Shown here one piece after another: positions 1 to 64,000 of a stretch of DNA of 64,000 nucleotides. Location: assembly GCA_000965745.1 (NCBI GenBank), contig CP009479.1, positions 1,184,001 through 1,248,000 on the forward strand, in the 5' to 3' direction. The notes beneath the pieces were generated by a model. It did no database searches, was not told the origin of the DNA, and was given only the letters and a program-made list of their open reading frames with translations. A program made the translations under genes and the position numbers. The DNA is from an uncultured archaeon. GTDB taxonomy: Archaea > Thermoplasmatota > Thermoplasmata > Thermoplasmatales > Thermoplasmataceae. Position 1 is the stretch's first letter. Each line of letters begins with the position of its first letter.

Positions 1-4
1 TGCA

Positions 5-994
5 TCAATGTGGCACCTTAATTGAAAAGTGAAATCTCGTTCTCATCGGGCCACTCAGGCTTCCGATTGTTACGACTGCAAAGGTGATAATTAAAAGTAT
101 GTAAAGAAATAGAGAAACCGGGCCGAAAAGTGATATATGATCAGATAAGTTTATTGTTGCAAGTGTAAATACTGCGGTTGGGAATACGTAGCTCCACCAC
201 CCTATATGAAACTTCAGGCCATTGTGAATATATTTACCTATCAAGAGAAGGTTGACAAAGGCAGCCCACATGCCAAACCCCCAAAGGCTTATCCCTGAGA
301 TTGTAGCAAGTGTTGTGAGATCGGAACCAAAGAATTGCCCAATGTGGGCGGCTATCTGATATATGTCTACAATCAGAATGCCAATTGGGGCAAGCATAAT
401 GTAATTTGTAGGGGCAAGTTCGACAGGTGGCAGATCATGACTCAACAGTCTGAAGAATAGCACTACAAGAATGAGCAGAAATAACATGGAACCGATGCCG
501 AAAAATAAAAGTGATACCAAAGTGCTAATCTCGCTTATTGGGTAGAGGAGAATCGCATCAGTCACCAAAATTGTAGCGACTGGCGTTATGAACCATCCAC
601 CATGAAGTTGTGAGAAACTCACGTTCATATTTGAGAAGAAATGGTATGGTAGATAGACTGATAAAGCCAGTATGAACACTCCCCCATAGACAAGCATCCC
701 AATATCTATACCAGGAGGGAAAATGTGCATGCACAACATGGAAATGATCACAGAAGAAATTGGGTGCAGGGCATAGAAATTCCCAGGAAGGGGATGCTGC
801 AACTCACTGCGGACAATTGCAGGGTATCTTATGACCTTGGCTATGAGTATTCCGGTAAAAATAAAGAATACAACAACCAGGAGCAAGGTCATTGGGAAAA
901 CAATAGTAGGGGCAAATTGCTTTGAGGCAAGTATCAAGCCTCCTGTTCCAAGTATGGAACCAAAGACGGACACGGAGAAATCCTTCAGGATCAT
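5..994 (-). CDS. TDT/SLAC1 family (TehA/Mae1-like) anion transporter
   Basis: About 10 hydrophobic helices; motifs GSILGTGG, ELQHP, GGWFITPVA, GWWSYVFP typical of the TDT family. Confidence 0.85.
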   Translation of the reverse strand: MILKDFSVSVFGSILGTGGLILASKQFAPTIVFPMTLLLVVVFFIFTGILIAKVIRYPAIVRSELQHPLPGNFYALHPISSVIISMLCMHIFPPGIDIGMLVYGGVFILALSVYLPYHFFSNMNVSFSQLHGGWFITPVATILVTDAILLYPISEISTLVSLLFFGIGSMLFLLILVVLFFRLLSHDLPPVELAPTNYIMLAPIGILIVDIYQIAAHIGQFFGSDLTTLATISGISLWGFGMWAAFVNLLLIGKYIHNGLKFHIGWWSYVFPTAVFTLATINLSDHISLFGPVSLFLYILLIITFAVVTIGSLSGPMRTRFHFSIKVPH

Positions 995-2046
995 GGGGTA
1001 TGCCTCAAGACTGGAGAAAATGTGAATAATTTCTTTATTCCCTTCTCTAAGTGTATGTACACAATTGCCAGTACTGGCTGTATCATGGGAATCACTGCGG
1101 GGGCCAAAGCTGCCGCCGGGTTTAAAGCAAAAACAGCAATGACTGCTGCAACACTCTGGTTCTTCGTCACCGAGATGAATGCAATCGCCTGGTGATCTTC
1201 ATAGGAGAAGTGCATCAACCTGCTCACAAGGATTGATAATGCGAGTATGCCCAGTATGATTGCAGACTGGTATCCTATGAGGTATCCCACTATCTGAGGC
1301 ATGGATATGATAACGGATGCCTCCTTGTCCACCAGGACGAATATGAGAGCTAACATGGACATCATTGTTGTCAATGACAGGTATTTTCTTGAAGTCTTGT
1401 TGACTGTCACAGCCCCTCTCCACCTTATCAGGAGATATCGAGTGATCTGGCCTGCTATGAGAGGAAGTATGAGGATATAAACAACTGACATCATTATGGG
1501 CTCAACTGGAATGGAAGTAGATGCCTGGCTGCTATAAAGCCCAAGAATTAAAGGTATGGCTGGGATGGAAACTACCAGGCTCACAATTGCGAGAGCCGTT
1601 GCCAATTCAATGCTCCCACCTGCTATTAGAACGTAGCCAAGGGATGCACTTGATGCCGGCACGATATTGGAAACTACAAACCCAGTTCCAATTGAAGTGC
1701 CCATGGTTGGGCCAATGATGAATGCAATGAGAGGAGAGAGGGCGAATACATAAACAAGTGATACCACGATTGGTTTCCATGACCTCAGTTCTTTGGCGAA
1801 TCCCTCAGTCTTAAGCTGTATCATGGAAGGGTAGATTGTCATTATCGCAAAGAGAATGACGAGGTCTGAAAACAGCCCCTTGTTAATCACAGTGAATTGC
1901 CTTGTATAATACCCGACAGGTATGGCCACACTGACTGAGAGGAGTGTATAAACGATCAGATATTTCCTGATGTGCTCAGACAAAGTTCCAATTATCCCGT
2001 TTGGCCTTGATTTTGTTAGGGAACTCCTTTTCCCATCGCTTTCCAT
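991..2046 (-). CDS. ACR3/BASS family transporter (arsenic-resistance-like, Cys-less)
   Basis: About 10 TMs; IYPSM, ILPLIAGQITR and KNQSVA segments align with ACR3/BASS; ATGA overlap with TDT gene; downstream of ArsR. Confidence 0.75.
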   Translation of the reverse strand: MESDGKRSSLTKSRPNGIIGTLSEHIRKYLIVYTLLSVSVAIPVGYYTRQFTVINKGLFSDLVILFAIMTIYPSMIQLKTEGFAKELRSWKPIVVSLVYVFALSPLIAFIIGPTMGTSIGTGFVVSNIVPASSASLGYVLIAGGSIELATALAIVSLVVSIPAIPLILGLYSSQASTSIPVEPIMMSVVYILILPLIAGQITRYLLIRWRGAVTVNKTSRKYLSLTTMMSMLALIFVLVDKEASVIISMPQIVGYLIGYQSAIILGILALSILVSRLMHFSYEDHQAIAFISVTKNQSVAAVIAVFALNPAAALAPAVIPMIQPVLAIVYIHLEKGIKKLFTFSPVLRHTP

Positions 2047-2048
2047 CT

Positions 2049-2426
2049 CTATCGCCTGGTGTCGTCAACTCTTGTGCCAACAGGTTGCGAAGTTGAAACA
2101 GCATAGCCCTGGTTTTTAAGGATATCACTGATAAGCTGCTTGTATTTTGGATTGATAAAATAATAGCTATATTTCCACACCTCCTTGTGCTTGAGGAGAC
2201 CAATATCATACATCTTTCTCAAATGTGTGGTAATTGTGGGCTGTGGTAACCCTAGTGCAGGCTGAAGTTCACATGCACAGACTTCATTGTGTCTCTCCAT
2301 TATGGCCAGTATCGCAACTCTAGTCTTGTTTCCCAGAACATTGAGAACTCTGGATATCTCGTAGTATCTATCGACATCCTGAGCTTCGATTTCTTTAATT
2401 TCACATGATTCTTTGTCGTCAGACAT
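2049..2426 (-). CDS. arsR: ArsR/SmtB family transcriptional repressor
   Basis: LGNKTRVAIL...EVCACEL...QPTITTHLRKM...GLL winged-HTH with CxC metal(loid) site. Confidence 0.9.
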   Translation of the reverse strand: MSDDKESCEIKEIEAQDVDRYYEISRVLNVLGNKTRVAILAIMERHNEVCACELQPALGLPQPTITTHLRKMYDIGLLKHKEVWKYSYYFINPKYKQLISDILKNQGYAVSTSQPVGTRVDDTRR

Positions 2427-2498
2427 CTCACATCACTTTCTACAAGTCCAGTCAGTTAAAGGTAACTTATTGGCACTATATTTCCTACACACGCAAGA

Positions 2499-2527
2499 AT
2501 CACAATGTCATATTAATATATTGTGAT
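2499..2527. promoter_or_regulatory. Inverted repeat ATCACAAT-N13-ATTGTGAT around a TATA-like element; candidate operator/promoter of the arsR operon
   Basis: Perfect 8-bp arms flanking TATTAATAT, about 75-100 nt upstream of arsR. Confidence 0.4.
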
Positions 2528-2718
2528 ATGATAACCTTACAAAATTAAATTCAACCATATACGCAACGAAATGGCTATCTCACTGACTACAGACCGGATA
2601 CATTTACAGAGAATAAGCTGTGTTTTATAGCCAACTTTTTGAATCAATCCGATAACACCTTGCCATGTCATAGTAGTTGGATAAATCAATCAGAAATGCT
2701 TCCAGAAGAAAGTCGAAT

Positions 2719-2758
2719 TCTTAATCCATAGGTCGGGGGTTCGAACCCCTCGGACCCG
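2719..2758 (+). other. 3' half of a tRNA-Lys(CTT)-like gene (anticodon loop, T-arm, acceptor 3' strand); probable att-site duplication
   Basis: TCTTAATCCATAGGTCGGGGGTTCGAACCCCTCGGACCCG with no matching 5' half upstream. Confidence 0.65.
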
Positions 2759-3026
2759 CTATATCTCTGGTTACTTCTGTGAGCATTTTCAATAGTCAAT
2801 TTGTGGTGTGGAGTGGAAACTAATTCCTCTTTCAATTTGCTTTGGGGAGTAAATCAGGATTGAACCAGTTTGAAAGTAATTGTTTTAATAATTTTACATA
2901 AAACTAAATAAAGTGGCAGGCCCATTTGTATGGAGAGGTCGTATTAGTTTATCCAACATGGATAATATATAGCCTCAATAATAATATTGGCAATAAATTT
3001 AAAAGCTGTCATTTACTAAATTTGGT

Positions 3027-3788
3027 ATGAGGAGACAAAAATTAGTTGCCCTTGTTGTCTCAGTTGCATTGACATCTTCCCTTGGACTTTACATAGCTTA
3101 TGATTTAGGGCAGAATTCATCATCACATAAAGAAAACCTTCAGGCAATCTTCTATGAGCAAGGTTTGCCAAAAGGTGACTACTGGAGCGTAACAATTCAT
3201 CCCTACGATTCTCCTTCTAACATAACGACTCTGTCTACCAACTCTACCAAAATAGTCTTTGACAATCTCAGGGCCAGTACATACAACTATTCATTTTCAC
3301 AGATAAATGGAGACTTGATACTCAGTTATGGTGGAATAAATACAAGTTTTGGGGTTGTTGGCACACAAAGCGGATCTATATGGGTTGGCACGAAGCTAAT
3401 CCCCGCTTTCCCTGATGGGAAAATCACAGCTGTAAATACTGTTTACACATTAGGAGTGTACTATCCAAAAGTCATAGCAAATGATGTTGGAGTTTATCTC
3501 AACGATAACGGGACGCTCTACAATCTCACAAGATCTGAAAATTCCATAGTGTATCTTATCAATTCTTCGTTTACTTACATAGTTGATTCAAATTTTAACG
3601 GAATTCTTTTTGGAAATGAGTACCGGATCAACAGTATAGGAACGAACAATTCTGAATATGGGAACATCTTCAAAACAAACCCTGGTACACCCATTGTTAA
3701 CTCTATGTCGAACAACCTTACGTTTACAGTAAACCTGACTTCTCTTCCTCATGTGGGCTATTACTCGGTAGTTATGTACGGCTATTGA
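3027..3788 (+). CDS. Secreted/membrane-anchored N/S/T-rich surface protein with thermopsin-like module
   Basis: N-terminal TM/signal; FYEQGLPKGDYWSVTI motif; many N-x-S/T sequons. Confidence 0.75.
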   Translation: MRRQKLVALVVSVALTSSLGLYIAYDLGQNSSSHKENLQAIFYEQGLPKGDYWSVTIHPYDSPSNITTLSTNSTKIVFDNLRASTYNYSFSQINGDLILSYGGINTSFGVVGTQSGSIWVGTKLIPAFPDGKITAVNTVYTLGVYYPKVIANDVGVYLNDNGTLYNLTRSENSIVYLINSSFTYIVDSNFNGILFGNEYRINSIGTNNSEYGNIFKTNPGTPIVNSMSNNLTFTVNLTSLPHVGYYSVVMYGY

Positions 3789-4098
3789 GGATGCGTCAGG
3801 AATTTGCATACGAGATGGTTGCTTATTAATAGTACAGAGCTGCCAGTAAAAGGGTAGAAAGAACGAACAAAATGACTGTCGTATCCATGAAAATAACGGT
3901 TTAAATAACAATTGTGAATTATTAGTCACGGTAAAAATGCAGCGTAAATCCAGAAGGATTGAGCAGTACTGGTAAAAGCGTGTTCTTTCTCAAAATTAAT
4001 TTAAGTATCTTGTTAGCTATCACCGTACGAGCACATTCAAAGATTCGCTGAAGAAGCCGTCTGAATCTTTACATCTGGATGTGAGAAGAGGCATAAAC

Positions 4099-4242
4099 AT
4101 GAATTTCAGGTTCTCGTTAATGGGTATAATTTTCTGGGGCTTAAGCGCATTTCTCTTTGTTTACCGTGGCTACCATCCGAACTTCTTTATCCCGCTTGTA
4201 GTTGGAACCGTCATATTCCTTTATGGAGTGTTTGGCAGATAA
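4099..4242 (+). CDS. Small two-TM membrane protein (47 aa), below ORF-track cutoff
   Basis: MNFRFSLMGIIFWGLSAFLFVYRGYHPNFFIPLVVGTVIFLYGVFGR*: two hydrophobic helices with a short loop. Confidence 0.5.
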   Translation: MNFRFSLMGIIFWGLSAFLFVYRGYHPNFFIPLVVGTVIFLYGVFGR

Positions 4243-4363
4243 CCCCACAGGTTCCAAACTGACATTTTTATGTAATCTTGGAATGGAGTTTTCCAGTTTC
4301 AATGCACGCATAAAGATTCTGCGGTTTGGAAATAATTATATCAGGACACAGGGTTCAGACAGT

Positions 4364-4975
4364 ATGTTCGAACCGGTAGCCAAGAATATTTTCAGATGGG
4401 GGACCATTGATGGTGAAACAGGAGTAATGATGTATTCACACTTACTCCTCAAAGATGGAAAGGCAGTTCTAATCGATCCGCTTGCAATGCCGGGCCTTAA
4501 TCGAATGATACAGATTTTGGGTAAACCAGAGGCCGTAGTCATGACCGTATATCCACATTTACGTGGATGCTCCTTAATTTCCAGGCAGCTAAACATCCCT
4601 CTGTTTATCCCTGATATTAAAGTGGTCGAGGAAGATGAGACAGTCACAAGAATGTTCATTGATTTATATGACATGAAACACGGGCAGCAGTACAATGAAT
4701 CAACAGAACTCCCGCTTGGAATACGGGCCCACAATATCGCTGGCCGTCATGAAATGGCTCTGAAGTTTGATGATTACTTGATAGTTGGTGATTCCGCTTA
4801 TGGAATTAATGGTCAACTCAATTTCTATCCAAGCGGAATTTGGCCAGATGATTCGAGCAGCAAGGCACGTGCCACTTCAGACGCTTTGATACCGTTGATA
4901 AGAAAAACTGGAGCTAAAGGACTCCTGTCGGGGCATATGGAAGACATTCCTTCAGGACTTCAGGAAATGGTATAA
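4364..4975 (+). CDS. Metallo-beta-lactamase-fold protein (degenerate metal motif)
   Basis: AVLIDP, MTVYPHLRG, LIVGD, LLSGH motifs; ATG 4364 preferred over TTG 4202. Confidence 0.7.
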   Translation: MFEPVAKNIFRWGTIDGETGVMMYSHLLLKDGKAVLIDPLAMPGLNRMIQILGKPEAVVMTVYPHLRGCSLISRQLNIPLFIPDIKVVEEDETVTRMFIDLYDMKHGQQYNESTELPLGIRAHNIAGRHEMALKFDDYLIVGDSAYGINGQLNFYPSGIWPDDSSSKARATSDALIPLIRKTGAKGLLSGHMEDIPSGLQEMV

Positions 4976-5174
4976 ATCCAATCCCCCATTTGCCCGTTCT
5001 GACAGAAATTTCAGCCGTGCACAGTCTGTCAAGTTCCGTCACCCCTGCAATTCGGTTTACACTCCTGCACTGTATTATAAGGGCTGAAATTTGAGAATGG
5101 ACGCCTGAAAAATAATTTCGTTTTATCAAGCTCATGGCGCCACAAGTTAAGTATGGAATCTTTATGATACTTCA

Positions 5175-5651
5175 TTGATAAACGGCCCGCTCCTGAAGAT
5201 GATTTTCCTGTTTCCCACGTTTTTATATGTGGTCAGCGCAGCAGTACGAATCATCATCCGGAGGGAAAGCAGATATCTTGGCCTTAAGGGGCGTGAAAGC
5301 CGTATTTACGAGAGAAATTTTATATTCACCCTTCTTGCAGATTGCCTGATTCTGAATCTGGTCAACGGCCTGATAATCATTTTTGGTGTAATTCAAATCA
5401 TCTTTGGAATTGCAATAATCTTGGTTGGCACCTTGATCTCACTGTTCGGTATGTCTTCCTTGTTCACAGAAACAGAGGAAGTTAGAGAATTGTTCCTTGT
5501 TATTGCCAACATCGTGATTTTTGGCGAAATTATCGACTTTGTACTTCATTCGCCCATTGCTTCTGGAGGCGTTATGGTTGCTCTTGTTGTACTGCTCCTC
5601 TATTACGCATTCCGTGTGTCAGGAGCATTCGAATCACCAACTGCCCAGTGA
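5175..5651 (+). CDS. Hypothetical integral membrane protein
   Basis: About 5 hydrophobic segments; start may be ATG 5199. Confidence 0.6.
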   Translation: MINGPLLKMIFLFPTFLYVVSAAVRIIIRRESRYLGLKGRESRIYERNFIFTLLADCLILNLVNGLIIIFGVIQIIFGIAIILVGTLISLFGMSSLFTETEEVRELFLVIANIVIFGEIIDFVLHSPIASGGVMVALVVLLLYYAFRVSGAFESPTAQ

Positions 5652-5840
5652 GGGGATTCAATGAAAACCGCGGGATGTATACTTCCAATCAAGTATTGAA
5701 AATATTCAAAACATCAGTTGATAAACCACCTGTCTCTTTTTGTCCCAACAGCTTGAGCCACTTCCAATCAACCGCTGATCAGGCTGGCCTGAACTCTCCA
5801 CTTTCATTCCTCGCGAGACTTCTAGTGATTTTGTTCATTA

Positions 5841-6623
5841 TCAGTAAGTTGACAACAGGTAAAGGGCTGCGGACAGCACTCCAAAAGCTATTATTATGTA
5901 TCCCTGAAAGAACCTGAGACTGACCTGGGGCGCCTTTCTTATTACCCATGACCCTATGATTCCGCCCAGAAATGCCCCGATTACCAGAGGCGGAGCATAC
6001 GCAATGTTTATGAAGCCCGTGTAATAGAAATGGAGTGCCATTCCGGCAACTGTAACAGGAAGTGTAGCAGCAATAATTGTTGCTATGGCTCTCTTCGGCT
6101 GGGACCTTTTTATCGCCGTCAGGTAGGTCCCTATTATGCCGCCTATGCCTATTCCGATAAAACCTGATACAATTCCGGCAATGAGCGATACAATTCCTGT
6201 GTCTGGAGAATGGGCTGGCCGGGAACTGTATTCTTCAACTCCACCCCTTGTCTGCATGCGGGATGCGTATACAGAAAACAGTCCAAGAGTGATGAGGATT
6301 GTGGAAAACACTCCCTTGAAAATCCCGGATGGTACGTAGCTGGCCAGAAAGGAACCGAATAATGCCCCGAATACGGCAACTGTTGCCATTATCAGGAAAA
6401 GCCTTATGTCCACGAGCTTCTGCCTCATGTTCTGAACGAATCCGGTCAAGGAACTGAATACAAGGGTCAGAAGGCTAAGGCCTGCTGCATCAAGAGGGTT
6501 GAAGCCAAACACGTAGATAAGGAAAAGTATGATCATGACGCCTCCACCTATTCCGGAAATATTCCCTATCAGGCCTACCAGAAAGGCGAGTGCGAAAATT
6601 ACTATTAACAGCAGAAGAAGCAC
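5841..6623 (-). CDS. TauE/SafE (TSUP) family sulfite exporter
   Basis: Two repeats of the GxxSGxxGIGGG motif, about 8 TMs. Confidence 0.85.
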   Translation of the reverse strand: MLLLLLIVIFALAFLVGLIGNISGIGGGVMIILFLIYVFGFNPLDAAGLSLLTLVFSSLTGFVQNMRQKLVDIRLFLIMATVAVFGALFGSFLASYVPSGIFKGVFSTILITLGLFSVYASRMQTRGGVEEYSSRPAHSPDTGIVSLIAGIVSGFIGIGIGGIIGTYLTAIKRSQPKRAIATIIAATLPVTVAGMALHFYYTGFINIAYAPPLVIGAFLGGIIGSWVIRKAPQVSLRFFQGYIIIAFGVLSAALYLLSTY

Positions 6624-6759
6624 AATACCCTGAATGTGAGCCTGTATTTAAAGAAAAACAGCAGTTTTACACTTCTTCTTAGAGTTTGTCATTTATGGGT
6701 GTTTCCTCATTTAATTCGGTGCAGGTAACGTTTATATCGAATACTATCTAAACGACAGC

Positions 6760-7482
6760 ATGGCAACATTCGTTCTCGTCCCCGGAGCATGGCTGGGAGC
6801 ATGGGTCTGGAAAAAAATCACACCTGTTCTGCGCAAAAAGGGGCACGATGTGTACACTCTAGCTCTGACAGGGATGGGTGAAAGAGTACACCTCGCAAAC
6901 AGGGACAGCGGTATTGAAGTGGCAGTCCTGGATGTAATCAACCTGATAGAATTTGAGGACCTGAGAGAGGTGGTGCTTGTAGGCCACAGCTTCGCAGGAA
7001 AGGTAGTGAGCATGGTTAAGGACAGAATTCCTGACCGGGTAAATATGGTGGTATTCCTTGACGCCGTGGTTCCTGATAAAAAAGAGGGGCCGCAGAAAGG
7101 CAGGGATGACTGGATGCCGGAACACATAAAGCTTGTGGAGGATGATGCAACTAGGAATGGTGACGGATGGCGTTTGCCTCTCACAGACGGCCTTCTTGTT
7201 GATCTGGTCGATATAAAGGGGGCAGACTGGGAATGGTTCGGGTCCAAGCTCACTCCGTGGCCTCTGAGATTACTGTGGGACCCAATTTCTGTTGGGAAGA
7301 ACTACTTTGAATCCAAGAAGGCATACATCCTCTGTACAGAAGGAGGCGACAATGTCCAGGAGATCATAGACAAAGGACTTGATGGTGAGTATCGGATCAT
7401 AGATTCAGGGCACTGGCCCATGGTTTCCAAACCAAATGAACTTGCAGAAGCACTGATGGATTTGGCCGGGGCCAGTTGGTGA
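6760..7482 (+). CDS. Alpha/beta hydrolase (Abhydrolase_6, salicylate-esterase-like)
   Basis: FVLVPGAWLGAW, GHSFAG nucleophile elbow, DSGHWPM catalytic His. Confidence 0.9.
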   Translation: MATFVLVPGAWLGAWVWKKITPVLRKKGHDVYTLALTGMGERVHLANRDSGIEVAVLDVINLIEFEDLREVVLVGHSFAGKVVSMVKDRIPDRVNMVVFLDAVVPDKKEGPQKGRDDWMPEHIKLVEDDATRNGDGWRLPLTDGLLVDLVDIKGADWEWFGSKLTPWPLRLLWDPISVGKNYFESKKAYILCTEGGDNVQEIIDKGLDGEYRIIDSGHWPMVSKPNELAEALMDLAGASW

Positions 7483-7617
7483 TCCCTGGCTACACACTCA
7501 AAATATGGAAAAACTTCCCATATTCGTTCGGTCAGTTGTCTAAAGTGCGGTGAATCGTCAGGGTTTTTGGTCGACAATAACAGAATAGATTTAATAAAAT
7601 ATAACAATGACATTACA

Positions 7618-7899
7618 ATGGCAACTCCAGGCTTTAATTTTCAGGGTGAAGGGGAAATAGTTGAATTTCAGACCGAAGAAGAACCAAAATGGATAACTGT
7701 TCGCCTTGGCGACGGATCCGTAATACAAATCAAGATGGAAATAGTTTCAGTTATGAGGAATGGCAATGATCCAAACACCGGGATTCCAAATTACATGGTT
7801 CAGGCTACCAATATTATAAGAATGGTGAAAATACCAAAAGAACTCATAAAGAGAGGAAAGAAAGAGGACGACAACAGGGGACAGACAATGTACCGGTAG
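7618..7899 (+). CDS. Small beta-rich hypothetical protein
   Basis: ATG about 25 nt after TTTAATAA TATA box; protein-like composition. Confidence 0.7.
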   Translation: MATPGFNFQGEGEIVEFQTEEEPKWITVRLGDGSVIQIKMEIVSVMRNGNDPNTGIPNYMVQATNIIRMVKIPKELIKRGKKEDDNRGQTMYR

Positions 7900-8152
7900 T
7901 TTACCGACACATTTCAGATTAGGCCCCAAGCATTTTTCAGTTCACAAATAGTATCAACGGTACATTATTCGAACCTCATTATACAAAACGGCTCTAATAT
8001 ATTTCCACCAATTAAATACTGACGTTCAGTTGATGGAGAAATATCAGTTTCATTCAAAATTCCTGATGTTCTGCCTTCAAAACGGTTTTTAGATTGGAAT
8101 TCTGACAGAACAAATTCGGAAACTATTTTTAAGCAAATGCCATTACAATAAC

Positions 8153-8545
8153 GTGGACGAGAGGGACAGGGCAATTCTTGCCCGACTCCGGGAAAACTCA
8201 AGGTTATCTAACTCAGAGATAGCCAGGGAGCTTAATGTATCAGAGGGAACCATACGTAAGCGGATTTCCAGGCTTGTTTCTTCCGGGGTTATAAAGCAGT
8301 TCACGGTTGTAACAAGCAGCAGCGGGATAGACGCAATTGTCCTCATCAGAATGGACGTCAAAAGGGCCCAGGACATCATCAAACTTCTAAAATCCAGATT
8401 CAGTGAGATCTATGAATTTTCAGGAAGAGTTGATCTCGCAGTGAAACTCACTTGCGGCAGTGTTGAGGAGTTGAACAGGATTGTAGATGAAATAAGGGTA
8501 ATTGACGGAGTGAAGGGAACAGATACACTGATAAGGCTGGGATAG
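8153..8545 (+). CDS. Lrp/AsnC family transcriptional regulator
   Basis: DERDRAIL..L..NSR.S..EIA..L.VSEGTIRKRI..L...GVI HTH plus RAM domain. Confidence 0.92.
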   Translation: MDERDRAILARLRENSRLSNSEIARELNVSEGTIRKRISRLVSSGVIKQFTVVTSSSGIDAIVLIRMDVKRAQDIIKLLKSRFSEIYEFSGRVDLAVKLTCGSVEELNRIVDEIRVIDGVKGTDTLIRLG

Positions 8546-8547
8546 GC

Positions 8548-8566
8548 TGACACGTGACACGTGACG
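8548..8566 (+). repeat. Short tandem repeat (TGACACG)x2 plus a partial copy
   Basis: TGACACG TGACACG TGACG just upstream of the alba TATA box. Confidence 0.5.
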
Positions 8567-8639
8567 TACGTTATTATATATTCAACATGACGATATGATT
8601 AAATATCAAACCAGAATCAGACAAATGGAGAGGACTACA

Positions 8640-8909
8640 ATGGCTGAAGAAAACGTAATCTTTGTGGGAAAGAAACCAACAATGAACTATGTTCTCGCAG
8701 TTGTTACTCAATTCAACAACAACATAGACAAAATAGTCATAAAAGCGAGAGGCAAGACAATCAGCAAGGCAGTGGACATTGCGGAAATTACAAAACACAA
8801 GTTCATTCCTGAAGCTAAATACGCTAACATAAACATTGAGACAGAAGTCCTCCGCGGTGAAAGGGGAGACTCCAACGTTTCATCAATAGAAATTACCTTG
8901 ACAAGGTAA
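8640..8909 (+). CDS. albA: DNA/RNA-binding protein Alba
   Basis: IFVGKKPTMNYVLAV, IKARGKTISKAVDIAE, VSSIEI; SD GGAGAGG before ATG 8640. Confidence 0.97.
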   Translation: MAEENVIFVGKKPTMNYVLAVVTQFNNNIDKIVIKARGKTISKAVDIAEITKHKFIPEAKYANINIETEVLRGERGDSNVSSIEITLTR

Positions 8910-8924
8910 GCCTCTCTTTTTTTG
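8910..8924 (+). terminator. Pyrimidine/T-rich archaeal terminator after alba
   Basis: CCTCTCTTTTTTT immediately after the stop codon. Confidence 0.45.
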
Positions 8925-9048
8925 ATGAGCAATAACAGATCCTCTATTTTCAAGGGTTTTTGTCATTTCTGATAAACACAAGTACATAATATGGACTAAA
9001 AAAGAGTTATATGACTATTCGTAATCATCAGTCTGCATCCTGATAATC

Positions 9049-10029
9049 ATGAAGAGCTTCTTTGAATGGGAGATGGGCCTCCATGGAAAGGTAGAGGAAG
9101 TTAATGAGACACTTCTAAGGAATATCTATACTGCTCAGGATGAACTGTACAGAATGTCAAAGTATGTCATTGAAGCTGGCGGAAAGAGATTCAGGCCCCT
9201 TCTTACGATTCTGGCATATGAAATAAGCACTTCTGAGCCATATTCAAATATTCTTGACCTTGCAGCAGGTTACGAACTCATACACACCGCAAGCCTGATT
9301 CACGACGACATAATAGATAACGCTACGGTAAGGAGGGGACTTCCTACGCTCAATCATGTGGACGGGGAATCCAACGCAATCGTTGTAGGGGACTACCTTT
9401 TTGCAAAGGCCTATGAACTTGGCTCCAGGTATGGCCCGACAGTATCTAAGATAATGGCGGACGCATCCAGCAACCTCGCCGAAGGGCAGATTCTTGAGGC
9501 AACGAATCTTGGCAACCTGGATCTCCAGGAAGACATATACCTTGAGATAATAAGCAACAAGACCGCAAAATTCTTCGGTGCCTGCGCTGAAGGTGCGACT
9601 ACTGCTGCCAAGGCACCCTATGAGGTCAGGATCAATCTGACGAACTTTGCGTACAACCTGGGCATGGCATTCCAGGTTACTGACGATATAATGGACATTG
9701 TTGGAGACCAGGAGAAGATGGGAAAGCCTGTTCTGGCTGATATAGGGCATGAGGCAATAACGCTCCCGGCAATTTATGCACTGAAGCATGGGAACAGGGA
9801 TGCGAAGGAGACTTTGAGAGCTGCACTGACAGGGGACAATACAATCTCCGGTGATAAGATCAAGACTGTCTTTATGGAAACAGGATCCATAGATTACTCG
9901 TTCCGCAAGGCCAAATCATTCACAGAAAAGGCTCTTGAGTCGCTAGGCAAGACCAAGAAGTCCGCCGACCTCGATCTTCTGATGGAACTCGCACTCATAG
10001 TAATTGACAGGATTGAAGAATTCGGATAA
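9049..10029 (+). CDS. Trans-polyprenyl diphosphate synthase (medium/long chain)
   Basis: GGKRFRP, FARM ASLIHDDIID..RRG, SARM FQVTDDIMD; Ala at -5 of FARM suggests a product longer than GGPP. Confidence 0.9.
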   Translation: MKSFFEWEMGLHGKVEEVNETLLRNIYTAQDELYRMSKYVIEAGGKRFRPLLTILAYEISTSEPYSNILDLAAGYELIHTASLIHDDIIDNATVRRGLPTLNHVDGESNAIVVGDYLFAKAYELGSRYGPTVSKIMADASSNLAEGQILEATNLGNLDLQEDIYLEIISNKTAKFFGACAEGATTAAKAPYEVRINLTNFAYNLGMAFQVTDDIMDIVGDQEKMGKPVLADIGHEAITLPAIYALKHGNRDAKETLRAALTGDNTISGDKIKTVFMETGSIDYSFRKAKSFTEKALESLGKTKKSADLDLLMELALIVIDRIEEFG

Positions 10030-10030
10030 G

Positions 10031-11194
10031 ATGACAACTAGAATAATGCTTTTTACCGGCAAAGGTGGAGTGGGCAAAACGAGTGTCGCAGCAGCAACTG
10101 CTGCCATGATGGCAAGCAGGGGCCTGAAGACCCTGATTATGTCAACGGACCCTGCCCACAGCCTAGCAGATGCTGTCGGAGCCAGAATAGGGCCTGTTAC
10201 AAAGAAGATTGGCGAGAATTTCTATGCACAGGAAGTGAGCGTTCTCGAAGCCATAAGCAGCCACTGGGATGAACTCAAGGGATACCTCACTGGCCTCTTT
10301 CAATCCCAGGGACTAGACCCTGTTTCTGCCGAGGAAATAGCAACGCTTCCCGGGTTCGATGAAGCTTCTCACCTCCTCTATCTCAACGAATATGTCGAAG
10401 CAGGCGAATATGATGTTATTGTTCTTGACAGCGCCCCTACTGGCGAAGCTCTGAAGCTTCTGTCATTCCCCGAGGCGATGTCCTGGTACATGGAGAAGTT
10501 CTTCCCAATAAGCAGGAAAACTGCCAAGATAATCAGGCCAATGGCCAAGCCGTTTTTCAACCTCCCTCTTCCCGACGATTCTGTATTCAGGAGCATGGAG
10601 ACCCTTTACAACAACCTGAGCAAAGTGAGGGGGCTGCTCTTGGATCCTGAAATGACTTCAATCAGGCTCATTTGCAATCCCGACAGGATGTCTGTCAATG
10701 AAACGAAGAGGGCTTACACCTACCTCATGCTTTATGAGTATCCGGTTGACGGTGTTATAGTAAACAAAATATACAGGGAAAATACAGGGCCGTTCTTTGA
10801 GAAATGGAGAAAGTCCCAGGATGAGATAATAAAGGAGATTGAGGACTCATTCGGCGATGTCAAGATATTCAAGTCCTATCTTACGGAGGAGGAGCCTACA
10901 GGCCTGGAAAGGCTGATCGACTTCGGCAGGAGAATTTACGGTGACGACGATCCTTACGACATATTCTACTCGGGAAGGCCAGTCGAGTATATCAGGGAAA
11001 ACGGTGAAAGTATTGTCAAGATAAAGCTCCCATTCGCGGACAAGGAGAACCTGAACCTCTTTAACAAAGGGGGAGAGCTTGTTATAGAAATGGACAACTG
11101 GAGAAGGGTATTTTATCTGCCACAGACTTTTTCAGATAAGAGTCCTGAGTCCGCAGAATTTATTAACCAACATTTACTCATAAAGATGTCATGA
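10031..11194 (+). CDS. ArsA/Get3 family ATPase with C-terminal HSP20/alpha-crystallin-like domain
   Basis: GKGGVGKTS, STDPAHSL, DSAPTG; C-terminal KLPFADKENLNL..GGELVIEMDNWRRVFYLP. Confidence 0.9.
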   Translation: MTTRIMLFTGKGGVGKTSVAAATAAMMASRGLKTLIMSTDPAHSLADAVGARIGPVTKKIGENFYAQEVSVLEAISSHWDELKGYLTGLFQSQGLDPVSAEEIATLPGFDEASHLLYLNEYVEAGEYDVIVLDSAPTGEALKLLSFPEAMSWYMEKFFPISRKTAKIIRPMAKPFFNLPLPDDSVFRSMETLYNNLSKVRGLLLDPEMTSIRLICNPDRMSVNETKRAYTYLMLYEYPVDGVIVNKIYRENTGPFFEKWRKSQDEIIKEIEDSFGDVKIFKSYLTEEEPTGLERLIDFGRRIYGDDDPYDIFYSGRPVEYIRENGESIVKIKLPFADKENLNLFNKGGELVIEMDNWRRVFYLPQTFSDKSPESAEFINQHLLIKMS

Positions 11195-11415
11195 GCACGT
11201 CGGATCAGAAGCAGGGGAGCAACGAAAAACAGAATTCCCAAAACAGCACGGTCATTGAGATAAAGATTTCAATACCCCCATTTCTAGGTGGGAACGTAGG
11301 ATCACTTTTCGACCATCTAGGCCAGGCAGCCAAGGAACTGGCAAAGGCAGGAAGGTCGTTCATCTCTGCAGAAAACCAGCAACCCGTGAAAATGCGCAAG
11401 ATTGAAATAAAATAA
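11191..11415 (+). CDS. Small hypothetical protein coupled to ArsA (amphipathic helix, C-terminal KIEIK)
   Basis: ATGA overlap with the ArsA stop. Confidence 0.7.
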   Translation: MSTSDQKQGSNEKQNSQNSTVIEIKISIPPFLGGNVGSLFDHLGQAAKELAKAGRSFISAENQQPVKMRKIEIK

Positions 11416-11496
11416 TTATCACTATACATTTAGTCGTTAATATTTTAACATTATCCCGATTACCCATGCGGTAGTTTTCATCTGAATGGTGATGTT

Positions 11497-13041
11497 ATGG
11501 ATATTGACAAATTTAGGGAAGAAACATTGAAGAGACTTGGCCTGGGTGAGGTCAACTCCGGTATTTATGATGGCAAGTGGGCTCCAGTAGAGGGAAGGGA
11601 GACTGTTACTTCATACAGCCCAATTGATGGAAAACCGATAGCAAAAGTCACCCTGGCAAGAAAGGATGACTACGATGAAACCGTCAAGAAATCCAAATCA
11701 GTTTTTGAGGAGTTCAGGCTGATTCCCGCACCAAAGCGTGGGCAGATAATAGCCGAAATAGGACGTGCCCTCAGGGAACATAAGGAAGACCTGGGAAGGA
11801 TGGTGACCCTCGAGGTCGGGAAGACAAAGAGTGAAGGCGAGGGCGAAATTCAGGAGATGATTGACATTGCCGATTTTGCAGTGGGGCTCTCAAGGCAACT
11901 TTACGGGCTGACAATTGCAAGTGAACGCCCTTACCACAGGCTGTATGAACAATGGATTCCACTGGGGCCGGTTGCAGTCATATCCGCATTCAACTTCCCC
12001 TCTGCAGTATGGTCATGGAATGCATTCATAGCTGGAGCAGCAGGGGATACAGTTGTGTGGAAACCTTCCACTAAAGCACCACTTACAGCTGTTGCGGTAA
12101 TGAAAGTCATATCCGGCGTTTTTGAGAAACACGGATTCCCGCCTGTCTACAGCCTGATAGTCAGCAAAGGGTCCGAAGGGGGAAACTGGATCACCGATGA
12201 TCCTGAACTCAGGCTTGTGTCATTTACCGGTTCAACAAGGGTTGGAAAGAGAATCTCTGAGCAAGTTTCCAGGAGGCTGGGAAGGAGTATCCTCGAGCTT
12301 GGAGGCAACAATGCAGCGATTGTCACAGCAAAGAGCGATGAAAACATAGCTCTTAAGGGAGTCGTATTCGGCGCCCTTGCAACTGCGGGGCAGAGATGTA
12401 CAAGCACCAGAAGGGCAATTGTTGAATCCTCAATTTATGATAACTTCCTTGGGAAGCTGAAGAACGCGTATTCGAAGATCAAGGTTGGAAATCCCTCTGA
12501 GAAAGGGACGCTTGTTGGCCCCCTTATTGATGCCGAAGCCATAGAAGATTTCAAGAATACGGTTGAGACAGCCAAGAGACAGGGTGGAAAAGTGATATAC
12601 GGAGGAAAAGTAGTGGAGAATCCGACTGTTCCTGGCGGGTTCTACGTCGAACCAACACTGATAGAGGCACACAGCGGAATGGACATAGTCAAAGAAGAAA
12701 CATTTGCCCCCATACTGTATGTACTTAAGTACACAGGTATCGAAGAAGCACTCAGGCTGCACAACTCAGTCCCGCAGGGTCTTTCATCAGCACTGTTCAC
12801 CAATGACATGAGGGAAGAGGAAGCCTTCCTGTCGGCCTACGGATCGGACTGCGGGATTGCAAATGTAAACACGAGCACTGCCGGTGCAGAAATCGGCGGG
12901 GCATTCGGCGGCGAGAAGGAGACCGGGGGAGGCAGAGAGAGCGGCAGTGACGCCTGGAAGGGGTATATGAGGAGGCAGACGGTCACAAAGAACTGGGGAG
13001 ACGACATACCTCTGGCGCAGGACGTTGTTTTTGACTTCTAG
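11497..13041 (+). CDS. Aldehyde dehydrogenase, ALDH7/alpha-aminoadipic semialdehyde dehydrogenase-like
   Basis: SAFNFP, SFTGST, LELGGNNA, AGQRCT, EETFAP, GAEIGGAFGGEKETGGGRESGSDAWK. Confidence 0.93.
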   Translation: MDIDKFREETLKRLGLGEVNSGIYDGKWAPVEGRETVTSYSPIDGKPIAKVTLARKDDYDETVKKSKSVFEEFRLIPAPKRGQIIAEIGRALREHKEDLGRMVTLEVGKTKSEGEGEIQEMIDIADFAVGLSRQLYGLTIASERPYHRLYEQWIPLGPVAVISAFNFPSAVWSWNAFIAGAAGDTVVWKPSTKAPLTAVAVMKVISGVFEKHGFPPVYSLIVSKGSEGGNWITDDPELRLVSFTGSTRVGKRISEQVSRRLGRSILELGGNNAAIVTAKSDENIALKGVVFGALATAGQRCTSTRRAIVESSIYDNFLGKLKNAYSKIKVGNPSEKGTLVGPLIDAEAIEDFKNTVETAKRQGGKVIYGGKVVENPTVPGGFYVEPTLIEAHSGMDIVKEETFAPILYVLKYTGIEEALRLHNSVPQGLSSALFTNDMREEEAFLSAYGSDCGIANVNTSTAGAEIGGAFGGEKETGGGRESGSDAWKGYMRRQTVTKNWGDDIPLAQDVVFDF

Positions 13042-13109
13042 GCTTCATATTACCAAGAGTAATATTTTTATCACTAAATTTTTTTAATCTGTTCCCATAC
13101 AAAATCCCA

Positions 13110-13937
13110 GTGAGCGAGATCAGAACCATTGAAGATATAAAATTCGTAAAATCAGTAGAACTTGTACCCAGGAAGGAGGGAGGGGTCGAAGACATCCTGG
13201 AGGCCGTGGATATCCTGGGCTCCTCAGCCAATTTCCTCACTTCCCCGGAGAACCCCATGGGAAAGCCCGGCATCGATCCTGTAATGTCGCTATATCTCGC
13301 ATCCAGGAACAGTAATTTTATCGTGATGCCACATATTACTCCTAGGGATAAAAACTCATTATTCGTTTACTCCCAGGTGCTTACTGCACTGAAATTCGGC
13401 ATAAACCACTTTTTCATTATAGGCGGAGATCCGATAGACCAGACTATAGGCGCAAAGGAAGTGCGGGAGATGGATGTAATGGGAATGATATCCGCTATTT
13501 CCGGAGAAGACGGGTACGTCAAGAGGCAGAATGGATATGGCAATTCGATCAGGCTTGGCGCTGCGCTTAACCCTTACAGGGAACAGGAACCTGAGATAGC
13601 TGGAAAGAAGCTGGAAGCAGGGTCCAACTTCTTCATTTCACAGATTCTATACGAGAGTCAATGGTTGAAGAAAGACTGGGTCAAGGAAAGGAAATTTAAA
13701 GTGGTAGCAGGCTTTTTCCCGTTGCGCAAGAAATCACAGCTGAAGTTCGTGAAAAAAATGCATGTCCCGGTTTCTGAAGAAGTTGAGAACAGGATAGAAA
13801 ATTCTGACAACGTCGCGGAAACCTCAAGAAAATTAATATTGGATACAATTGACGACCTCAAGGGCTACATCGACGGAGTCCACATCATGCCCATAGGCCA
13901 CAATGAGATAGCCAGGGACATACTGGAGAGTGTATAG
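13110..13937 (+). CDS. metF: Methylenetetrahydrofolate reductase
   Basis: ELVP, PHITPRD.N, GGDP, AALNP, K.EAG.NFFISQ; adjacent to metE halves. Confidence 0.8.
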   Translation: MSEIRTIEDIKFVKSVELVPRKEGGVEDILEAVDILGSSANFLTSPENPMGKPGIDPVMSLYLASRNSNFIVMPHITPRDKNSLFVYSQVLTALKFGINHFFIIGGDPIDQTIGAKEVREMDVMGMISAISGEDGYVKRQNGYGNSIRLGAALNPYREQEPEIAGKKLEAGSNFFISQILYESQWLKKDWVKERKFKVVAGFFPLRKKSQLKFVKKMHVPVSEEVENRIENSDNVAETSRKLILDTIDDLKGYIDGVHIMPIGHNEIARDILESV

Positions 13938-14852
13938 ATGGCAAAAGTTGAAACACATGTTTACGGCATATACCCAAAAACAGAGAATCTGAGAAAAAAT
14001 ATTAACAGATGGGAACGCGGAAAGATTGAGACAGGAGAAATATATGAGGCATTGCGACAGGAGAAAGAACAGTATTTTACTCTCCTCGACGAGAATAAAA
14101 TCGCCACTTTCACCGATCCGCTTTTCAACTGGTATGATGTTCTCAGGCCCATAGTCCTTCTGTCAGGGGGGTCTCTCGGTCCACTTACAAGATATAAGGA
14201 GAACAACACTTTCTACAGGCTTCCTGAGTTTGAGGAGGTGAAAGGCCTTACAATGGACCCGACAAAGAATGCTGAGGTTGAATCAAACCCCCCGTTTCCC
14301 CTTTACCAGAACGCTGGGTCAAACGGCTTCAGTGCATTTTTACCCTCACCGGTGACCATATACAGGATGTCGCAGGTATCCGAGAAAATCGGAAAAAGTG
14401 ACTTCATAAACAAAATCACGGACAACTATCTTGAAATCTGCAGGAAGTTCGGAGTAAAGAGAACCACCATTTTTGAGTCATTTGAATACGGCAACGAGGA
14501 CATATCTTTCTTGGACAGGCTTTCCAAGGAACTTGATGTTTACCTGATCACAGAGGGAAAGCTGAACGAGGCGACCTTCAAGAACCTTGGTGAAAAGCTA
14601 TACTCGGTCGTGGTCTCAAAGGAGGGCGATATCTCCCTGGCAGCCAAGTATTCAAAGGTTCCGGGCGTGAAACTGCTTGATGCCCACAACACCAAGCTTG
14701 AAAGAGTGGATTCACTCAAAAAGAAGGTTGAAGAACTGTCCGGCGGAATCAATGCGGAAAGCATTGTCGTCACGAATTCAGACTATTATGATTTCCTTCC
14801 CCGCAGCATCGCAGACAGGAAGGTAGAAATTCTCTCTCAGGTAGGTGAGTAA
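13938..14852 (+). CDS. Split cobalamin-independent methionine synthase, N-terminal (folate-binding)-like half
   Basis: GIYPK, TDPLFNWYD, TRYKENNTFYR.P, D.HNTKLE, DFLPRSIA.RK. Confidence 0.75.
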   Translation: MAKVETHVYGIYPKTENLRKNINRWERGKIETGEIYEALRQEKEQYFTLLDENKIATFTDPLFNWYDVLRPIVLLSGGSLGPLTRYKENNTFYRLPEFEEVKGLTMDPTKNAEVESNPPFPLYQNAGSNGFSAFLPSPVTIYRMSQVSEKIGKSDFINKITDNYLEICRKFGVKRTTIFESFEYGNEDISFLDRLSKELDVYLITEGKLNEATFKNLGEKLYSVVVSKEGDISLAAKYSKVPGVKLLDAHNTKLERVDSLKKKVEELSGGINAESIVVTNSDYYDFLPRSIADRKVEILSQVGE

Positions 14853-15894
14853 ATTGACGAACATCAAATTCATTACACAGGAAATAGGAAGTTACAGGAA
14901 GCCAGATTATCTCAGCAAGAAATTCCACACTCTAAAGGGAACGCCTGAGTTCAGGGAAAAAGCTGAGAAAGCAACTCTTGAGACACTTAAGCTATTTGAC
15001 GAAGCTGGTCTGCAGAACATCGGCGTTGGCGGAGAAATGTTCAGGTGGGAAATGTATGAACATCTCGCGGACAACATATCGGGGATCGAATTCTATGGAA
15101 AAGTGAGATCATTCGACAACAGGTACTACAACAAAGGTAGCATAGTCAAGGAAATAACCAGGAAGAACCCGGTACATCTGGACGAGCTGGAGTTTGTGCT
15201 CAACAACACGGAGAAAGCCATAAAGGTACCGATCACGGGACCTTATACGATGATGGACTGGTCATTCAACGAGCACTACAGGGACAGAAGGGAACTTGCA
15301 AACGCTTTTGCTGACATAATCAGAGAAGAGATAAGGGACCTGAAAAAGCTCTGGGATACAAGAAGGAGTGGACAGCTCCTGGAGATCCAGATAGATGAAC
15401 CTGCGGCGACAACTCACCCTGACGAGATGGATATTGTTGTTGAGTCAGTCAACAGGTCATTCGAGGGAATAACCGGAGCCGAATTCAGCGTTCATGTATG
15501 CTACAGCAAGGACTACCGGATGCTTTACAACGTAATGCCAGACCTGAAGGTCGATGGTCTTAACCTCGAGTATGCGAACAGGGATACCTTCAAGCTTGGG
15601 GTCGAGGATGAAGCAAGGCCAGGATATGACGATCTTGCTGATTTTGCGGACATCAATGATCAACTTTCAAGAAGGAAGTTCCTTGGCCTTGGCGTCACAG
15701 ATGTCCATCAGGACACCATTGAATCCGTCCAGCTCATAAAAGACAGGATAGGTTATGCGATGGCATTCATCGAGAACCCGACAAACATCAGGCTCAACCC
15801 TGACTGCGGGCTCAGGACAAGGTCAAGGGAAGTGGCATTCCAGAAATTGAAAAATATGGTGGAAGCGAGAGATCTGGTAATGGAAGAATACTAG
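14845..15894 (+). CDS. metE: Cobalamin-independent methionine synthase, catalytic (Zn) half
   Basis: EIGSYRKP, KVPITGPYT, IQIDEPA, HVCY, NLEYA, NPDCGLRT zinc ligands. Confidence 0.9.
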   Translation: MSKLTNIKFITQEIGSYRKPDYLSKKFHTLKGTPEFREKAEKATLETLKLFDEAGLQNIGVGGEMFRWEMYEHLADNISGIEFYGKVRSFDNRYYNKGSIVKEITRKNPVHLDELEFVLNNTEKAIKVPITGPYTMMDWSFNEHYRDRRELANAFADIIREEIRDLKKLWDTRRSGQLLEIQIDEPAATTHPDEMDIVVESVNRSFEGITGAEFSVHVCYSKDYRMLYNVMPDLKVDGLNLEYANRDTFKLGVEDEARPGYDDLADFADINDQLSRRKFLGLGVTDVHQDTIESVQLIKDRIGYAMAFIENPTNIRLNPDCGLRTRSREVAFQKLKNMVEARDLVMEEY

Positions 15895-18800
15895 AATTTT
15901 ATCTCCCTTTTTTTACGCATTCTTCCAAGATATCTTGTTGCCATTACAGCGTAAACAATGATTCCGATCACGATCGCAGCATTTGCCAGAAGCACGAATG
16001 GATTGGAATATCCCAGCGACACCACATGGCTGCCGTATATCTCCCCGTCTGTAAGGAACACCGAGACAGTGATGTAATAGTTCTTGCCGGGTATGATTCC
16101 GGTAATGAAAGCAAAGGTAGTGTTCTGGTTCCCCACAGTGACAGTACGGTACTGGGTCATTGCGTGGCTGGTCGAGATATAAATCTGATAAGCGCCGAAC
16201 TGTGGCCCTGTGTATTTGCTCCATGATACATACCCGAAGTAGAAAAGGAGGGGAAAGGCTCTTCCTATTTTCATGCTCGGGATGTTGGTGATGTTGGTCT
16301 GTTTGGGGTAGAGCTCCACACTGAGGCTTGAAGTCTGAGTACTCGTGATGTTCAGGTTGAGATATTTTGGCTTGTAAAGGGTCTGGTTAAATGAGATGTT
16401 ATAATTTCCCGGGTTCAGGAACATTATGAAGTATCCGCTGTTGTTCGTGTAAGTGTGCTGCGAATCCTTCGTGGCCACATTGACACCGACTATTGGAAAA
16501 CTGTATAGGCCGTCTGTAACGTTGCCGTTGATTACCGCCATGCTTGAAACATTCAGGGGAATAAGCGTCTCCTGCCTGGTGTAATTATTCCCCGGGATCA
16601 CGTCAATTTTGTAGCTTATTGGCTGGTATCCTGGAGAACTTATGGCAACATTGGTTGACTGGGGAGTTATTGAAAGGGTGTGCATTCCCATTATTCCTGT
16701 GGTGTTCTGCCCGTTGATCTCCACTGATGCGTTTCCCGGGAATGTGAAAACAGATACGTTGACGTTCCTCGGGATCAGTGTGGCAGAGTAGTCATGCCCG
16801 CCTGTAATATCGCGGGCGTATGGGTTGAAACCTTTTGAATTAATTGTTATATTGTTTGTGCCGGAGACAACAGGAACAGTGACTTTTCCCTGCGCATTAA
16901 AATGGTAGAACCGGTTCACATTTATCGTGTAATCGGGGGTGCTGTAGTAGCCAAGACCGCTTGATACGGTGATTGCTGAACTTGCCATCGAGGGTAGGTG
17001 TATGAACCTGGTTATCACAAGGCCTGTTCCATACTCCGCAGTTATGTTGTATATGCCACCCGAGGCAAAGGTGTAACTGTTTCCCGTAATGTACTGTCCG
17101 TCGACAAACCACTGTGGAGGGCTGGGCGAAGGGTTGTTGAGAAGTGAGAATGTTCCCACGGGTTTTGCCGAGTATGTCAGGTTATAGAGTACCTCCGTTA
17201 TAGAACCCACATATGTTCCCAGGACCTTGTCAGAAGGTTTGCTGTTGTACAGTACAGAGTAGTTGGAAGCTGATGAGCTTTCGATCTGAATCGTGCTGTA
17301 TTCATGATACCCCGTAGAAGAGTAGTGTGTTTCATAAACCTCCGCCGGTGTCAAATTCGTGTTGTTCTTGTGAATTGTAACTCCGGTGAAAGTCGCATAG
17401 GGAATTCTGGTCATATTGGTGCCTGAAGCTATCTGCTCAGCCCCGAATGACATCCTCGACCGGCCGGCATTTTCAAGAAACAGGTTCAGGTTTGTCTTAT
17501 GGCCATTCTCTGTGAAGTTGAGATACTGGCCGCTGGCACTAAGGTTGAGGTTGAAGCTGTGTGTCGATGATGTAAAGGAACCCAGCGGAGTGAATGACTT
17601 GAATACCTCCCCACCCTGGGATATCATGTACCCTTCAGATATTGTGGAGTTGTTGACCTCGATCCCGAACTTTGCAAAATTGCCGCTGTTGTAATAGGAG
17701 CTGAGGTAATAGAAACTCGTGCCGTTGTAGGTTTCATTTGACGGGTAACCGCCTATGCTGAGTGAAGCAGAGATTCCGGACGAATCATACCCGGTTCCGT
17801 TGATCAGTGCAATAGCACCGTATGGTGACAGTATTTTCTGCGTAGCGTTGATCAGGTCACCTACCTTCGGGGTTCCCAGTCCTGTTACCGGATCCCAGCC
17901 GGTGGTGGCATTGTAGTACCCGTTGTTTCCAGCGGTGATATCCTGAAAACTTGTCTTGTACATTGGCGTGTTGGAGATCTGGTATAGAAGTGGGTTTACG
18001 AAACCAAGTGATCTGTGCGACACCTGATCAATGAGGCTGATTACATCAGCCCACATCGGTGAGGATATGCTGGTCCCTCCGATCTTGTATGGTTTTGCCT
18101 CGGAAATGACAAGCATCCCTGTATTCTTGTTCGCGTTCATGGAGACATCAGGAGTGCCCCTGTAAGCAGAGCCGAAACCCGGGGCAACCTGCCACCATGG
18201 CCTGGAAAAGTAACTGCTGTACCCCCCTCCACTTCCGTACGTGCTTCCATCAAGTATTCCTCCCCATGCACTCTGTTCAAAATGGTTATTGACCGGATAG
18301 AGTGAAGTTCCACCTATGGCAAGCACATACGGGTCTGATGACGGGAAATTGACAGTAAGTGTCTTCTGCTGATCGTAAGCACCGTAGTCTCCAGTTGCAG
18401 CCAGCACTGAAATTCCACTGTCTGCAGCATACTTGTAAACCTGTGAGAACGTGTTAAGTCCCTGGGTACCAAGCTGGGATTCCGGGAGGCCCCAGCTCAA
18501 TGATATGATGTTTGCAAGGCGGTGGGAAATTACATAACTCACGGCATTGTCCAGCGTACTGACATTGGCGTTCTGGGCTATTACCAGAACTATCCTTGCA
18601 CCCGGTGCAAGTGCATGAGCCCATTCAACATCAGTTGCAGTCTCAATGGACCAGCTGTTGTTATACCCTGCCGGATGGTAATTGTTCGGGTAAACAACAG
18701 TGAGGTTGGTGGGCGGGAGGCCCGTGAGGTTGTCAAAGGCATTCACGTCGTATTTTATCAGGGGATCGCCGTAAGCATCAACTAGCGCTATGGTGGTCCC

Positions 18801-19289
18801 TTTGCCGGTGATATTGTGCTGCAGGGGATATGTGAAGTTGTAAGCCCTGCGTATATCGCTTGGGAGATACTCGTTCGCTGTCTGCTGCAGGGGGGATGCG
18901 TTTGAAACCTGGTATAGCGCCGGGAATGCTACTGCACTCCCGTTGTTCACATAATACTGTATGCCAAAGTCCTGTTTAAGAATATTAAGTTCTCCAGTGA
19001 TCTGGGAGCTGGCGGCGGCAGGCATGTTAAATGAAGAGAGAAGACCGTACGATTGGATTCCGATTCCCCTGTAGGAAAGGAAATCTGCGAGTATGTTTCC
19101 GGCCACTGCATTTCCGGGAGGTACAAAAACAGAAACCTCAGTGGTGTTTCCTGTGAAGTGATTTTGTGTCTCAAAATTAGTTACAGCAAATACTGGAACA
19201 TTAACTGACGGGTGGAGGACAGGTTGCAGCTGCAATACGACAAGAGCTAACAGAATCAGTGCAGCAAGCCCCCTTTTTTTACTGATCAC
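15891..19289 (-). CDS. Membrane-anchored S53 (sedolisin/kumamolisin) peptidase with C-terminal beta-sandwich domains
   Basis: ETATDVEWAH (E/D), ATGDYG, GGTSISSP (Ser), GWDPVTGLGTP; signal peptide; C-terminal TM plus basic tail. Confidence 0.9.
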   Translation of the reverse strand: MISKKRGLAALILLALVVLQLQPVLHPSVNVPVFAVTNFETQNHFTGNTTEVSVFVPPGNAVAGNILADFLSYRGIGIQSYGLLSSFNMPAAASSQITGELNILKQDFGIQYYVNNGSAVAFPALYQVSNASPLQQTANEYLPSDIRRAYNFTYPLQHNITGKGTTIALVDAYGDPLIKYDVNAFDNLTGLPPTNLTVVYPNNYHPAGYNNSWSIETATDVEWAHALAPGARIVLVIAQNANVSTLDNAVSYVISHRLANIISLSWGLPESQLGTQGLNTFSQVYKYAADSGISVLAATGDYGAYDQQKTLTVNFPSSDPYVLAIGGTSLYPVNNHFEQSAWGGILDGSTYGSGGGYSSYFSRPWWQVAPGFGSAYRGTPDVSMNANKNTGMLVISEAKPYKIGGTSISSPMWADVISLIDQVSHRSLGFVNPLLYQISNTPMYKTSFQDITAGNNGYYNATTGWDPVTGLGTPKVGDLINATQKILSPYGAIALINGTGYDSSGISASLSIGGYPSNETYNGTSFYYLSSYYNSGNFAKFGIEVNNSTISEGYMISQGGEVFKSFTPLGSFTSSTHSFNLNLSASGQYLNFTENGHKTNLNLFLENAGRSRMSFGAEQIASGTNMTRIPYATFTGVTIHKNNTNLTPAEVYETHYSSTGYHEYSTIQIESSSASNYSVLYNSKPSDKVLGTYVGSITEVLYNLTYSAKPVGTFSLLNNPSPSPPQWFVDGQYITGNSYTFASGGIYNITAEYGTGLVITRFIHLPSMASSAITVSSGLGYYSTPDYTINVNRFYHFNAQGKVTVPVVSGTNNITINSKGFNPYARDITGGHDYSATLIPRNVNVSVFTFPGNASVEINGQNTTGIMGMHTLSITPQSTNVAISSPGYQPISYKIDVIPGNNYTRQETLIPLNVSSMAVINGNVTDGLYSFPIVGVNVATKDSQHTYTNNSGYFIMFLNPGNYNISFNQTLYKPKYLNLNITSTQTSSLSVELYPKQTNITNIPSMKIGRAFPLLFYFGYVSWSKYTGPQFGAYQIYISTSHAMTQYRTVTVGNQNTTFAFITGIIPGKNYYITVSVFLTDGEIYGSHVVSLGYSNPFVLLANAAIVIGIIVYAVMATRYLGRMRKKREIKF

Positions 19290-19336
19290 GGCACCCCTAT
19301 CACAAACATAATTAAAATATTATTATATTTAGCTTC

Positions 19337-20383
19337 ATGGGCGAAAGAGAGTCCGAATTTAAGCTGAAAAACTATTTCTTCAAGTATTATGACAGCTGGA
19401 CTCTCAGATCTCCTGAACTTCTCCAGTCAAGAGAGATAGGTTATATTCCTTTCTTCGGCACAATGACCAGGCACAGGAAGGTTAACAGCACTAAAGAGAT
19501 GGACAGTTTTGTCAAGTCTGCGGTGCCAAGGCACCTCTACTATTCGTCAGCTTATTACAGGAAACCCGATGAAAAGAGAATGCAGGACAAGGAATGGCTT
19601 GGCGCTGAGCTTATCTTTGATCTCGATGCCGATCACGTTGAAACTGGCAGGAAGATCACCTATGAGCAAACTCTTGCTCTTATTAAAGAGCATACAATAA
19701 GGCTGATTGACAAGTTTCTCATAAAAACACTCGGGTTCGATGAATCTGAGATCAAGGTTTTCTTCTCAGGGGGCAGAGGGTACCATGTACATATACTAAG
19801 TGAAAGGGTGTACTCAATGACTTCAGATTCCAGGAGGGAGATCGCCAGTTACATCAGGGGTGAAGGGGTCACGCTGGATGAATTTCTCAAGACCTACAAG
19901 TCAACACCCCTGGACCATGGGGGGTGGGCACAGGAAGTAGCCTGGACAATTCTCTCTGAAATGGGCCCATCTCCCTCAGGCAACGGTAAAATCTCCGATC
20001 AGGTCATGGACCTCAAGTCTGCAGGGGTAAGGAAGCAAAAAGCAGTTGCAAAGGCCATAGAGGAGATGAAGTCTGCAAATATGGCCGAGATAGACGAACC
20101 TGTAACAACCGATGTCCACCGGCTCATCCGATATCCCGGCAGCCTGCATGGCAAGACAGGCTTCGAGGTGAAGGAGGTGGCGCTCGACGATTTGCCAAGC
20201 TTCGAGCCTTTGATGGAATGCATACCCGAAATTTTCACAGTGGGCGAAGAGGAAATAGAAGTACCTGCACCCTTCAAGATATCACTGCTTGACGAGAAGC
20301 ACGAGCTTGCCAGGGGAAAAAACACCGTCCCCCTTCATGTGGCGTTGTACTCAGTTTTGTCGGGGAAAGCACAATTTATATGA
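19337..20383 (+). CDS. priS: DNA primase catalytic subunit
   Basis: HLYYSSAYY, ELIFDLDAD, FSGGRGYH, IDEPVTTDVHRLIRYPGSLHGKTG. Confidence 0.96.
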   Translation: MGERESEFKLKNYFFKYYDSWTLRSPELLQSREIGYIPFFGTMTRHRKVNSTKEMDSFVKSAVPRHLYYSSAYYRKPDEKRMQDKEWLGAELIFDLDADHVETGRKITYEQTLALIKEHTIRLIDKFLIKTLGFDESEIKVFFSGGRGYHVHILSERVYSMTSDSRREIASYIRGEGVTLDEFLKTYKSTPLDHGGWAQEVAWTILSEMGPSPSGNGKISDQVMDLKSAGVRKQKAVAKAIEEMKSANMAEIDEPVTTDVHRLIRYPGSLHGKTGFEVKEVALDDLPSFEPLMECIPEIFTVGEEEIEVPAPFKISLLDEKHELARGKNTVPLHVALYSVLSGKAQFI

Positions 20384-20392
20384 AATATTGAT

Positions 20393-20407
20393 TGATAGTT
20401 ACTATCA
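20393..20407. promoter_or_regulatory. Perfect 7-1-7 palindrome TGATAGT-T-ACTATCA (Fur/PerR-like box) upstream of rubrerythrin
   Basis: Exact inverted repeat next to the TATTTATT TATA element; resembles the Fur 7-1-7 consensus TGATAATnATTATCA. Confidence 0.55.
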
Positions 20408-20451
20408 GAAATATTTATTACCGGAGTCTCAATCAAGATCCTGGTGAATAA

Positions 20452-20877
20452 ATGGAGCTTAAAAACAGCAAAACTCTGGAAAACCTCAAAGCCGGATTTG
20501 CAGGCGAATCTCAGGCGAACAGGAGATACCTGTACTTCGCCCAGAAGGCTGACGAGGAGGGAAATCAGGAAATAGCGCAGGTATTCCGTTCAACTGCCGA
20601 TGGTGAGACGGCTCATGCATTCGGCCATATGAAGTACCTGGCAACTGTGGGTGACCCTGTAACAGGAGAACCAGTTGGAACCACGGAACAGAACCTCAAA
20701 TCTGCCATAGCCGGAGAGACCTACGAGTACACCCAGATGTACCCTGGATTTGCCAAGTCAGCAAGGGAAGAGGGCTTTGACGACATAGCGCACTGGTTTG
20801 AAGTTCTGTCAAAGGCAGAAAAGTCCCACGCCAAAAAGTATGAAGACACGCTTGAGAAACTGCAGCAGTCACAGTAA
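20452..20877 (+). CDS. Rubrerythrin (sulerythrin type, no rubredoxin domain)
   Basis: FAGESQANRRYLYFA, ETAHA, GETYEYTQMYPGFA, AEKSHA. Confidence 0.93.
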   Translation: MELKNSKTLENLKAGFAGESQANRRYLYFAQKADEEGNQEIAQVFRSTADGETAHAFGHMKYLATVGDPVTGEPVGTTEQNLKSAIAGETYEYTQMYPGFAKSAREEGFDDIAHWFEVLSKAEKSHAKKYEDTLEKLQQSQ

Positions 20878-20879
20878 AT

Positions 20880-21461
20880 ATGTCACAGAAAATACTAAGG
20901 GAAGATATCCTTCCCCCGGACACTTATTCGAAAAACAGGAATGAGGTCAACGCAGAGGTAATCAAGAAAATCAAGCTCAGGCGTCTAACAACAAAGACCT
21001 TCAGTTTCCTTTTTGAAGACAAGGATACGGTTCTTAACCAGATCAATGAGATGGTATTCCTTGAGAACATAAAGGATGAAGAGGAGATTGACAGGCTGAT
21101 TGAAGTGTACAGTGAACAGCTGCCTGGTGACAGTGAACTGAGTGTTTCAATGTTTATCGAGTTTGAGGACGAAAACCAGATGGTAAAGGAACTCCCAAGA
21201 CTGGCTGGCATTGAGCAGTCCGTCTACCTTACATTTGATGGGAATGAACTGAGGGGAATCCCAGAAGAAGGGCGGTCAACCGAAGTCCTGGAATCAACAC
21301 TGCAGTACCTGAAGTTCCAGTTTACATCGAGTCTTCTGGAGAAGTTTCTCACTTCAAAGAACGTGTACATTGAGACAAGGCACAAGACGTACCAGGAGAT
21401 TGCAAAGATAACGCCTGAGCTTCTTGAACAGCTCAAGGAAGAACTCAGGCAGGATCACTAA
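20880..21461 (+). CDS. DUF3501 family protein
   Basis: K.RR...F.FE..DTV..QI.EM...E, LSVSMFIE; typical rubrerythrin neighbour. Confidence 0.8.
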   Translation: MSQKILREDILPPDTYSKNRNEVNAEVIKKIKLRRLTTKTFSFLFEDKDTVLNQINEMVFLENIKDEEEIDRLIEVYSEQLPGDSELSVSMFIEFEDENQMVKELPRLAGIEQSVYLTFDGNELRGIPEEGRSTEVLESTLQYLKFQFTSSLLEKFLTSKNVYIETRHKTYQEIAKITPELLEQLKEELRQDH

Positions 21462-21608
21462 CCAATATTTTTTTTACCGAACTGATAGAATTCCACAGGA
21501 CTCCTGATGTTATCCGAGCGGCAGCATCACCATATGCTATGCTGTAACATTACCGGTGACTCTAAAGAAAACATAATAAAGTGAAGCCCCATCTAAACTT
21601 GATTACAT

Positions 21609-22754
21609 ATGGATACCATTCATTTGTCTGAGCCTGAAAAAGATGTTCTGAAGTACGTCACACAATTTGCTCAGAAAGAGGTGAAGCCTCTCGCAAGGGA
21701 AATTGACGCGAATATGACAGTTCCCCGGAAGCTGATAGACAGGATGAATGAACTTGGCCTCTTTGCAAGTTATATCCCTGAGGAATATGGAGGGGCAGGC
21801 CTGAGTTTCAGTTTTCTTGTAAGAGTCATAGAAGAACTTTCCAAGGCATGCCCGAGCACAGCTCTTGTCCTGGACGGTGCACTTACCCTTTTCGCAGAGC
21901 CCCTGATAATGTTCGGGTCAGAGGAACTTAAGAAGAGGTACCTCACAAGGATTGCAAAGGGTGCAGTCGGCGGGCTTGCTTTAACGGAAACTTCTGCAGG
22001 AAGCGATGCCGCTGCAATCAAGACGACTGCCGAAAAGAAAGGAGGCAAATACATCATCAACGGCAGCAAGATGTTCATTTCAAACGGGAGCATTGCTGAG
22101 TTTTTTGTTGTTGATACGGTAACAGACAAGGAGAAAGGTTACAAGGGGATCACGACCTTCGTCGTTGACAAGGGTACACCGGGGTTTGAAATAGGGCGCG
22201 AAATTCACAAGATGGGAATACGCGGCAGCAGCACCGTTGAGCTTTCATTAAACAACGTTGAAATACCCGAGAGCAACATGGTTGGGAAGCTCAACGAAGG
22301 GTTCAAAGTGGTCATGGAAACTCTCGACGCTGGAAGGATAGGCATAGCTGCACAGGCCCTCGGAATAGCACAGACAGCCTTCGACGAGGCACTGGAATAC
22401 ATCAAGGACAGGAAGCAGTTCGGAAGGAGCATCTCGGACTTTCAAGGCATAAAATTCATGATCGCAGATATGGCCACCCAGCTGGAGGCTGCTAGATTGA
22501 TCACATACAGGGCTGCGGACATGTGGACGAACCATGAAGACACAATAAAGGTCGCGTCCATGGCCAAGATGTTTGCGTCCGACATGGCCATGAAGGTAAC
22601 CACAGATTCTCTTCAGCTATTCGGTGGATACGGATTTACCACGGACCTAGACGCTGAAAGGCACATGCGTGACGCTAAGATAACCCAGATATACGAGGGG
22701 ACAAATCAGATCCAGAGGGACATAATAGCCAGGGAAATACTGAAAGGCAAGTGA
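21609..22754 (+). CDS. Acyl-CoA dehydrogenase
   Basis: ALTETSAGSDA, NGSKMFISNG, KMGIRGS, R.QFG, QIYEGTNQIQR. Confidence 0.95.
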   Translation: MDTIHLSEPEKDVLKYVTQFAQKEVKPLAREIDANMTVPRKLIDRMNELGLFASYIPEEYGGAGLSFSFLVRVIEELSKACPSTALVLDGALTLFAEPLIMFGSEELKKRYLTRIAKGAVGGLALTETSAGSDAAAIKTTAEKKGGKYIINGSKMFISNGSIAEFFVVDTVTDKEKGYKGITTFVVDKGTPGFEIGREIHKMGIRGSSTVELSLNNVEIPESNMVGKLNEGFKVVMETLDAGRIGIAAQALGIAQTAFDEALEYIKDRKQFGRSISDFQGIKFMIADMATQLEAARLITYRAADMWTNHEDTIKVASMAKMFASDMAMKVTTDSLQLFGGYGFTTDLDAERHMRDAKITQIYEGTNQIQRDIIAREILKGK

Positions 22755-22760
22755 TGTTCC

Positions 22761-23573
22761 ATGATCTATCTGGGCTGCTCAGGCTGGAGCTATCCTGACT
22801 GGGTAGGCCCATTTTACCCTAGAAAGGCTACCGAAAAGCTCAGTTTTTACTCCGGAATCTTCAACACCGTTGAGATAAACACCACATTCTACAGAATCCC
22901 AGACGCGGGAATGGTCACTGGATGGATGAAGCGGGTCTCAAACAGGGACTTCAAGTTCTCCGTAAAATTTCCCGGGCAGGTGACCCATAAAGATATTCTC
23001 GGCGACCTTGAACGGGCGGTGACAACATCAGTGGATTTTGAAGAGAGGTACCTCAAGCCTATGGCCATGGAAAACAGGCTCGCGGCTGTACTTCTTCAGC
23101 TCCCGCCATATTTTACAATCAAGAGCACGCACAGGCTGGCCACTTTACTCAAAAGCCTCAACACCGATGCGATAGGGTATTTTGTTGAACCACGGCATCA
23201 AACGCTCTACGGCAACAGTCAATTCCGGGAGGAGATTGCCAGCGCTGGTGCAGGTGTTGTGGAAATAGACGGGCCAGAGAAAGAGTTCCTGGACATTTCA
23301 TCCACTGGAAAGAGTTTCTACATGAGGCTTCATGGCAGGAACTATGACCTCTGGAACAGGAAAACTGACACTCCCTCGGAGAGATACGATTATGAATACT
23401 CGACAGAAGACCTCAAACCGATATCGGAAGTCATCAGGAAGAACATCGGGAAGTATGAGGACGCGTTCATTTATTTCAACAATCACCCCCGGGGAAAAGC
23501 TCCAAGGAACGCAATGGCACTTTCAACCCTCCTCGGACTGCCCCGGGACACCCCCCAGAAAAGGCTGATATAA
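22761..23573 (+). CDS. DUF72 family protein
   Basis: YLGCSGWSY.DW.G.FYP, VEINTTFY, LLQLPP, YMRLHGRN, YFNNH. Confidence 0.92.
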   Translation: MIYLGCSGWSYPDWVGPFYPRKATEKLSFYSGIFNTVEINTTFYRIPDAGMVTGWMKRVSNRDFKFSVKFPGQVTHKDILGDLERAVTTSVDFEERYLKPMAMENRLAAVLLQLPPYFTIKSTHRLATLLKSLNTDAIGYFVEPRHQTLYGNSQFREEIASAGAGVVEIDGPEKEFLDISSTGKSFYMRLHGRNYDLWNRKTDTPSERYDYEYSTEDLKPISEVIRKNIGKYEDAFIYFNNHPRGKAPRNAMALSTLLGLPRDTPQKRLI

Positions 23574-23657
23574 TCCTGCACTTGAGCGATGCACTCAACT
23601 GTGGGCCGACACACTAATTATTTATCATAAGCTCATATTTCTACCTGTTCGAGTTAT

Positions 23658-24896
23658 ATGTCAGATAACAGAGAGTCATTGAAGTTAAGGAAAATCAGGT
23701 TTGTGTACAAGGGGGCGGAGCAGGAAGGCACCCTTATCCATGAAAACTCCGGCTTATTGACAATTAAACTGAAAAGCGGATATAACATAGTTGCAGAAAA
23801 GGGGGCCGTGGAAATTAAAGAAGAATCGCTTGAAGAGGCTCCACAGGCCCGCTCTTCAAAAGACACCTTCATCGGCAGCGGCCCCGGGAAGGTCACGATA
23901 GTTGCAACAGGCGGAACTATATCGAGCCGGGTGGATTACTCAACAGGGGCGGTCACTCCCTCTAACGACATCAGCTTCCTCAAGTCCACAGTGACAGATC
24001 TCGAGAGAAGGTTCACGGTTGAGCTGGAAAGCAGGGACAACATCCTGAGTGAAAATATGACCCCGGAGAAATGGGTCAACATTGTGAGATGGGTCAAGGA
24101 AGGCCTGAAGAAGTCGCACGGGGTTATAGTATCCCATGGGACAGACACAATGTCCTACACCGCTTCCGCTGTGTCATTCATGCTCGAGAAGCAGTCCGGA
24201 CCGGTTATATTTGTAGGCTCCCAGAGGAGCCCGGACAGGCCCAGCAGCGACGCCTTCACCAATATAGAGGCCGCAATACATTTTGCATCCGCTGAAATAG
24301 GTGACGTGGGCATTTCGATGCACAGCGGGAATTCAGACAACAAGATCTCACTGCTCCGGGCAACAAGGTCAAGGAAAATGCACTCCTCGAGGAGGGATGC
24401 GTTTCATTCAATAGGTGAGGAGCCCATGGCATTCTACTCCGACGGCAGTGTGGTGATAAACCGCCTGAGCAAGAGGCCCGATGACGAAACGGTCATCAAT
24501 GACCGCCTCGACAGTTCTGTCGGCCTTATGTATTTTCATCCCTCACTCAGCCCTGAAGATCTGATGAATTACAGTGAAAACAAGAAAGCTGTAATCTTGA
24601 TGGGGACGGGGCTGGGCCATGCTGCCGACAGGCTTATTGGTCCCATAAGGGAAATGACAAGAGAGGGAAAGCAGATAGTAATGACCACTCAATGCATAAG
24701 CGGTACAACAAACCTGAACGTATATTCAACAGGAAGAAAACTCCTTGACGCAGGGGTTCTGGAAATGGGGAACGTCGTCCCTGAGATCGCATACGTAAAG
24801 GCGATGTATGTCCTGGCAAACTACGATTTCAATGACTTTGGGAAAATAATGAAGACAAATCTGAGAGGGGAATTGCTCACAAGGGAGGAGTTGTGA
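23658..24896 (+). CDS. gatD: Glu-tRNA(Gln) amidotransferase subunit D
   Basis: KLKSGYN, TGGTISSRVDY.TGAV, HGTDTM, GSQRSPDRPSSD, RKMHSSRRDAF. Confidence 0.96.
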   Translation: MSDNRESLKLRKIRFVYKGAEQEGTLIHENSGLLTIKLKSGYNIVAEKGAVEIKEESLEEAPQARSSKDTFIGSGPGKVTIVATGGTISSRVDYSTGAVTPSNDISFLKSTVTDLERRFTVELESRDNILSENMTPEKWVNIVRWVKEGLKKSHGVIVSHGTDTMSYTASAVSFMLEKQSGPVIFVGSQRSPDRPSSDAFTNIEAAIHFASAEIGDVGISMHSGNSDNKISLLRATRSRKMHSSRRDAFHSIGEEPMAFYSDGSVVINRLSKRPDDETVINDRLDSSVGLMYFHPSLSPEDLMNYSENKKAVILMGTGLGHAADRLIGPIREMTREGKQIVMTTQCISGTTNLNVYSTGRKLLDAGVLEMGNVVPEIAYVKAMYVLANYDFNDFGKIMKTNLRGELLTREEL

Positions 24897-24900
24897 TCCC

Positions 24901-26751
24901 ATGGCGTCAGGAGAAAAGGGAAAAGCACCCAAAGAAAGCAAAGTGATGATCGGACTGGAAATACATTTCCAGCTGAAGGGAAAGAAACTCTTCTGCGACT
25001 GCAGTACCGAGAGCTACGGCGTGCAGAAAACCTCTTTCGAGAGGATACTTTCTCCAACTGCAAGTGAAATGGGTTTCTACGATCCCGCAGCAGAATATGA
25101 GAAGACGAGGGACAGGAAGTTCAGATATGTCTCCACAGACAACAGCTGCCTGGTTGAAGCGGACGAGGAACCTCCTCATTCGCCGAATGAAGATGCTATT
25201 GCAACGGGTATGATGGTTGCAGGCTCGCTAAACTGCAGGCCCCTCGACTCAGTGATGTTCATGAGGAAGGTCGTGGTTGACGGCTCAAACACTTCTGGAT
25301 TTCAGAGAACAGCGGTTGTTGGCTTCGACGGAAAGATGGAAACGAGCAGGGGGCCTGTGAGAATCTCAAGTGTCTGCGTTGAGGAAGACTCGGCAAGAAA
25401 AATAGAACAGGACAGGAAGGTGGAGGAGGACGTTCTTTACTCTCTGGACAGGCTTGGCATACCTCTTCTTGAAATTGTAACGGAACCGGATATACTCGAT
25501 GCGGAACATGCAGTGGAAGTGGCCAAGTCGATAGGCTTCATAGTCGCATCCACTGGTAGATCGAGAAGGCAGGTGGATTCAATAAGGCAGGACGTGAACA
25601 TTTCACTCGGCTTCGGCAGGGTTGAAATTAAGGGGATCCAGAAACTGTCCCTGATTGGAAAATCGATCTCGCATGAGATAGAAAGGCAGAGAAATATGAG
25701 GGATGCAATGGAGATTCTCAAAAAGAGAGGAGGCATGAAAAGGCCCATAATGTTTTCCGAAGCAGGGAAATATTTTGAGAAAACCGAGTCTAAGATGCTG
25801 AAGAATGCATTCAGGAACCGGCTGTCCATATACGCATCAGTAGGGTCCAATCTGGACGGCCTGCTCAAGAATGACCAGTTCAGGGTAGGGAAGGACCTTT
25901 CCGATATTGCCAAGGCATTCGGCCTCGGAGGCATTCTCCATACCGACGAACTTCCGGCATTCGGCATAACTGGCAAGGAAGTGGAGATGGCCAGAGAGGA
26001 GCTTTCACCAGGGGATGAGGACGCAATTATTTTCGTTATAGCAGACAAAAGTAAAGCGGGCAAACTTTCAGACGCCTTCACCTCAAGAATTAAGAAATTG
26101 TCAAGCCTCGATTTCTCCGAGACGAGGGGTCCACTTGAAGACGGGTCCACAAAATTCCTGAGGCCGCTGCCAGGGAAGGACAGAATGTATCCCGAAACAG
26201 ATGTCCCTATTGTCCAGATTGGCAGTGATGCACGCCAGAGAATCAGCGAGTTCGTTCCAAGGAGCGAGGAGGAGATCGCTAAGGACCTCTCTGAAGAGTT
26301 TTCAATTTCGTTGCAGGACGCAAGGACGATAGCATCCAACTTTCTTCTCGACGATTTCCGCGATCTGACTGAAACAACAAAGGACGGAAAACTCTCCGCA
26401 AGGATCATGCTGCAGACAATTCCGGAAATGGAGAAGAAGCACAAAGCCAGTTTCGAAACAGGGGAGCTCAACAGGCTCCTCAAAATCTCGACAGAAATGG
26501 GTTGGTCCCGGAACACACTTGAGAATGCCATGGAGGTAATGCTCACCAGGAAACTTGACGCCAAACAGAGTGCAAAGGAAGTACAGGAAGCCTCACTGTC
26601 GGAAGGAGATCTCATGGTCCTGGTGAAGGAGATCGCTGATGCGTCAGGCAAGGAAATAAAGCCCGGAACTCTGATCGCGATGCTTAAGCAGAAGACGAAA
26701 AAGTCCTTCGATCCCAAGGAAGCAATCGAGATTCTTGAGAAGCTTAAGTGA
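24901..26751 (+). CDS. gatE: Glu-tRNA(Gln) amidotransferase subunit E
   Basis: GLEIH.QL, CLVEADEEPPH, DGSNTSGFQRT, LDRLGIPL.EI, RPLPG..RMYPETD. Confidence 0.96.
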   Translation: MASGEKGKAPKESKVMIGLEIHFQLKGKKLFCDCSTESYGVQKTSFERILSPTASEMGFYDPAAEYEKTRDRKFRYVSTDNSCLVEADEEPPHSPNEDAIATGMMVAGSLNCRPLDSVMFMRKVVVDGSNTSGFQRTAVVGFDGKMETSRGPVRISSVCVEEDSARKIEQDRKVEEDVLYSLDRLGIPLLEIVTEPDILDAEHAVEVAKSIGFIVASTGRSRRQVDSIRQDVNISLGFGRVEIKGIQKLSLIGKSISHEIERQRNMRDAMEILKKRGGMKRPIMFSEAGKYFEKTESKMLKNAFRNRLSIYASVGSNLDGLLKNDQFRVGKDLSDIAKAFGLGGILHTDELPAFGITGKEVEMAREELSPGDEDAIIFVIADKSKAGKLSDAFTSRIKKLSSLDFSETRGPLEDGSTKFLRPLPGKDRMYPETDVPIVQIGSDARQRISEFVPRSEEEIAKDLSEEFSISLQDARTIASNFLLDDFRDLTETTKDGKLSARIMLQTIPEMEKKHKASFETGELNRLLKISTEMGWSRNTLENAMEVMLTRKLDAKQSAKEVQEASLSEGDLMVLVKEIADASGKEIKPGTLIAMLKQKTKKSFDPKEAIEILEKLK

Positions 26752-26929
26752 TTTATTTTAATCACTATATAATATTTTCTCCTGTTGACATGATCACAGT
26801 GTCCTATCTGAGAAAAATTTAAATAGTCAGTCAAAGAAATTTAATACTGACAATTTCCAATTTTTTAGCTGTTAAGCTCCATTAAAAGCTTGTAAACAAT
26901 ACTTAAATATCGCGTGACGATTACAGAAT

Positions 26930-27367
26930 ATGTTGGATGGGTATATAGCACTGCTGATAACGCTGGTGCTGATGGTACTTTCCCTCTATGCCATTTTTGC
27001 AATATTACCCTCAATTTCCAAGAAAAGGTACGATCCATCGGGCAAAATCAGTTTCAAGTTCGCGGATGTTCTCAAAAATCTTGTCAATGAATCTAACCCC
27101 CCTGTCAAGGATACCAGATACCTGGAACCTTACGAATCCGGTGAGGTTGCCAAAGGTGACCTTGGCAAATACGTGAACGTCCAGTATTATATCGTGATTC
27201 TGCTTTTCGCTCTCTTTGATATTGATATGGCGCTGCTGCTGCCATGGGCATTCGACTTCAAGTATCTTGGCCTTATTCCTTTCATTGAGACCCTGCTTTT
27301 CCTCTCCATGCCCATGTTTGCGGTATTCTATGCCATGAAGGAAGGATATTTGAGGTGGTTGAAATGA
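26930..27367 (+). CDS. nuoA: NADH-quinone oxidoreductase-like subunit A
   Basis: PYESG, QYY.V.LLF.LFDID...L.PWA; first gene of the operon. Confidence 0.9.
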
Positions 27368-27828
27368 AAACCGGTGATATGGGGGTCATCACAACTACGA
27401 TTGAAAAGGCCCTTGAATGGGGAAGGAGCAACTCTCTATGGCCGCTTACTTTTGGGCTGGCCTGCTGCGCCATTGAAATGATGGCAACGCAGGCATCGAA
27501 TCTGGATATTTCCAGGTTCGGCAGTGAAATATTCAGAAATTCACCCAGGCAGTCTGATCTCATGATAGTTTCGGGGACTGTTACCAAAAAAATGGCACCA
27601 AGGGTCAGGAGGCTGTATGATGAAATGCCCTACCCGAAATATGCCATAGCAATGGGTGTATGTGTTATCCAGGGTGGGCCATACAATCAGGGTTATTCTG
27701 TCGTGCTTGGAGTCGATAAGGTGATTCCTGTTGACGTTTACGTACCGGGCTGCCCTCCGACCCCTGAGGCGTTGACATACGGAATAGTTACTCTTCAGAA
27801 GAAGATCAGGGGAGAAACCGACAGGTGA
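27364..27828 (+). CDS. nuoB: Complex I-like subunit B (N2 cluster)
   Basis: [31 protein letters not shown]. Confidence 0.96.
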
Positions 27829-28292
27829 TTTCAGTGGCTGAAATACTTGAAGAGACTAAAGGAAAAGACGGGAGAAGAATACTGAAAGTCGATAAGGACA
27901 ATTTTCTTCAGTTAATGGAAGAGCTGAAAGAGCAGGGGTTTGATCATCTGTCCCTGATAACCGCTGTCGACTGGAGGGATAGGATAGAACTAGTCTATCA
28001 CCTTCACAATATGGAAAATGACAATTATGTGGTCGTAAAATCAGACACCCTCAACAACGTATTTCCGAGCGTAGTGCATCTCTGGACCAGTGCAGACTGG
28101 GAAGAAAGAGAGCAGTGGGACATGATGGGTGTGTGGTTTGACGGTCATGCCAACCTGAGGAGGCTTTTCCTCCCGGAGAGCTGGACCGGGCATCCACTTA
28201 GGAAAAATTACGATCTCAGCAAAGTACAGTACATCAATATGGACGATGAGGGAAACGATTACGCCACATTCGATCCGGGAGATGGTTGGTGA
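27825..28292 (+). CDS. nuoC: Complex I-like subunit C
   Basis: ITAVD, W.ERE.WDM.G..F.GH, GHPLRK. Confidence 0.93.
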
Positions 28293-29413
28293 TGACAGAG
28301 GCCGAAGAGAGGCAGAAATGGGTCGACCTGAACATGGGCCCGCAGCATCCGTCTACCCATGGCGTACTGAGGCTAAAAGTCAAGCTTGACGGCGAGATTG
28401 TAAAGGAACTTGAGCCGGTAATAGGATACCTGCACAGAAATGCTGAAAAGATCTGTGAGCTTGATTATTATTGTGATTCTATTATTTATTTTGACAGGAT
28501 GGACTATGTGGCAGCCATGAACATGGAAGTCGGGTACCTTGAAGCCGCTGAGAAGCTGCTTGGCATACCTCCACCCGAGAGAGTTCAATGGATCAGGGTA
28601 ATCATGGCAGAACTCAGCAGGGTTGCTTCACACCTTGTATGGACCGGCGCCTTCGGGCTGGACCTTGGCATGCTGACCCCATTCTTCTACGCTTTCATCG
28701 AGAGAGAGAAGATTCTGAAGATATTCACGGAAGTATCAGGCTCCAGGCAGGAAGTCAACTATATGAGCATAGGTGGAGTCTATCAGGATTTTAACGAAAA
28801 GATCGTGCAGGAGATCAACGAATTCTGCGACCAGTTCCCCAAGAAGCTCGAGGACATGTACGATCTGTTCACAAAGAATGACATATTCATTTCAAGAAAC
28901 AAGGGCATTGGAGTGCTTCCAAAGGAGGTTGCTCTCGATTATGCAGTTACCGGCCCTATGCTCAGGGCATCAGGGGTTCCGTACGATGTCAGGAAAGCTG
29001 AACCTTATCTCGTATATGACAAAGTGAATTTTGACATACCTGTTTCCCAGAAGGGAGACAATCTCGCAAGGTTCCTCGTAAGGTTTGAGGAGATGAGGCA
29101 ATCGATAAAGATTGTCAAGCAGGCAATTTCAAAACTTCCGGAAGGACCGTTCTTCAACCCTAAGGCAAAGAAATCACTCATGATAAGGCTGAGGGGTGAG
29201 GGTGACGTCTACGCAAGAACGGAATCCTCCAAGGGCGAGCTCGGAGTTTATATCGTCGGCGACGGCTCGGTCAAGCCTTACAGGTTGAGGGTCAGGAGCC
29301 CGACACTGAGAAACCTTTCAGTTCTCAGATATCTTGCAAAGGACCAGATGATAGCGGATGTGGTAGCCATATCCGGGACAATTGATCTGGTATTCGGGGA
29401 GGTCGACAGATGA
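28292..29413 (+). CDS. nuoD: Complex I-like subunit D
   Basis: NMGPQHPSTHGVLRL, GYLHR, DRMDY, GEVDR C-terminus. Confidence 0.96.
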   Translation: MTEAEERQKWVDLNMGPQHPSTHGVLRLKVKLDGEIVKELEPVIGYLHRNAEKICELDYYCDSIIYFDRMDYVAAMNMEVGYLEAAEKLLGIPPPERVQWIRVIMAELSRVASHLVWTGAFGLDLGMLTPFFYAFIEREKILKIFTEVSGSRQEVNYMSIGGVYQDFNEKIVQEINEFCDQFPKKLEDMYDLFTKNDIFISRNKGIGVLPKEVALDYAVTGPMLRASGVPYDVRKAEPYLVYDKVNFDIPVSQKGDNLARFLVRFEEMRQSIKIVKQAISKLPEGPFFNPKAKKSLMIRLRGEGDVYARTESSKGELGVYIVGDGSVKPYRLRVRSPTLRNLSVLRYLAKDQMIADVVAISGTIDLVFGEVDR

Positions 29414-30456
29414 ACGTACTCTTGAGGCTTGCGAATTTCTTCTCTCCCTTGACACATTATATAGCCTACATCCTGGCATATTTCTTCGAAACTCTATTCA
29501 TGCTGATTTTCATCACAATCTCACTTGTGGCGGTAATATACATCTTCAGAAAATATATGGCAAGGCTCCAGGTTCGCCGTGGTCCAAACAGGGTGGGGAA
29601 ATTCGGCATTTTTCAGATGATCGCTGACATGATGAAACTGGTGCAGAAAGAGTCGATCCTACCGAAGAAGAGGGATGATCTTCCTTACAAGGTGGCACCC
29701 GTTGTCGTCATGCTCGGCCTTTTCCTAGGATTCGCGCTAATGCCTTATGGAAGTTTCTACTACATAGGTTCCCTGACAGTTACCCACTCGTCAGTAAGCC
29801 TTGTCCTTCTAATAGCGGTCATAGCAATAATGCCAATTGGAGAAATACTGGCGGGAATAAGCTCCCACAACAAATATGCAATGGTGGGGGCACTCAGGGC
29901 AGTGGCAAAGGATGTATCGTTCGAAGTTCCGATGATGATCACCATCCTTGCACTTGTAATGATGGCATCAGGCCAGACTTCGTCCCCTCTCAACATAGAT
30001 TCCATAGCTTCAAGCTCCAGGGCATTTATTGCATACGGCCTGGTTCAGCCGATAGGCCTTGGCGTATTCATGATATCCATGATTGCGAGGGCATCCTACA
30101 GTCCGTTTGATCTGGGAGAGAGCGACAGTGAGCTCGTTTCGGGCCACTCAACAGAGTATACTGGGATGAGGTTCGGAATATTCTATGTCGGGCTATTCGG
30201 CAGCATATTCCTGGGGTCCATGATGGTATCCACACTGTATCTCGGTGCATACAACGGGCCCTTCTCCGGGGATGTTGGCTTCATATATCTTGTGATAAAG
30301 ACCTGGATACTTGTCCTGATATCATTTACTATCTGGCTGTCAATGCCAAGAATAAGGATTGACAAATTTGTCAACTTCGGCTGGAAATACCTGCTTCCGG
30401 CATCAGTTATAAATCTGATCCTTGCAGGCATTCTTACACTTGGGTGGTCATTGTGA
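29410..30456 (+). CDS. nuoH: Complex I-like subunit H
   Basis: Q.RRGPNRVG, ADMMKL..KE, PFDL.ES.SELVSG...EY, PRIRID. Confidence 0.95.
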   Translation: MNVLLRLANFFSPLTHYIAYILAYFFETLFMLIFITISLVAVIYIFRKYMARLQVRRGPNRVGKFGIFQMIADMMKLVQKESILPKKRDDLPYKVAPVVVMLGLFLGFALMPYGSFYYIGSLTVTHSSVSLVLLIAVIAIMPIGEILAGISSHNKYAMVGALRAVAKDVSFEVPMMITILALVMMASGQTSSPLNIDSIASSSRAFIAYGLVQPIGLGVFMISMIARASYSPFDLGESDSELVSGHSTEYTGMRFGIFYVGLFGSIFLGSMMVSTLYLGAYNGPFSGDVGFIYLVIKTWILVLISFTIWLSMPRIRIDKFVNFGWKYLLPASVINLILAGILTLGWSL

Positions 30457-30896
30457 TTGGAATAAAAGAAGTGGAAGAACCAAAAAAGCAGATTCCCATC
30501 GTCGGCTCACTGAAAGGGATCCTTCTGGTTGCGAAGCACCTGTTTGAGAAACCGGCTACTGTTGAGTATCCCGAGACCAAACCTTACATAGCTGAACGAT
30601 TCAAATTCAGGATTTTCCTCAGTCTTGACGACTGTGTCGGCTGCACTCTGTGTGAGCAGGTCTGCCCTAACCTGACTATACATATGCAGCCAGTCGACAG
30701 GGAAAATCCCAGGAACAAGAGAAAAATATACCCTGATGTGAACTTTGGAACATGCACTGTATGCAGGAACTGCGAGGAAATTTGCCCCACCGACGCAATT
30801 TACCTCACCCATGAATTTGAGACTTCCAGGACGAGGAACAGCTTCACCTATTCACCAGAGGAGCTTCAGAATCCGGAGGACGAGGTAAAAAGATGA
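30453..30896 (+). CDS. nuoI: Complex I-like subunit I (2x[4Fe-4S])
   Basis: CVGCTLCEQVCP and CTVCRNCEEICP. Confidence 0.95.
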   Translation: MIGIKEVEEPKKQIPIVGSLKGILLVAKHLFEKPATVEYPETKPYIAERFKFRIFLSLDDCVGCTLCEQVCPNLTIHMQPVDRENPRNKRKIYPDVNFGTCTVCRNCEEICPTDAIYLTHEFETSRTRNSFTYSPEELQNPEDEVKR

Positions 30897-31144
30897 TAGC
30901 TTACACTCTGATATTCATAATATTCGCAGCAATACTTGTTCCTCTTGCACTTCAGGCAATAAGGGCAAAGAACCTCGTTCATTCAGGGGTGTACCTGATG
31001 GTCTTCCTGTTTGTGCTCGCATCACTCTTCATATTCCTAGGCGCATCGATTGTGGGAAGCATTGAGCTGCTAGTATATGTTGGTGCAGTGATTACGCTTC
31101 TGATCTTCACTCTTATGCTTACGGGGGGTAAGGAGATTGAATAA
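30893..31144 (+). CDS. nuoJ: Complex I-like subunit J, N-terminal part
   Basis: NLVHS, LVYVGAV..L..F..ML. Confidence 0.88.
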   Translation: MIAYTLIFIIFAAILVPLALQAIRAKNLVHSGVYLMVFLFVLASLFIFLGASIVGSIELLVYVGAVITLLIFTLMLTGGKEIE

Positions 31145-31355
31145 GAACCTGTCCAGGCTTGCAGTAATATTCTTCTTCCTGGTATTCTTCTTTGCCATGA
31201 TCCAGATACCCGGAAACTTTGTCCCAACATCTCAGGACATCGCCGGGATTGGGAGGAGCCTGTTCGGGCCATATGTGATAGCCTTCGAGCTTCTGTCGGT
31301 GATACTTGTTGGGGCAATCATTGGAATGTTCTACATCGCCGGGAGGGATGAATAA
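31137..31355 (+). CDS. nuoJ: Complex I-like subunit J, C-terminal part
   Basis: IG..LF..Y...FELLSVIL. Confidence 0.85.
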   Translation: MNKNLSRLAVIFFFLVFFFAMIQIPGNFVPTSQDIAGIGRSLFGPYVIAFELLSVILVGAIIGMFYIAGRDE

Positions 31356-31654
31356 TGCAGATAGAATTCGTGAATGTACTTTCCCTGATACTGTTCAGTA
31401 TAGGCCTGTATGGAGTTATGACGTCCAACATAGGAATCAAGATGCTGATCTCAATTGAGATTCTTCTGAACTCCGCCATTCTGAGCCTCATTGGTGCAGG
31501 CATACTCTTCAACACGAGCAGCCCCCTTGTCTTTGCACTTTTTGTCATTGCCATAGGCGTGATCGAGTCAGTGATCGGCATGAGCCTCATGGCTGCCATA
31601 TACAGAAAATACGGCAAAATCAGCATTTCGCTCATTAAGGAGATAAAGTGGTAA
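31355..31654 (+). CDS. nuoK: Complex I-like subunit K
   Basis: LFSIGLYG, ISIEILLNS, IESVIG. Confidence 0.93.
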   Translation: MQIEFVNVLSLILFSIGLYGVMTSNIGIKMLISIEILLNSAILSLIGAGILFNTSSPLVFALFVIAIGVIESVIGMSLMAAIYRKYGKISISLIKEIKW

Positions 31655-31655
31655 C

Positions 31656-33560
31656 ATGTTTATCTGGGCATGGCTAATATTCATCTTTCCGCTTATCGGG
31701 TTCGTTCTCTCCTGGTCCATAGGCAGATACAGGAAGATGCTTGGCGGTGTGATAGCATCATTCATGGTTGGGCTTTCCCTTCTGGCATCCTATGAGACAT
31801 TTCTCTACGTTAACAGCCTGGGGCACCCTCTGTATCAGAGCTACCAGTGGTTCTACAACATAAAAATTGGAGTTTATGTAGACCACATCACGCTGATAAT
31901 GGTGCTTATGGTTTCCCTAGTGTCGACCATAATCCACCTCTTCACAATGTATTACATGAAGGGGGACCCGGGAAGGCACGTATTCTTTGCTGAAACATCC
32001 CTCTTTACCGCAGGAATGCTCGGGCTGGTTGTTTCCTCGAACCTTGTGGTGTTCTTCCTGTTCTGGGAACTTGTGGGGCTCTGTTCATACCTGCTCATTG
32101 GTTTCTGGTTCTTCAAGCCTAACGCAACTGCAGCAGCAAAGAAGGCATTTATAGTGACCAGGGTGGGGGACCTGCTCTTCCTGATCGGCATGGCCGTGAT
32201 TTACAACGCTCTCGTAGGCTATCCTGGTCTTGGAGGCAACAGCCCCCTCAGCATACCTTTCCTTATCAACAACGCATCCAGCATAGCTTCATACATGGGT
32301 GCGACAAACTTGGGAATCGCCGCGGTCCTTCTGCTGGGAGGCGCTGCAGGAAAATCCTCACAATTCCCCCTTCACGTATGGATACCAGACGCAATGGAAG
32401 GCCCTACGCCTGTATCGGCTCTTATCCATGCTGCCACAATGGTAACCGCGGGTGTCTATCTTGTAGCCAGGACGTACAACATATTCTTCTATTCAGCCCC
32501 ATTCGCAATGTATTCAGTTGCAATAATAGGGGCGTTCACTGCATTATTTGCCGGAACTCTTGGAATAGTGGTTAACGATCTGAAGCGTATACTTGCCTAT
32601 TCAACAATAAGCCAGTTGGGCTACATGATGGCCGCTATCGGGCTGGCACCCGTTATCGGTGCTGCCGGAATATCCTTCGGAATGTTCCACCTTGTGATAC
32701 ACGCGATGTTCAAGGCCCTCCTTTTCCTCACTGCGGGAGCCATACTCATCTCACTGATGGACCTCAGGGATGTCCGCCAGATGGGCGGCCTGTGGAGAAA
32801 GATGCCAGTAACAATAACACTCTTCCTCATAGGTTCAATCGCGCTGGCTGCGATTCCGCCTACCTCCGGGTTTTATTCCAAGGATACCATTATTTCAGCA
32901 TCATGGCTTTATTTCTCCCACTACGGAAGTTTCCAGGCCTTCCTTCCATGGCTCTTCCTCAGCCTTGGGGCCCTGCTGACTGTCCTTTACACATTCAGGA
33001 TGTTCTTCCTGGTGGCAGTGGGAAAGCCGAGGTCGCATCTCGCGGAGCACGCAAAAGAGGCCCCAATCATCGCACTGATCCCTCTTTTCATACTGGCATT
33101 CTTCTCACTCTTCGGCGGGTACCTGTTCCAGGTCCCGTTCTATAATTACCTCGCAACAGGAGTTACACTCCCTTCGATACCGGCATACATCGAAGATATA
33201 CCTCTCATATACGTCGCGATTGGATTCTTGGTTGCACTATACCTCTACGGGACAAGCAGGTGGAAATCGATCGACCTCAGCAGGAATTTCTTCTACAACC
33301 TGCTGAAGTGGAAATATTACATGGACGTCCTCTATACAAGAATAATCGCTGAAAGGATAATTCTCCCTGTATCTGCAGCCTTCAGCACAGTAGAGAATTC
33401 CTATAACAGCGGTGTTGACAGGACAGGGTCCGGTGCGCTCAGCTTTGGAACGCTCTTGAGAAGAATGCAGGATGGTGTGGTTGAGAACTACTTTATTGTC
33501 CTCATAATAGGCATATCAATCGTATTTCTCCTTGTGGAGCTTTTCAAGGTGGTGATCTGA
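31656..33560 (+). CDS. nuoL: Complex I-like subunit L
   Basis: FWELVGLCSYLLIGFW, GKSSQFPLHVW.PDAMEGPTPVSALIHAATMV, HAMFKALLF. Confidence 0.96.
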   Translation: MFIWAWLIFIFPLIGFVLSWSIGRYRKMLGGVIASFMVGLSLLASYETFLYVNSLGHPLYQSYQWFYNIKIGVYVDHITLIMVLMVSLVSTIIHLFTMYYMKGDPGRHVFFAETSLFTAGMLGLVVSSNLVVFFLFWELVGLCSYLLIGFWFFKPNATAAAKKAFIVTRVGDLLFLIGMAVIYNALVGYPGLGGNSPLSIPFLINNASSIASYMGATNLGIAAVLLLGGAAGKSSQFPLHVWIPDAMEGPTPVSALIHAATMVTAGVYLVARTYNIFFYSAPFAMYSVAIIGAFTALFAGTLGIVVNDLKRILAYSTISQLGYMMAAIGLAPVIGAAGISFGMFHLVIHAMFKALLFLTAGAILISLMDLRDVRQMGGLWRKMPVTITLFLIGSIALAAIPPTSGFYSKDTIISASWLYFSHYGSFQAFLPWLFLSLGALLTVLYTFRMFFLVAVGKPRSHLAEHAKEAPIIALIPLFILAFFSLFGGYLFQVPFYNYLATGVTLPSIPAYIEDIPLIYVAIGFLVALYLYGTSRWKSIDLSRNFFYNLLKWKYYMDVLYTRIIAERIILPVSAAFSTVENSYNSGVDRTGSGALSFGTLLRRMQDGVVENYFIVLIIGISIVFLLVELFKVVI

Positions 33561-35036
33561 ATGCTAATGGTAATAACATTCTTCCTCTCAATGATTCTTG
33601 CATTCGCCTCCTTCTTCATGGGGAAGAAGGCGAGGCTGTTTTCTATCGCATCTGCTTGGCTAATGGCAATCCTCGTCGGGATATATATATACATGACCTT
33701 CGGGGGCGGATATCATGGAGGGATCGTCAGCCAGTATAACTTCCAGATAGCGCCATCCATCGGGATATCATTCACGACTGGAGTTACGGGATTCACAGGA
33801 GCACTCATAGCTCTCTCTGCAGTCATAATACTCGTCTCACTCATGGTCGTGGAAAAGGATTCTGAGAACTCAATCTACGGCCTCATCCTTTCAACCGAGG
33901 TGGGGCTTTTCGGGCTGTTGATCTCAAGGAACTTCCTCTTCTTCTACATATTCTGGGAGGTGGTACTCATACCCATGTACTTCCTGATAATAAGGTTCGG
34001 TGGGGCAAAAAGAGACCGCGTTGGCCTGAAATTCTTTGTTTATACGCACATTGGGTCGGTCTTTATCCTCCTGGCGTTCTTCACGCTTTACAACTATTAC
34101 TACCTCAGCACGGGAGAGTTCACGCTGGACATGGGGACACTCATGAACACTGCGTTCATTACGGGCCATATTCCAGTATTCTGGAGAGACTTCATGTTAT
34201 TCGGATTCCTTATTGGATTTCTTGTGAAACTTCCTTCATTCCCGGTGCACTCATGGCTGCCTGATACTTACCAGACCGCGCCATACCCCGGAACCATAAT
34301 CCTTGCGGGCGGGCTCTCGCTTATGGGAGGATACGGGCTGTTCGGCATCCTCCTTCCGGCGTCAGGTATATTCAGCTCAACTCTGCTTTACTTCCTTGCA
34401 TTCCTGGGTATATTAAGCCTGGTCTATTTCTCATTCGTCGCCATGTTCCAGAAGGACATCAAAAGGATGATGGCATTTGCCAGTGCAGCCGCAATGGGAT
34501 TCGTGACAATATCATTCGCAGTCGGGATACTGGAACACAGCTATACCCAGGTTCTCGAGCTCTCCGGCGGAATGTTCCAGATCATAGCACACGGCTTCAT
34601 AATGGCGCTGATATTTGCATCCCTGTATTACATCAGGAGAAATACCGGATCAGAAATGACATACGGCCTTGGAGGGATCTACAGGGAAGCCCCTCTCCTG
34701 AGTTCTTTCATGCTCGCAGGGCTTTTTGCATCCCTGGGCCTTCCAGGCCTCGCGGGATTCATTGGCGAGTTCTCGATAGTTGTAGGCGTCTACCAGGGAA
34801 TAACGTGGTGGATATTCTTCATCATCCTCGGGATGATAGTTACTGCCTCATATCACGTCTGGGTCGCCCAGAGAGCCCTGTACGGCCCATACAATGAACA
34901 CCTCGGCCACATCAGGGATATAAACAGAAAGGAGTTTGCCACCCTTTGCGGGCTGCTGGTCCTGATATTCGTCCTGGGGGTCTTTCCGAACCTGCTTGAT
35001 GGACTGCTTACCGCCTACGTTGGAGGATTAATATGA
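33561..35036 (+). CDS. nuoM: Complex I-like subunit M
   Basis: FYIFWE..LIPMYF, VKLP.FP.H.WLP, LGLPGL.GFIGEF. Confidence 0.93.
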   Translation: MLMVITFFLSMILAFASFFMGKKARLFSIASAWLMAILVGIYIYMTFGGGYHGGIVSQYNFQIAPSIGISFTTGVTGFTGALIALSAVIILVSLMVVEKDSENSIYGLILSTEVGLFGLLISRNFLFFYIFWEVVLIPMYFLIIRFGGAKRDRVGLKFFVYTHIGSVFILLAFFTLYNYYYLSTGEFTLDMGTLMNTAFITGHIPVFWRDFMLFGFLIGFLVKLPSFPVHSWLPDTYQTAPYPGTIILAGGLSLMGGYGLFGILLPASGIFSSTLLYFLAFLGILSLVYFSFVAMFQKDIKRMMAFASAAAMGFVTISFAVGILEHSYTQVLELSGGMFQIIAHGFIMALIFASLYYIRRNTGSEMTYGLGGIYREAPLLSSFMLAGLFASLGLPGLAGFIGEFSIVVGVYQGITWWIFFIILGMIVTASYHVWVAQRALYGPYNEHLGHIRDINRKEFATLCGLLVLIFVLGVFPNLLDGLLTAYVGGLI

Positions 35037-36493
35037 TCGTTAACAGCTTCATAACAGAATTAGCACTTAATACCGGACTTTCAAACCTCAATTACCTTTA
35101 TCCGCTATTCCTTCTGGGAATCGTCGCCTTTGTCATCCTGGCAATAGGGATCAGGATTGAGAATCCGAGGCTCTTTGCCTCCATTACTGCGGGCGCTCTT
35201 GCAATAGTATTCTTCTGGCTCTACTTCCTTCCGGGAAACCCGAACCTGGTGATGTCAGGCACGACCATTTACAACAGGTACGGGACGTACTTCGCAATGA
35301 TAATGATTCTTGCGTCGCTGCTCGTTGTTTTCCCGGCGGCAAGAAGGCTGAGCAAGAAGGCTGACATATTCTATGCAATCCTCCTGTTCGTCAACATAGG
35401 CATAATCATCGCATCCTTTTCCTACAATATACTCGTGATGTTTGTGTCCTTCGAGGCCGTCAGCATAGGGACATACATAATGGCTGCATTCGGGAAGGAG
35501 AAGAGGCATCTTGAAGCATCGCTCAAGTATTTCTTCACGAGCACAATCGCCACCGCCTTTACGGCCTTCGGGGCATCGTTCTTCTACATCTCAACCGGGA
35601 CATTCGACCTGACTGCCGGCCTCAAAGTGTCTTCCTTCCAGTCTATGGATATAGCCCTTCTCTTCCTCGCAGTTGGATTCGGCTTCAAGATGGCAATTTT
35701 CCCGATGCACCAGTGGGCGATTGATACCTACGACGGGGCTGAAAACTCCATTGCTGCCTATCTTTCCACAGGAAGCAAGATCCTGGCCTTCGTAGTTATC
35801 CTGAAAATATTCCTCGTGGGCTTTTCCGGGGATTTCGAAGTTGTATTCTACCTCTTCACCATCCTTGCAATCGCCTCAATGACCTACGGGAACATTGCAG
35901 CCCTGTCCCAGGACAACCTAAAGCGGATACTGGCATATTCAAGCGTTGCCCAGGTGGGTTACCTCATCCTGGTGCTTGCACAGGTGTCTTACGTGGGGAA
36001 CACCTCTTCGCACGCAGTAACCCTGGCAGTCGCCACAGGTATGTATTATTCAGTCGTATACATATTCATGAAGGGAGGAGCCTTCCTTACAATGAATATT
36101 GTGAAGAAGGACAAGGTTGAAATTTCGGATGTGACGGGTCTCTTCAGAAAGTCTCCTGCCGTGGCAGTGAGTTTTTCAATACTTCTTCTCGCACTTGCCG
36201 GAATCCCTGTTACCGGCGGGTTCTTCGCCAAGTACAACCTGTTCCTCGCACTTATAACGGGCCAGCTCTGGTGGCTTGCTGTCATCGCCATACTGAACAG
36301 TGCAATCTCAGTGTTCTACTACTTCCGCGTGATCCTCTACATGTTCAAGGACCCGGTGGGGGAGACCGATTTCAACCTTTCAACCTCAGTCAGGATTCCT
36401 GTCATTGCGACGGCATTCATCACGGTTGGCCTCGGAGTGGCGTTCCAGATGGTGTACCTTCTCATGTCGGTGGCGCCGGGATTATTCGGGTGA
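35033..36493 (+). CDS. nuoN: Complex I-like subunit N
   Basis: EASLKYF, FKMAIFPMHQW..D.Y.GA, KR.LAYSS, LAGIP...GF..K. Confidence 0.94.
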   Translation: MIVNSFITELALNTGLSNLNYLYPLFLLGIVAFVILAIGIRIENPRLFASITAGALAIVFFWLYFLPGNPNLVMSGTTIYNRYGTYFAMIMILASLLVVFPAARRLSKKADIFYAILLFVNIGIIIASFSYNILVMFVSFEAVSIGTYIMAAFGKEKRHLEASLKYFFTSTIATAFTAFGASFFYISTGTFDLTAGLKVSSFQSMDIALLFLAVGFGFKMAIFPMHQWAIDTYDGAENSIAAYLSTGSKILAFVVILKIFLVGFSGDFEVVFYLFTILAIASMTYGNIAALSQDNLKRILAYSSVAQVGYLILVLAQVSYVGNTSSHAVTLAVATGMYYSVVYIFMKGGAFLTMNIVKKDKVEISDVTGLFRKSPAVAVSFSILLLALAGIPVTGGFFAKYNLFLALITGQLWWLAVIAILNSAISVFYYFRVILYMFKDPVGETDFNLSTSVRIPVIATAFITVGLGVAFQMVYLLMSVAPGLFG

Positions 36494-36499
36494 TAGAAA

Positions 36500-36868
36500 A
36501 TGCTCAAAGCTGAACTTGATGTTGAAGTTATTAAGAGTGCCCTTCTGGCCGGAGAAGTTGACGATGCAGCCGACTGGATCCGGAAGGCAATGCACAGGAT
36601 AGAGATCTACAGAAGGGTCACAAAGAAGTCAAAGTACGATGCAAGATACAGGTTCCTCGAATCCCTGATGGGGTACCTGTCCGGCGACTTCCGGCTTGAC
36701 GAGCTCAGGAAGAACATAGAGAAGATCCCCGGAGTAAGGGACATGTTTGTTGATCCAGAAGAGTTCAGGACATTTCTGGACAGCTTCCTGTATTATGTAC
36801 AGCTGTCCGCGGACAGGTACAACATTAGGTACCCGAGTTTTGACGGAAAAAGGTGTGACGACAAATGA
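36500..36868 (+). CDS. Hypothetical helical protein directly after nuoN
   Basis: 6-nt gap after nuoN with GGTGA SD; protein-like composition. Confidence 0.75.
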   Translation: MLKAELDVEVIKSALLAGEVDDAADWIRKAMHRIEIYRRVTKKSKYDARYRFLESLMGYLSGDFRLDELRKNIEKIPGVRDMFVDPEEFRTFLDSFLYYVQLSADRYNIRYPSFDGKRCDDK

Positions 36869-37119
36869 AAGACACATTCGAGAAATGCTACGAGGACCTC
36901 GAAAGTACAGAGGAATCAGCGGCCGAGTGCATTCACTGCATGAAGAAGTATGGTGAGCAGATCTTCTTTGACAGGGAGGCCGGCAGGCTCAAACTTGGAA
37001 GGGAGGTATACGACAGGAAGTACTCCGGGATCATGGAGACTCTCTCAAATGTAATGGGCATAGATTCCCTGGAAACCTATGAGAAAATGGACAAAAAATA
37101 TAACCTGACCATGTACTGA
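36865..37119 (+). CDS. Small hypothetical protein with CxxC
   Basis: ATGA overlap with the previous gene; CIHC motif. Confidence 0.72.
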   Translation: MKDTFEKCYEDLESTEESAAECIHCMKKYGEQIFFDREAGRLKLGREVYDRKYSGIMETLSNVMGIDSLETYEKMDKKYNLTMY

Positions 37120-37302
37120 TTTCCCAAATCTGTCATTCTGGCGGCGGTCATCCATGTGATGCTTGACATCACCGTGTGCAGCCCCATGCCTCTATTTCTG
37201 CGCCAATGCATCCGGCATAGCTGTTCATGCCTTGTTTCACGTCCTGTTCAAGCGCAACCTCAATGATTGTGCCCCCCAATATTTTGAGGAGATCAGACCG
37301 GT

Positions 37303-38130
37303 CTACGATATTTCTGATGCTGAATTTACTTTTTCGGCCTCAGCCTTTCTTTCTGCCCTTCTTGCAAAGTATATCCCCCCCATGTACAGGGCGATTATCG
37401 GGACAGCCATGACTACCATGGTGAAACCAATAACTCCCGGGGAGAATATCATGCCGAAAATGAGGGCGCCTATAACCGCATGCCTCCAGTGGTCCTCCCA
37501 GAATTTTGCTGAAACGATTCCAGTCCTGGTAAGCGCAACCATGAATACCGGAACCTCGAAGGAGATCCCGAAAGTTACTGTGTATATAAAAGTGAATGAG
37601 ATAAAACTCATAAGGCTGAGGGACTCTGCTGCACCCAAGCCCAGATCATACCCGCTGAATATTATGAAAAGCGGGGGGGCGACAATCCAGAGCCCTATGG
37701 CAGATCCAGCGGTGAAAAGTGCTGTTGCAGGAACTATGGCCGACCTCAGGGCGTCTTTCTCGCGTTTCTTGAGGGCAGGGCCGAGAAATTCCCCGATCTC
37801 CTTTACTATTATGGGCATTGCGAAGAGCAATGCAAGGAACATTGAAACATCGAGGTCTGCCAGAACTCCGTCAGCAGGCTTAAGCACAAAAACTGTGGTT
37901 CCCGCGGGTAGTATGTGATTTTCTATAAGCAGAAGGAACTGTGCCGCGGTGTTGTGGTAGAAATTGGGGTACAGAAAGATAAATGTGTGGCCAAAAAGAG
38001 TTACTTCCTGTATCCTGAGAGTTAAAAAAATTGCTGCAAAAATGCCGAATACTATAAGTATCCGTGTAAGTCTTACCCTGATTTCATCCAGGTTTCTAAA
38101 GATGATGGGAAATACTTCTTCATCGCTCAT
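37303..38130 (-). CDS. tatC: Sec-independent translocase TatC
   Basis: LDEIRVRL, F.GPAL..RE, FGISFEVP, WRHA, F.MIFSP. Confidence 0.93.
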   Translation of the reverse strand: MSDEEVFPIIFRNLDEIRVRLTRILIVFGIFAAIFLTLRIQEVTLFGHTFIFLYPNFYHNTAAQFLLLIENHILPAGTTVFVLKPADGVLADLDVSMFLALLFAMPIIVKEIGEFLGPALKKREKDALRSAIVPATALFTAGSAIGLWIVAPPLFIIFSGYDLGLGAAESLSLMSFISFTFIYTVTFGISFEVPVFMVALTRTGIVSAKFWEDHWRHAVIGALIFGMIFSPGVIGFTMVVMAVPIIALYMGGIYFARRAERKAEAEKVNSASEIS

Positions 38131-38135
38131 TGCTT

Positions 38136-38432
38136 TTAGTTCTTGAGTTTCTCGGCAATTTCAGCTTTGAGCTGGTTCTCATCTTTGTTGTCTGTCACTA
38201 TTCCCATATTCTTGGCGACTTCCCGGAAATCGACTTTTCCGTCCTTTGGGGCTGTTGAAGAAGTTGCGTACATTGAATTCTTAATTTCTTTCTCAAGTTC
38301 CAGCTGTCCTCTCTTGAACTCACCAGTGGCACGACCCATGCTTCTCGCAAGATCGGGTATCTTCTTTGCGCCACCAAAGAGAATAAGGCCGACGACTGCA
38401 ATTATGAGTATCTCTTCGATGCTGAACATCAT
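38136..38432 (-). CDS. tatA: Sec-independent translocase TatA
   Basis: E.LII....LILFGG.KKIPDLARS.G....EFK. Confidence 0.95.
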   Translation of the reverse strand: MMFSIEEILIIAVVGLILFGGAKKIPDLARSMGRATGEFKRGQLELEKEIKNSMYATSSTAPKDGKVDFREVAKNMGIVTDNKDENQLKAEIAEKLKN

Positions 38433-38538
38433 CGATGTATCATAAGTAGTTATTTAACTTTTTACGGTTAATATTTCAATCCGTAATACGCTTGAAAAAA
38501 GCCTCTCTCCATGAAGTGTAAAAAAAAGAATTCAGGCT

Positions 38539-38880
38539 TCAGTTAGGCAAATCAAGCTCTACCTGAAAACCTTCACTTCTGTAACTGTTCATTACCTTGT
38601 CGATCTCTTCCTTTGTATCGCCGTTCATCTCACTGAATGACAGAGAAACAACTTTCTTGGCCTTATTCAGGACAACGAATCCCAGGGTTCGATCAGTTGG
38701 CTGTATTTCATCAGATCTGGCGAATTCCTCGATGTATTCCGCCATGCTTTCTTCAGGATAGTCGGACTTGGTAACCTCAATAAGGCCTGAAAGAGAATCT
38801 TTCAGTCTTGACATTTCGACACAAATTGTGGATGGGTGGTAGTCTCCCATCGTGATGTTGAACATGGCGCAATCTGTCAT
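38539..38880 (-). CDS. Hypothetical acidic protein downstream of peroxiredoxin
   Basis: ATG start 12 nt after the prx stop; protein-like composition. Confidence 0.7.
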   Translation of the reverse strand: MTDCAMFNITMGDYHPSTICVEMSRLKDSLSGLIEVTKSDYPEESMAEYIEEFARSDEIQPTDRTLGFVVLNKAKKVVSLSFSEMNGDTKEEIDKVMNSYRSEGFQVELDLPN

Positions 38881-38892
38881 CCGGATCTTTCC

Positions 38893-39507
38893 TTATGCCT
38901 TAGCCCTCTTGAGGTACCATCTCTCGGCACCCTCTTCCTTCTCCCTGACCAGTGCTGCCTCGAAGGTGTTCGGCGCACCGACGATTCCCTTGTCTCCGGG
39001 TTCCCAGTTCACGGGAGTTGCGAGCTTGCTGTCCCAGTTGAACTGGAACGCCTTGATCACCCTTATGATCTCGTTGATGTTCCTCCCGATCTCAGCGGGA
39101 TAGTAGATCATCCATCTCACTGTCTGGTTCGGGTCTATTATGAAGACGCCCCTGACAGTGACACCGCTCTTTGGATCGTACAGGTTGTACGCGTCCGCCA
39201 CTTCCTTCTCTATGTCTGCTATTACCGGGAAGGGTATCTCTACACCGTACTTCTCCTTGATGTCCTTGAGCCAGGCGATGTGCGAGTATATGCTGTCAAC
39301 ACTCAGTCCGATGAGTTCTACTCCGAGCTTCCTGAATTCATCGTACCTCTCGGCAAATCCCATGAATTCTGTCGTGCACACGGGCGTGAAGTCCGCCGGG
39401 TGTGAGAAGAGAAGTACCCACTTTCCCTTGAGGTCCGAGAACGTCATTGGCCCTTTGGTCGTATTTACGGTAAAATCCGGTGCTTTCATTCCTAGATAGA
39501 CTGCCAT
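38893..39507 (-). CDS. Peroxiredoxin (Prx6/1-Cys type)
   Basis: FSHPADFTPVCTTE, RGVFIIDP, GRNI.EI.R, TPVNW.PG; SD GGTGA before ATG 39507. Confidence 0.95.
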   Translation of the reverse strand: MAVYLGMKAPDFTVNTTKGPMTFSDLKGKWVLLFSHPADFTPVCTTEFMGFAERYDEFRKLGVELIGLSVDSIYSHIAWLKDIKEKYGVEIPFPVIADIEKEVADAYNLYDPKSGVTVRGVFIIDPNQTVRWMIYYPAEIGRNINEIIRVIKAFQFNWDSKLATPVNWEPGDKGIVGAPNTFEAALVREKEEGAERWYLKRAKA

Positions 39508-39608
39508 TAAATCACCATATCTAAATCTTGGAATCACTAATAAGTGTGTTGATTTATGCATTTGCGACATAAAAACAATGAAGAATGTAATTGCTTCTCT
39601 ATGCCCAT

Positions 39609-40568
39609 TTACCTATTCTTCAGCAGATACTCGGCAAAGTACGTTATTATGATGTCTGCACCTGCCCTGAATATTGAGACAATCGACTCCTCTATTACTT
39701 CGTCTTTCAGCAGGCCATCTTTCACTGCTCCCATTATCATGCTGTATTCGCCACTGACATTATAGGCTGCAATGGGGAGCTCAAACTTCTGCCTCGACAG
39801 AGAAATGATGTCAAGGTAGAAGAGTGCAGGCTTGACCATGAGGATGTCCGCACCCTCTTTCTCATCCTCCTCCATCTCCCTGAGGGCTTCCCTGGAGTTC
39901 CTGAAGTCCATCTGGTAGCCCCTCCTGTCTCCCGACCCCGGTTTTGAGTCAGCTGCCTCCCTAAACGGGCCGTACAGCGACGTGTGATATTTTGCCCCAT
40001 AAGCCATTATTGCTATTCCACCGTAACCATTTGAATCAAGGGCACTTCTGATCGCACCAACCTGTCCATCCATCATCCCGCTGGGGGCAACCATGTCAAC
40101 TCCGGCTTTAGCATAGCTCACGGCAATCCTTGCGTACACGGGCAGGGTACTGTCGTTGTCTACATTGCGATCCTTGATAATCCCACAATGCCCATGGTCC
40201 GTATATTCACACAGGCAAAGGTCTGCAATCACGTTCATCTGTGTATTGTCCTTGATGAGCCTGATTGCCTTCTGAACAACCCCTTCCTCATCATAGGAAG
40301 AAGACCCTTCGCTATCCTTGTGGGCAGGAACCCCAAAAAGGATAACGGAATTAAGGCCCAGGTCCTCGAGCTCCTTGACGTACGATGAAAGCGACTCAAG
40401 AGAGTGCCTGTAGATGCCTGGCATTGACTTTATTTCCCTCTTTCCCTCCAGGCCTTCTTCAACAAAAACTGGCATAACCAGCTTTTCGTAATTGATCGGC
40501 GTTTCACTGAAGAGTTCCCTCATGTGCTGGCTACTTCGTAGCCTTCTCATTCTCAGAGCCGGAAACAT
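39609..40568 (-). CDS. hemB: Porphobilinogen synthase
   Basis: DLCLCEYTDHGHCG, APSGMMDG, YGPFREA, MVKPAL, AYNVSGEY. Confidence 0.97.
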   Translation of the reverse strand: MFPALRMRRLRSSQHMRELFSETPINYEKLVMPVFVEEGLEGKREIKSMPGIYRHSLESLSSYVKELEDLGLNSVILFGVPAHKDSEGSSSYDEEGVVQKAIRLIKDNTQMNVIADLCLCEYTDHGHCGIIKDRNVDNDSTLPVYARIAVSYAKAGVDMVAPSGMMDGQVGAIRSALDSNGYGGIAIMAYGAKYHTSLYGPFREAADSKPGSGDRRGYQMDFRNSREALREMEEDEKEGADILMVKPALFYLDIISLSRQKFELPIAAYNVSGEYSMIMGAVKDGLLKDEVIEESIVSIFRAGADIIITYFAEYLLKNR

Positions 40569-40621
40569 AAGGGATAAGTTACAGAAATGAATTAAATTTT
40601 GCTGGCAGCCTGCAAGGAACG

Positions 40622-42088
40622 TCAGACTATTTCGTCGAGTTCGACCTCTGGCCAGCGGTCCTTTCCATATTTCGTGCTTGAGATAAACACGCTTCTCTTG
40701 GAAGAATTGAGAAGTACATAACCGCTGAAGTCCCTGAAATGAACAGTAAGGTTGGCGTAGTGGCTAATTTTCTGGTAGTATTCATCATCAGCCACAATGA
40801 CAATGATTCCTGTCATTCTGATGATGTTAATGAGGTTAAGCAGGTCCCCGAAGAAATCATTGCCGTATGTGAACGAGAGGAAATCTGTTGAAAACAGGTA
40901 AACATTTGGCCTGGATGATGATGACATGAAGAAATCTATGACTTCATGCGGAAAATCCTCCACGAGGCTCTTTCCTTCAAGATTTATGACGTATGAACTC
41001 GACCTCTTTGATTTCTCGGCAGTGATGTAGTGTTTCAGCACTTCTGATTCCATGGTGTCAACCATTACCCTGGAAGTTTCATAACTGCTTGAGGTGGCGT
41101 CTATCACTCCCCTCCCTTCCAGCACAGTGCGCCTTATCAGGTTGTTTTTCACAAGATTTACGGCCTGGTCAACAGAAGTTGACTTGTTCACTCTGTGGAA
41201 TATTACCACATAGCCAAGCGGGACCCTGTCAAGATCTTTCTCAACAAGCTTGGAGAAGGAATCGCTTCCAAGCGGGACTTCAAAGGACCTTTCCTCGGCT
41301 TTCACCTTTGTCTTCAGCTTGTTCTCCGGATAGGTCACTGAATCTCTTTCAAACGGGAGGAACCTCCCTTCCTTGAGTGAGTAAAGCCAGACCGGGCTGG
41401 AACCAGTGGACATTCCACGCAGCTTGGCTACTGTCAGTGTCCTGACCAGAAAATCGTCCTTCAGCTGATAATCCATTGACACAACGCCATCGGAGAAATA
41501 TTCCAGCTTCGTGTTGTTCATCTCCTCCATTACAACTATGATATTTGCGCCAGAATTTTCTACAAGATCGGAATGAAGCACCGAGAAAATGGTCGCGGAC
41601 TCAATCCCGTATTTTTCTGAGAGGGCATCAATGGAATCCAGAACAATGATTGGGGAGCTGTTATAATTCTCGTCAACAAAATCGTAGATTGTCTGAATCT
41701 CCGGTACGAGGTCCCTGATATTCAGAACAAGCCCGGTATCGTGCGAGGTCAGCTGGGTTGAAATGTTTCCTTCCTCGATCATCTTCTCAAGCTTTCCCAG
41801 CGAGTCGCTGATGACATTGGTAAAATCACGCTGAGGCAGCCTTGACTCGACTCTCTTGGCCGAATATTCGGGAAGCCATGGGAACTGTTCGGTCAGTGGT
41901 TCATCCGAAAATCTCGCCGAAAGGTACAGAACTGGTGTCTCGTCTCTTACATGATTGAGGAATTCAAGCGCAAAGGTTGTTTTGCCTGCTCCGGGCCTTC
42001 CCTTAACTACAAGGGATTTACCGTAGTTCTGACGAAAAAACGTCTTCAGCATATCTAGCAGGTTATTATTTCCCATTTGCGCTTTCAC
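40622..42088 (-). CDS. KaiC/RAD55/GvpD-like P-loop ATPase (intact N-domain, degenerate C-domain)
   Basis: GRPGAGKTT Walker A, IVLDSID Walker B, EY..DGVV, KLRG. Confidence 0.8.
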   Translation of the reverse strand: MKAQMGNNNLLDMLKTFFRQNYGKSLVVKGRPGAGKTTFALEFLNHVRDETPVLYLSARFSDEPLTEQFPWLPEYSAKRVESRLPQRDFTNVISDSLGKLEKMIEEGNISTQLTSHDTGLVLNIRDLVPEIQTIYDFVDENYNSSPIIVLDSIDALSEKYGIESATIFSVLHSDLVENSGANIIVVMEEMNNTKLEYFSDGVVSMDYQLKDDFLVRTLTVAKLRGMSTGSSPVWLYSLKEGRFLPFERDSVTYPENKLKTKVKAEERSFEVPLGSDSFSKLVEKDLDRVPLGYVVIFHRVNKSTSVDQAVNLVKNNLIRRTVLEGRGVIDATSSSYETSRVMVDTMESEVLKHYITAEKSKRSSSYVINLEGKSLVEDFPHEVIDFFMSSSSRPNVYLFSTDFLSFTYGNDFFGDLLNLINIIRMTGIIVIVADDEYYQKISHYANLTVHFRDFSGYVLLNSSKRSVFISSTKYGKDRWPEVELDEIV

Positions 42089-42091
42089 ACT

Positions 42092-42955
42092 CTACGTTAA
42101 GTCACGGATGGATGAGGGATTCCATTCTACGGCAAATCTGGTGATCTGTCCGAAGCGGATATGATCCATGGCTTGATCACTAAAGGTCAAAAGTAGATAG
42201 ATATTTCGCTCAATCGCAAGACTTTTCACCTGTTCGAAAGCTCTGGCAACATCATAAAAATCATGGTATACTATAAGCAGATCGAACACGTCAATAAAAA
42301 CGACGGTGCTGTTGTTTTCAACTATCCGCTTTACAATCGAATCCATGATGTATGTCAGGTTAACCGGCCTGTTCCTCTGTGCACCTATTGAATCAGTAAC
42401 CCAGAGAAAATTGTTGTCGTTGAGGAGGTCCGGCAATTCATGGCGCATGTTGAACCTTGAGGCGACAAAAATCTTGCTTTTGTCTATTGTGTCTGAAAAC
42501 ATCAGCGAAAAGAAGGTCCTCGCATTCTCAGGCTTTGTGTAGTATATCACTCCAGGATAAAGCCCGTTCTTTCCCAGGTATACGGTGGTGTTGTTTATCA
42601 TCCTGAGTTTCCTGACTGTGTAGCTAGTAAGTGCCTGCCTAAGGTATTTCCTTGAAGTCTCAAGGTCATTAGGGTCAATTATAACAATTTCAGCGGTGTA
42701 CCTGATCCTCTCATCGATCTCAGGATCATGGTTCGACATTACAATCAAGAGATAGTCCCTCTTCTCCTGGAGGAAGTATTCTTCTACATCCTTGGGCATC
42801 CCGGAATTAAGGTAGAGCACTATCGATGTAGGCTTTATGTCTTCTATGACTTTGGAGGAAAAGTTTTCGATTAGCTTATACTCAATTCCAGTCGGTCTCA
42901 GTAATTTTTCGAACAACCCATCACTGTCCCCTGACTGGTCGTATATAACTATCAT
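42092..42955 (-). CDS. Receiver-like domain + DUF835 (inactive KaiC-like) protein
   Basis: N-terminal flavodoxin-like alternation; C-terminal FLWVTD...P.NL, VFID..DLL..Y.DF. Confidence 0.7.
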   Translation of the reverse strand: MIVIYDQSGDSDGLFEKLLRPTGIEYKLIENFSSKVIEDIKPTSIVLYLNSGMPKDVEEYFLQEKRDYLLIVMSNHDPEIDERIRYTAEIVIIDPNDLETSRKYLRQALTSYTVRKLRMINNTTVYLGKNGLYPGVIYYTKPENARTFFSLMFSDTIDKSKIFVASRFNMRHELPDLLNDNNFLWVTDSIGAQRNRPVNLTYIMDSIVKRIVENNSTVVFIDVFDLLIVYHDFYDVARAFEQVKSLAIERNIYLLLTFSDQAMDHIRFGQITRFAVEWNPSSIRDLT

Positions 42956-43110
42956 TCGAATTATAAAATCCTGAAGATTATTTAATCTTTCGTGTAATAG
43001 GTTAGATGTAATTTCGCTTTGAACTCAGATTTTATATCGGAAGACCATGCGGGTTGACCTGAGGGTAATACTGAGGAGTACGACAATATTTTTAGCTTGT
43101 AACCCATTTC

Positions 43111-44085
43111 ATGCACATGGCCAGACGCAAGATTTCAGTTATAGGTGCTGGAAATGTTGGTGCTTCACTTGCACAGTTTCTTGCAGTGAGAGAATTGGGA
43201 GACATTTACCTTTTTGACGTTGTTGATGGCGTCCCTGAAGGAAAAGCTCTTGACATGAGAGAGGGTGCCCCTCATTGGGGATACGATTCTGCAGTTGTTG
43301 GGTTCACAACAACCGACAAGGATGCATACAAGCACCTCGCAGGGTCCGATGTTATAGTTGTAACGGCAGGACTGGCCAGAAAGCCCGGAATGAGCAGGGA
43401 CGATCTTCTCAACAAGAACCTCCAGATCATGAAGGATGTTGGAGAGAACATAAAGAAGCATGCCCCTGATGCAGTTATTGTCGTTGTCTCAAACCCTGCG
43501 GACATAATGGCCTATGCCCTTCAGAAGATAACAGGTGCCGACCCGTCCAAAGTAATGGGTCTTGGCGGAGCTCTTGACAGTGCAAGGTTCAGGACATTCC
43601 TGGCAATGGAACTGGGCGTCTCTGTCGAGGACGTCAATGCATTCGTGATAGGCGGACACGGAGACGACATGGTTCCCTTCATCAGGTATTCAAGCGTTGC
43701 AGGAATACCGATATCCAACCTTCTGAGCAAGGAAAAAATCGAAGAAATAGTCAAGAGGACAAGGTTCGGCGGCGGAGAAATCGTCAATTTCCTCAAGACA
43801 GGAAGCGCTTTCTATGCTCCAGGGGCATCAATCAGGGCTATGGTGGAATCTGTCATACTGGACAAGAAGAGGGTAATTCCCTGCGCAGCCCACCTCACAG
43901 GAACACACGGGAAACACTATGGTGCAGACGGACTCTTTATCGGGGTTCCAATCAAAATCGGGGCAGATGGCGTTGAACATATCTACGACATGGATTTTAA
44001 CGCAGAGGAAAAAGAGCTTTGGGACAAGACAGCCGCCTCGGTGCGCGAAAACGCACAGAAAGTGGACAGGTTTTTGTCCCAATAA
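43111..44085 (+). CDS. mdh: Malate dehydrogenase (LDH-like)
   Basis: IGAGNVG, TAGLARKPGMSRDDL, LDSARF, GGHGD, RTRFGGGEIV. Confidence 0.96.
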   Translation: MHMARRKISVIGAGNVGASLAQFLAVRELGDIYLFDVVDGVPEGKALDMREGAPHWGYDSAVVGFTTTDKDAYKHLAGSDVIVVTAGLARKPGMSRDDLLNKNLQIMKDVGENIKKHAPDAVIVVVSNPADIMAYALQKITGADPSKVMGLGGALDSARFRTFLAMELGVSVEDVNAFVIGGHGDDMVPFIRYSSVAGIPISNLLSKEKIEEIVKRTRFGGGEIVNFLKTGSAFYAPGASIRAMVESVILDKKRVIPCAAHLTGTHGKHYGADGLFIGVPIKIGADGVEHIYDMDFNAEEKELWDKTAASVRENAQKVDRFLSQ

Positions 44086-44088
44086 ACC

Positions 44089-44802
44089 CTATTTTTTTAC
44101 ATTTTTCAGAAATTCAGAGTAGAATTCAGGATATTCCTCATAGCTGATTGGGTCGGGATAGCCTGCATCCATGAAACCTTTAAGCCTCAGCAGGCAGGAA
44201 TCGCATCTTCCGCAAGCCCTTTCGTTTCCATTGTAACAGGAGGAAGTGTGCTCGTATGGGACATTCAGGCCCATGCCCATCTTTATTATATCGGATTTTG
44301 AAAGGTACTGGAGCGGGGCCTCAATGGTCATCCATTTCTTCTTTCCATCTCCTGTCCCAAGGTTAAGTGCCTTTTCCATGGCGCTGATGAACTCCGGCCT
44401 GCAGTCCGGGTATCCTGAATAGTCGACTGCATTTACACCTATGTACACCGCTTCGCCTCCAATTGTCTCAAGGAAGCCTGCCGCCAGTGAAAGGAAAATG
44501 GTATTTCTTGCAGGAACATACGAAGTGGGTATGCCATCCGCGATCTCATCAACGCTTCTCGTTGCTACAGGGATATCATCGGTAAGGGAACTTCCTCCTA
44601 TCTGGGTGAGGTCAACATCTATTATCTTGTGCCTGACCCCATAATGATCTGCTATCTTTCTTGAGGATTCCACCTCCATTGAATGCCTCTGCCCGTACCT
44701 GAAACTCAGCGCATGAACATCCAACCCCCTGCTGAGGGCGTATCCTATAACCGTGGTTGAGTCAAGCCCTCCGGAAAGGAGGCATACAACCTTCTTACTC
44801 GT
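44089..44802 (-). CDS. queC: 7-cyano-7-deazaguanine synthase (start apparently ACG)
   Basis: In-frame N-terminus (T)SKKVVCLLSGGLDSTT upstream of the TTG 44724 start; YVPARN, YPDCR, SCY, CGRCDSC. Confidence 0.93.
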   Translation of the reverse strand, partial: TSKKVVCLLSGGLDSTTVIGYALSRGLDVHALSFRYGQRHSMEVESSRKIADHYGVRHKIIDVDLTQIGGSSLTDDIPVATRSVDEIADGIPTSYVPARNTIFLSLAAGFLETIGGEAVYIGVNAVDYSGYPDCRPEFISAMEKALNLGTGDGKKKWMTIEAPLQYLSKSDIIKMGMGLNVPYEHTSSCYNGNERACGRCDSCLLRLKGFMDAGYPDPISYEEYPEFYSEFLKNVKK

Positions 44803-45271
44803 TTAAATCAATCTCCACAAAGGATCCCTGGCCGGGCCCTTCTTCAATGGAAACCTCCATGGCGGTGAGGTTGGGCCTGGAACCTAGGTTCATGGCTATC
44901 TTCCTTCCAACGTAGTATGACAGTTCCTCGCTCGATGTCACTTCAACATCGCATACATGAACGTCCCTTTCAACAGCAACAATCCTCTTGTCTTCATACC
45001 GGACCTCGACCTCACCATTCTCTACTTTGTAAACAGCCTCACTGCTGTTCCCGGGAATGAGAAGCTTGTGATCAAGCTCGGAAATGGCATCTCTCATAGC
45101 TTTCTTGAGATCGGTAAAATCTATCAGGATGCCCTTGACCTTCTCGCCATGTAGCCTGATCTTTACGCCATAATCATGCCCGTGAATTCGTGAGCATTTG
45201 CCCAGCTTCGGTATAAAATGGGCGGAGGAGAACCTGATATTTGCACTCCAGCCATCAACGTGAATTTCCAT
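44795..45271 (-). CDS. queD: 6-carboxytetrahydropterin synthase
   Basis: FSSAH, C.RIHGHDY, DF..LK, LDHK, S.EEL. Confidence 0.9.
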   Translation of the reverse strand: MEIHVDGWSANIRFSSAHFIPKLGKCSRIHGHDYGVKIRLHGEKVKGILIDFTDLKKAMRDAISELDHKLLIPGNSSEAVYKVENGEVEVRYEDKRIVAVERDVHVCDVEVTSSEELSYYVGRKIAMNLGSRPNLTAMEVSIEEGPGQGSFVEIDLNE

Positions 45272-45319
45272 ATGTCAGGAAATAACTAATCCGGTTATAA
45301 CTCTTAAGGAGTGTAGAGA

Positions 45320-45592
45320 TCACCCCTTCTTCATTTTTCCGGCAACCCTGCCTATATAGATCGTTATTACAACTGCGATTACTGTTACTATGACTGCATA
45401 GAGTACCATGGCTAACAGGTCGCTGCTGCTTCCAAATATAACTGAGAATATTTTGAGGATGGCGGAGTTCCACGCAAGTGCTGCAACAAGCCCGAATGCT
45501 GATGTTATAAGTGTGGCCAATTTCTCTATGGATTCACGCTTGATCTCTTCAAAAGAATTGGTCTTCTTTTCCTCTCCTTCCGGCTCGGTCAT
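45320..45592 (-). CDS. Small two-TM protein (DUF5654-like)
   Basis: LITSAFGLVAALAWN.AI, YA.IVT..AV. Confidence 0.8.
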   Translation of the reverse strand: MTEPEGEEKKTNSFEEIKRESIEKLATLITSAFGLVAALAWNSAILKIFSVIFGSSSDLLAMVLYAVIVTVIAVVITIYIGRVAGKMKKG

Positions 45593-45822
45593 GTGACCAC
45601 ATAAATCTAGTGAAGTGATATATATAAAGATGATACCGCTATGTTTTCATCTGTTCAGGAAGCTCCAACTAAAGCCCACAATTGAAAGCCACCCGCTGTG
45701 CATTTATAAACTCAACCATTAGCCTACCAGGTGTATCTGTTTCTTTACGCATCAACCCTAAGAATCTTATTATATGTGGTAAAACGATTAGGGATAGGCT
45801 TGACATAAGCCCTGTGGTTTCG

Positions 45823-45897
45823 GGGCGCGTGGCCCAGTCTGGATAAGGCAACAGCCTCCTAAGCTGTGGATCGGGGGTTCGAATCCCCTCGCGCCCG
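45823..45897 (+). tRNA. tRNA-Arg(CCT)
   Basis: GGGCGCG acceptor stem; ACAGC-CTCCTAA-GCTGT anticodon arm; GGGGG-TTCGAAT-CCCCT T-arm; upstream TTATTATA box. Confidence 0.96.
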
Positions 45898-45958
45898 CTT
45901 CGTTCTGTTTTCTTGCAATGCCCCTTTCGACTGCCACTATCTTTCCACAGAACATAAC

Positions 45959-46243
45959 TTATTTGATGGAAAATTGAGCCTCATCTGAGTTGAAGCCTGT
46001 TAGGGTTTCCACATTCTGCAGTCCTGATTCCGTACTTTTCATAGAATACTTCAGGGCGGCCAAATCACTCGGGAACTCAATTACTTCAATTATATCGTAT
46101 CTCCCAAGCGTCATGAAAGCTTCTTTGCTCTTTCCACCAAGGCTCTTTATAAGCTCTGACAGTTCCTTACTATTCTCTTTGACAAGGTCCAAGTTGGATT
46201 TCCCCTTCTCTGTAAGGGTCACCAAAAACACATAAACAGGCAT
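45959..46243 (-). CDS. GYD domain protein
   Basis: MP.Y..L..LT..G, GG......TLGRYD....E.P, ETL. Confidence 0.85.
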   Translation of the reverse strand: MPVYVFLVTLTEKGKSNLDLVKENSKELSELIKSLGGKSKEAFMTLGRYDIIEVIEFPSDLAALKYSMKSTESGLQNVETLTGFNSDEAQFSIK

Positions 46244-46371
46244 GCCAAATTTAACCACTCTGGGCTTAAATACGCTATGGATTAATCTTAAAGCATCAAT
46301 ATGCAATTTGGATGCGAAACCTCTCGCCGCCATATCTGTCCGTATTATCTGCCCAAAGAACTGGAAAGCTG

Positions 46372-46391
46372 TGCGCCCACCAGGACTTGAA
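46372..46391 (-). other. tRNA 3'-end-like fragment (TTCAAGTCCTGGTGGGCGCA)
   Basis: T-loop, T-stem 3' strand and acceptor 3' strand without the rest of a tRNA. Confidence 0.4.
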
Positions 46392-46607
46392 ACTCAACAG
46401 TTGAAAAACCTTTAATTGGGATGCAACCTCTTAACAGCTAAACTTTGGAAAGATTCATGCCCTCTCCGGACTGCCATATTCCTGATCTCACTATTGTCAA
46501 AATTCTGGAGGGTATTTAATTTCACAGAACCTTTTCTATTTGGAACATGAAACGGAAATTGCAAAATACAGCTCCCAGAATGAGCATAAAGGATTCAAAA
46601 AATTATG

Positions 46608-47357
46608 TTACTGCTCCATTCTTGGAGCAAGCAGGAAAACGCCTGATATATGTTTCTCAGCATTCCCCTTTCCCTGATTGAGCGTAAACTCTATGGTCAG
46701 GGGGTAGTCGTCCTTGAAGCTCATCTTCATCTCGTCGGCGGATGCGAGTGATTTTACCAGCTTGAGCAAGTACTCAAGAGGATATGAGCTCTTTACCGGT
46801 CCCTTGCAGAATATCTCCTTCAGCATGTCTTTTGGAAGTACCATTTCGGACTCTTCAGAATCGGACATGGACCGTGCCTTGAAATCGGAATCCGTGAGTG
46901 TAAGCCTGATGGCATCAGACACATCCTCTGCCGCCCTGAGCCCCTTCTCAAGATCGGACTTGCCCAAGACAACAAAGTACTCTGAGCTTATCTGCGGGAT
47001 CCTTGGAGTGGTAACAGAATTGTTGTCCAGGAGAGAGATGCTCTTTACAATGTTGCCTATCTCAAACTTCAGTTTCTCCTTCTCCTTTGAAATGGTGACA
47101 AGATCACTGGAACTGGCCAGCTTGATTACCGCCTTGAGCCTCTCAACATCCAGTGATATCTCTTCTTCCTCGTCCACCTGAAACTCGTTGAATATATCTT
47201 TGGGCAGGTCTATACTTATCATTGCCACGTGTGCAGGGTCCACTGCCTTTACAGAGATCCCTGTCTTATCAAGCTTGAATTTGGCCTCCGTAACGACTGT
47301 ATTTAGAAGGTCGGCCACCTCCTTCAGGTTCTTAACAGAAATACTAATTCTCATCAT
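46608..47357 (-). CDS. pcn: DNA polymerase sliding clamp PCNA
   Basis: AVDPAHVAM, S.Y.LEYL, DYPL, FLLAPR. Confidence 0.96.
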   Translation of the reverse strand: MMRISISVKNLKEVADLLNTVVTEAKFKLDKTGISVKAVDPAHVAMISIDLPKDIFNEFQVDEEEEISLDVERLKAVIKLASSSDLVTISKEKEKLKFEIGNIVKSISLLDNNSVTTPRIPQISSEYFVVLGKSDLEKGLRAAEDVSDAIRLTLTDSDFKARSMSDSEESEMVLPKDMLKEIFCKGPVKSSYPLEYLLKLVKSLASADEMKMSFKDDYPLTIEFTLNQGKGNAEKHISGVFLLAPRMEQ

Positions 47358-47504
47358 TCGATCAACCTTTGACTATGTGAGTTAAGAGTTATGGATAATC
47401 AATTAGAACGTAATTAATACTTTTCATAGCCTCATCGCAAAGCCCGCGTCCGCACTATCCCGAGGGGATATTATACACCTCATTCAATCAAAATCCAGGG
47501 ACGT

Positions 47505-48125
47505 TCAGACCTTTATCAGCTTGAGTGCATACGAGGTGAACGGGTCAAGTATCAGCTCTCCATTTGCAGTCTCAACAGTCACATCACCGTCGTTAAGCAA
47601 TTCCACTGAAGCTCCAGGGAAAGCCGACACTGAGGACATCTCTCTCAGCAGCTTCCTGTCCTCGAAAGATACCCTGTTCAGTGTGTATTTGCCTGGCTCA
47701 GCGAGTGATGCCGAAACCTCCTTCTTTCTTTCGGATGGGTTTACGGGATTTCCGTGAGGGCATGTCTCCGGCCTGCCAATATTCTTGAAGAGCTTCTCTC
47801 CCTTATCCCCGTGGAAAAGGTGCTCCAGCTCCATGACAGATGAATGCGAGTCCTCCCATGGTATTTCCAGGAACTTGTATGCGAATACCTCAACTATCCT
47901 GTGTTCCCTGACCATTGGCATCACTTTCCTGTATCCCCTGGAAGTGAAGTTAACATCCCTCCCCCTCTTGACGAGCAGCCCGTCATCCACGAGCTTTGAC
48001 ACGTATTCTGAGGCGGTGGGAGCAGAAATCTTGAGCCTTCTGGCTATGTCTTTTTCCGAGACCCTTCCTATGGTCTCTATAAACTCCCATGTAACCAGCA
48101 GGTAATCTTCTTTATTATTGGCCAT
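47505..48125 (-). CDS. DtxR/MntR family metal-dependent regulator
   Basis: EDYL, DIA..L.IS.PT, REHRIVE.F, ELEH, CPHGNP, FeoA-like C-terminus. Confidence 0.92.
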   Translation of the reverse strand: MANNKEDYLLVTWEFIETIGRVSEKDIARRLKISAPTASEYVSKLVDDGLLVKRGRDVNFTSRGYRKVMPMVREHRIVEVFAYKFLEIPWEDSHSSVMELEHLFHGDKGEKLFKNIGRPETCPHGNPVNPSERKKEVSASLAEPGKYTLNRVSFEDRKLLREMSSVSAFPGASVELLNDGDVTVETANGELILDPFTSYALKLIKV

Positions 48126-48272
48126 TAACGGCTTTAAATAGGGTTTTTATAGTTAAACATTTCCCATCATTCCGATGCAGATCACACCATGGATATACTC
48201 CGTGACATGGGCCAGCTCATTCAAGCCCGGTTAACTCATCACGATTTAATACTTCAAGTCGATATTCTTTTC

Positions 48273-48980
48273 ATGGAGATTGTATTTCTCGGAAACTGGT
48301 CGGCAAGACTTGCTCCCGGGAAAGTAAACACATCATTCGTGATAGACGGGAAGATTGCCTGTGACTTCGGACCTGGCTCTCTTCAGTCCATGATTGAGAA
48401 GGGCCTTGACCCCAACGGCCTGGAACAGGTGCTCATATCCCACATGCATTATGATCACTTCGCGGGATTGACGGGCCTGCTCTGGTACAGGGCCATGTCC
48501 GGTACTGAGGAAGAGTTGCTGATAACCGGCCCCGATGGCATTGAGAAAACATCAAAAGACTTGCTGGAATCATATCGGACGCCTCATGGCTTTCACATCT
48601 ACGCCTCATTCGAGAAAAAATCAAATGATGACATCCAAATCATCTCTGGAGACCACACAATCCCCAACAATGGTTACAGGATACACTACAACGGCAGGAC
48701 GGTATTCTATACAGGCGACACTGCTTTCAGCGAATTGATTGTAAAAGGGGCTGAGAACGTTGATCTTCTTATTCATGAAATGACCTACACTGACGATCTG
48801 AGAATAGAAGCAGAACTGTGGAGGCACTCAACGGTTTCGGATGTAATGTCTACATTCACCGAAAGCAGTGCCAAAAGGCTTGTCCCTGTCCATCTTACCG
48901 CTGAAACCCTTAAGGCGATCCCGGCACTACAGAGAAAGAACGACCAGCTCTTCCTCCCTGAGGGCAGCATACTCCTGTAA
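48273..48980 (+). CDS. RNase Z-like metallo-beta-lactamase hydrolase
   Basis: DFGPG, SHMHYDH, YTGDT, LIHE.T, HST, VHL. Confidence 0.88.
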   Translation: MEIVFLGNWSARLAPGKVNTSFVIDGKIACDFGPGSLQSMIEKGLDPNGLEQVLISHMHYDHFAGLTGLLWYRAMSGTEEELLITGPDGIEKTSKDLLESYRTPHGFHIYASFEKKSNDDIQIISGDHTIPNNGYRIHYNGRTVFYTGDTAFSELIVKGAENVDLLIHEMTYTDDLRIEAELWRHSTVSDVMSTFTESSAKRLVPVHLTAETLKAIPALQRKNDQLFLPEGSILL

Positions 48981-49249
48981 GCCCGAAGCATGGGGCCCAT
49001 GGAAAACAGATCAACGGAAAAGAGTACAAGTGCCTGTTTTTCCAAGCACATCGTCACAACGGTTAAATACTACGAAAGTATACATGCTTGATAATGTCAC
49101 GCCTGCCTAACAGAAAAAGTATAATTGCAGTTGAAGGGCCTTCCAGGGCTCAAATGAATTTGGAACCAAATGCAGTTATAAGGTCTGAATTTTTTGGCAG
49201 TGATGTTTTCTATTATCGTTTTGCACCTTTCTAAGGGAGCTGAATTAAT

Positions 49250-49867
49250 ATGGGTTCTCAGAGGAAACTTATAGGCAACAGTGAGGAGATTTCGTCTCTG
49301 CTCTCCATGCGGGATGAGCTTTTCAGGAATACACTACAGATTATAGATCTGGTCAGGGAAAGGATCAAGCTTGCGGCAGAGATAGGAAAGGAGAAGGACA
49401 TGCTCGGCATGTCACCGAGGAACAGGCAAAGGGAACTCGAGGTCCTGAACAGCATACCAGAACTTGGTGAGATTGAGAAATCAGTTCTGAACATGATTTT
49501 TGAGCTTACAATTCTCAATGAGGTAAGCCAGAGGCCCGAAGTATCAGTTCCTGAATCCCATGGGGAAAATGGCGGCAGCATAGTGCTTTCAGGCCCGGAC
49601 GGGCTTCTTGCATATTCAATGGGGCTCATTGTCTCTTTTCCGGGATTTGAGCTGAAGGATACTGCGGGGATCCCTGAAAATCTCGCATTGGGGGTTGTTC
49701 AGAGGGGTGGCCATATAACAGCTGAAAAAGAGGGCGGAAACTCAGGAAAAATAACCCTTGTGAATTCAGAGGGAACTGTTATGGCAACTCTTGATAACGG
49801 GATACTGAAGATCTGTCCTGAATTATTCTCAAAAAACTCAAAGAATGAAATAATGGAGGCGGTATAA
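49250..49867 (+). CDS. Chorismate mutase (AroQ type) with C-terminal extension
   Basis: R..L.....II.L..ER..LA.EIG..K......RN..RE.EV; clustered with tyrA and aroF. Confidence 0.75.
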   Translation: MGSQRKLIGNSEEISSLLSMRDELFRNTLQIIDLVRERIKLAAEIGKEKDMLGMSPRNRQRELEVLNSIPELGEIEKSVLNMIFELTILNEVSQRPEVSVPESHGENGGSIVLSGPDGLLAYSMGLIVSFPGFELKDTAGIPENLALGVVQRGGHITAEKEGGNSGKITLVNSEGTVMATLDNGILKICPELFSKNSKNEIMEAV

Positions 49868-50527
49868 ATTAAAGTCTCAATAATTGGTTCCAGGGGAAGG
49901 ATAGGCTCCACTATCAGGGAAAAGCTTGAAGGAAACGGGCATGAAATAATATGTTCAGTCGACAGGAATGATACAATAGACACTGCAAAACTGAGGTCTT
50001 CCGATGTGACAGTCCTGGCTGTCCCGCTTGAGGATGCAATATTGCTCATCGAGAAATACAGGCATGAAATCGCCATCGTTGAACTTTCCTCCGTGAAATC
50101 TCCCATGAAGCGATTCTCCGGTGAAGTGGTAAGCCTGCATCCACTGTTTGGCCCTGCTTCATCGAAGAATCCGGATTTCAACACAATCCTGTTTGTTAAT
50201 GACATTTCGCCTGACGGATCGCTCCAGAAGGTCCGGGAACTCTTTGCCGACAGCAACATTGCCAGTGTAACCGCAGAGGAGCATGACAGGGCCATGGCTG
50301 ACCTGCTGGTTGCACCATACGCAGTATCGATGATTGCAAAGAGGATAGTGGCATCAAACCAGAAATTTGTCACCCCCTCGTTTGCAAATCTCCAGAAAAT
50401 AGCATCAATTCTGGACGGGGAAAACTCTTCAGTTGTCAGGGACACAATATCGAAGAACGAGTTTTCACGTTCAGTGCTGGAGCAGATCAACAATGAGATT
50501 ATGGAAATAAGGAGTGGGTTGAATTGA
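49868..50527 (+). CDS. tyrA: Prephenate dehydrogenase (start apparently ATT)
   Basis: In-frame IKVSIIGSRGRIG Rossmann motif upstream of GTG 50006; LAVP, SSVK, HPLFGP, EEHD..MA. Confidence 0.85.
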   Translation: MKVSIIGSRGRIGSTIREKLEGNGHEIICSVDRNDTIDTAKLRSSDVTVLAVPLEDAILLIEKYRHEIAIVELSSVKSPMKRFSGEVVSLHPLFGPASSKNPDFNTILFVNDISPDGSLQKVRELFADSNIASVTAEEHDRAMADLLVAPYAVSMIAKRIVASNQKFVTPSFANLQKIASILDGENSSVVRDTISKNEFSRSVLEQINNEIMEIRSGLN

Positions 50528-51498
50528 TCATTATTCCTAAATCCTCCGTGTACGAGGAAGCGCTGAAGGACAACATGATGGACTCCACGTTCAGCTACAG
50601 GGTGATAGACCTCTACGGAAGAAAGATAATCCTTACTGAAGGGCAGACCCCTTCGAGCCTTCCCATGGATAGCGACACTGCATTGCTTGTCAACGGAAAC
50701 CTTTACTCAAAGGAATTCAAGCAGGAAAAGACAGTAGTACAGGTTGATAATGTAAGCATAGGGGAGAAAAAGCTGATAATTGCAGCCGGTCCCTGCGCCG
50801 TGGAATCTGAAGGCCAGGTTATGGAGACGGCAGAGGCAGTAAAGAAGATGGGTGCTGACATGCTCAGGGGCGGCGCATTCAAGCCCAGGACCAGCCCTTA
50901 CTCGTTCCAGGGCCTTGGGCCGAAGGGGATACAGCTTCTAATGAAGGCGAGAGAAGAAACTGGCCTGCCGGTAGTCAGCGAGCTTCTTGACATTTCAGAT
51001 TTCAGTGCCTTCCGGAACAATGTTGACATGATCCAGGTCGGGGCAAGAAACGCGCAGAACTTCACTCTCCTGAAGTTCCTGGGGCAGCTCAAAACGCCCG
51101 TTCTCCTTAAGAACGGCCTTGCTACGACCATGAACGAATGGCTTGGATCAAGTGAATACATACTCTCTGGCGGCAATGAGAATGTTGTAATGTGCTACAG
51201 GGGAAACAGGAGCTTCGAGAATTATACCAGGTTCAATATGGATATCGGCTCGATAGCTTCTCTGAAAAACCTGACACATCTTCCTATATGCGCGGACCCA
51301 AGCCATCCCGCCGGAAGGAGGGAACTCGTGGAATCACTGGCACTGGGAGCAGTTGCGTCAGGCGCAGATATGCTTGAGGTTGAGGTCCACAGAGACCCTG
51401 ACAATGCACTTTCAGACTCGTCGCAGCAGCTTACTCTGGAGATGTTCAACAGGCTTATGAAGAACGTCAGGAAGGTAGAAGAGATAGTGAGAGGGTAG
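50524..51498 (+). CDS. aroF: DAHP synthase (type I-beta)
   Basis: AGPCAVES, RGGAFKPRTSPYSFQG, QVGARN.QNF.LL, DPSH. Confidence 0.93.
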   Translation: MIIIPKSSVYEEALKDNMMDSTFSYRVIDLYGRKIILTEGQTPSSLPMDSDTALLVNGNLYSKEFKQEKTVVQVDNVSIGEKKLIIAAGPCAVESEGQVMETAEAVKKMGADMLRGGAFKPRTSPYSFQGLGPKGIQLLMKAREETGLPVVSELLDISDFSAFRNNVDMIQVGARNAQNFTLLKFLGQLKTPVLLKNGLATTMNEWLGSSEYILSGGNENVVMCYRGNRSFENYTRFNMDIGSIASLKNLTHLPICADPSHPAGRRELVESLALGAVASGADMLEVEVHRDPDNALSDSSQQLTLEMFNRLMKNVRKVEEIVRG

Positions 51499-51545
51499 AT
51501 TTCTGGCTGATTTAATGGAAAAGTCGTTCTGTGACGGTCAGAACT

Positions 51546-52064
51546 TCATTTCCATGCCAGGAACCATTCTCCCTTTTCCTCCGTGTTATAACCATTTTTC
51601 CTTGCGTAACTGATTATCCTGTCCTTGTTTTCCAACAGGTCCCCTGCGCTGTGTGGAACCCTTACCCCCGATGCAGGAGTGTCCCAGTCAACAATGATAA
51701 CCCTCAGCCTTGTCACCCTTTCTATTTCCTTTATTGCATCGTGGGTCTCCGGAACGTGATGCAGGCTGGTTATTGCCAGGCTGGTGTCGAAGTATCTGTC
51801 ATCGTATGGAATACGCTGGACTCTTGCCTTACTCAGCTTCAGCCTGCCTTCCTTTATGGCATCTGAAAATTCCCGCTCAATATCGGCAAAATGCCATGCT
51901 TCAGGGTCTATGGAAACCACCTCAAAGGAAGGGTTTTGCAGCAACTTCGTCACGACTGTGCCGAATCCAGTTCCTATGTCTAATATTCTCTTTCCGACAA
52001 CCATCGGCATTAATTCATCTATGATTTCCTCGAGCTTGCTTCCTTCGTTCACAAATATAAACAA
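51546..52064 (-). CDS. Class I SAM-dependent methyltransferase
   Basis: ILDIGTGFG, IPY.D..FD, SLHH. Confidence 0.88.
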   Translation of the reverse strand: MFIFVNEGSKLEEIIDELMPMVVGKRILDIGTGFGTVVTKLLQNPSFEVVSIDPEAWHFADIEREFSDAIKEGRLKLSKARVQRIPYDDRYFDTSLAITSLHHVPETHDAIKEIERVTRLRVIIVDWDTPASGVRVPHSAGDLLENKDRIISYARKNGYNTEEKGEWFLAWK

Positions 52065-52226
52065 TCTGCATGTTGATTAATTTTTCCGGTGCATTCCAGG
52101 GAGGTTTCTACCGTGACAGAAAAAGACCATTTCGAAAGTGTCTTTGGCATAAGAACCAAACGTTGGGTCAATAAAAGTCCCCGAAAAGAATTGATTCCAG
52201 AAGGTTGGTTCCAGTTCTCTGGCATC

Positions 52227-53741
52227 TCATTTTCCTCCCTCTCGCTGTTTGCGCTTAGTCAAGTAGTATACGGTAAGTATGAAGGCAATTATGCCACTTG
52301 TGGCAATTGCTATGTTATAAATTTCTGCTATGGGCGTAAACACAATCTGAAAGGATGAATCTATCCCATTCACGGCCATTTTGTCGGTTTCACTGTAGAC
52401 AAACCCTGCAGGCCCTTTAATGGTCAGTGTGTATGTTCCATTGGAGAGGTATGCTATGTAAGTGCCCCTCACTATGGGCCCCGAATCACCAGTGGCTGAA
52501 CCGTTAATATACCAGACACTGCCGGTCGGTAATCCATCTTCTGTAATTGGCACAGGGTAGACAGGCATCACAGATAATGTAGGTTTTATTATAGAAACAG
52601 TTCCGGGTTCTTCGTTGACTAGCATGACCTCCTTGTTTGAAGGAATATATGTCACTCCCATCGGAATGAGGCCCACACTTAAGTCTGCAACAATTTTATT
52701 GTCCGATCCGTTGATGGCCCAAACGTTTCCATACCCCTGCCCATCCACGTAAATCTGGTTCGTGTCAGGGTCAAAGGAGAAGTAAGCAGGTTCACCATAT
52801 TTTCCCAGATTGCCGATAGTTGCAACGAGAGTGTTTGAAGTCGTGTTTATGACAGAAATGGTGTCAGAGTTTGACACATAAAGGTCGTAGTTGACCGGGT
52901 CATACACTATCCCCCTCGGGGTTGAACCGACCGATATATTCCCGAAAACTGAATAGTTGACCGGGCTTATCAGTGAGACAGTTCCTCTGCCGTACATTGT
53001 CGCGTACACTACATCCGTCGCAGCAGAATAAGCAAGCAGGAACGGCGAGGGCGGGTTGTAATCGCCGCTTACGTATGAAGAACTCATTGTTATGTTCCTG
53101 AAAATTGTATCAGTGGAGCAGTTTATGACTGTAACGTGATTGTCTTCACCAGCAACAAAGACCTGGTTTTTGTCTGGTACGAGCACTTCTCCGAAGACAG
53201 TGGTGCCGATGTTGATCTCTTTGGATACAGTGTTGCTAACCGGATTTATCACCAGCACATTTCCAGACTTGCCGGAGTCAGTTTTTACGGCGGCATACAA
53301 CTCATTGTCGGCGGGATTGTAGACCACGTCACCGCCCTGGAAGGACGTGATGCTGATTTTGTCAACAAGGCTATTCGTTGAGGTGTTGACAACGTAAATG
53401 TATGCGGATCCGCCCACAAACTCGGAGGAGGATATGTAGAGGTTGTGGTTCATCGTATCATATGCGGCCATTTCCGGCTTCTCCAGAGGTGCGTCGAAAT
53501 ATCCATGCGGTCTTGAAATTGAATTGCCCGGGAATATGGAATTGTTGTAGAGGGAGAGAGTGGACATTGGGTAATAGTACCTGTATGATGAGTTGCTCTC
53601 CGAAAGTCCAACACCGGGCAGCGCACTTGGTCCATTTGCATTGCCTTCAAAACTCGTGCCGTCATATAGCGCAATACCCGGAACTATCATCATAACTGAG
53701 ATTAAAACAGACAGGCCCACTAAAGCTAATCTACTCAGCAT
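52227..53741 (-). CDS. YncE/YVTN beta-propeller surface protein with C-terminal TM anchor
   Basis: Repeated V.VIN..TN..V..I.VG..P.G..YDP.N..LYV units; signal peptide; TM plus basic tail. Confidence 0.88.
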   Translation of the reverse strand: MLSRLALVGLSVLISVMMIVPGIALYDGTSFEGNANGPSALPGVGLSESNSSYRYYYPMSTLSLYNNSIFPGNSISRPHGYFDAPLEKPEMAAYDTMNHNLYISSSEFVGGSAYIYVVNTSTNSLVDKISITSFQGGDVVYNPADNELYAAVKTDSGKSGNVLVINPVSNTVSKEINIGTTVFGEVLVPDKNQVFVAGEDNHVTVINCSTDTIFRNITMSSSYVSGDYNPPSPFLLAYSAATDVVYATMYGRGTVSLISPVNYSVFGNISVGSTPRGIVYDPVNYDLYVSNSDTISVINTTSNTLVATIGNLGKYGEPAYFSFDPDTNQIYVDGQGYGNVWAINGSDNKIVADLSVGLIPMGVTYIPSNKEVMLVNEEPGTVSIIKPTLSVMPVYPVPITEDGLPTGSVWYINGSATGDSGPIVRGTYIAYLSNGTYTLTIKGPAGFVYSETDKMAVNGIDSSFQIVFTPIAEIYNIAIATSGIIAFILTVYYLTKRKQREGGK

Positions 53742-53851
53742 TGCCAGATAAAAACAACCTCAATCAGTATATGAACGTTGCTTATTACATCTGATACTCA
53801 TGCCCAACTGCCTGGAACAAAAACAACTGGAAAATTATCTCAAATACAGGA

Positions 53852-53922
53852 TGCGGGTGCCGGGATTCGGACCCGGGTTAAGAGCTTGGGAAGCTCCTGT
53901 GATACCGCTACACTACACCCGC
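53852..53922 (-). tRNA. tRNA-Gly(CCC)
   Basis: GCGGGTG acceptor stem; GGAGC-TTCCCAA-GCTCT anticodon arm; CCGGG-TCCGAAT-CCCGG T-arm. Confidence 0.92.
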
Positions 53923-53979
53923 GATACTTCCAGTATGTGCTAGAAATATCTAAACTTACTCTTGGTCAGCCGATTTTTC

Positions 53980-54903
53980 TCATTTTACATACGTGAGCCA
54001 TTTTTCATATTTGGAGACCTTTCCTGCTACAGTGTCGAAGTAGATTTGCGCTATTGAGGACGTTATCGGACCTCTCTTCCCGCTCCCTACCTTAATTCCG
54101 TCCACGCTCGCTATTGGCGTGACCTCTGCAGCAGTCCCGCAGAAGAACGCTTCGTCGGCCACGTATATCTCCTCTCTGTGGATATCCCGCTCCACGACTT
54201 CTATCCCCTTGTCCCCGGCAATCTCTATGATTGTGTCGCGTGTTATTCCCACGAGTATGTCTGCACTGGTTCCGGGGGTGAAAAGCTTCCCATCCCTGGC
54301 AATGAATATGTTCTCCCCGGGACCTTCGGCAAGATAGCCGTTTCCTGAAAGAAGGATGGCCTCATCAAATCCTGCGTTCTTTACTTCCCTGCTTGTCAGA
54401 ATTGAGTTCAGGTAGTTCCCGCTTGCTTTTGCCCTGACTGGAATTATATCAGAATTGATCCTCCTCCATGAGGAAGTCTTGCATTTCGCGCCCTTCTCCT
54501 GGGTCTCCCCAAAGTAGCTTCCCAGCGGTATTGCAGCTATGTAAACACTGATCTTTTTGCCCTCTGTTGAAAGTCCTATCCTGACATCATTGTAGAAAGC
54601 GAATGGGCGTATATAACATGAATCGAGGCTGTTCATCTTTACCGTCTCAACGATAGCGTTGTTGATCTGTTCGGGCGTGTACCCGAGATCCATGCCGTAT
54701 ATTTTTGCAGTGTCAAAAAACCTCCTTACGTGCTCCTTTAACCTGAATATTGCAGGCCCTTTCTCTGTCTTGTAAGCCCTGATACCTTCGAAAATGCCTG
54801 ATCCGTACTGCAGGGAATGAACAGTCACCGGGACTGTTGCTTCATCAAATCCCATTGTCTTTCCATCAAACCAAACCTTCAGGTTGGAATACGGGGTTTC
54901 CAT
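53980..54903 (-). CDS. ilvE: Branched-chain amino acid aminotransferase
   Basis: HSLQYGSGIFEGIRAY, YIRP, AKASGNYLNS, EGPGENIF, GITR, GTAAEVTPI. Confidence 0.96.
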   Translation of the reverse strand: METPYSNLKVWFDGKTMGFDEATVPVTVHSLQYGSGIFEGIRAYKTEKGPAIFRLKEHVRRFFDTAKIYGMDLGYTPEQINNAIVETVKMNSLDSCYIRPFAFYNDVRIGLSTEGKKISVYIAAIPLGSYFGETQEKGAKCKTSSWRRINSDIIPVRAKASGNYLNSILTSREVKNAGFDEAILLSGNGYLAEGPGENIFIARDGKLFTPGTSADILVGITRDTIIEIAGDKGIEVVERDIHREEIYVADEAFFCGTAAEVTPIASVDGIKVGSGKRGPITSSIAQIYFDTVAGKVSKYEKWLTYVK

Positions 54904-54972
54904 GCGCTTCGTATTCCATAATTGCTAATAAGGCATATGCAGAAGTAATAAGGCGGATCCGGGAGCAACTTC

Positions 54973-55896
54973 TCATCCGAGATTCTGGGTGTGGTACCTG
55001 TAGAAAATAGTCCTGTTGGCAGCCTGCCCGTTTACCTGTATGAAACCCCAGCCATTGGTTATCGAGTATCCGGTGACATTGTGTGTCGAGTACTGGTAAG
55101 TGCCGTTGGGCAGCACCAGGTCTATGGGGTTGTAGGAAAGCCCTGAGAAATTAAATTGGGAATACACAGTGCGGCCGTCTACCTGAAGGCCAATGCCATT
55201 TATGTTTCCCGTGTTGACCTGGAAATCAGCGCTTATGTTGATCGTAACACTGTATGCAGTCGATGTGAAATCCACATGAACCGTTGAGGATGAAGGCCTC
55301 AGGACCACGGAGCTGAAACCGTTTTTATAAACAGTGGACGGAAGTTCGGGGTATTTCGGCACGCTTCCCCGGGTGGGCGATGTTTGTGACACTGAGTATC
55401 CATATATTCCAGCAGGCTCTGAAAATTCAATAGTGCTATTCCCGGACTGGGATGTAACTATTCCTGCTGGTGAGTTGAGGGCAACACTCCATTTGCTGCC
55501 GCCGGGGAGGCCGCTCTCGTTGAAATAGAGCGTATATAATTTGAGAAATGTCAGCGTCATCTGAGGTGCCACATTGGAACTTGAAAGATGAAAATCGGAC
55601 CCGGAAACTCCACTTATGTACCCCGGGGGCGTGATTGGCGCGTAATGGTAATAACCGTAGGGGAGATCGACCGAGAGTGTTGGCGAAAACGACTCATAGG
55701 TTCCCATTAGTTGCTGAACCCCGTTCTGGTACTTGTAAAGGTGGACTCCCCACAGGGTCTCGTTACTGATGCCCTGCTCCTGCAGGACAAAACTGTGGGT
55801 CTGTGGAAGGTAGTACGCATAGTAATTTGACACGAAAGGCATAATCGAGAAGTTGACAACCAGTATGATGATTACAACCTTGATCTGCCTGTCCAT
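54973..55896 (-). CDS. Secreted surface protein with thermopsin-like repeats
   Basis: N-terminal hydrophobic signal; FNESGLPGGSKWSVAL and LPNGTY.Y motifs. Confidence 0.75.
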   Translation of the reverse strand: MDRQIKVVIIILVVNFSIMPFVSNYYAYYLPQTHSFVLQEQGISNETLWGVHLYKYQNGVQQLMGTYESFSPTLSVDLPYGYYHYAPITPPGYISGVSGSDFHLSSSNVAPQMTLTFLKLYTLYFNESGLPGGSKWSVALNSPAGIVTSQSGNSTIEFSEPAGIYGYSVSQTSPTRGSVPKYPELPSTVYKNGFSSVVLRPSSSTVHVDFTSTAYSVTINISADFQVNTGNINGIGLQVDGRTVYSQFNFSGLSYNPIDLVLPNGTYQYSTHNVTGYSITNGWGFIQVNGQAANRTIFYRYHTQNLG

Positions 55897-55968
55897 GAAA
55901 ACAAAACCCGGTTGGCGTTGTTAAACTTTACTGGAGCCTCCTCACTTGAATGGTGGGTGGTAATCAGG

Positions 55969-57780
55969 TCAGTATTCCTCCCCTTTCTTCATCTGGCTGA
56001 TCTTGAATTCCCTGAACCTGTCCTCGTACGCATCAGCGATTTCTGTAAATCCCAGTGTTCCCACGACTTCAGACCCGTCACTTTTCAAAACAACAATGTT
56101 CTCCTGGGGATCGGGAGGGAGAATATTGATCGCCCTGTGAATCGTATCACTTTCAAGGACTGTCACAGGCTTCATCATCTCTATTTCAGACAGTTTCTTT
56201 TTAGAATTTTTCCCGTATTTTGTGAGCATATTCCTGCTTACATACCCCACAAGCCTGCTGTCTTTCAATATGACCGCACCTTTGACATGCCTGATACGCA
56301 TGGTGTACGCCAGATCCCAGACCCCGCTATTGATGTCAACCTCTATGTGGTTCGGGTTCATTGCCTCCCCTATGATTATGCTGTCCATTATCTGATTCCT
56401 GTACTCGAAGAGGTGGGCCGGTGAATGCAGGCGGTCGAGAACCTGCTCGTGATAGACAGAATTCTTGATCCCGGATGCAAAGTAGGATATTGTTATGGCG
56501 ATCATCAGCGGGAGGAAAAGGTCGAGCCCTCCTGCCATCTCCGTACCCATGATAAGCATGGACACTGGCGTTTTCGACACTCCTGCAAAGAATGCTATCA
56601 TTGTCACTATCGTGACCTCATCAATCGTGACAAAGGGCAAAAAGGGGTGGGAAACGATCCCTATGCTTGCCCCAAGAAAGGCCCCAGTGACGATGCTTGG
56701 TGCGAAAGCACCTCCCGACCCGCCCGATCCTATGCTCAAGGAAGTGGCCAGTATCTTTAGAAAGAAGAGAATTAGCAGAACCTTCAGGGGCGTATAAGCA
56801 AGATTTCCACTCAATATCAGTTGCACCCATCCATACCCAAGGCCCATTATCTGGGGGTAGAATATTGCCACTGCCCCTACAAGGAAACCACCTATGGCGG
56901 GCTTGACGTAGGATGGGACACTCCTGAGCCTGATAAAGGCAATATGGACCAGGTCGAACACTTTTACATAGAACCTTCCGCCAAGGCCCGCCAGTATCCC
57001 GATTATGGTGTATACAAATATGGATCTGCCGTCGAGGAAGAGGAATGAGCTTGCTGCAGTTGTGAAAAGCGGGTTGTAGTGAAACTGGTAGCCGAAGATG
57101 GCGTACCCCACAACCGATGCCACTGTGGCAGGTATCAGCGCTTCCACCTCAAAATCCCTCTTGTAGAGTATTTCAGTGCTCATTATTGCCCCGCCAATGG
57201 GAGCCATGAATATGCTTCCTATTCCGGCGCCTATTGCGGAAGCCATCACTATCCTTCTGTCGTGGTCGTCAAGCTTGAACAGGTTCGCGAGGTATGACCC
57301 GAACACCGCGGAAATCAATGCAACAGGGCCATCCCTCCCCGCACTTCCTCCAGCCCCTATGTTGATTGCAGAGGATGCAAGCTTGACAGCAGGCGTCCTG
57401 TTTTTTATCCTTACCGTAAGGTTGTGGAACGCGTTTACTGCGGCGTTTATCCCGAGTCCTTCCGTCCCGGGCGTAAGTTTATAGACCAGGTACCCGGAAA
57501 GAAAGCCTCCTAGCGTTGTGGAAACAGGAATGAGCAACCTGTCGTAGCTTCCAATGCTGTATACCGGTGATCCTCCCTCCCCTCCAGGAAGTGGTGGGCT
57601 GAACCCCGAAATTCCAAAAAGAATAAGATGCGAGAAAAATCTTATACCATTGTAGAGGAGCAGCGATCCTATTCCCGCGGAAATGCCGATGAGGAGCCCG
57701 ATGGCTACCCACATGCCAGGCTGGCTGGAAAGTATCCTACGCTGGAAAAACTCGTACAGAGTTGATATGTATGGCATCAC
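55969..57780 (-). CDS. CLC chloride channel/transporter with CBS pair
   Basis: GLGIN, GGSAGRDGP, F.AP.GG, GGSGG.FAP, EM.G, SVY; C-terminal CBS domains. Confidence 0.92.
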   Translation of the reverse strand: MMPYISTLYEFFQRRILSSQPGMWVAIGLLIGISAGIGSLLLYNGIRFFSHLILFGISGFSPPLPGGEGGSPVYSIGSYDRLLIPVSTTLGGFLSGYLVYKLTPGTEGLGINAAVNAFHNLTVRIKNRTPAVKLASSAINIGAGGSAGRDGPVALISAVFGSYLANLFKLDDHDRRIVMASAIGAGIGSIFMAPIGGAIMSTEILYKRDFEVEALIPATVASVVGYAIFGYQFHYNPLFTTAASSFLFLDGRSIFVYTIIGILAGLGGRFYVKVFDLVHIAFIRLRSVPSYVKPAIGGFLVGAVAIFYPQIMGLGYGWVQLILSGNLAYTPLKVLLILFFLKILATSLSIGSGGSGGAFAPSIVTGAFLGASIGIVSHPFLPFVTIDEVTIVTMIAFFAGVSKTPVSMLIMGTEMAGGLDLFLPLMIAITISYFASGIKNSVYHEQVLDRLHSPAHLFEYRNQIMDSIIIGEAMNPNHIEVDINSGVWDLAYTMRIRHVKGAVILKDSRLVGYVSRNMLTKYGKNSKKKLSEIEMMKPVTVLESDTIHRAINILPPDPQENIVVLKSDGSEVVGTLGFTEIADAYEDRFREFKISQMKKGEEY

Positions 57781-57863
57781 AGCCCACTTTGCCTTTGTGT
57801 TAAACTAACATACAGGCTTTATTTAATACTTGCCAGCTTGTGCATTTCATAAAATAATGCAGC

Positions 57864-58463
57864 TCAATGCTCTATCTCGTCACGAAGTATCTTCTTGTAC
57901 AGGTCGTCAAGGCGTTCGGTAATCTCCTTCACATCGTTGACGATCTTGGGGATGGCTTCCCCGTAGGTTCTTGACATATGATCCATAAGCCTGATCAGGT
58001 ACTCTACCCTGTTCTGTAGAACATCGATCTGGGGGTCAGCTACATTTGTGCCTCCAGGTGAGCCCTCTTTCTTCTCGCCCTTCTCCTCCTTGTAATTCTG
58101 GTAGGTCCCGAGAACCGATTTCGACTCTATCTGAAAATCCTCTGCATCGGCATATTTGGAAAAAATATAGTCCGAAAGCCTGATCTTGTTGCCAACCGCA
58201 TACTGGCACTCTTCAACACCAAGCTGTGTGGAACTCCCATCTTTTTTGATTACCTTAATCCTGGCCTGGTCGCACATAGGGCTGTTGAAAGTGTTTATCT
58301 TCTCTTCTATTCGCCCTCTCAGATCAACAAATATTGAAAATGGATATTTTCCGTAGAATCCCCTTATGTTCTTCCTGAGATCCAATAAGCTCTTGTATCT
58401 GTTAGTTCGCACTATCTGAGACTTGAGAGCATTGGGATCATTGGGATCATTGGGATCATCCAC
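57864..58463 (-). CDS. Hypothetical protein with C-terminal coiled coil
   Basis: 199-aa ORF; heptad-like C-terminus; N-terminal (DPN)3. Confidence 0.7.
   Translation of the reverse strand: MDDPNDPNDPNALKSQIVRTNRYKSLLDLRKNIRGFYGKYPFSIFVDLRGRIEEKINTFNSPMCDQARIKVIKKDGSSTQLGVEECQYAVGNKIRLSDYIFSKYADAEDFQIESKSVLGTYQNYKEEKGEKKEGSPGGTNVADPQIDVLQNRVEYLIRLMDHMSRTYGEAIPKIVNDVKEITERLDDLYKKILRDEIEH
58431..58457 (-). repeat. 9-bp tandem repeat (GATCCCAAT)x3
   Basis: Three exact copies encoding DPN DPN DPN. Confidence 0.85.
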
Positions 58464-58781
58464 ACATCTTCAGCGAGGATAATTATTAAAATCTTACTCC
58501 CATGATTGAAGATTTCGTACGGTAGCAGGTTCCCTGTACCTATGATTTGAGGTGAACAGGCCCGCCGGCGCGAAAACTCCACTTCTGTATGCATGTATGC
58601 ACCCCCATAGATCGGCCAGGATCGCATTCAGAAGCAATGTGCTTCATCTGACCCGGATGGATCGTCACAGCTCCCAATTGGTGGAATTTTCCGAAATCGC
58701 TCATATATACCTGTCCGCCTTATCTTTACGGTGCCAGGTATATGCCTGTCAATGGCTATAATTAGATCGAGCTCTGTAGAG

Positions 58782-58970
58782 ATGAAATTTGCCAGTTTTT
58801 ATGACACCAGGCTTCTATTCGTAAGTGTTGCGATAATGGTCCTCGGAGCTCACCTGATTATACTTTCATCAATGGAATTTCTATCCTCGCTTTTTCTTGT
58901 AGTAGGTGCAGCATCAGTCGTTTCAGCGATGTTTTTCATTATGCTGAATATAAGGAAGAGAGTCATCTAA
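58782..58970 (+). CDS. Small two-TM membrane protein
   Basis: Two hydrophobic helices and a basic C-terminus. Confidence 0.55.
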   Translation: MKFASFYDTRLLFVSVAIMVLGAHLIILSSMEFLSSLFLVVGAASVVSAMFFIMLNIRKRVI

Positions 58971-59041
58971 TCCGGCATAGATTCTGAAAAAATTGCAACT
59001 GTTCCACAACATTAAAATAACCGACTGTAAATATATACAAA

Positions 59042-59275
59042 ATGGCATTATGGTCACCCGAATTTGAACAGAACCTGATCAAGGCAATAATAGGGCTGGT
59101 ATTCCTTATCGTTGGAGCCCAGCTGATTGCGGTCGGAGGTACAATCGCCGTTGGGCAGATCGTTTTCTTCCCTGTGAGTATAGTGCTGTTTGTAGTAGGG
59201 GCCATTCTCATCTACTTCTCAATTAAAGTGCTCATCTCACTTCTCCGGTCAATGGGCGTAAAGCTCTGGGACTGA
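59042..59275 (+). CDS. Small two-TM membrane protein
   Basis: Two hydrophobic helices; AT-rich TATA-like sequence upstream. Confidence 0.65.
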   Translation: MALWSPEFEQNLIKAIIGLVFLIVGAQLIAVGGTIAVGQIVFFPVSIVLFVVGAILIYFSIKVLISLLRSMGVKLWD

Positions 59276-59425
59276 CAGCCTCCGGTAAGCCGGTACATTC
59301 AAGTGTCAGCCAGCCCCTGTCTTGATGGGAAGTGCGGATGATGTCTCGGGGAATTCCGTCATTTCCTTCTTATTATTAATGAGCTTTCTATATAAGCTGC
59401 ATAGTCTTGGTAATTAACGATTATC

Positions 59426-60658
59426 ATGGACAAGCACAGGGATGAATACCCGATGCTGAACCACTGGGTCTTCTTCAATGCAGCAGACCAGATGGTTGCA
59501 GGAAGATACTGGCTCAACGCGATGAGGGAGAGTCTGAATTTGTACGAGGCAGGAAGGGCTGAGGATGATCCACCTTTTGGTCCAGTTACACACCCGTTCC
59601 TCACCACTGTCTTCAACGAGGTTAACTCCAGGGCAGCGAAGCTGATTCACGCGAAAGAGAACGAAGTTACCAACATGTACAGGGTAATGACGGCATCGAA
59701 CCTGATACTTAACGACCTTATGGACCTGAAAAAAGGGGACAATGTTGTTTTCTCCGACCTGGACTACCCATCCATCCCCTTTATCCTTCTGAACCTCCAG
59801 AAGAAGGGTGTTGAACTCAGAAGGATTGGCAACGTGAAGGGCGAGATCCTGATGGGCGACATGGAAAAGGCCATAGACGAGCATACAAAGGTGGTGATAC
59901 TCAACAGGACGACACCATGGGCAGGCTTTACCTATGATGTCAGGGCAGTATCACAGATTGCACATGAACACGGGGCACTTGTTTTGGATGATGCAATACA
60001 GGCGGTAGGAGCCATAGATGTGGATGTGCACAAGGACGATGTCGATTTCCTCATCACAGGCAGCTACAAGTGGCAGGGCGGTCCCGAGGGATCAGGGATC
60101 TTCTACATCAGGGAAGACCTCATAGACCAGTTTGAGCCGTCATTCAGGAATTACATATGGGCCGACCTCCCAGATGGAATACCATTCGGGTTTCCCGATC
60201 ACGACAACCTGAAACATTGGGACAGCCCATTGGTCAGGAACGCAAATAAATTCAACCTCGGCGAATCCGTCTCTCCCGTCCTGTTCGGATGGAACGCTAC
60301 CCTCAAGTTCTACGAGAAAGTGGGGATAAAGAATATTGAGAGTGAAGTCAGGTCATTGGGAGATTACGCCATTGATAGGCTGAAGGAAATCGGATGCAGG
60401 GTCTATACTCCTGAAGACAGGGAAAAGAGGCATGGGCTCGTGAAATACACAACTGGCGACCCGTCACTTGACCTCAAGACATTCAACAGGTTCAACAACC
60501 CGCCCGCAGGCGAGAAACCGGTCAAGGTCTCGCTGAGGGCGCTGGGTGGAATTGACGGTATACGGGTGAGCTGCCATTTCTTCAACACGAAGGACGAAAT
60601 AGACACGCTGGTTGAAACTCAGGAGCGCCTGATGCACCAGGAACACGTTCTCGCATAG
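59426..60658 (+). CDS. PLP-dependent aminotransferase class V protein
   Basis: FFN.A, DDAIQAVG, GSYKW.GGP.G.G, IRVS.HFFN. Confidence 0.9.
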   Translation: MDKHRDEYPMLNHWVFFNAADQMVAGRYWLNAMRESLNLYEAGRAEDDPPFGPVTHPFLTTVFNEVNSRAAKLIHAKENEVTNMYRVMTASNLILNDLMDLKKGDNVVFSDLDYPSIPFILLNLQKKGVELRRIGNVKGEILMGDMEKAIDEHTKVVILNRTTPWAGFTYDVRAVSQIAHEHGALVLDDAIQAVGAIDVDVHKDDVDFLITGSYKWQGGPEGSGIFYIREDLIDQFEPSFRNYIWADLPDGIPFGFPDHDNLKHWDSPLVRNANKFNLGESVSPVLFGWNATLKFYEKVGIKNIESEVRSLGDYAIDRLKEIGCRVYTPEDREKRHGLVKYTTGDPSLDLKTFNRFNNPPAGEKPVKVSLRALGGIDGIRVSCHFFNTKDEIDTLVETQERLMHQEHVLA

Positions 60659-60753
60659 GCTTTTGGGCCTGTGTGAAAACACCCATTTTTTATTCAAACA
60701 CACTGAAGCGATTTCCGGAAAGAGTTTTATAATTGCCCCCTATCGAAATCGCC

Positions 60754-61239
60754 ATGGATAACTCTGCCAATAACCTGGAGTTCAGGATTGTCGAGGAAAG
60801 CGAAGCAGATCTTGTATGGAGGATAGTCAACACATCATTCGAGGAATACAGAAACTCGGAGGCTCCTTCAAGTGCTCTTCTTGAAACGGTGGAACATGTA
60901 AAGCAGGCTTTAAACAATGGCAGGGAAAAAGCAGTTGTATGTTATTGTGACGGCAGGCCTGCAGGAACAGCACGTTTCTATAGCGAGAACGGCCTATATT
61001 TCAGGAGGCTGGGGGTGCTTCCTGAGTTCAGGCGAAGGGGGATCTCAAAGGCAATTATCGGCTGGCTCGAGAATTATGCCAGATCGAAGGGAGAAAGGAG
61101 GATATGGTGCAATACCAGATCTTCAGTTGACCGGAACATGTACCTTTACAGAAGTATGGGCTATGAGCTGGAAGGTGAAAGGACAATCCAGAGAAATGAT
61201 TCAACAGTGGGAGTTGCCACTTTCTCCAAGAACCTGTGA
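60754..61239 (+). CDS. GNAT family N-acetyltransferase
   Basis: RLGVLPEFRRRGISK motif A, N..LY.SMGY. Confidence 0.9.
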   Translation: MDNSANNLEFRIVEESEADLVWRIVNTSFEEYRNSEAPSSALLETVEHVKQALNNGREKAVVCYCDGRPAGTARFYSENGLYFRRLGVLPEFRRRGISKAIIGWLENYARSKGERRIWCNTRSSVDRNMYLYRSMGYELEGERTIQRNDSTVGVATFSKNL

Positions 61240-61580
61240 GTTTTGGCGGAAGCATGGCTGTTCCTCAATGACGGGCCTCTTTTTACAGCGGCAGAACAAA
61301 CTGCAGAATGGATTGCAGAGAAGGATGATAGCTATAACCTTGCAGATTTCAGAACTGTGGGCATTGGTGAGTAAACAAACGGGGAAAATCACAGTCTTCC
61401 CGGATGAGGAAGTTTCATCCACTACTTCACCTCAAAAGGATTTTCAGGAATAACAACATAAGAATACTGGCTGATTATGCAGACGGAAATGGTGATTGGA
61501 TTCATCATCATGTATCCTGTCAACTGTGAAGTTGTCAAATACGGCGTGAAATATAGGATGTAAACGGTCATTCTGTAAAA

Positions 61581-62336
61581 TCATATGAGGGAGTGGATGA
61601 GGATCCCTATGAGTATTAGTATTACGGCCGATGTAAATATACTGATTTTCCTTGAGCCAAGTATATGGAGGAAATATGATGCGGATACACCCCCAAGTGC
61701 GCTGCCTGAGATAACAATGGTCCACAGGAAGATGGGAATGTCTGGAACATAACCTATATGGAAGATAAAACTACTTATGGAAATGAAAAGTGCTACGTAT
61801 CCTGTTGTGCCTGCTATTTTCCTGTAATCATCCTCCATGAATGTGAGTGCAGGGAGTATGATGAGTCCTCCTCCAATTCCGGAAAGTCCGCTGAGGAATC
61901 CAGCTATAAGACCTATTGGGACCGCGAGGATTATCGTTATCTTTCCAACAATTTTCTCCCTGTGTTTTTCACTGCGCTTTAGAATAACGTGATAGAATGC
62001 ATAAACAAGCAGGGCAATGAAGATTACAAGCACATAGGACCTTGGAATAATAGATGTTGCCATCTCACCCAGGGGTGTCATTGCTATGGCAGGAACCAGG
62101 AATACTGTGCCGAGATTCCACCTAACTATCCTGTGCCTATAGTTGTGTCCTGTGACCAGGGAAAGTGATATTATATTCATGACCAGTCCTGACGTTACAG
62201 CGATGGGGAGTGCGATTCCCAGTGAAACATAGGTTGGCACCAATATGATGCCACCCCCAAGTCCGCTTGTTGCAAAAAGTGTGTGAAGAAGCCAGGTTAT
62301 TAAGAACATCATTGCATCGAACAGGAAGTATGGCAA
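61581..62336 (-). CDS. TauE/SafE family sulfite exporter (second paralog)
   Basis: SGLGGG.ILVP and GFLSGLSGIGGG..ILP repeats. Confidence 0.85.
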   Translation of the reverse strand: MPYFLFDAMMFLITWLLHTLFATSGLGGGIILVPTYVSLGIALPIAVTSGLVMNIISLSLVTGHNYRHRIVRWNLGTVFLVPAIAMTPLGEMATSIIPRSYVLVIFIALLVYAFYHVILKRSEKHREKIVGKITIILAVPIGLIAGFLSGLSGIGGGLIILPALTFMEDDYRKIAGTTGYVALFISISSFIFHIGYVPDIPIFLWTIVISGSALGGVSASYFLHILGSRKISIFTSAVILILIGILIHSLI

Positions 62337-62564
62337 CTGTCAGGACCTCCATATGGTCATCATGAGACCACGATCACAGTACTCAGAATAACCGGTAAAT
62401 TCACCTCTTGTTCGAACATTTGACTTGGCATAATCCTGCTTTAAAATTTAAACTTTGGTTGACATTGATGGGATGTTTAAGAGCCCTGGATAAGGGAAGG
62501 TCAACCTGCGTCCAATGTTATTGTGGCATCACCGTTTAAGGGGCGATGATTCACGTATACTGGA

Positions 62565-63022
62565 ATGGACATTTCAACAAAAAGCGTTATTGAGTCAATT
62601 TTGAGAGGCATAATATCAAACTCGATAGATGCTGATATAGACTATTTACAAAGGGATTCTTCGAACCTGGGACTCAATTTTTCTGCAGATATAGAGAAGA
62701 ATAGCCGTCTGACCATCAATCTTCGTCCAGCAATCGTAAGTAAGAAATCTGGGTTGCCCCTATCTACTCTGAGGTTATCTATGTAAGGACTATGTAAGGA
62801 GTTCTAGCCGCCTACAATTTAGTTGTTGCTCGAGAACATATGTCTGAGCGAGTCTATTGGTATAAGACAGTAAGAGCTTTCAAAGCTATGCTTTCCACGT
62901 CCCTAATGCTTAACCTAACAAATGATACAAGAAATGGATCAAAAGCAAAGGACGGCTACCTCGAAAAATTACGTGATGTGGTGAAAGAATTTGTACTCAA
63001 TCCCCAAACTGTCTTTTCCTAG
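62565..63022 (+). pseudogene. Possible degraded ORF split by a stop and an 11-bp duplication
   Basis: ORFs 62565-62786 and 62840-63022 become co-frame if one copy of CTATGTAAGGA (62779-62800) is removed; no recognisable family. Confidence 0.25.
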
Positions 63023-63092
63023 GGCCTAACATATAGCGGCCCAACCTCGGTGTATTTAACTGTCACTGACCTTAAGGTGCTAATGGACTTGA

Positions 63093-64000
63093 GGATGCGA
63101 CTATATTCTCAGTCGGGCTTTGATATTACGGTTAAGTTTCAATCCACGCATCCCTGCGGGATGCGACTACTCATCACTTTCTTTGGATTGACATAGGTAA
63201 AGTTTCAATCCACGCATCCCTGCGGGATGCGACTCAAGATATTCTCCCTTTATGGTGCCGTCAATGTAGTTTCAATCCACGCATCCCTGCGGGATGCGAC
63301 GATTTCTTGCCCTTGTTTTTCTTGACTTTCCATTTGTTTCAATCCACGCATCCCTGCGGGATGCGACAATTTCCCTCTGGTTCCTCACAGGGGTCATAAA
63401 TTGTTTCAATCCACGCATCCCTGCGGGATGCGACGAAATGTGTGGTAAATACCCAATAACGGGTGTTGTGTTTCAATCCACGCATCCCTGCGGGATGCGA
63501 CTGCCATACCTGTATTATTTGTATTGTGGTTCCAGTGTTTCAATCCACGCATCCCTGCGGGATGCGACGTCTGTCTGCTCATTTGGATTTGCATCCCAGA
63601 GTGTTTCAATCCACGCATCCCTGCGGGATGCGACGATTTAATGTTATTCCCCATTTAAAGTGCCATCCAGTTTCAATCCACGCATCCCTGCGGGATGCGA
63701 CGTGTTTGTCATTGTAAGTGAATCAGATGAATTGAGTTTCAATCCACGCATCCCTGCGGGATGCGACGCCCGGGGCCTGACGGGGGATCAATCGTCGGCT
63801 TGTTTCAATCCACGCATCCCTGCGGGATGCGACTATCTATAAAACGCTTGAAAATACGTAAATTATTAGTTTCAATCCACGCATCCCTGCGGGATGCGAC
63901 TTTCTTCCCCTTCAGTATTCCTGGCAACTTCAAAGTTTCAATCCACGCATCCCTGCGGGATGCGACCATAACATTACGCTCCTATTGCCACTAATGCGAG
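63093..64000 (-). CRISPR. CRISPR array, 32-bp repeat GTTTCAATCCACGCATCCCTGCGGGATGCGAC (+ strand); 13 full repeats plus a degenerate terminal repeat; continues beyond the window
   Basis: Identical repeats starting at 63136, 63202, 63269, 63336, 63403, 63470, 63537, 63603, 63670, 63736, 63802, 63869, 63935; spacers 34-35 nt; remnant GGATGCGAC at 63093-63101; reverse complement ends ATTGAAAC with a GCATCCC/GGGATGC hairpin. Confidence 0.98.

Follow-up and report, generated by a model that had tools for sequence, protein, structure and literature searches.

Analysis of a 64,000-nucleotide stretch of DNA from an uncultured archaeon of the Thermoplasmataceae (referred to below as the window) pointed to a conserved unit that, as judged from gene neighborhoods, is composed of two genes, one encoding a Get3-like ATPase with a C-terminal alpha-crystallin domain and the other a small protein with an I-x-I carboxy end, while the prenyl synthase gene that precedes them in the window lies outside this core. 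The small protein is a candidate for the missing partner of the alpha-crystallin-bearing Get3-like ATPase family. Plants, cyanobacteria, many other bacteria, and archaea have Get3 homologues with such a domain. The authors of the Get3d structures saw a need for new, conserved partners (PMC10248533). A coupled small protein that ranges from Thermoplasmatales to Chloroflexota and Bacillota, that in the sample searched stands beside domain-bearing ATPases only, and whose tail is of the type that such domains bind matches the profile of the partner sought.

The three genes of the window and their products

The genes for the synthase, the ATPase, and the small protein follow one another in this order on the (+) strand, tightly spaced, and contain the following features:

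9049..10029, + strand, trans-prenyl diphosphate synthase, predicted long-chain type (326 aa; PF00348, E 4e-67)
10031..10999, + strand, Get3/TRC40/ArsA-fold ATPase domain (residues 1-323 of 387 aa; PF02374)
11000..11194, + strand, alpha-crystallin (HSP20-like) domain and stop codon (residues 324-386; PF17886 ArsA_HSP20)
11191..11415, + strand, 74-aa partner, translationally coupled (ATGA overlap, position after the ATPase, coding pattern)
11251..11277, + strand, N-terminal strand motif VIEIKISIP of the partner (residues 21-29; conservation in alignment A1)
11305..11364, + strand, conserved amphipathic helix LFDHLGQAAKELAKAGRSFI of the partner (residues 39-58; family consensus H...A..E.LLA.R..ID)
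11395..11412, + strand, C-terminal docking-type tail RKIEIK of the partner (residues 69-74; I71-x-I73)

The synthase gene ends with TAA at 10027-10029 and, after a single base, the ATPase gene (10031-11194(+), 387 aa) begins with ATG at 10031, its stop codon in turn overlapping the start of the 74-aa open reading frame (ORF) as ATGA. These coordinates confirm the three coupled genes reported in a preliminary description of this DNA, and the spacing of the genes points to an operon. The other sequence features named there were also present, i.e., a single-domain ATPase with one cysteine and a C-terminal HSP20-like domain, a 74-aa protein with an amphipathic helix, an internal IEIKI and the end KIEIK, and an alanine at FARM -5 of the synthase. 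When the 74-aa ORF was compared with two orthologues from the same genus, changes at third codon positions prevailed (44 of 76 and 49 of 92), and in the blocks encoding the strand and the tail nearly all changes were synonymous (6 vs 2; 3 vs 0; 4 vs 1). Because of this pattern, we consider the ORF to be a real gene.

The ATPase matched PF02374 (ArsA_ATPase) in a single copy with 293 bits (cut-off 24.3) and TIGR00345 with 250 bits (cut-off 135), whereas its C-terminus matched PF17886 (ArsA_HSP20) with an E-value of 1.9e-18 (66 bits, cut-off 22.5). The chain stops right behind the last strand and has no C-terminal extension of its own. The motifs GKGGVGKT (at residue 10), DPAHS (at 40), and DSAPTGE (at 133-139) were found, the P-loop, switch I, and the switch II aspartate all being intact, and the protein thus carries a deviant Walker A, a switch I, and a switch II of the form D-x-APTG (133-137). 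The His that follows TG in switch II (DTAPTGHT) is replaced by Glu, as it is in most alpha-crystallin-bearing relatives. The single cysteine, C215, is not conserved among the orthologues, which have 0-3 cysteines, and there is no CxxC. The nearest solved chains by sequence were those of archaeal Get3, 3zq6 (E 3e-55, 190 bits) and 3ug6, and the nearest named relatives were proteins of Ferroplasmaceae and Thermoplasmatota archaea; within its own genome, the ATPase is the sole strong Get3-family match. As a stand-in for the window ATPase, we used an AF2 model of its 65%-identical orthologue L008 (mean pLDDT 85.5), which Foldseek matched to 3zq6 with an E-value of 2.7e-25 (TM by target 0.78-0.82) and aligned over about 390 columns to NosGet3d (8egk), alpha-crystallin domain included. 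The model has long helices at 145-175 and 182-203 and seven strands at 317-387, in the alpha-crystallin region.

The synthase carries one DDxxD motif at residue 86 and another at 212 and reads HTASLIHDDIID, so that FARM -5 is Ala and -4 is Ser. Small residues in these two places are typical of long-chain enzymes. The heptaprenyl, octaprenyl, and solanesyl models gave the enzyme 184, 177, and 168 bits (cut-offs 457, 412, and 383), far above the 101, 100, and 84 bits of the other synthase of this genome (paralogue L012), which has Tyr at -5, and both the Ala-Ser pair and these scores speak for the long-chain reading given in the preliminary description. The top raw scores, 205 and 193, were obtained with the models of archaeal short-chain IdsA and GGPP synthase and were also below the cut-offs; no NCBIfam equivalog cut-off was reached. 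An ordinary prenyl diphosphate synthase of the long-chain type fits the sequence, and its product is probably the side chain of a respiratory quinone.

The partner protein and its recurrence beside the ATPase

The most conserved feature of the partner is its I-x-I end, followed by the helix. In the narrow partner alignment A1, K70, E72, and K74 of the tail are invariant or nearly so, A46, E49, and G54 of the helix are invariant, and in the strand VIEIKISIP the residues E23 and P29 are invariant and I22, I24, and I26 nearly invariant. Strands of like pattern (h-x-h-x-h-x-x-P) were found in Archaeoglobaceae, Aminicenantes, and some Chloroflexota partners. The helix LFDHLGQAAKELAKAGRSFI has a mean hydropathy of 0.05 and a moment of 1.87, and its consensus holds over 48 partners from many phyla (alignment A3). 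Since these proteins have the motif P.E...H...A..E.LLA.R..ID in common, to which the window protein conforms, the partners of different phyla appear to be related. A carboxy end of the form [KR][IV]x[IVL][KEDQ] was borne by just 2 of the 10,397 genome ORFs of at least 50 aa, one of them the partner gene, which argues that the tail is not due to chance. Two proteins encoded upstream, an AsnC regulator (ending in LIRLG) and Alba (ending in IEITLTR), were considered as further tail carriers and rejected, as their ends are parts of their own folded domains and do not match the tight tail pattern.

No match to the window partner was found in the copies of Pfam and NCBIfam that were scanned, and the partner profile, searched against the sequences of the PDB, had no hit better than E 0.3. 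When longer, fused forms of the partner were sought, no ATPase-partner fusion emerged, just a cyclase protein bearing the helix motif, a result that is weak either way. The profile of alignment A1, run over 1.8 billion representatives, retrieved just 10 proteins; by sequence search alone, the family looks tiny, but a survey by position shows otherwise. In 10 of the 10 loci holding a relative, the partner adjoins the 3' side of the ATPase gene. It was also present downstream of the ATPase in same-family genera that the sequence search had missed, and within this family it comes right after the ATPase at every locus. Across phyla, where the ATPase alignment served as the probe and the downstream ORFs were scored at 112 loci, an h-x-h-X (I/V-x-I/V) carboxy end was found on the ORF after the ATPase at 75 loci, compared with a background rate of roughly 3-9% among other small ORFs, although such counts overstate the statistical support because related genomes are not independent. 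The loci came from Thermoplasmatota, Archaeoglobaceae, Methanocellales, Chloroflexota, Dormibacterota, Bacillota, Actinomycetota, Acidobacteriota, and others. The stop codon of the ATPase gene overlapped the tail-ended ORF in 47 of the 75 loci (by 4 nt in 26 of the 47), and about a fifth of the loci, e.g., L051, L066, L067, L069, L073, L084, L088, and L100, had no tail-ended ORF.

The tie between the partner and the alpha-crystallin domain was followed in a different phylum, because genomes of the same class without the fused gene mostly have no Get3-family gene at all. In a sample of Halobacteriota, a tail-ended ORF was present after 13 of 16 ATPase genes with the alpha-crystallin domain and after none of the 12 genes without it, counts that likewise come from related genomes. 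Taken together with the 75 of 112 loci and the strong conservation of the I-x-I end, this supports the earlier view of the small protein as a dedicated partner of the ATPase.

The genes next to the pair differed outside the one archaeal family and encoded MarR, ribosomal S3Ae, AMMECR1, ferredoxin, or glycosyltransferase proteins. At 8 bacterial loci, MarR lay upstream, and the regulator itself ended in a KKIDIE-type tail in 8 of 8.

Proposed mechanism and alternative readings

For structure models of the tail, we folded with AF2 natural in-frame read-through fusions of ATPase and partner from two distant lineages, as artificial single chains, the partner region of the alignments comprising 11 rows. 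A block alignment (A5) of fusions, ATPase-only rows, and partner-only rows was discarded, its short rows having fallen inside the ATPase. The tail was the sole partner segment that was modeled confidently, as a paired beta-strand, formed by R455-I457 plus I459 in the fusion from an archaeon of the same family (block pLDDT 85) and by R467-I469 plus V471 in the Chloroflexota fusion (pLDDT 71-90), the paired strand reaching a pLDDT of about 85-90 in the two, whereas the remainder of the partner was below 50-70 in both. The N-terminal strand took the form of a hairpin in just one of the two, the Chloroflexota fusion (pLDDT 65-69). A complex prediction with two ATPase and two partner chains gave scores of 0.22 and 0.18, below the mark of 0.32, a result without weight in either direction as regards binding. 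The pairing of the tail in the AF2 models may simply echo a docking mode learned from small heat-shock proteins.

The idea of a docking tail is supported by comparison, and we favor, with moderate confidence, a two-gene module in which the tail docks on the alpha-crystallin domain and the partner is an adaptor or regulator of a Get3-fold chaperone ATPase and not of an arsenite pump. The first gene encodes a Get3-fold ATPase, predicted from its motifs to be catalytically competent, with a C-terminal alpha-crystallin domain. The second, translationally coupled gene encodes a partner of 60-120 aa, made up of an optional N-terminal strand, a conserved amphipathic helix, a charged linker, and an I/V-x-I/V C-terminal strand. 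We infer that the tail is added to the alpha-crystallin domain as a further beta-strand, in the manner of the I-x-I tails of small heat-shock proteins. The docked tail would hold the partner helix beside the ATPase dimer, where it could work on client binding or on the ATPase cycle, as an adaptor or a regulator, and the module may then serve hydrophobic segments in the cytosol, as their chaperone or targeting factor. The alpha-crystallin domain would thereby acquire a putative job, that of a docking site, which is open to experiment.

A partner with two docking strands might instead be a cross-linker, its N- and C-terminal strands lying on different alpha-crystallin domains and joining ATPase dimers into higher oligomers, which we regard as unlikely. 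Two like strand motifs, IEIKI and KIEIK, are indeed found in the partners of Thermoplasmatales, Archaeoglobaceae, Aminicenantes, and some Chloroflexota, and small heat-shock proteins do oligomerize via their I-x-I tails. However, partners of many lineages have no N-terminal strand, and where it was modeled, confidence was low or moderate. Among the relatives of the ATPase, tetramers are known for the archaeal M. jannaschii Get3 (PMC6593721), while for Get3d nothing larger than the dimer was seen (PMC10248533).

The helix, as the second most conserved element of the partner, could also be the functional part, filling the hydrophobic client groove in the role of a placeholder or auto-inhibitor, with the tail serving self-association, stability, or the like. 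Get3 grooves do take helices, and a helix acting as a lid has been described (PMC6593721). We nevertheless consider a client or plug of this kind unlikely, as the helix is amphipathic, with conserved His, Glu, Arg, and Asp and a hydropathy near zero, and is in this respect unlike a membrane-spanning client. Such a role would also leave unexplained why the partner is found only beside domain-bearing ATPases and why MarR regulators have the same tail.

According to the preliminary description, all three genes form one system, an ATP-driven chaperone for polyprenyl lipids or quinones or for the enzymes that make them, with the synthase as a functional member. In favor of this, 14 loci of one archaeal family, spread over six or more genera, keep the three-gene order and tight spacing while the identity of the ATPase falls to as low as 58%, and the synthase is of the long-chain type. 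Arabidopsis Get3d, furthermore, came through purification together with a lipid of about 750 Da that occupied its hydrophobic chamber; its authors left room for a lipid role, but judged this lipid likely to be non-specific (PMC10248533). Comparison of gene order across phyla, which had been suggested as a check, gave a divided answer: the ATPase-partner pair recurs in many phyla, whereas the synthase link is confined to this one family. Unrelated neighbors were seen both in the order's sister family and in all other phyla, and elsewhere no recurrent prenyl or quinone gene was found near the ATPase-partner module. A three-gene system is quite unlikely, and the claim was not supported.

A broader version of the docking proposal, which we rate as improbable, would make the alpha-crystallin domain a general docking platform for I-x-I-tagged proteins, among them the small partner and some bacterial MarR repressors, the latter in a chaperone-titration feedback, with a polyprenyl or quinone commitment added in this archaeal family. 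If it were true, titration of the MarR repressor by the chaperone would constitute a feedback loop in some bacteria.

A true ArsA, i.e., the catalytic subunit of an arsenite or antimonite efflux pump, has two homologous ATPase halves joined in a single chain of some 580 aa, and E. coli ArsA has three metalloid-binding cysteines. Despite the match to Pfam ArsA_ATPase and the presence of genes for an ArsR-type regulator, an ACR3/SBF-like carrier, and a SLAC1/TDT-type channel at 5-2426, 6.6 kb upstream, we reject this identity as highly improbable and agree with the earlier statement that the system is not one for arsenic, because (i) the 387-aa chain has one ATPase domain in place of two fused halves, (ii) it scored 94 bits on the ArsA equivalog TIGR04291 (cut-off 650), (iii) it has one non-conserved cysteine and its orthologues none to three, (iv) the ars-like genes lie on the opposite strand, with at least five unrelated genes between them and the ATPase, and no ars gene is in the operon, and (v) many genomes have conserved the module without having ars neighbors. 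The label 'ArsA' on such ATPase genes is therefore misleading.

Comparison with known systems

The fusion of the ATPase to an alpha-crystallin domain was already known, from Pfam (PF17886) and from the Group 11 archaeal Get3 homologues of Euryarchaeota and Thaumarchaeota, which carry this domain (Farkas et al. 2019, PMC6593721 Table 1). In contrast, no paper or solved structure was found for the partner, including in the literature on DUF3926, ArsA_HSP20, PF27253, and AF_1253. Group 11 was listed with a hydrophobic groove, and archaeal groups 10 and 11 are without CxxC (PMC6593721). The window ATPase resembles Group 11 in its single Get3 domain, the lack of CxC/CxxC, the alpha-crystallin domain, the intact nucleotide site, and the archaeal host, but the published account of that group (PMC6593721) covers the ATPase only and no partner gene, whereas we describe a tail-bearing downstream protein across phyla.

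Get3d is represented by Arabidopsis At1g26090 (8elf), Nostoc All4481 (3igf/8egk), and the NCBIfam model NF050088 NosAFP (Barlow et al. 2023, PMC10248533). Its alpha-crystallin domain lies at the Get4 site, on the dimer interface, and is without the beta6 loop used for dimerization; its partners are unknown according to the authors, and its active site is incomplete and its hosts photosynthetic (PMC10248533). Get3d and the window ATPase share the Get3 fold and the C-terminal alpha-crystallin domain. However, the window ATPase is much closer in sequence to archaeal Get3 (190 bits, 3zq6) than to Get3d (99 bits to 3igf and 50 to 8elf), scored 149 bits on NF050088 (cut-off 325), has an intact P-loop, and comes from a non-photosynthetic host. 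The best match in both sequence and fold was archaeal Get3/TRC40, known from M. thermautotrophicus (3zq6) and M. jannaschii (3ug6), which binds tail-anchored proteins. These two proteins end after the ATPase domain, to which the window ATPase adds the alpha-crystallin domain, and the CxxC zinc motif that canonical Get3 has at its dimer interface is absent from the window ATPase.

The window synthase, with two DDxxD motifs and with small -5/-4 residues in its ELIHTASLIHDD, resembles long-chain synthases (HepT component II, IspB, and solanesyl diphosphate synthase), but it is below every equivalog cut-off, with slightly higher scores on short-chain archaeal models.

As to the partner, P0015, which carries Pfam PF27253 (AF_1253), was aligned to its helix motif at 94.8% probability, and an Atlas cluster labeled AF_1253 was among the nearest clusters (score 0.82), which is a lead only. 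None of the 48 partners matched PF27253 in the Pfam copy scanned, so that the links to this family, through P0015 and the Atlas cluster, are indirect. One bacterial partner matched PF13080 (DUF3926) with an E-value of 5.7e-6. PF27253 and PF13080 are both families of uncharacterized function.

In small heat-shock proteins, e.g., wheat HSP16.9 (1GME), the C-terminal I-x-I/V docks in the beta4-beta8 groove of a neighboring alpha-crystallin domain. The window pair shares with them the alpha-crystallin fold and an I-x-I C-terminal peptide, of the kind that formed a paired strand in the two fusion models, but here a separate gene product bears the motif and the domain is fused to an ATPase.

Organization of the operon in the window

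In this Thermoplasmatales archaeon, whose genome is a single contig of 2.23 Mb, the plus strand of the window carries three consecutive genes in the same orientation:

9049-10029, +, polyprenyl synthase, 326 aa (PF00348, E 4e-67)
10031-11194, +, ATPase, 387 aa (one ArsA_ATPase domain, 293 bits; ArsA_HSP20 at residues 324-386, 66 bits)
11191-11415, +, small protein, 74 aa (no Pfam or NCBIfam match)

The synthase stop codon and the ATPase ATG are a single base apart, and the ATPase stop overlaps the ATG of the small gene in an ATGA. The ATPase, whose nearest named relatives come from Ferroplasmaceae and Thermoplasmatota assemblies, has a single cysteine and lacks a CxxC; in the small protein, VIEIKISIP and an amphipathic helix precede the terminal RKIEIK, and the synthase reads HTASLIHDDIID at its FARM region, with Ala-Ser at FARM -5/-4. 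The preliminary description of these genes is thus confirmed throughout. Further downstream, an aldehyde dehydrogenase gene is followed at 13110-15894 by ordinary metabolic genes (MTHFR-like, an unassigned gene of 304 aa and cobalamin-independent methionine-synthase-like).

Judged by its pattern of substitutions, the small ORF is a real gene: compared with two same-genus orthologues, the majority of differences fall at third codon positions, and nearly all of those in the blocks of the N-terminal strand and the tail are synonymous. The tight tail pattern ends two of the 10,397 ORFs of at least 50 aa in the whole genome, one of which is the small gene. The genome encodes two polyprenyl synthases, the window enzyme and a paralogue (L012) that has Tyr at FARM -5 and is classed from its sequence as the archaeal short-chain (GGPP) type. 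The window enzyme scored 184, 177 and 168 bits on the heptaprenyl, octaprenyl and solanesyl synthase models (L012: 101, 100 and 84), reaching none of the equivalog cut-offs; its product is likely long-chain, most plausibly a quinone side chain.

Distribution of the ATPase-partner pair

Direct sequence relatives of the small protein occurred in 10 genomes among 41 relatives, and a search of representatives returned 10 proteins among 1.8 billion; in every locus holding such a relative, its gene lies directly 3' of the ATPase gene. In same-family genera missed by the sequence search, an ORF of 59-66 aa still follows the ATPase, with an N-terminal strand, a helix and the end KIEIK, KINIK or KIDIK, and class-wide nearly every fused ATPase precedes a small ORF with a terminal or near-terminal KKIEI-type motif. 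One family of this class (L024, L032, L034, L036, L038) has a much larger downstream gene (144-260 aa), and in the three products read to the end (L024, L032, L036) a KVQI or SIPID-type motif lies close to the end but not at it, with an acidic or basic tail after it; in another family, it is the ATPase that has a long Lys/Arg-rich C-terminal extension.

Probing one genome per species with the ATPase alignment carried the survey across phyla; its 80 top-ranking loci belonged to Archaeoglobaceae, Methanocellales, Methanomassiliicoccales, Chloroflexota, Dormibacterota, Bacillota, Actinomycetota, Acidobacteriota and Spirochaetota, among other taxa. Among all loci with enough downstream sequence (n = 112), 75 had h-x-h-X at the end of a downstream ORF measuring 35-200 aa, an ending found in about 3% of other small ORFs of the same loci (9% with the true cases left in). 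The ORF overlapped the ATPase stop in 47 of these 75 loci, by exactly 4 nt in 26, and began within 30 nt of it in another 22. In an alignment of 48 partners, the core P.E...H...A..E.LLA.R..ID is common to the proteins and leads through a charged linker to a K-I-x-I end; HLGQAAKELAKAGRSFI of the window partner fits this core. The partners are homologues rather than look-alikes. Four ATPases of Caldilineales and Chloroflexia (L070, L092, L095, L125) without a downstream partner extend about 35 aa past the alpha-crystallin domain; this extension, which comprises an acidic stretch and an amphipathic W..LK.R helix, may replace the partner in cis.

The preliminary description had proposed all three genes as one candidate system, and here the survey divided the claim: the ATPase-partner pair recurs across phyla, but clustering of all flanking ORFs placed the synthase upstream of the ATPase in 14 loci, all in the window's own family, and the link is absent in the sister family of the same order. 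In other lineages, the ATPase neighbours are a MarR regulator, ribosomal protein S3Ae, AMMECR1, ferredoxin or a glycosyltransferase. The three-gene arrangement is therefore a family-level operon; the pair alone is general, and the synthase stands outside the conserved unit.

The fusion ATPase and the synthase are of known kinds. For the partner, we found no description in papers, solved structures or curated families; one bacterial partner matched DUF3926. AF_1253 (PF27253), a recent and uncharacterised Pfam entry, seems to include the helix motif; this is only a lead, based on an Atlas cluster so labelled (score 0.82) and on a profile match of 94.8% to a PF27253-bearing protein, P0015, from the search for longer partner forms. 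P0015 (399 aa; precomputed Pfam PF13240, PF27253, PF00211) holds the motif beside a zinc-ribbon and an adenylate/guanylate cyclase domain, and thus the motif also exists outside the ATPase context.

I-x-I tails and the alpha-crystallin domain

ArsA_ATPase genes were sampled from 71 genomes of the phylum holding Archaeoglobaceae, and each gene was classed by a local profile and Pfam. A tail-ended small ORF followed 13 of the 16 genes with the alpha-crystallin domain and none of the 12 without it (one 35-aa ORF fits the pattern by chance), a clear contrast, drawn from related and not independent genomes, in the direction that docking predicts. Of the three domain-bearing exceptions, two stand first in a tandem pair of ATPase genes. 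Together with the 75 of 112 loci, these counts support the earlier proposal of a partner dedicated to the alpha-crystallin ATPase: the pair is conserved and translationally coupled, the partner occurs only with domain-carrying ATPases, and its most conserved feature is the C-terminal I-x-I strand. Tandem domain-bearing ATPases occur in some Halobacteriota genomes (L155/L166, G208:C20; L161/L165, G225:C24); in the former pair, a tail-ended small ORF follows the second ATPase only, and in the latter the second gene runs past the contig end.

A MarR gene, absent upstream of the ATPase in the window, directly precedes it at eight loci in assemblies of Bacillota, Spirochaetia and Chitinispirillaceae (L064, L072, L076, L079, L087, L093, L096, L127). 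All eight MarR proteins end in partner-type tails (KKIDIE, KKIIIEE, KQIPIE, RKIDIQ, KKIRIE, KIKIDE, KIRIEE, HRVEIE), which fits a domain serving as docking site for I-x-I-tagged proteins and suggests that the ATPase may bind its own repressor in these loci.

In a few loci, the partner ORF lies in frame, 0 to 24 nt past the ATPase stop, so that both proteins form one natural chain once the stop is read as Gly; we modelled two such chains with AlphaFold2. In the fusion from a same-family archaeon (L008; 460 residues, mean pLDDT 85.5), partner residues 398-449 fall under pLDDT 50, and the last ten residues average 85, with DSSP assigning a strand to R455-K456-I457 and a bridge to I459, the I-x-I residues. 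The Chloroflexota fusion (L068; 472 residues, mean pLDDT 86.2) likewise shows a strand (R467-T468-I469) and a bridge (V471) at pLDDT 71-90, and its N-terminal hairpin and helix are of moderate confidence. Since a DSSP strand requires a hydrogen-bonded neighbour, the tail is predicted to lie against a sheet in both models; the alpha-crystallin domain, with its beta4-beta8 groove, is a candidate for this sheet. The models are supportive, not decisive, because artificial fusions were folded and the network may be drawing on small-heat-shock-protein structures.

Possible roles and comparison with known Get3 proteins

By analogy with small heat-shock proteins, the partner tail would dock on the alpha-crystallin domain and hold the partner helix at the ATPase dimer, where it could modulate client binding or the ATPase cycle; the simplest cellular role would be as a chaperone or targeting factor of Get3 type that handles hydrophobic segments. 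We lean slightly towards the docking-partner reading, to which variants with the partner as a cross-linker or a groove plug are rivals. Another rival, the polyprenyl lipid/quinone chaperone of the preliminary description, draws on the synteny of one family and on the lipid seen in Arabidopsis Get3d, which its authors, however, held to be likely non-specific (PMC10248533). An ars-like unit is present in the window:

5-2426, -, tight three-gene unit: ArsR-type regulator, ACR3/SBF-like carrier, SLAC1/TDT-type channel

It lies 6.6 kb upstream of the operon on the opposite strand, is not linked to it, and is separated from it by genes for a TauE exporter, a hydrolase, an AsnC regulator and Alba. 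That the ATPase is a true ArsA is extremely improbable, as the preliminary description had held: every ArsA-specific trait that was compared proved to be lacking, and it scored 94 bits against an ArsA equivalog cut-off of 650.

Among solved chains, archaeal Get3 proteins are nearest to the ATPase domain (3zq6, E 3e-55; 3ug6), with E. coli ArsA distant and Get3d more distant still. The ATPase passes the TIGR00345 subfamily cut-off and does not reach the Get3d/NosAFP equivalog (149 vs 325 bits). It is the sole strong Get3-family match in the genome. A second, divergent ArsA/Get3-like P-loop gene (L014, G000:C1:150840-151517) is short, with an open frame of about 286 aa (PF02374, 75 bits; TIGR00345, 81 bits, under the cut-off). 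Pfam already lists the architecture of Get3 joined to an alpha-crystallin domain, and the archaeal fusions form "Group 11" of Farkas et al. 2019 (PMC6593721, Table 1). Structures have been solved for Get3d, the plant/cyanobacterial version, and show the alpha-crystallin domain occupying the Get4 site of the dimer interface (PMC10248533). In the AlphaFold2 model of an orthologue with 65% identity, the ATPase part matches 3zq6, and the match to NosGet3d (8egk) spans about 390 columns and takes in the extra domain. The window ATPase keeps all catalytic motifs, so its ATPase cycle is probably active, in contrast to that of Get3d. What emerges is a known ATPase family paired with an undescribed, widespread partner that bears a putative docking tail.
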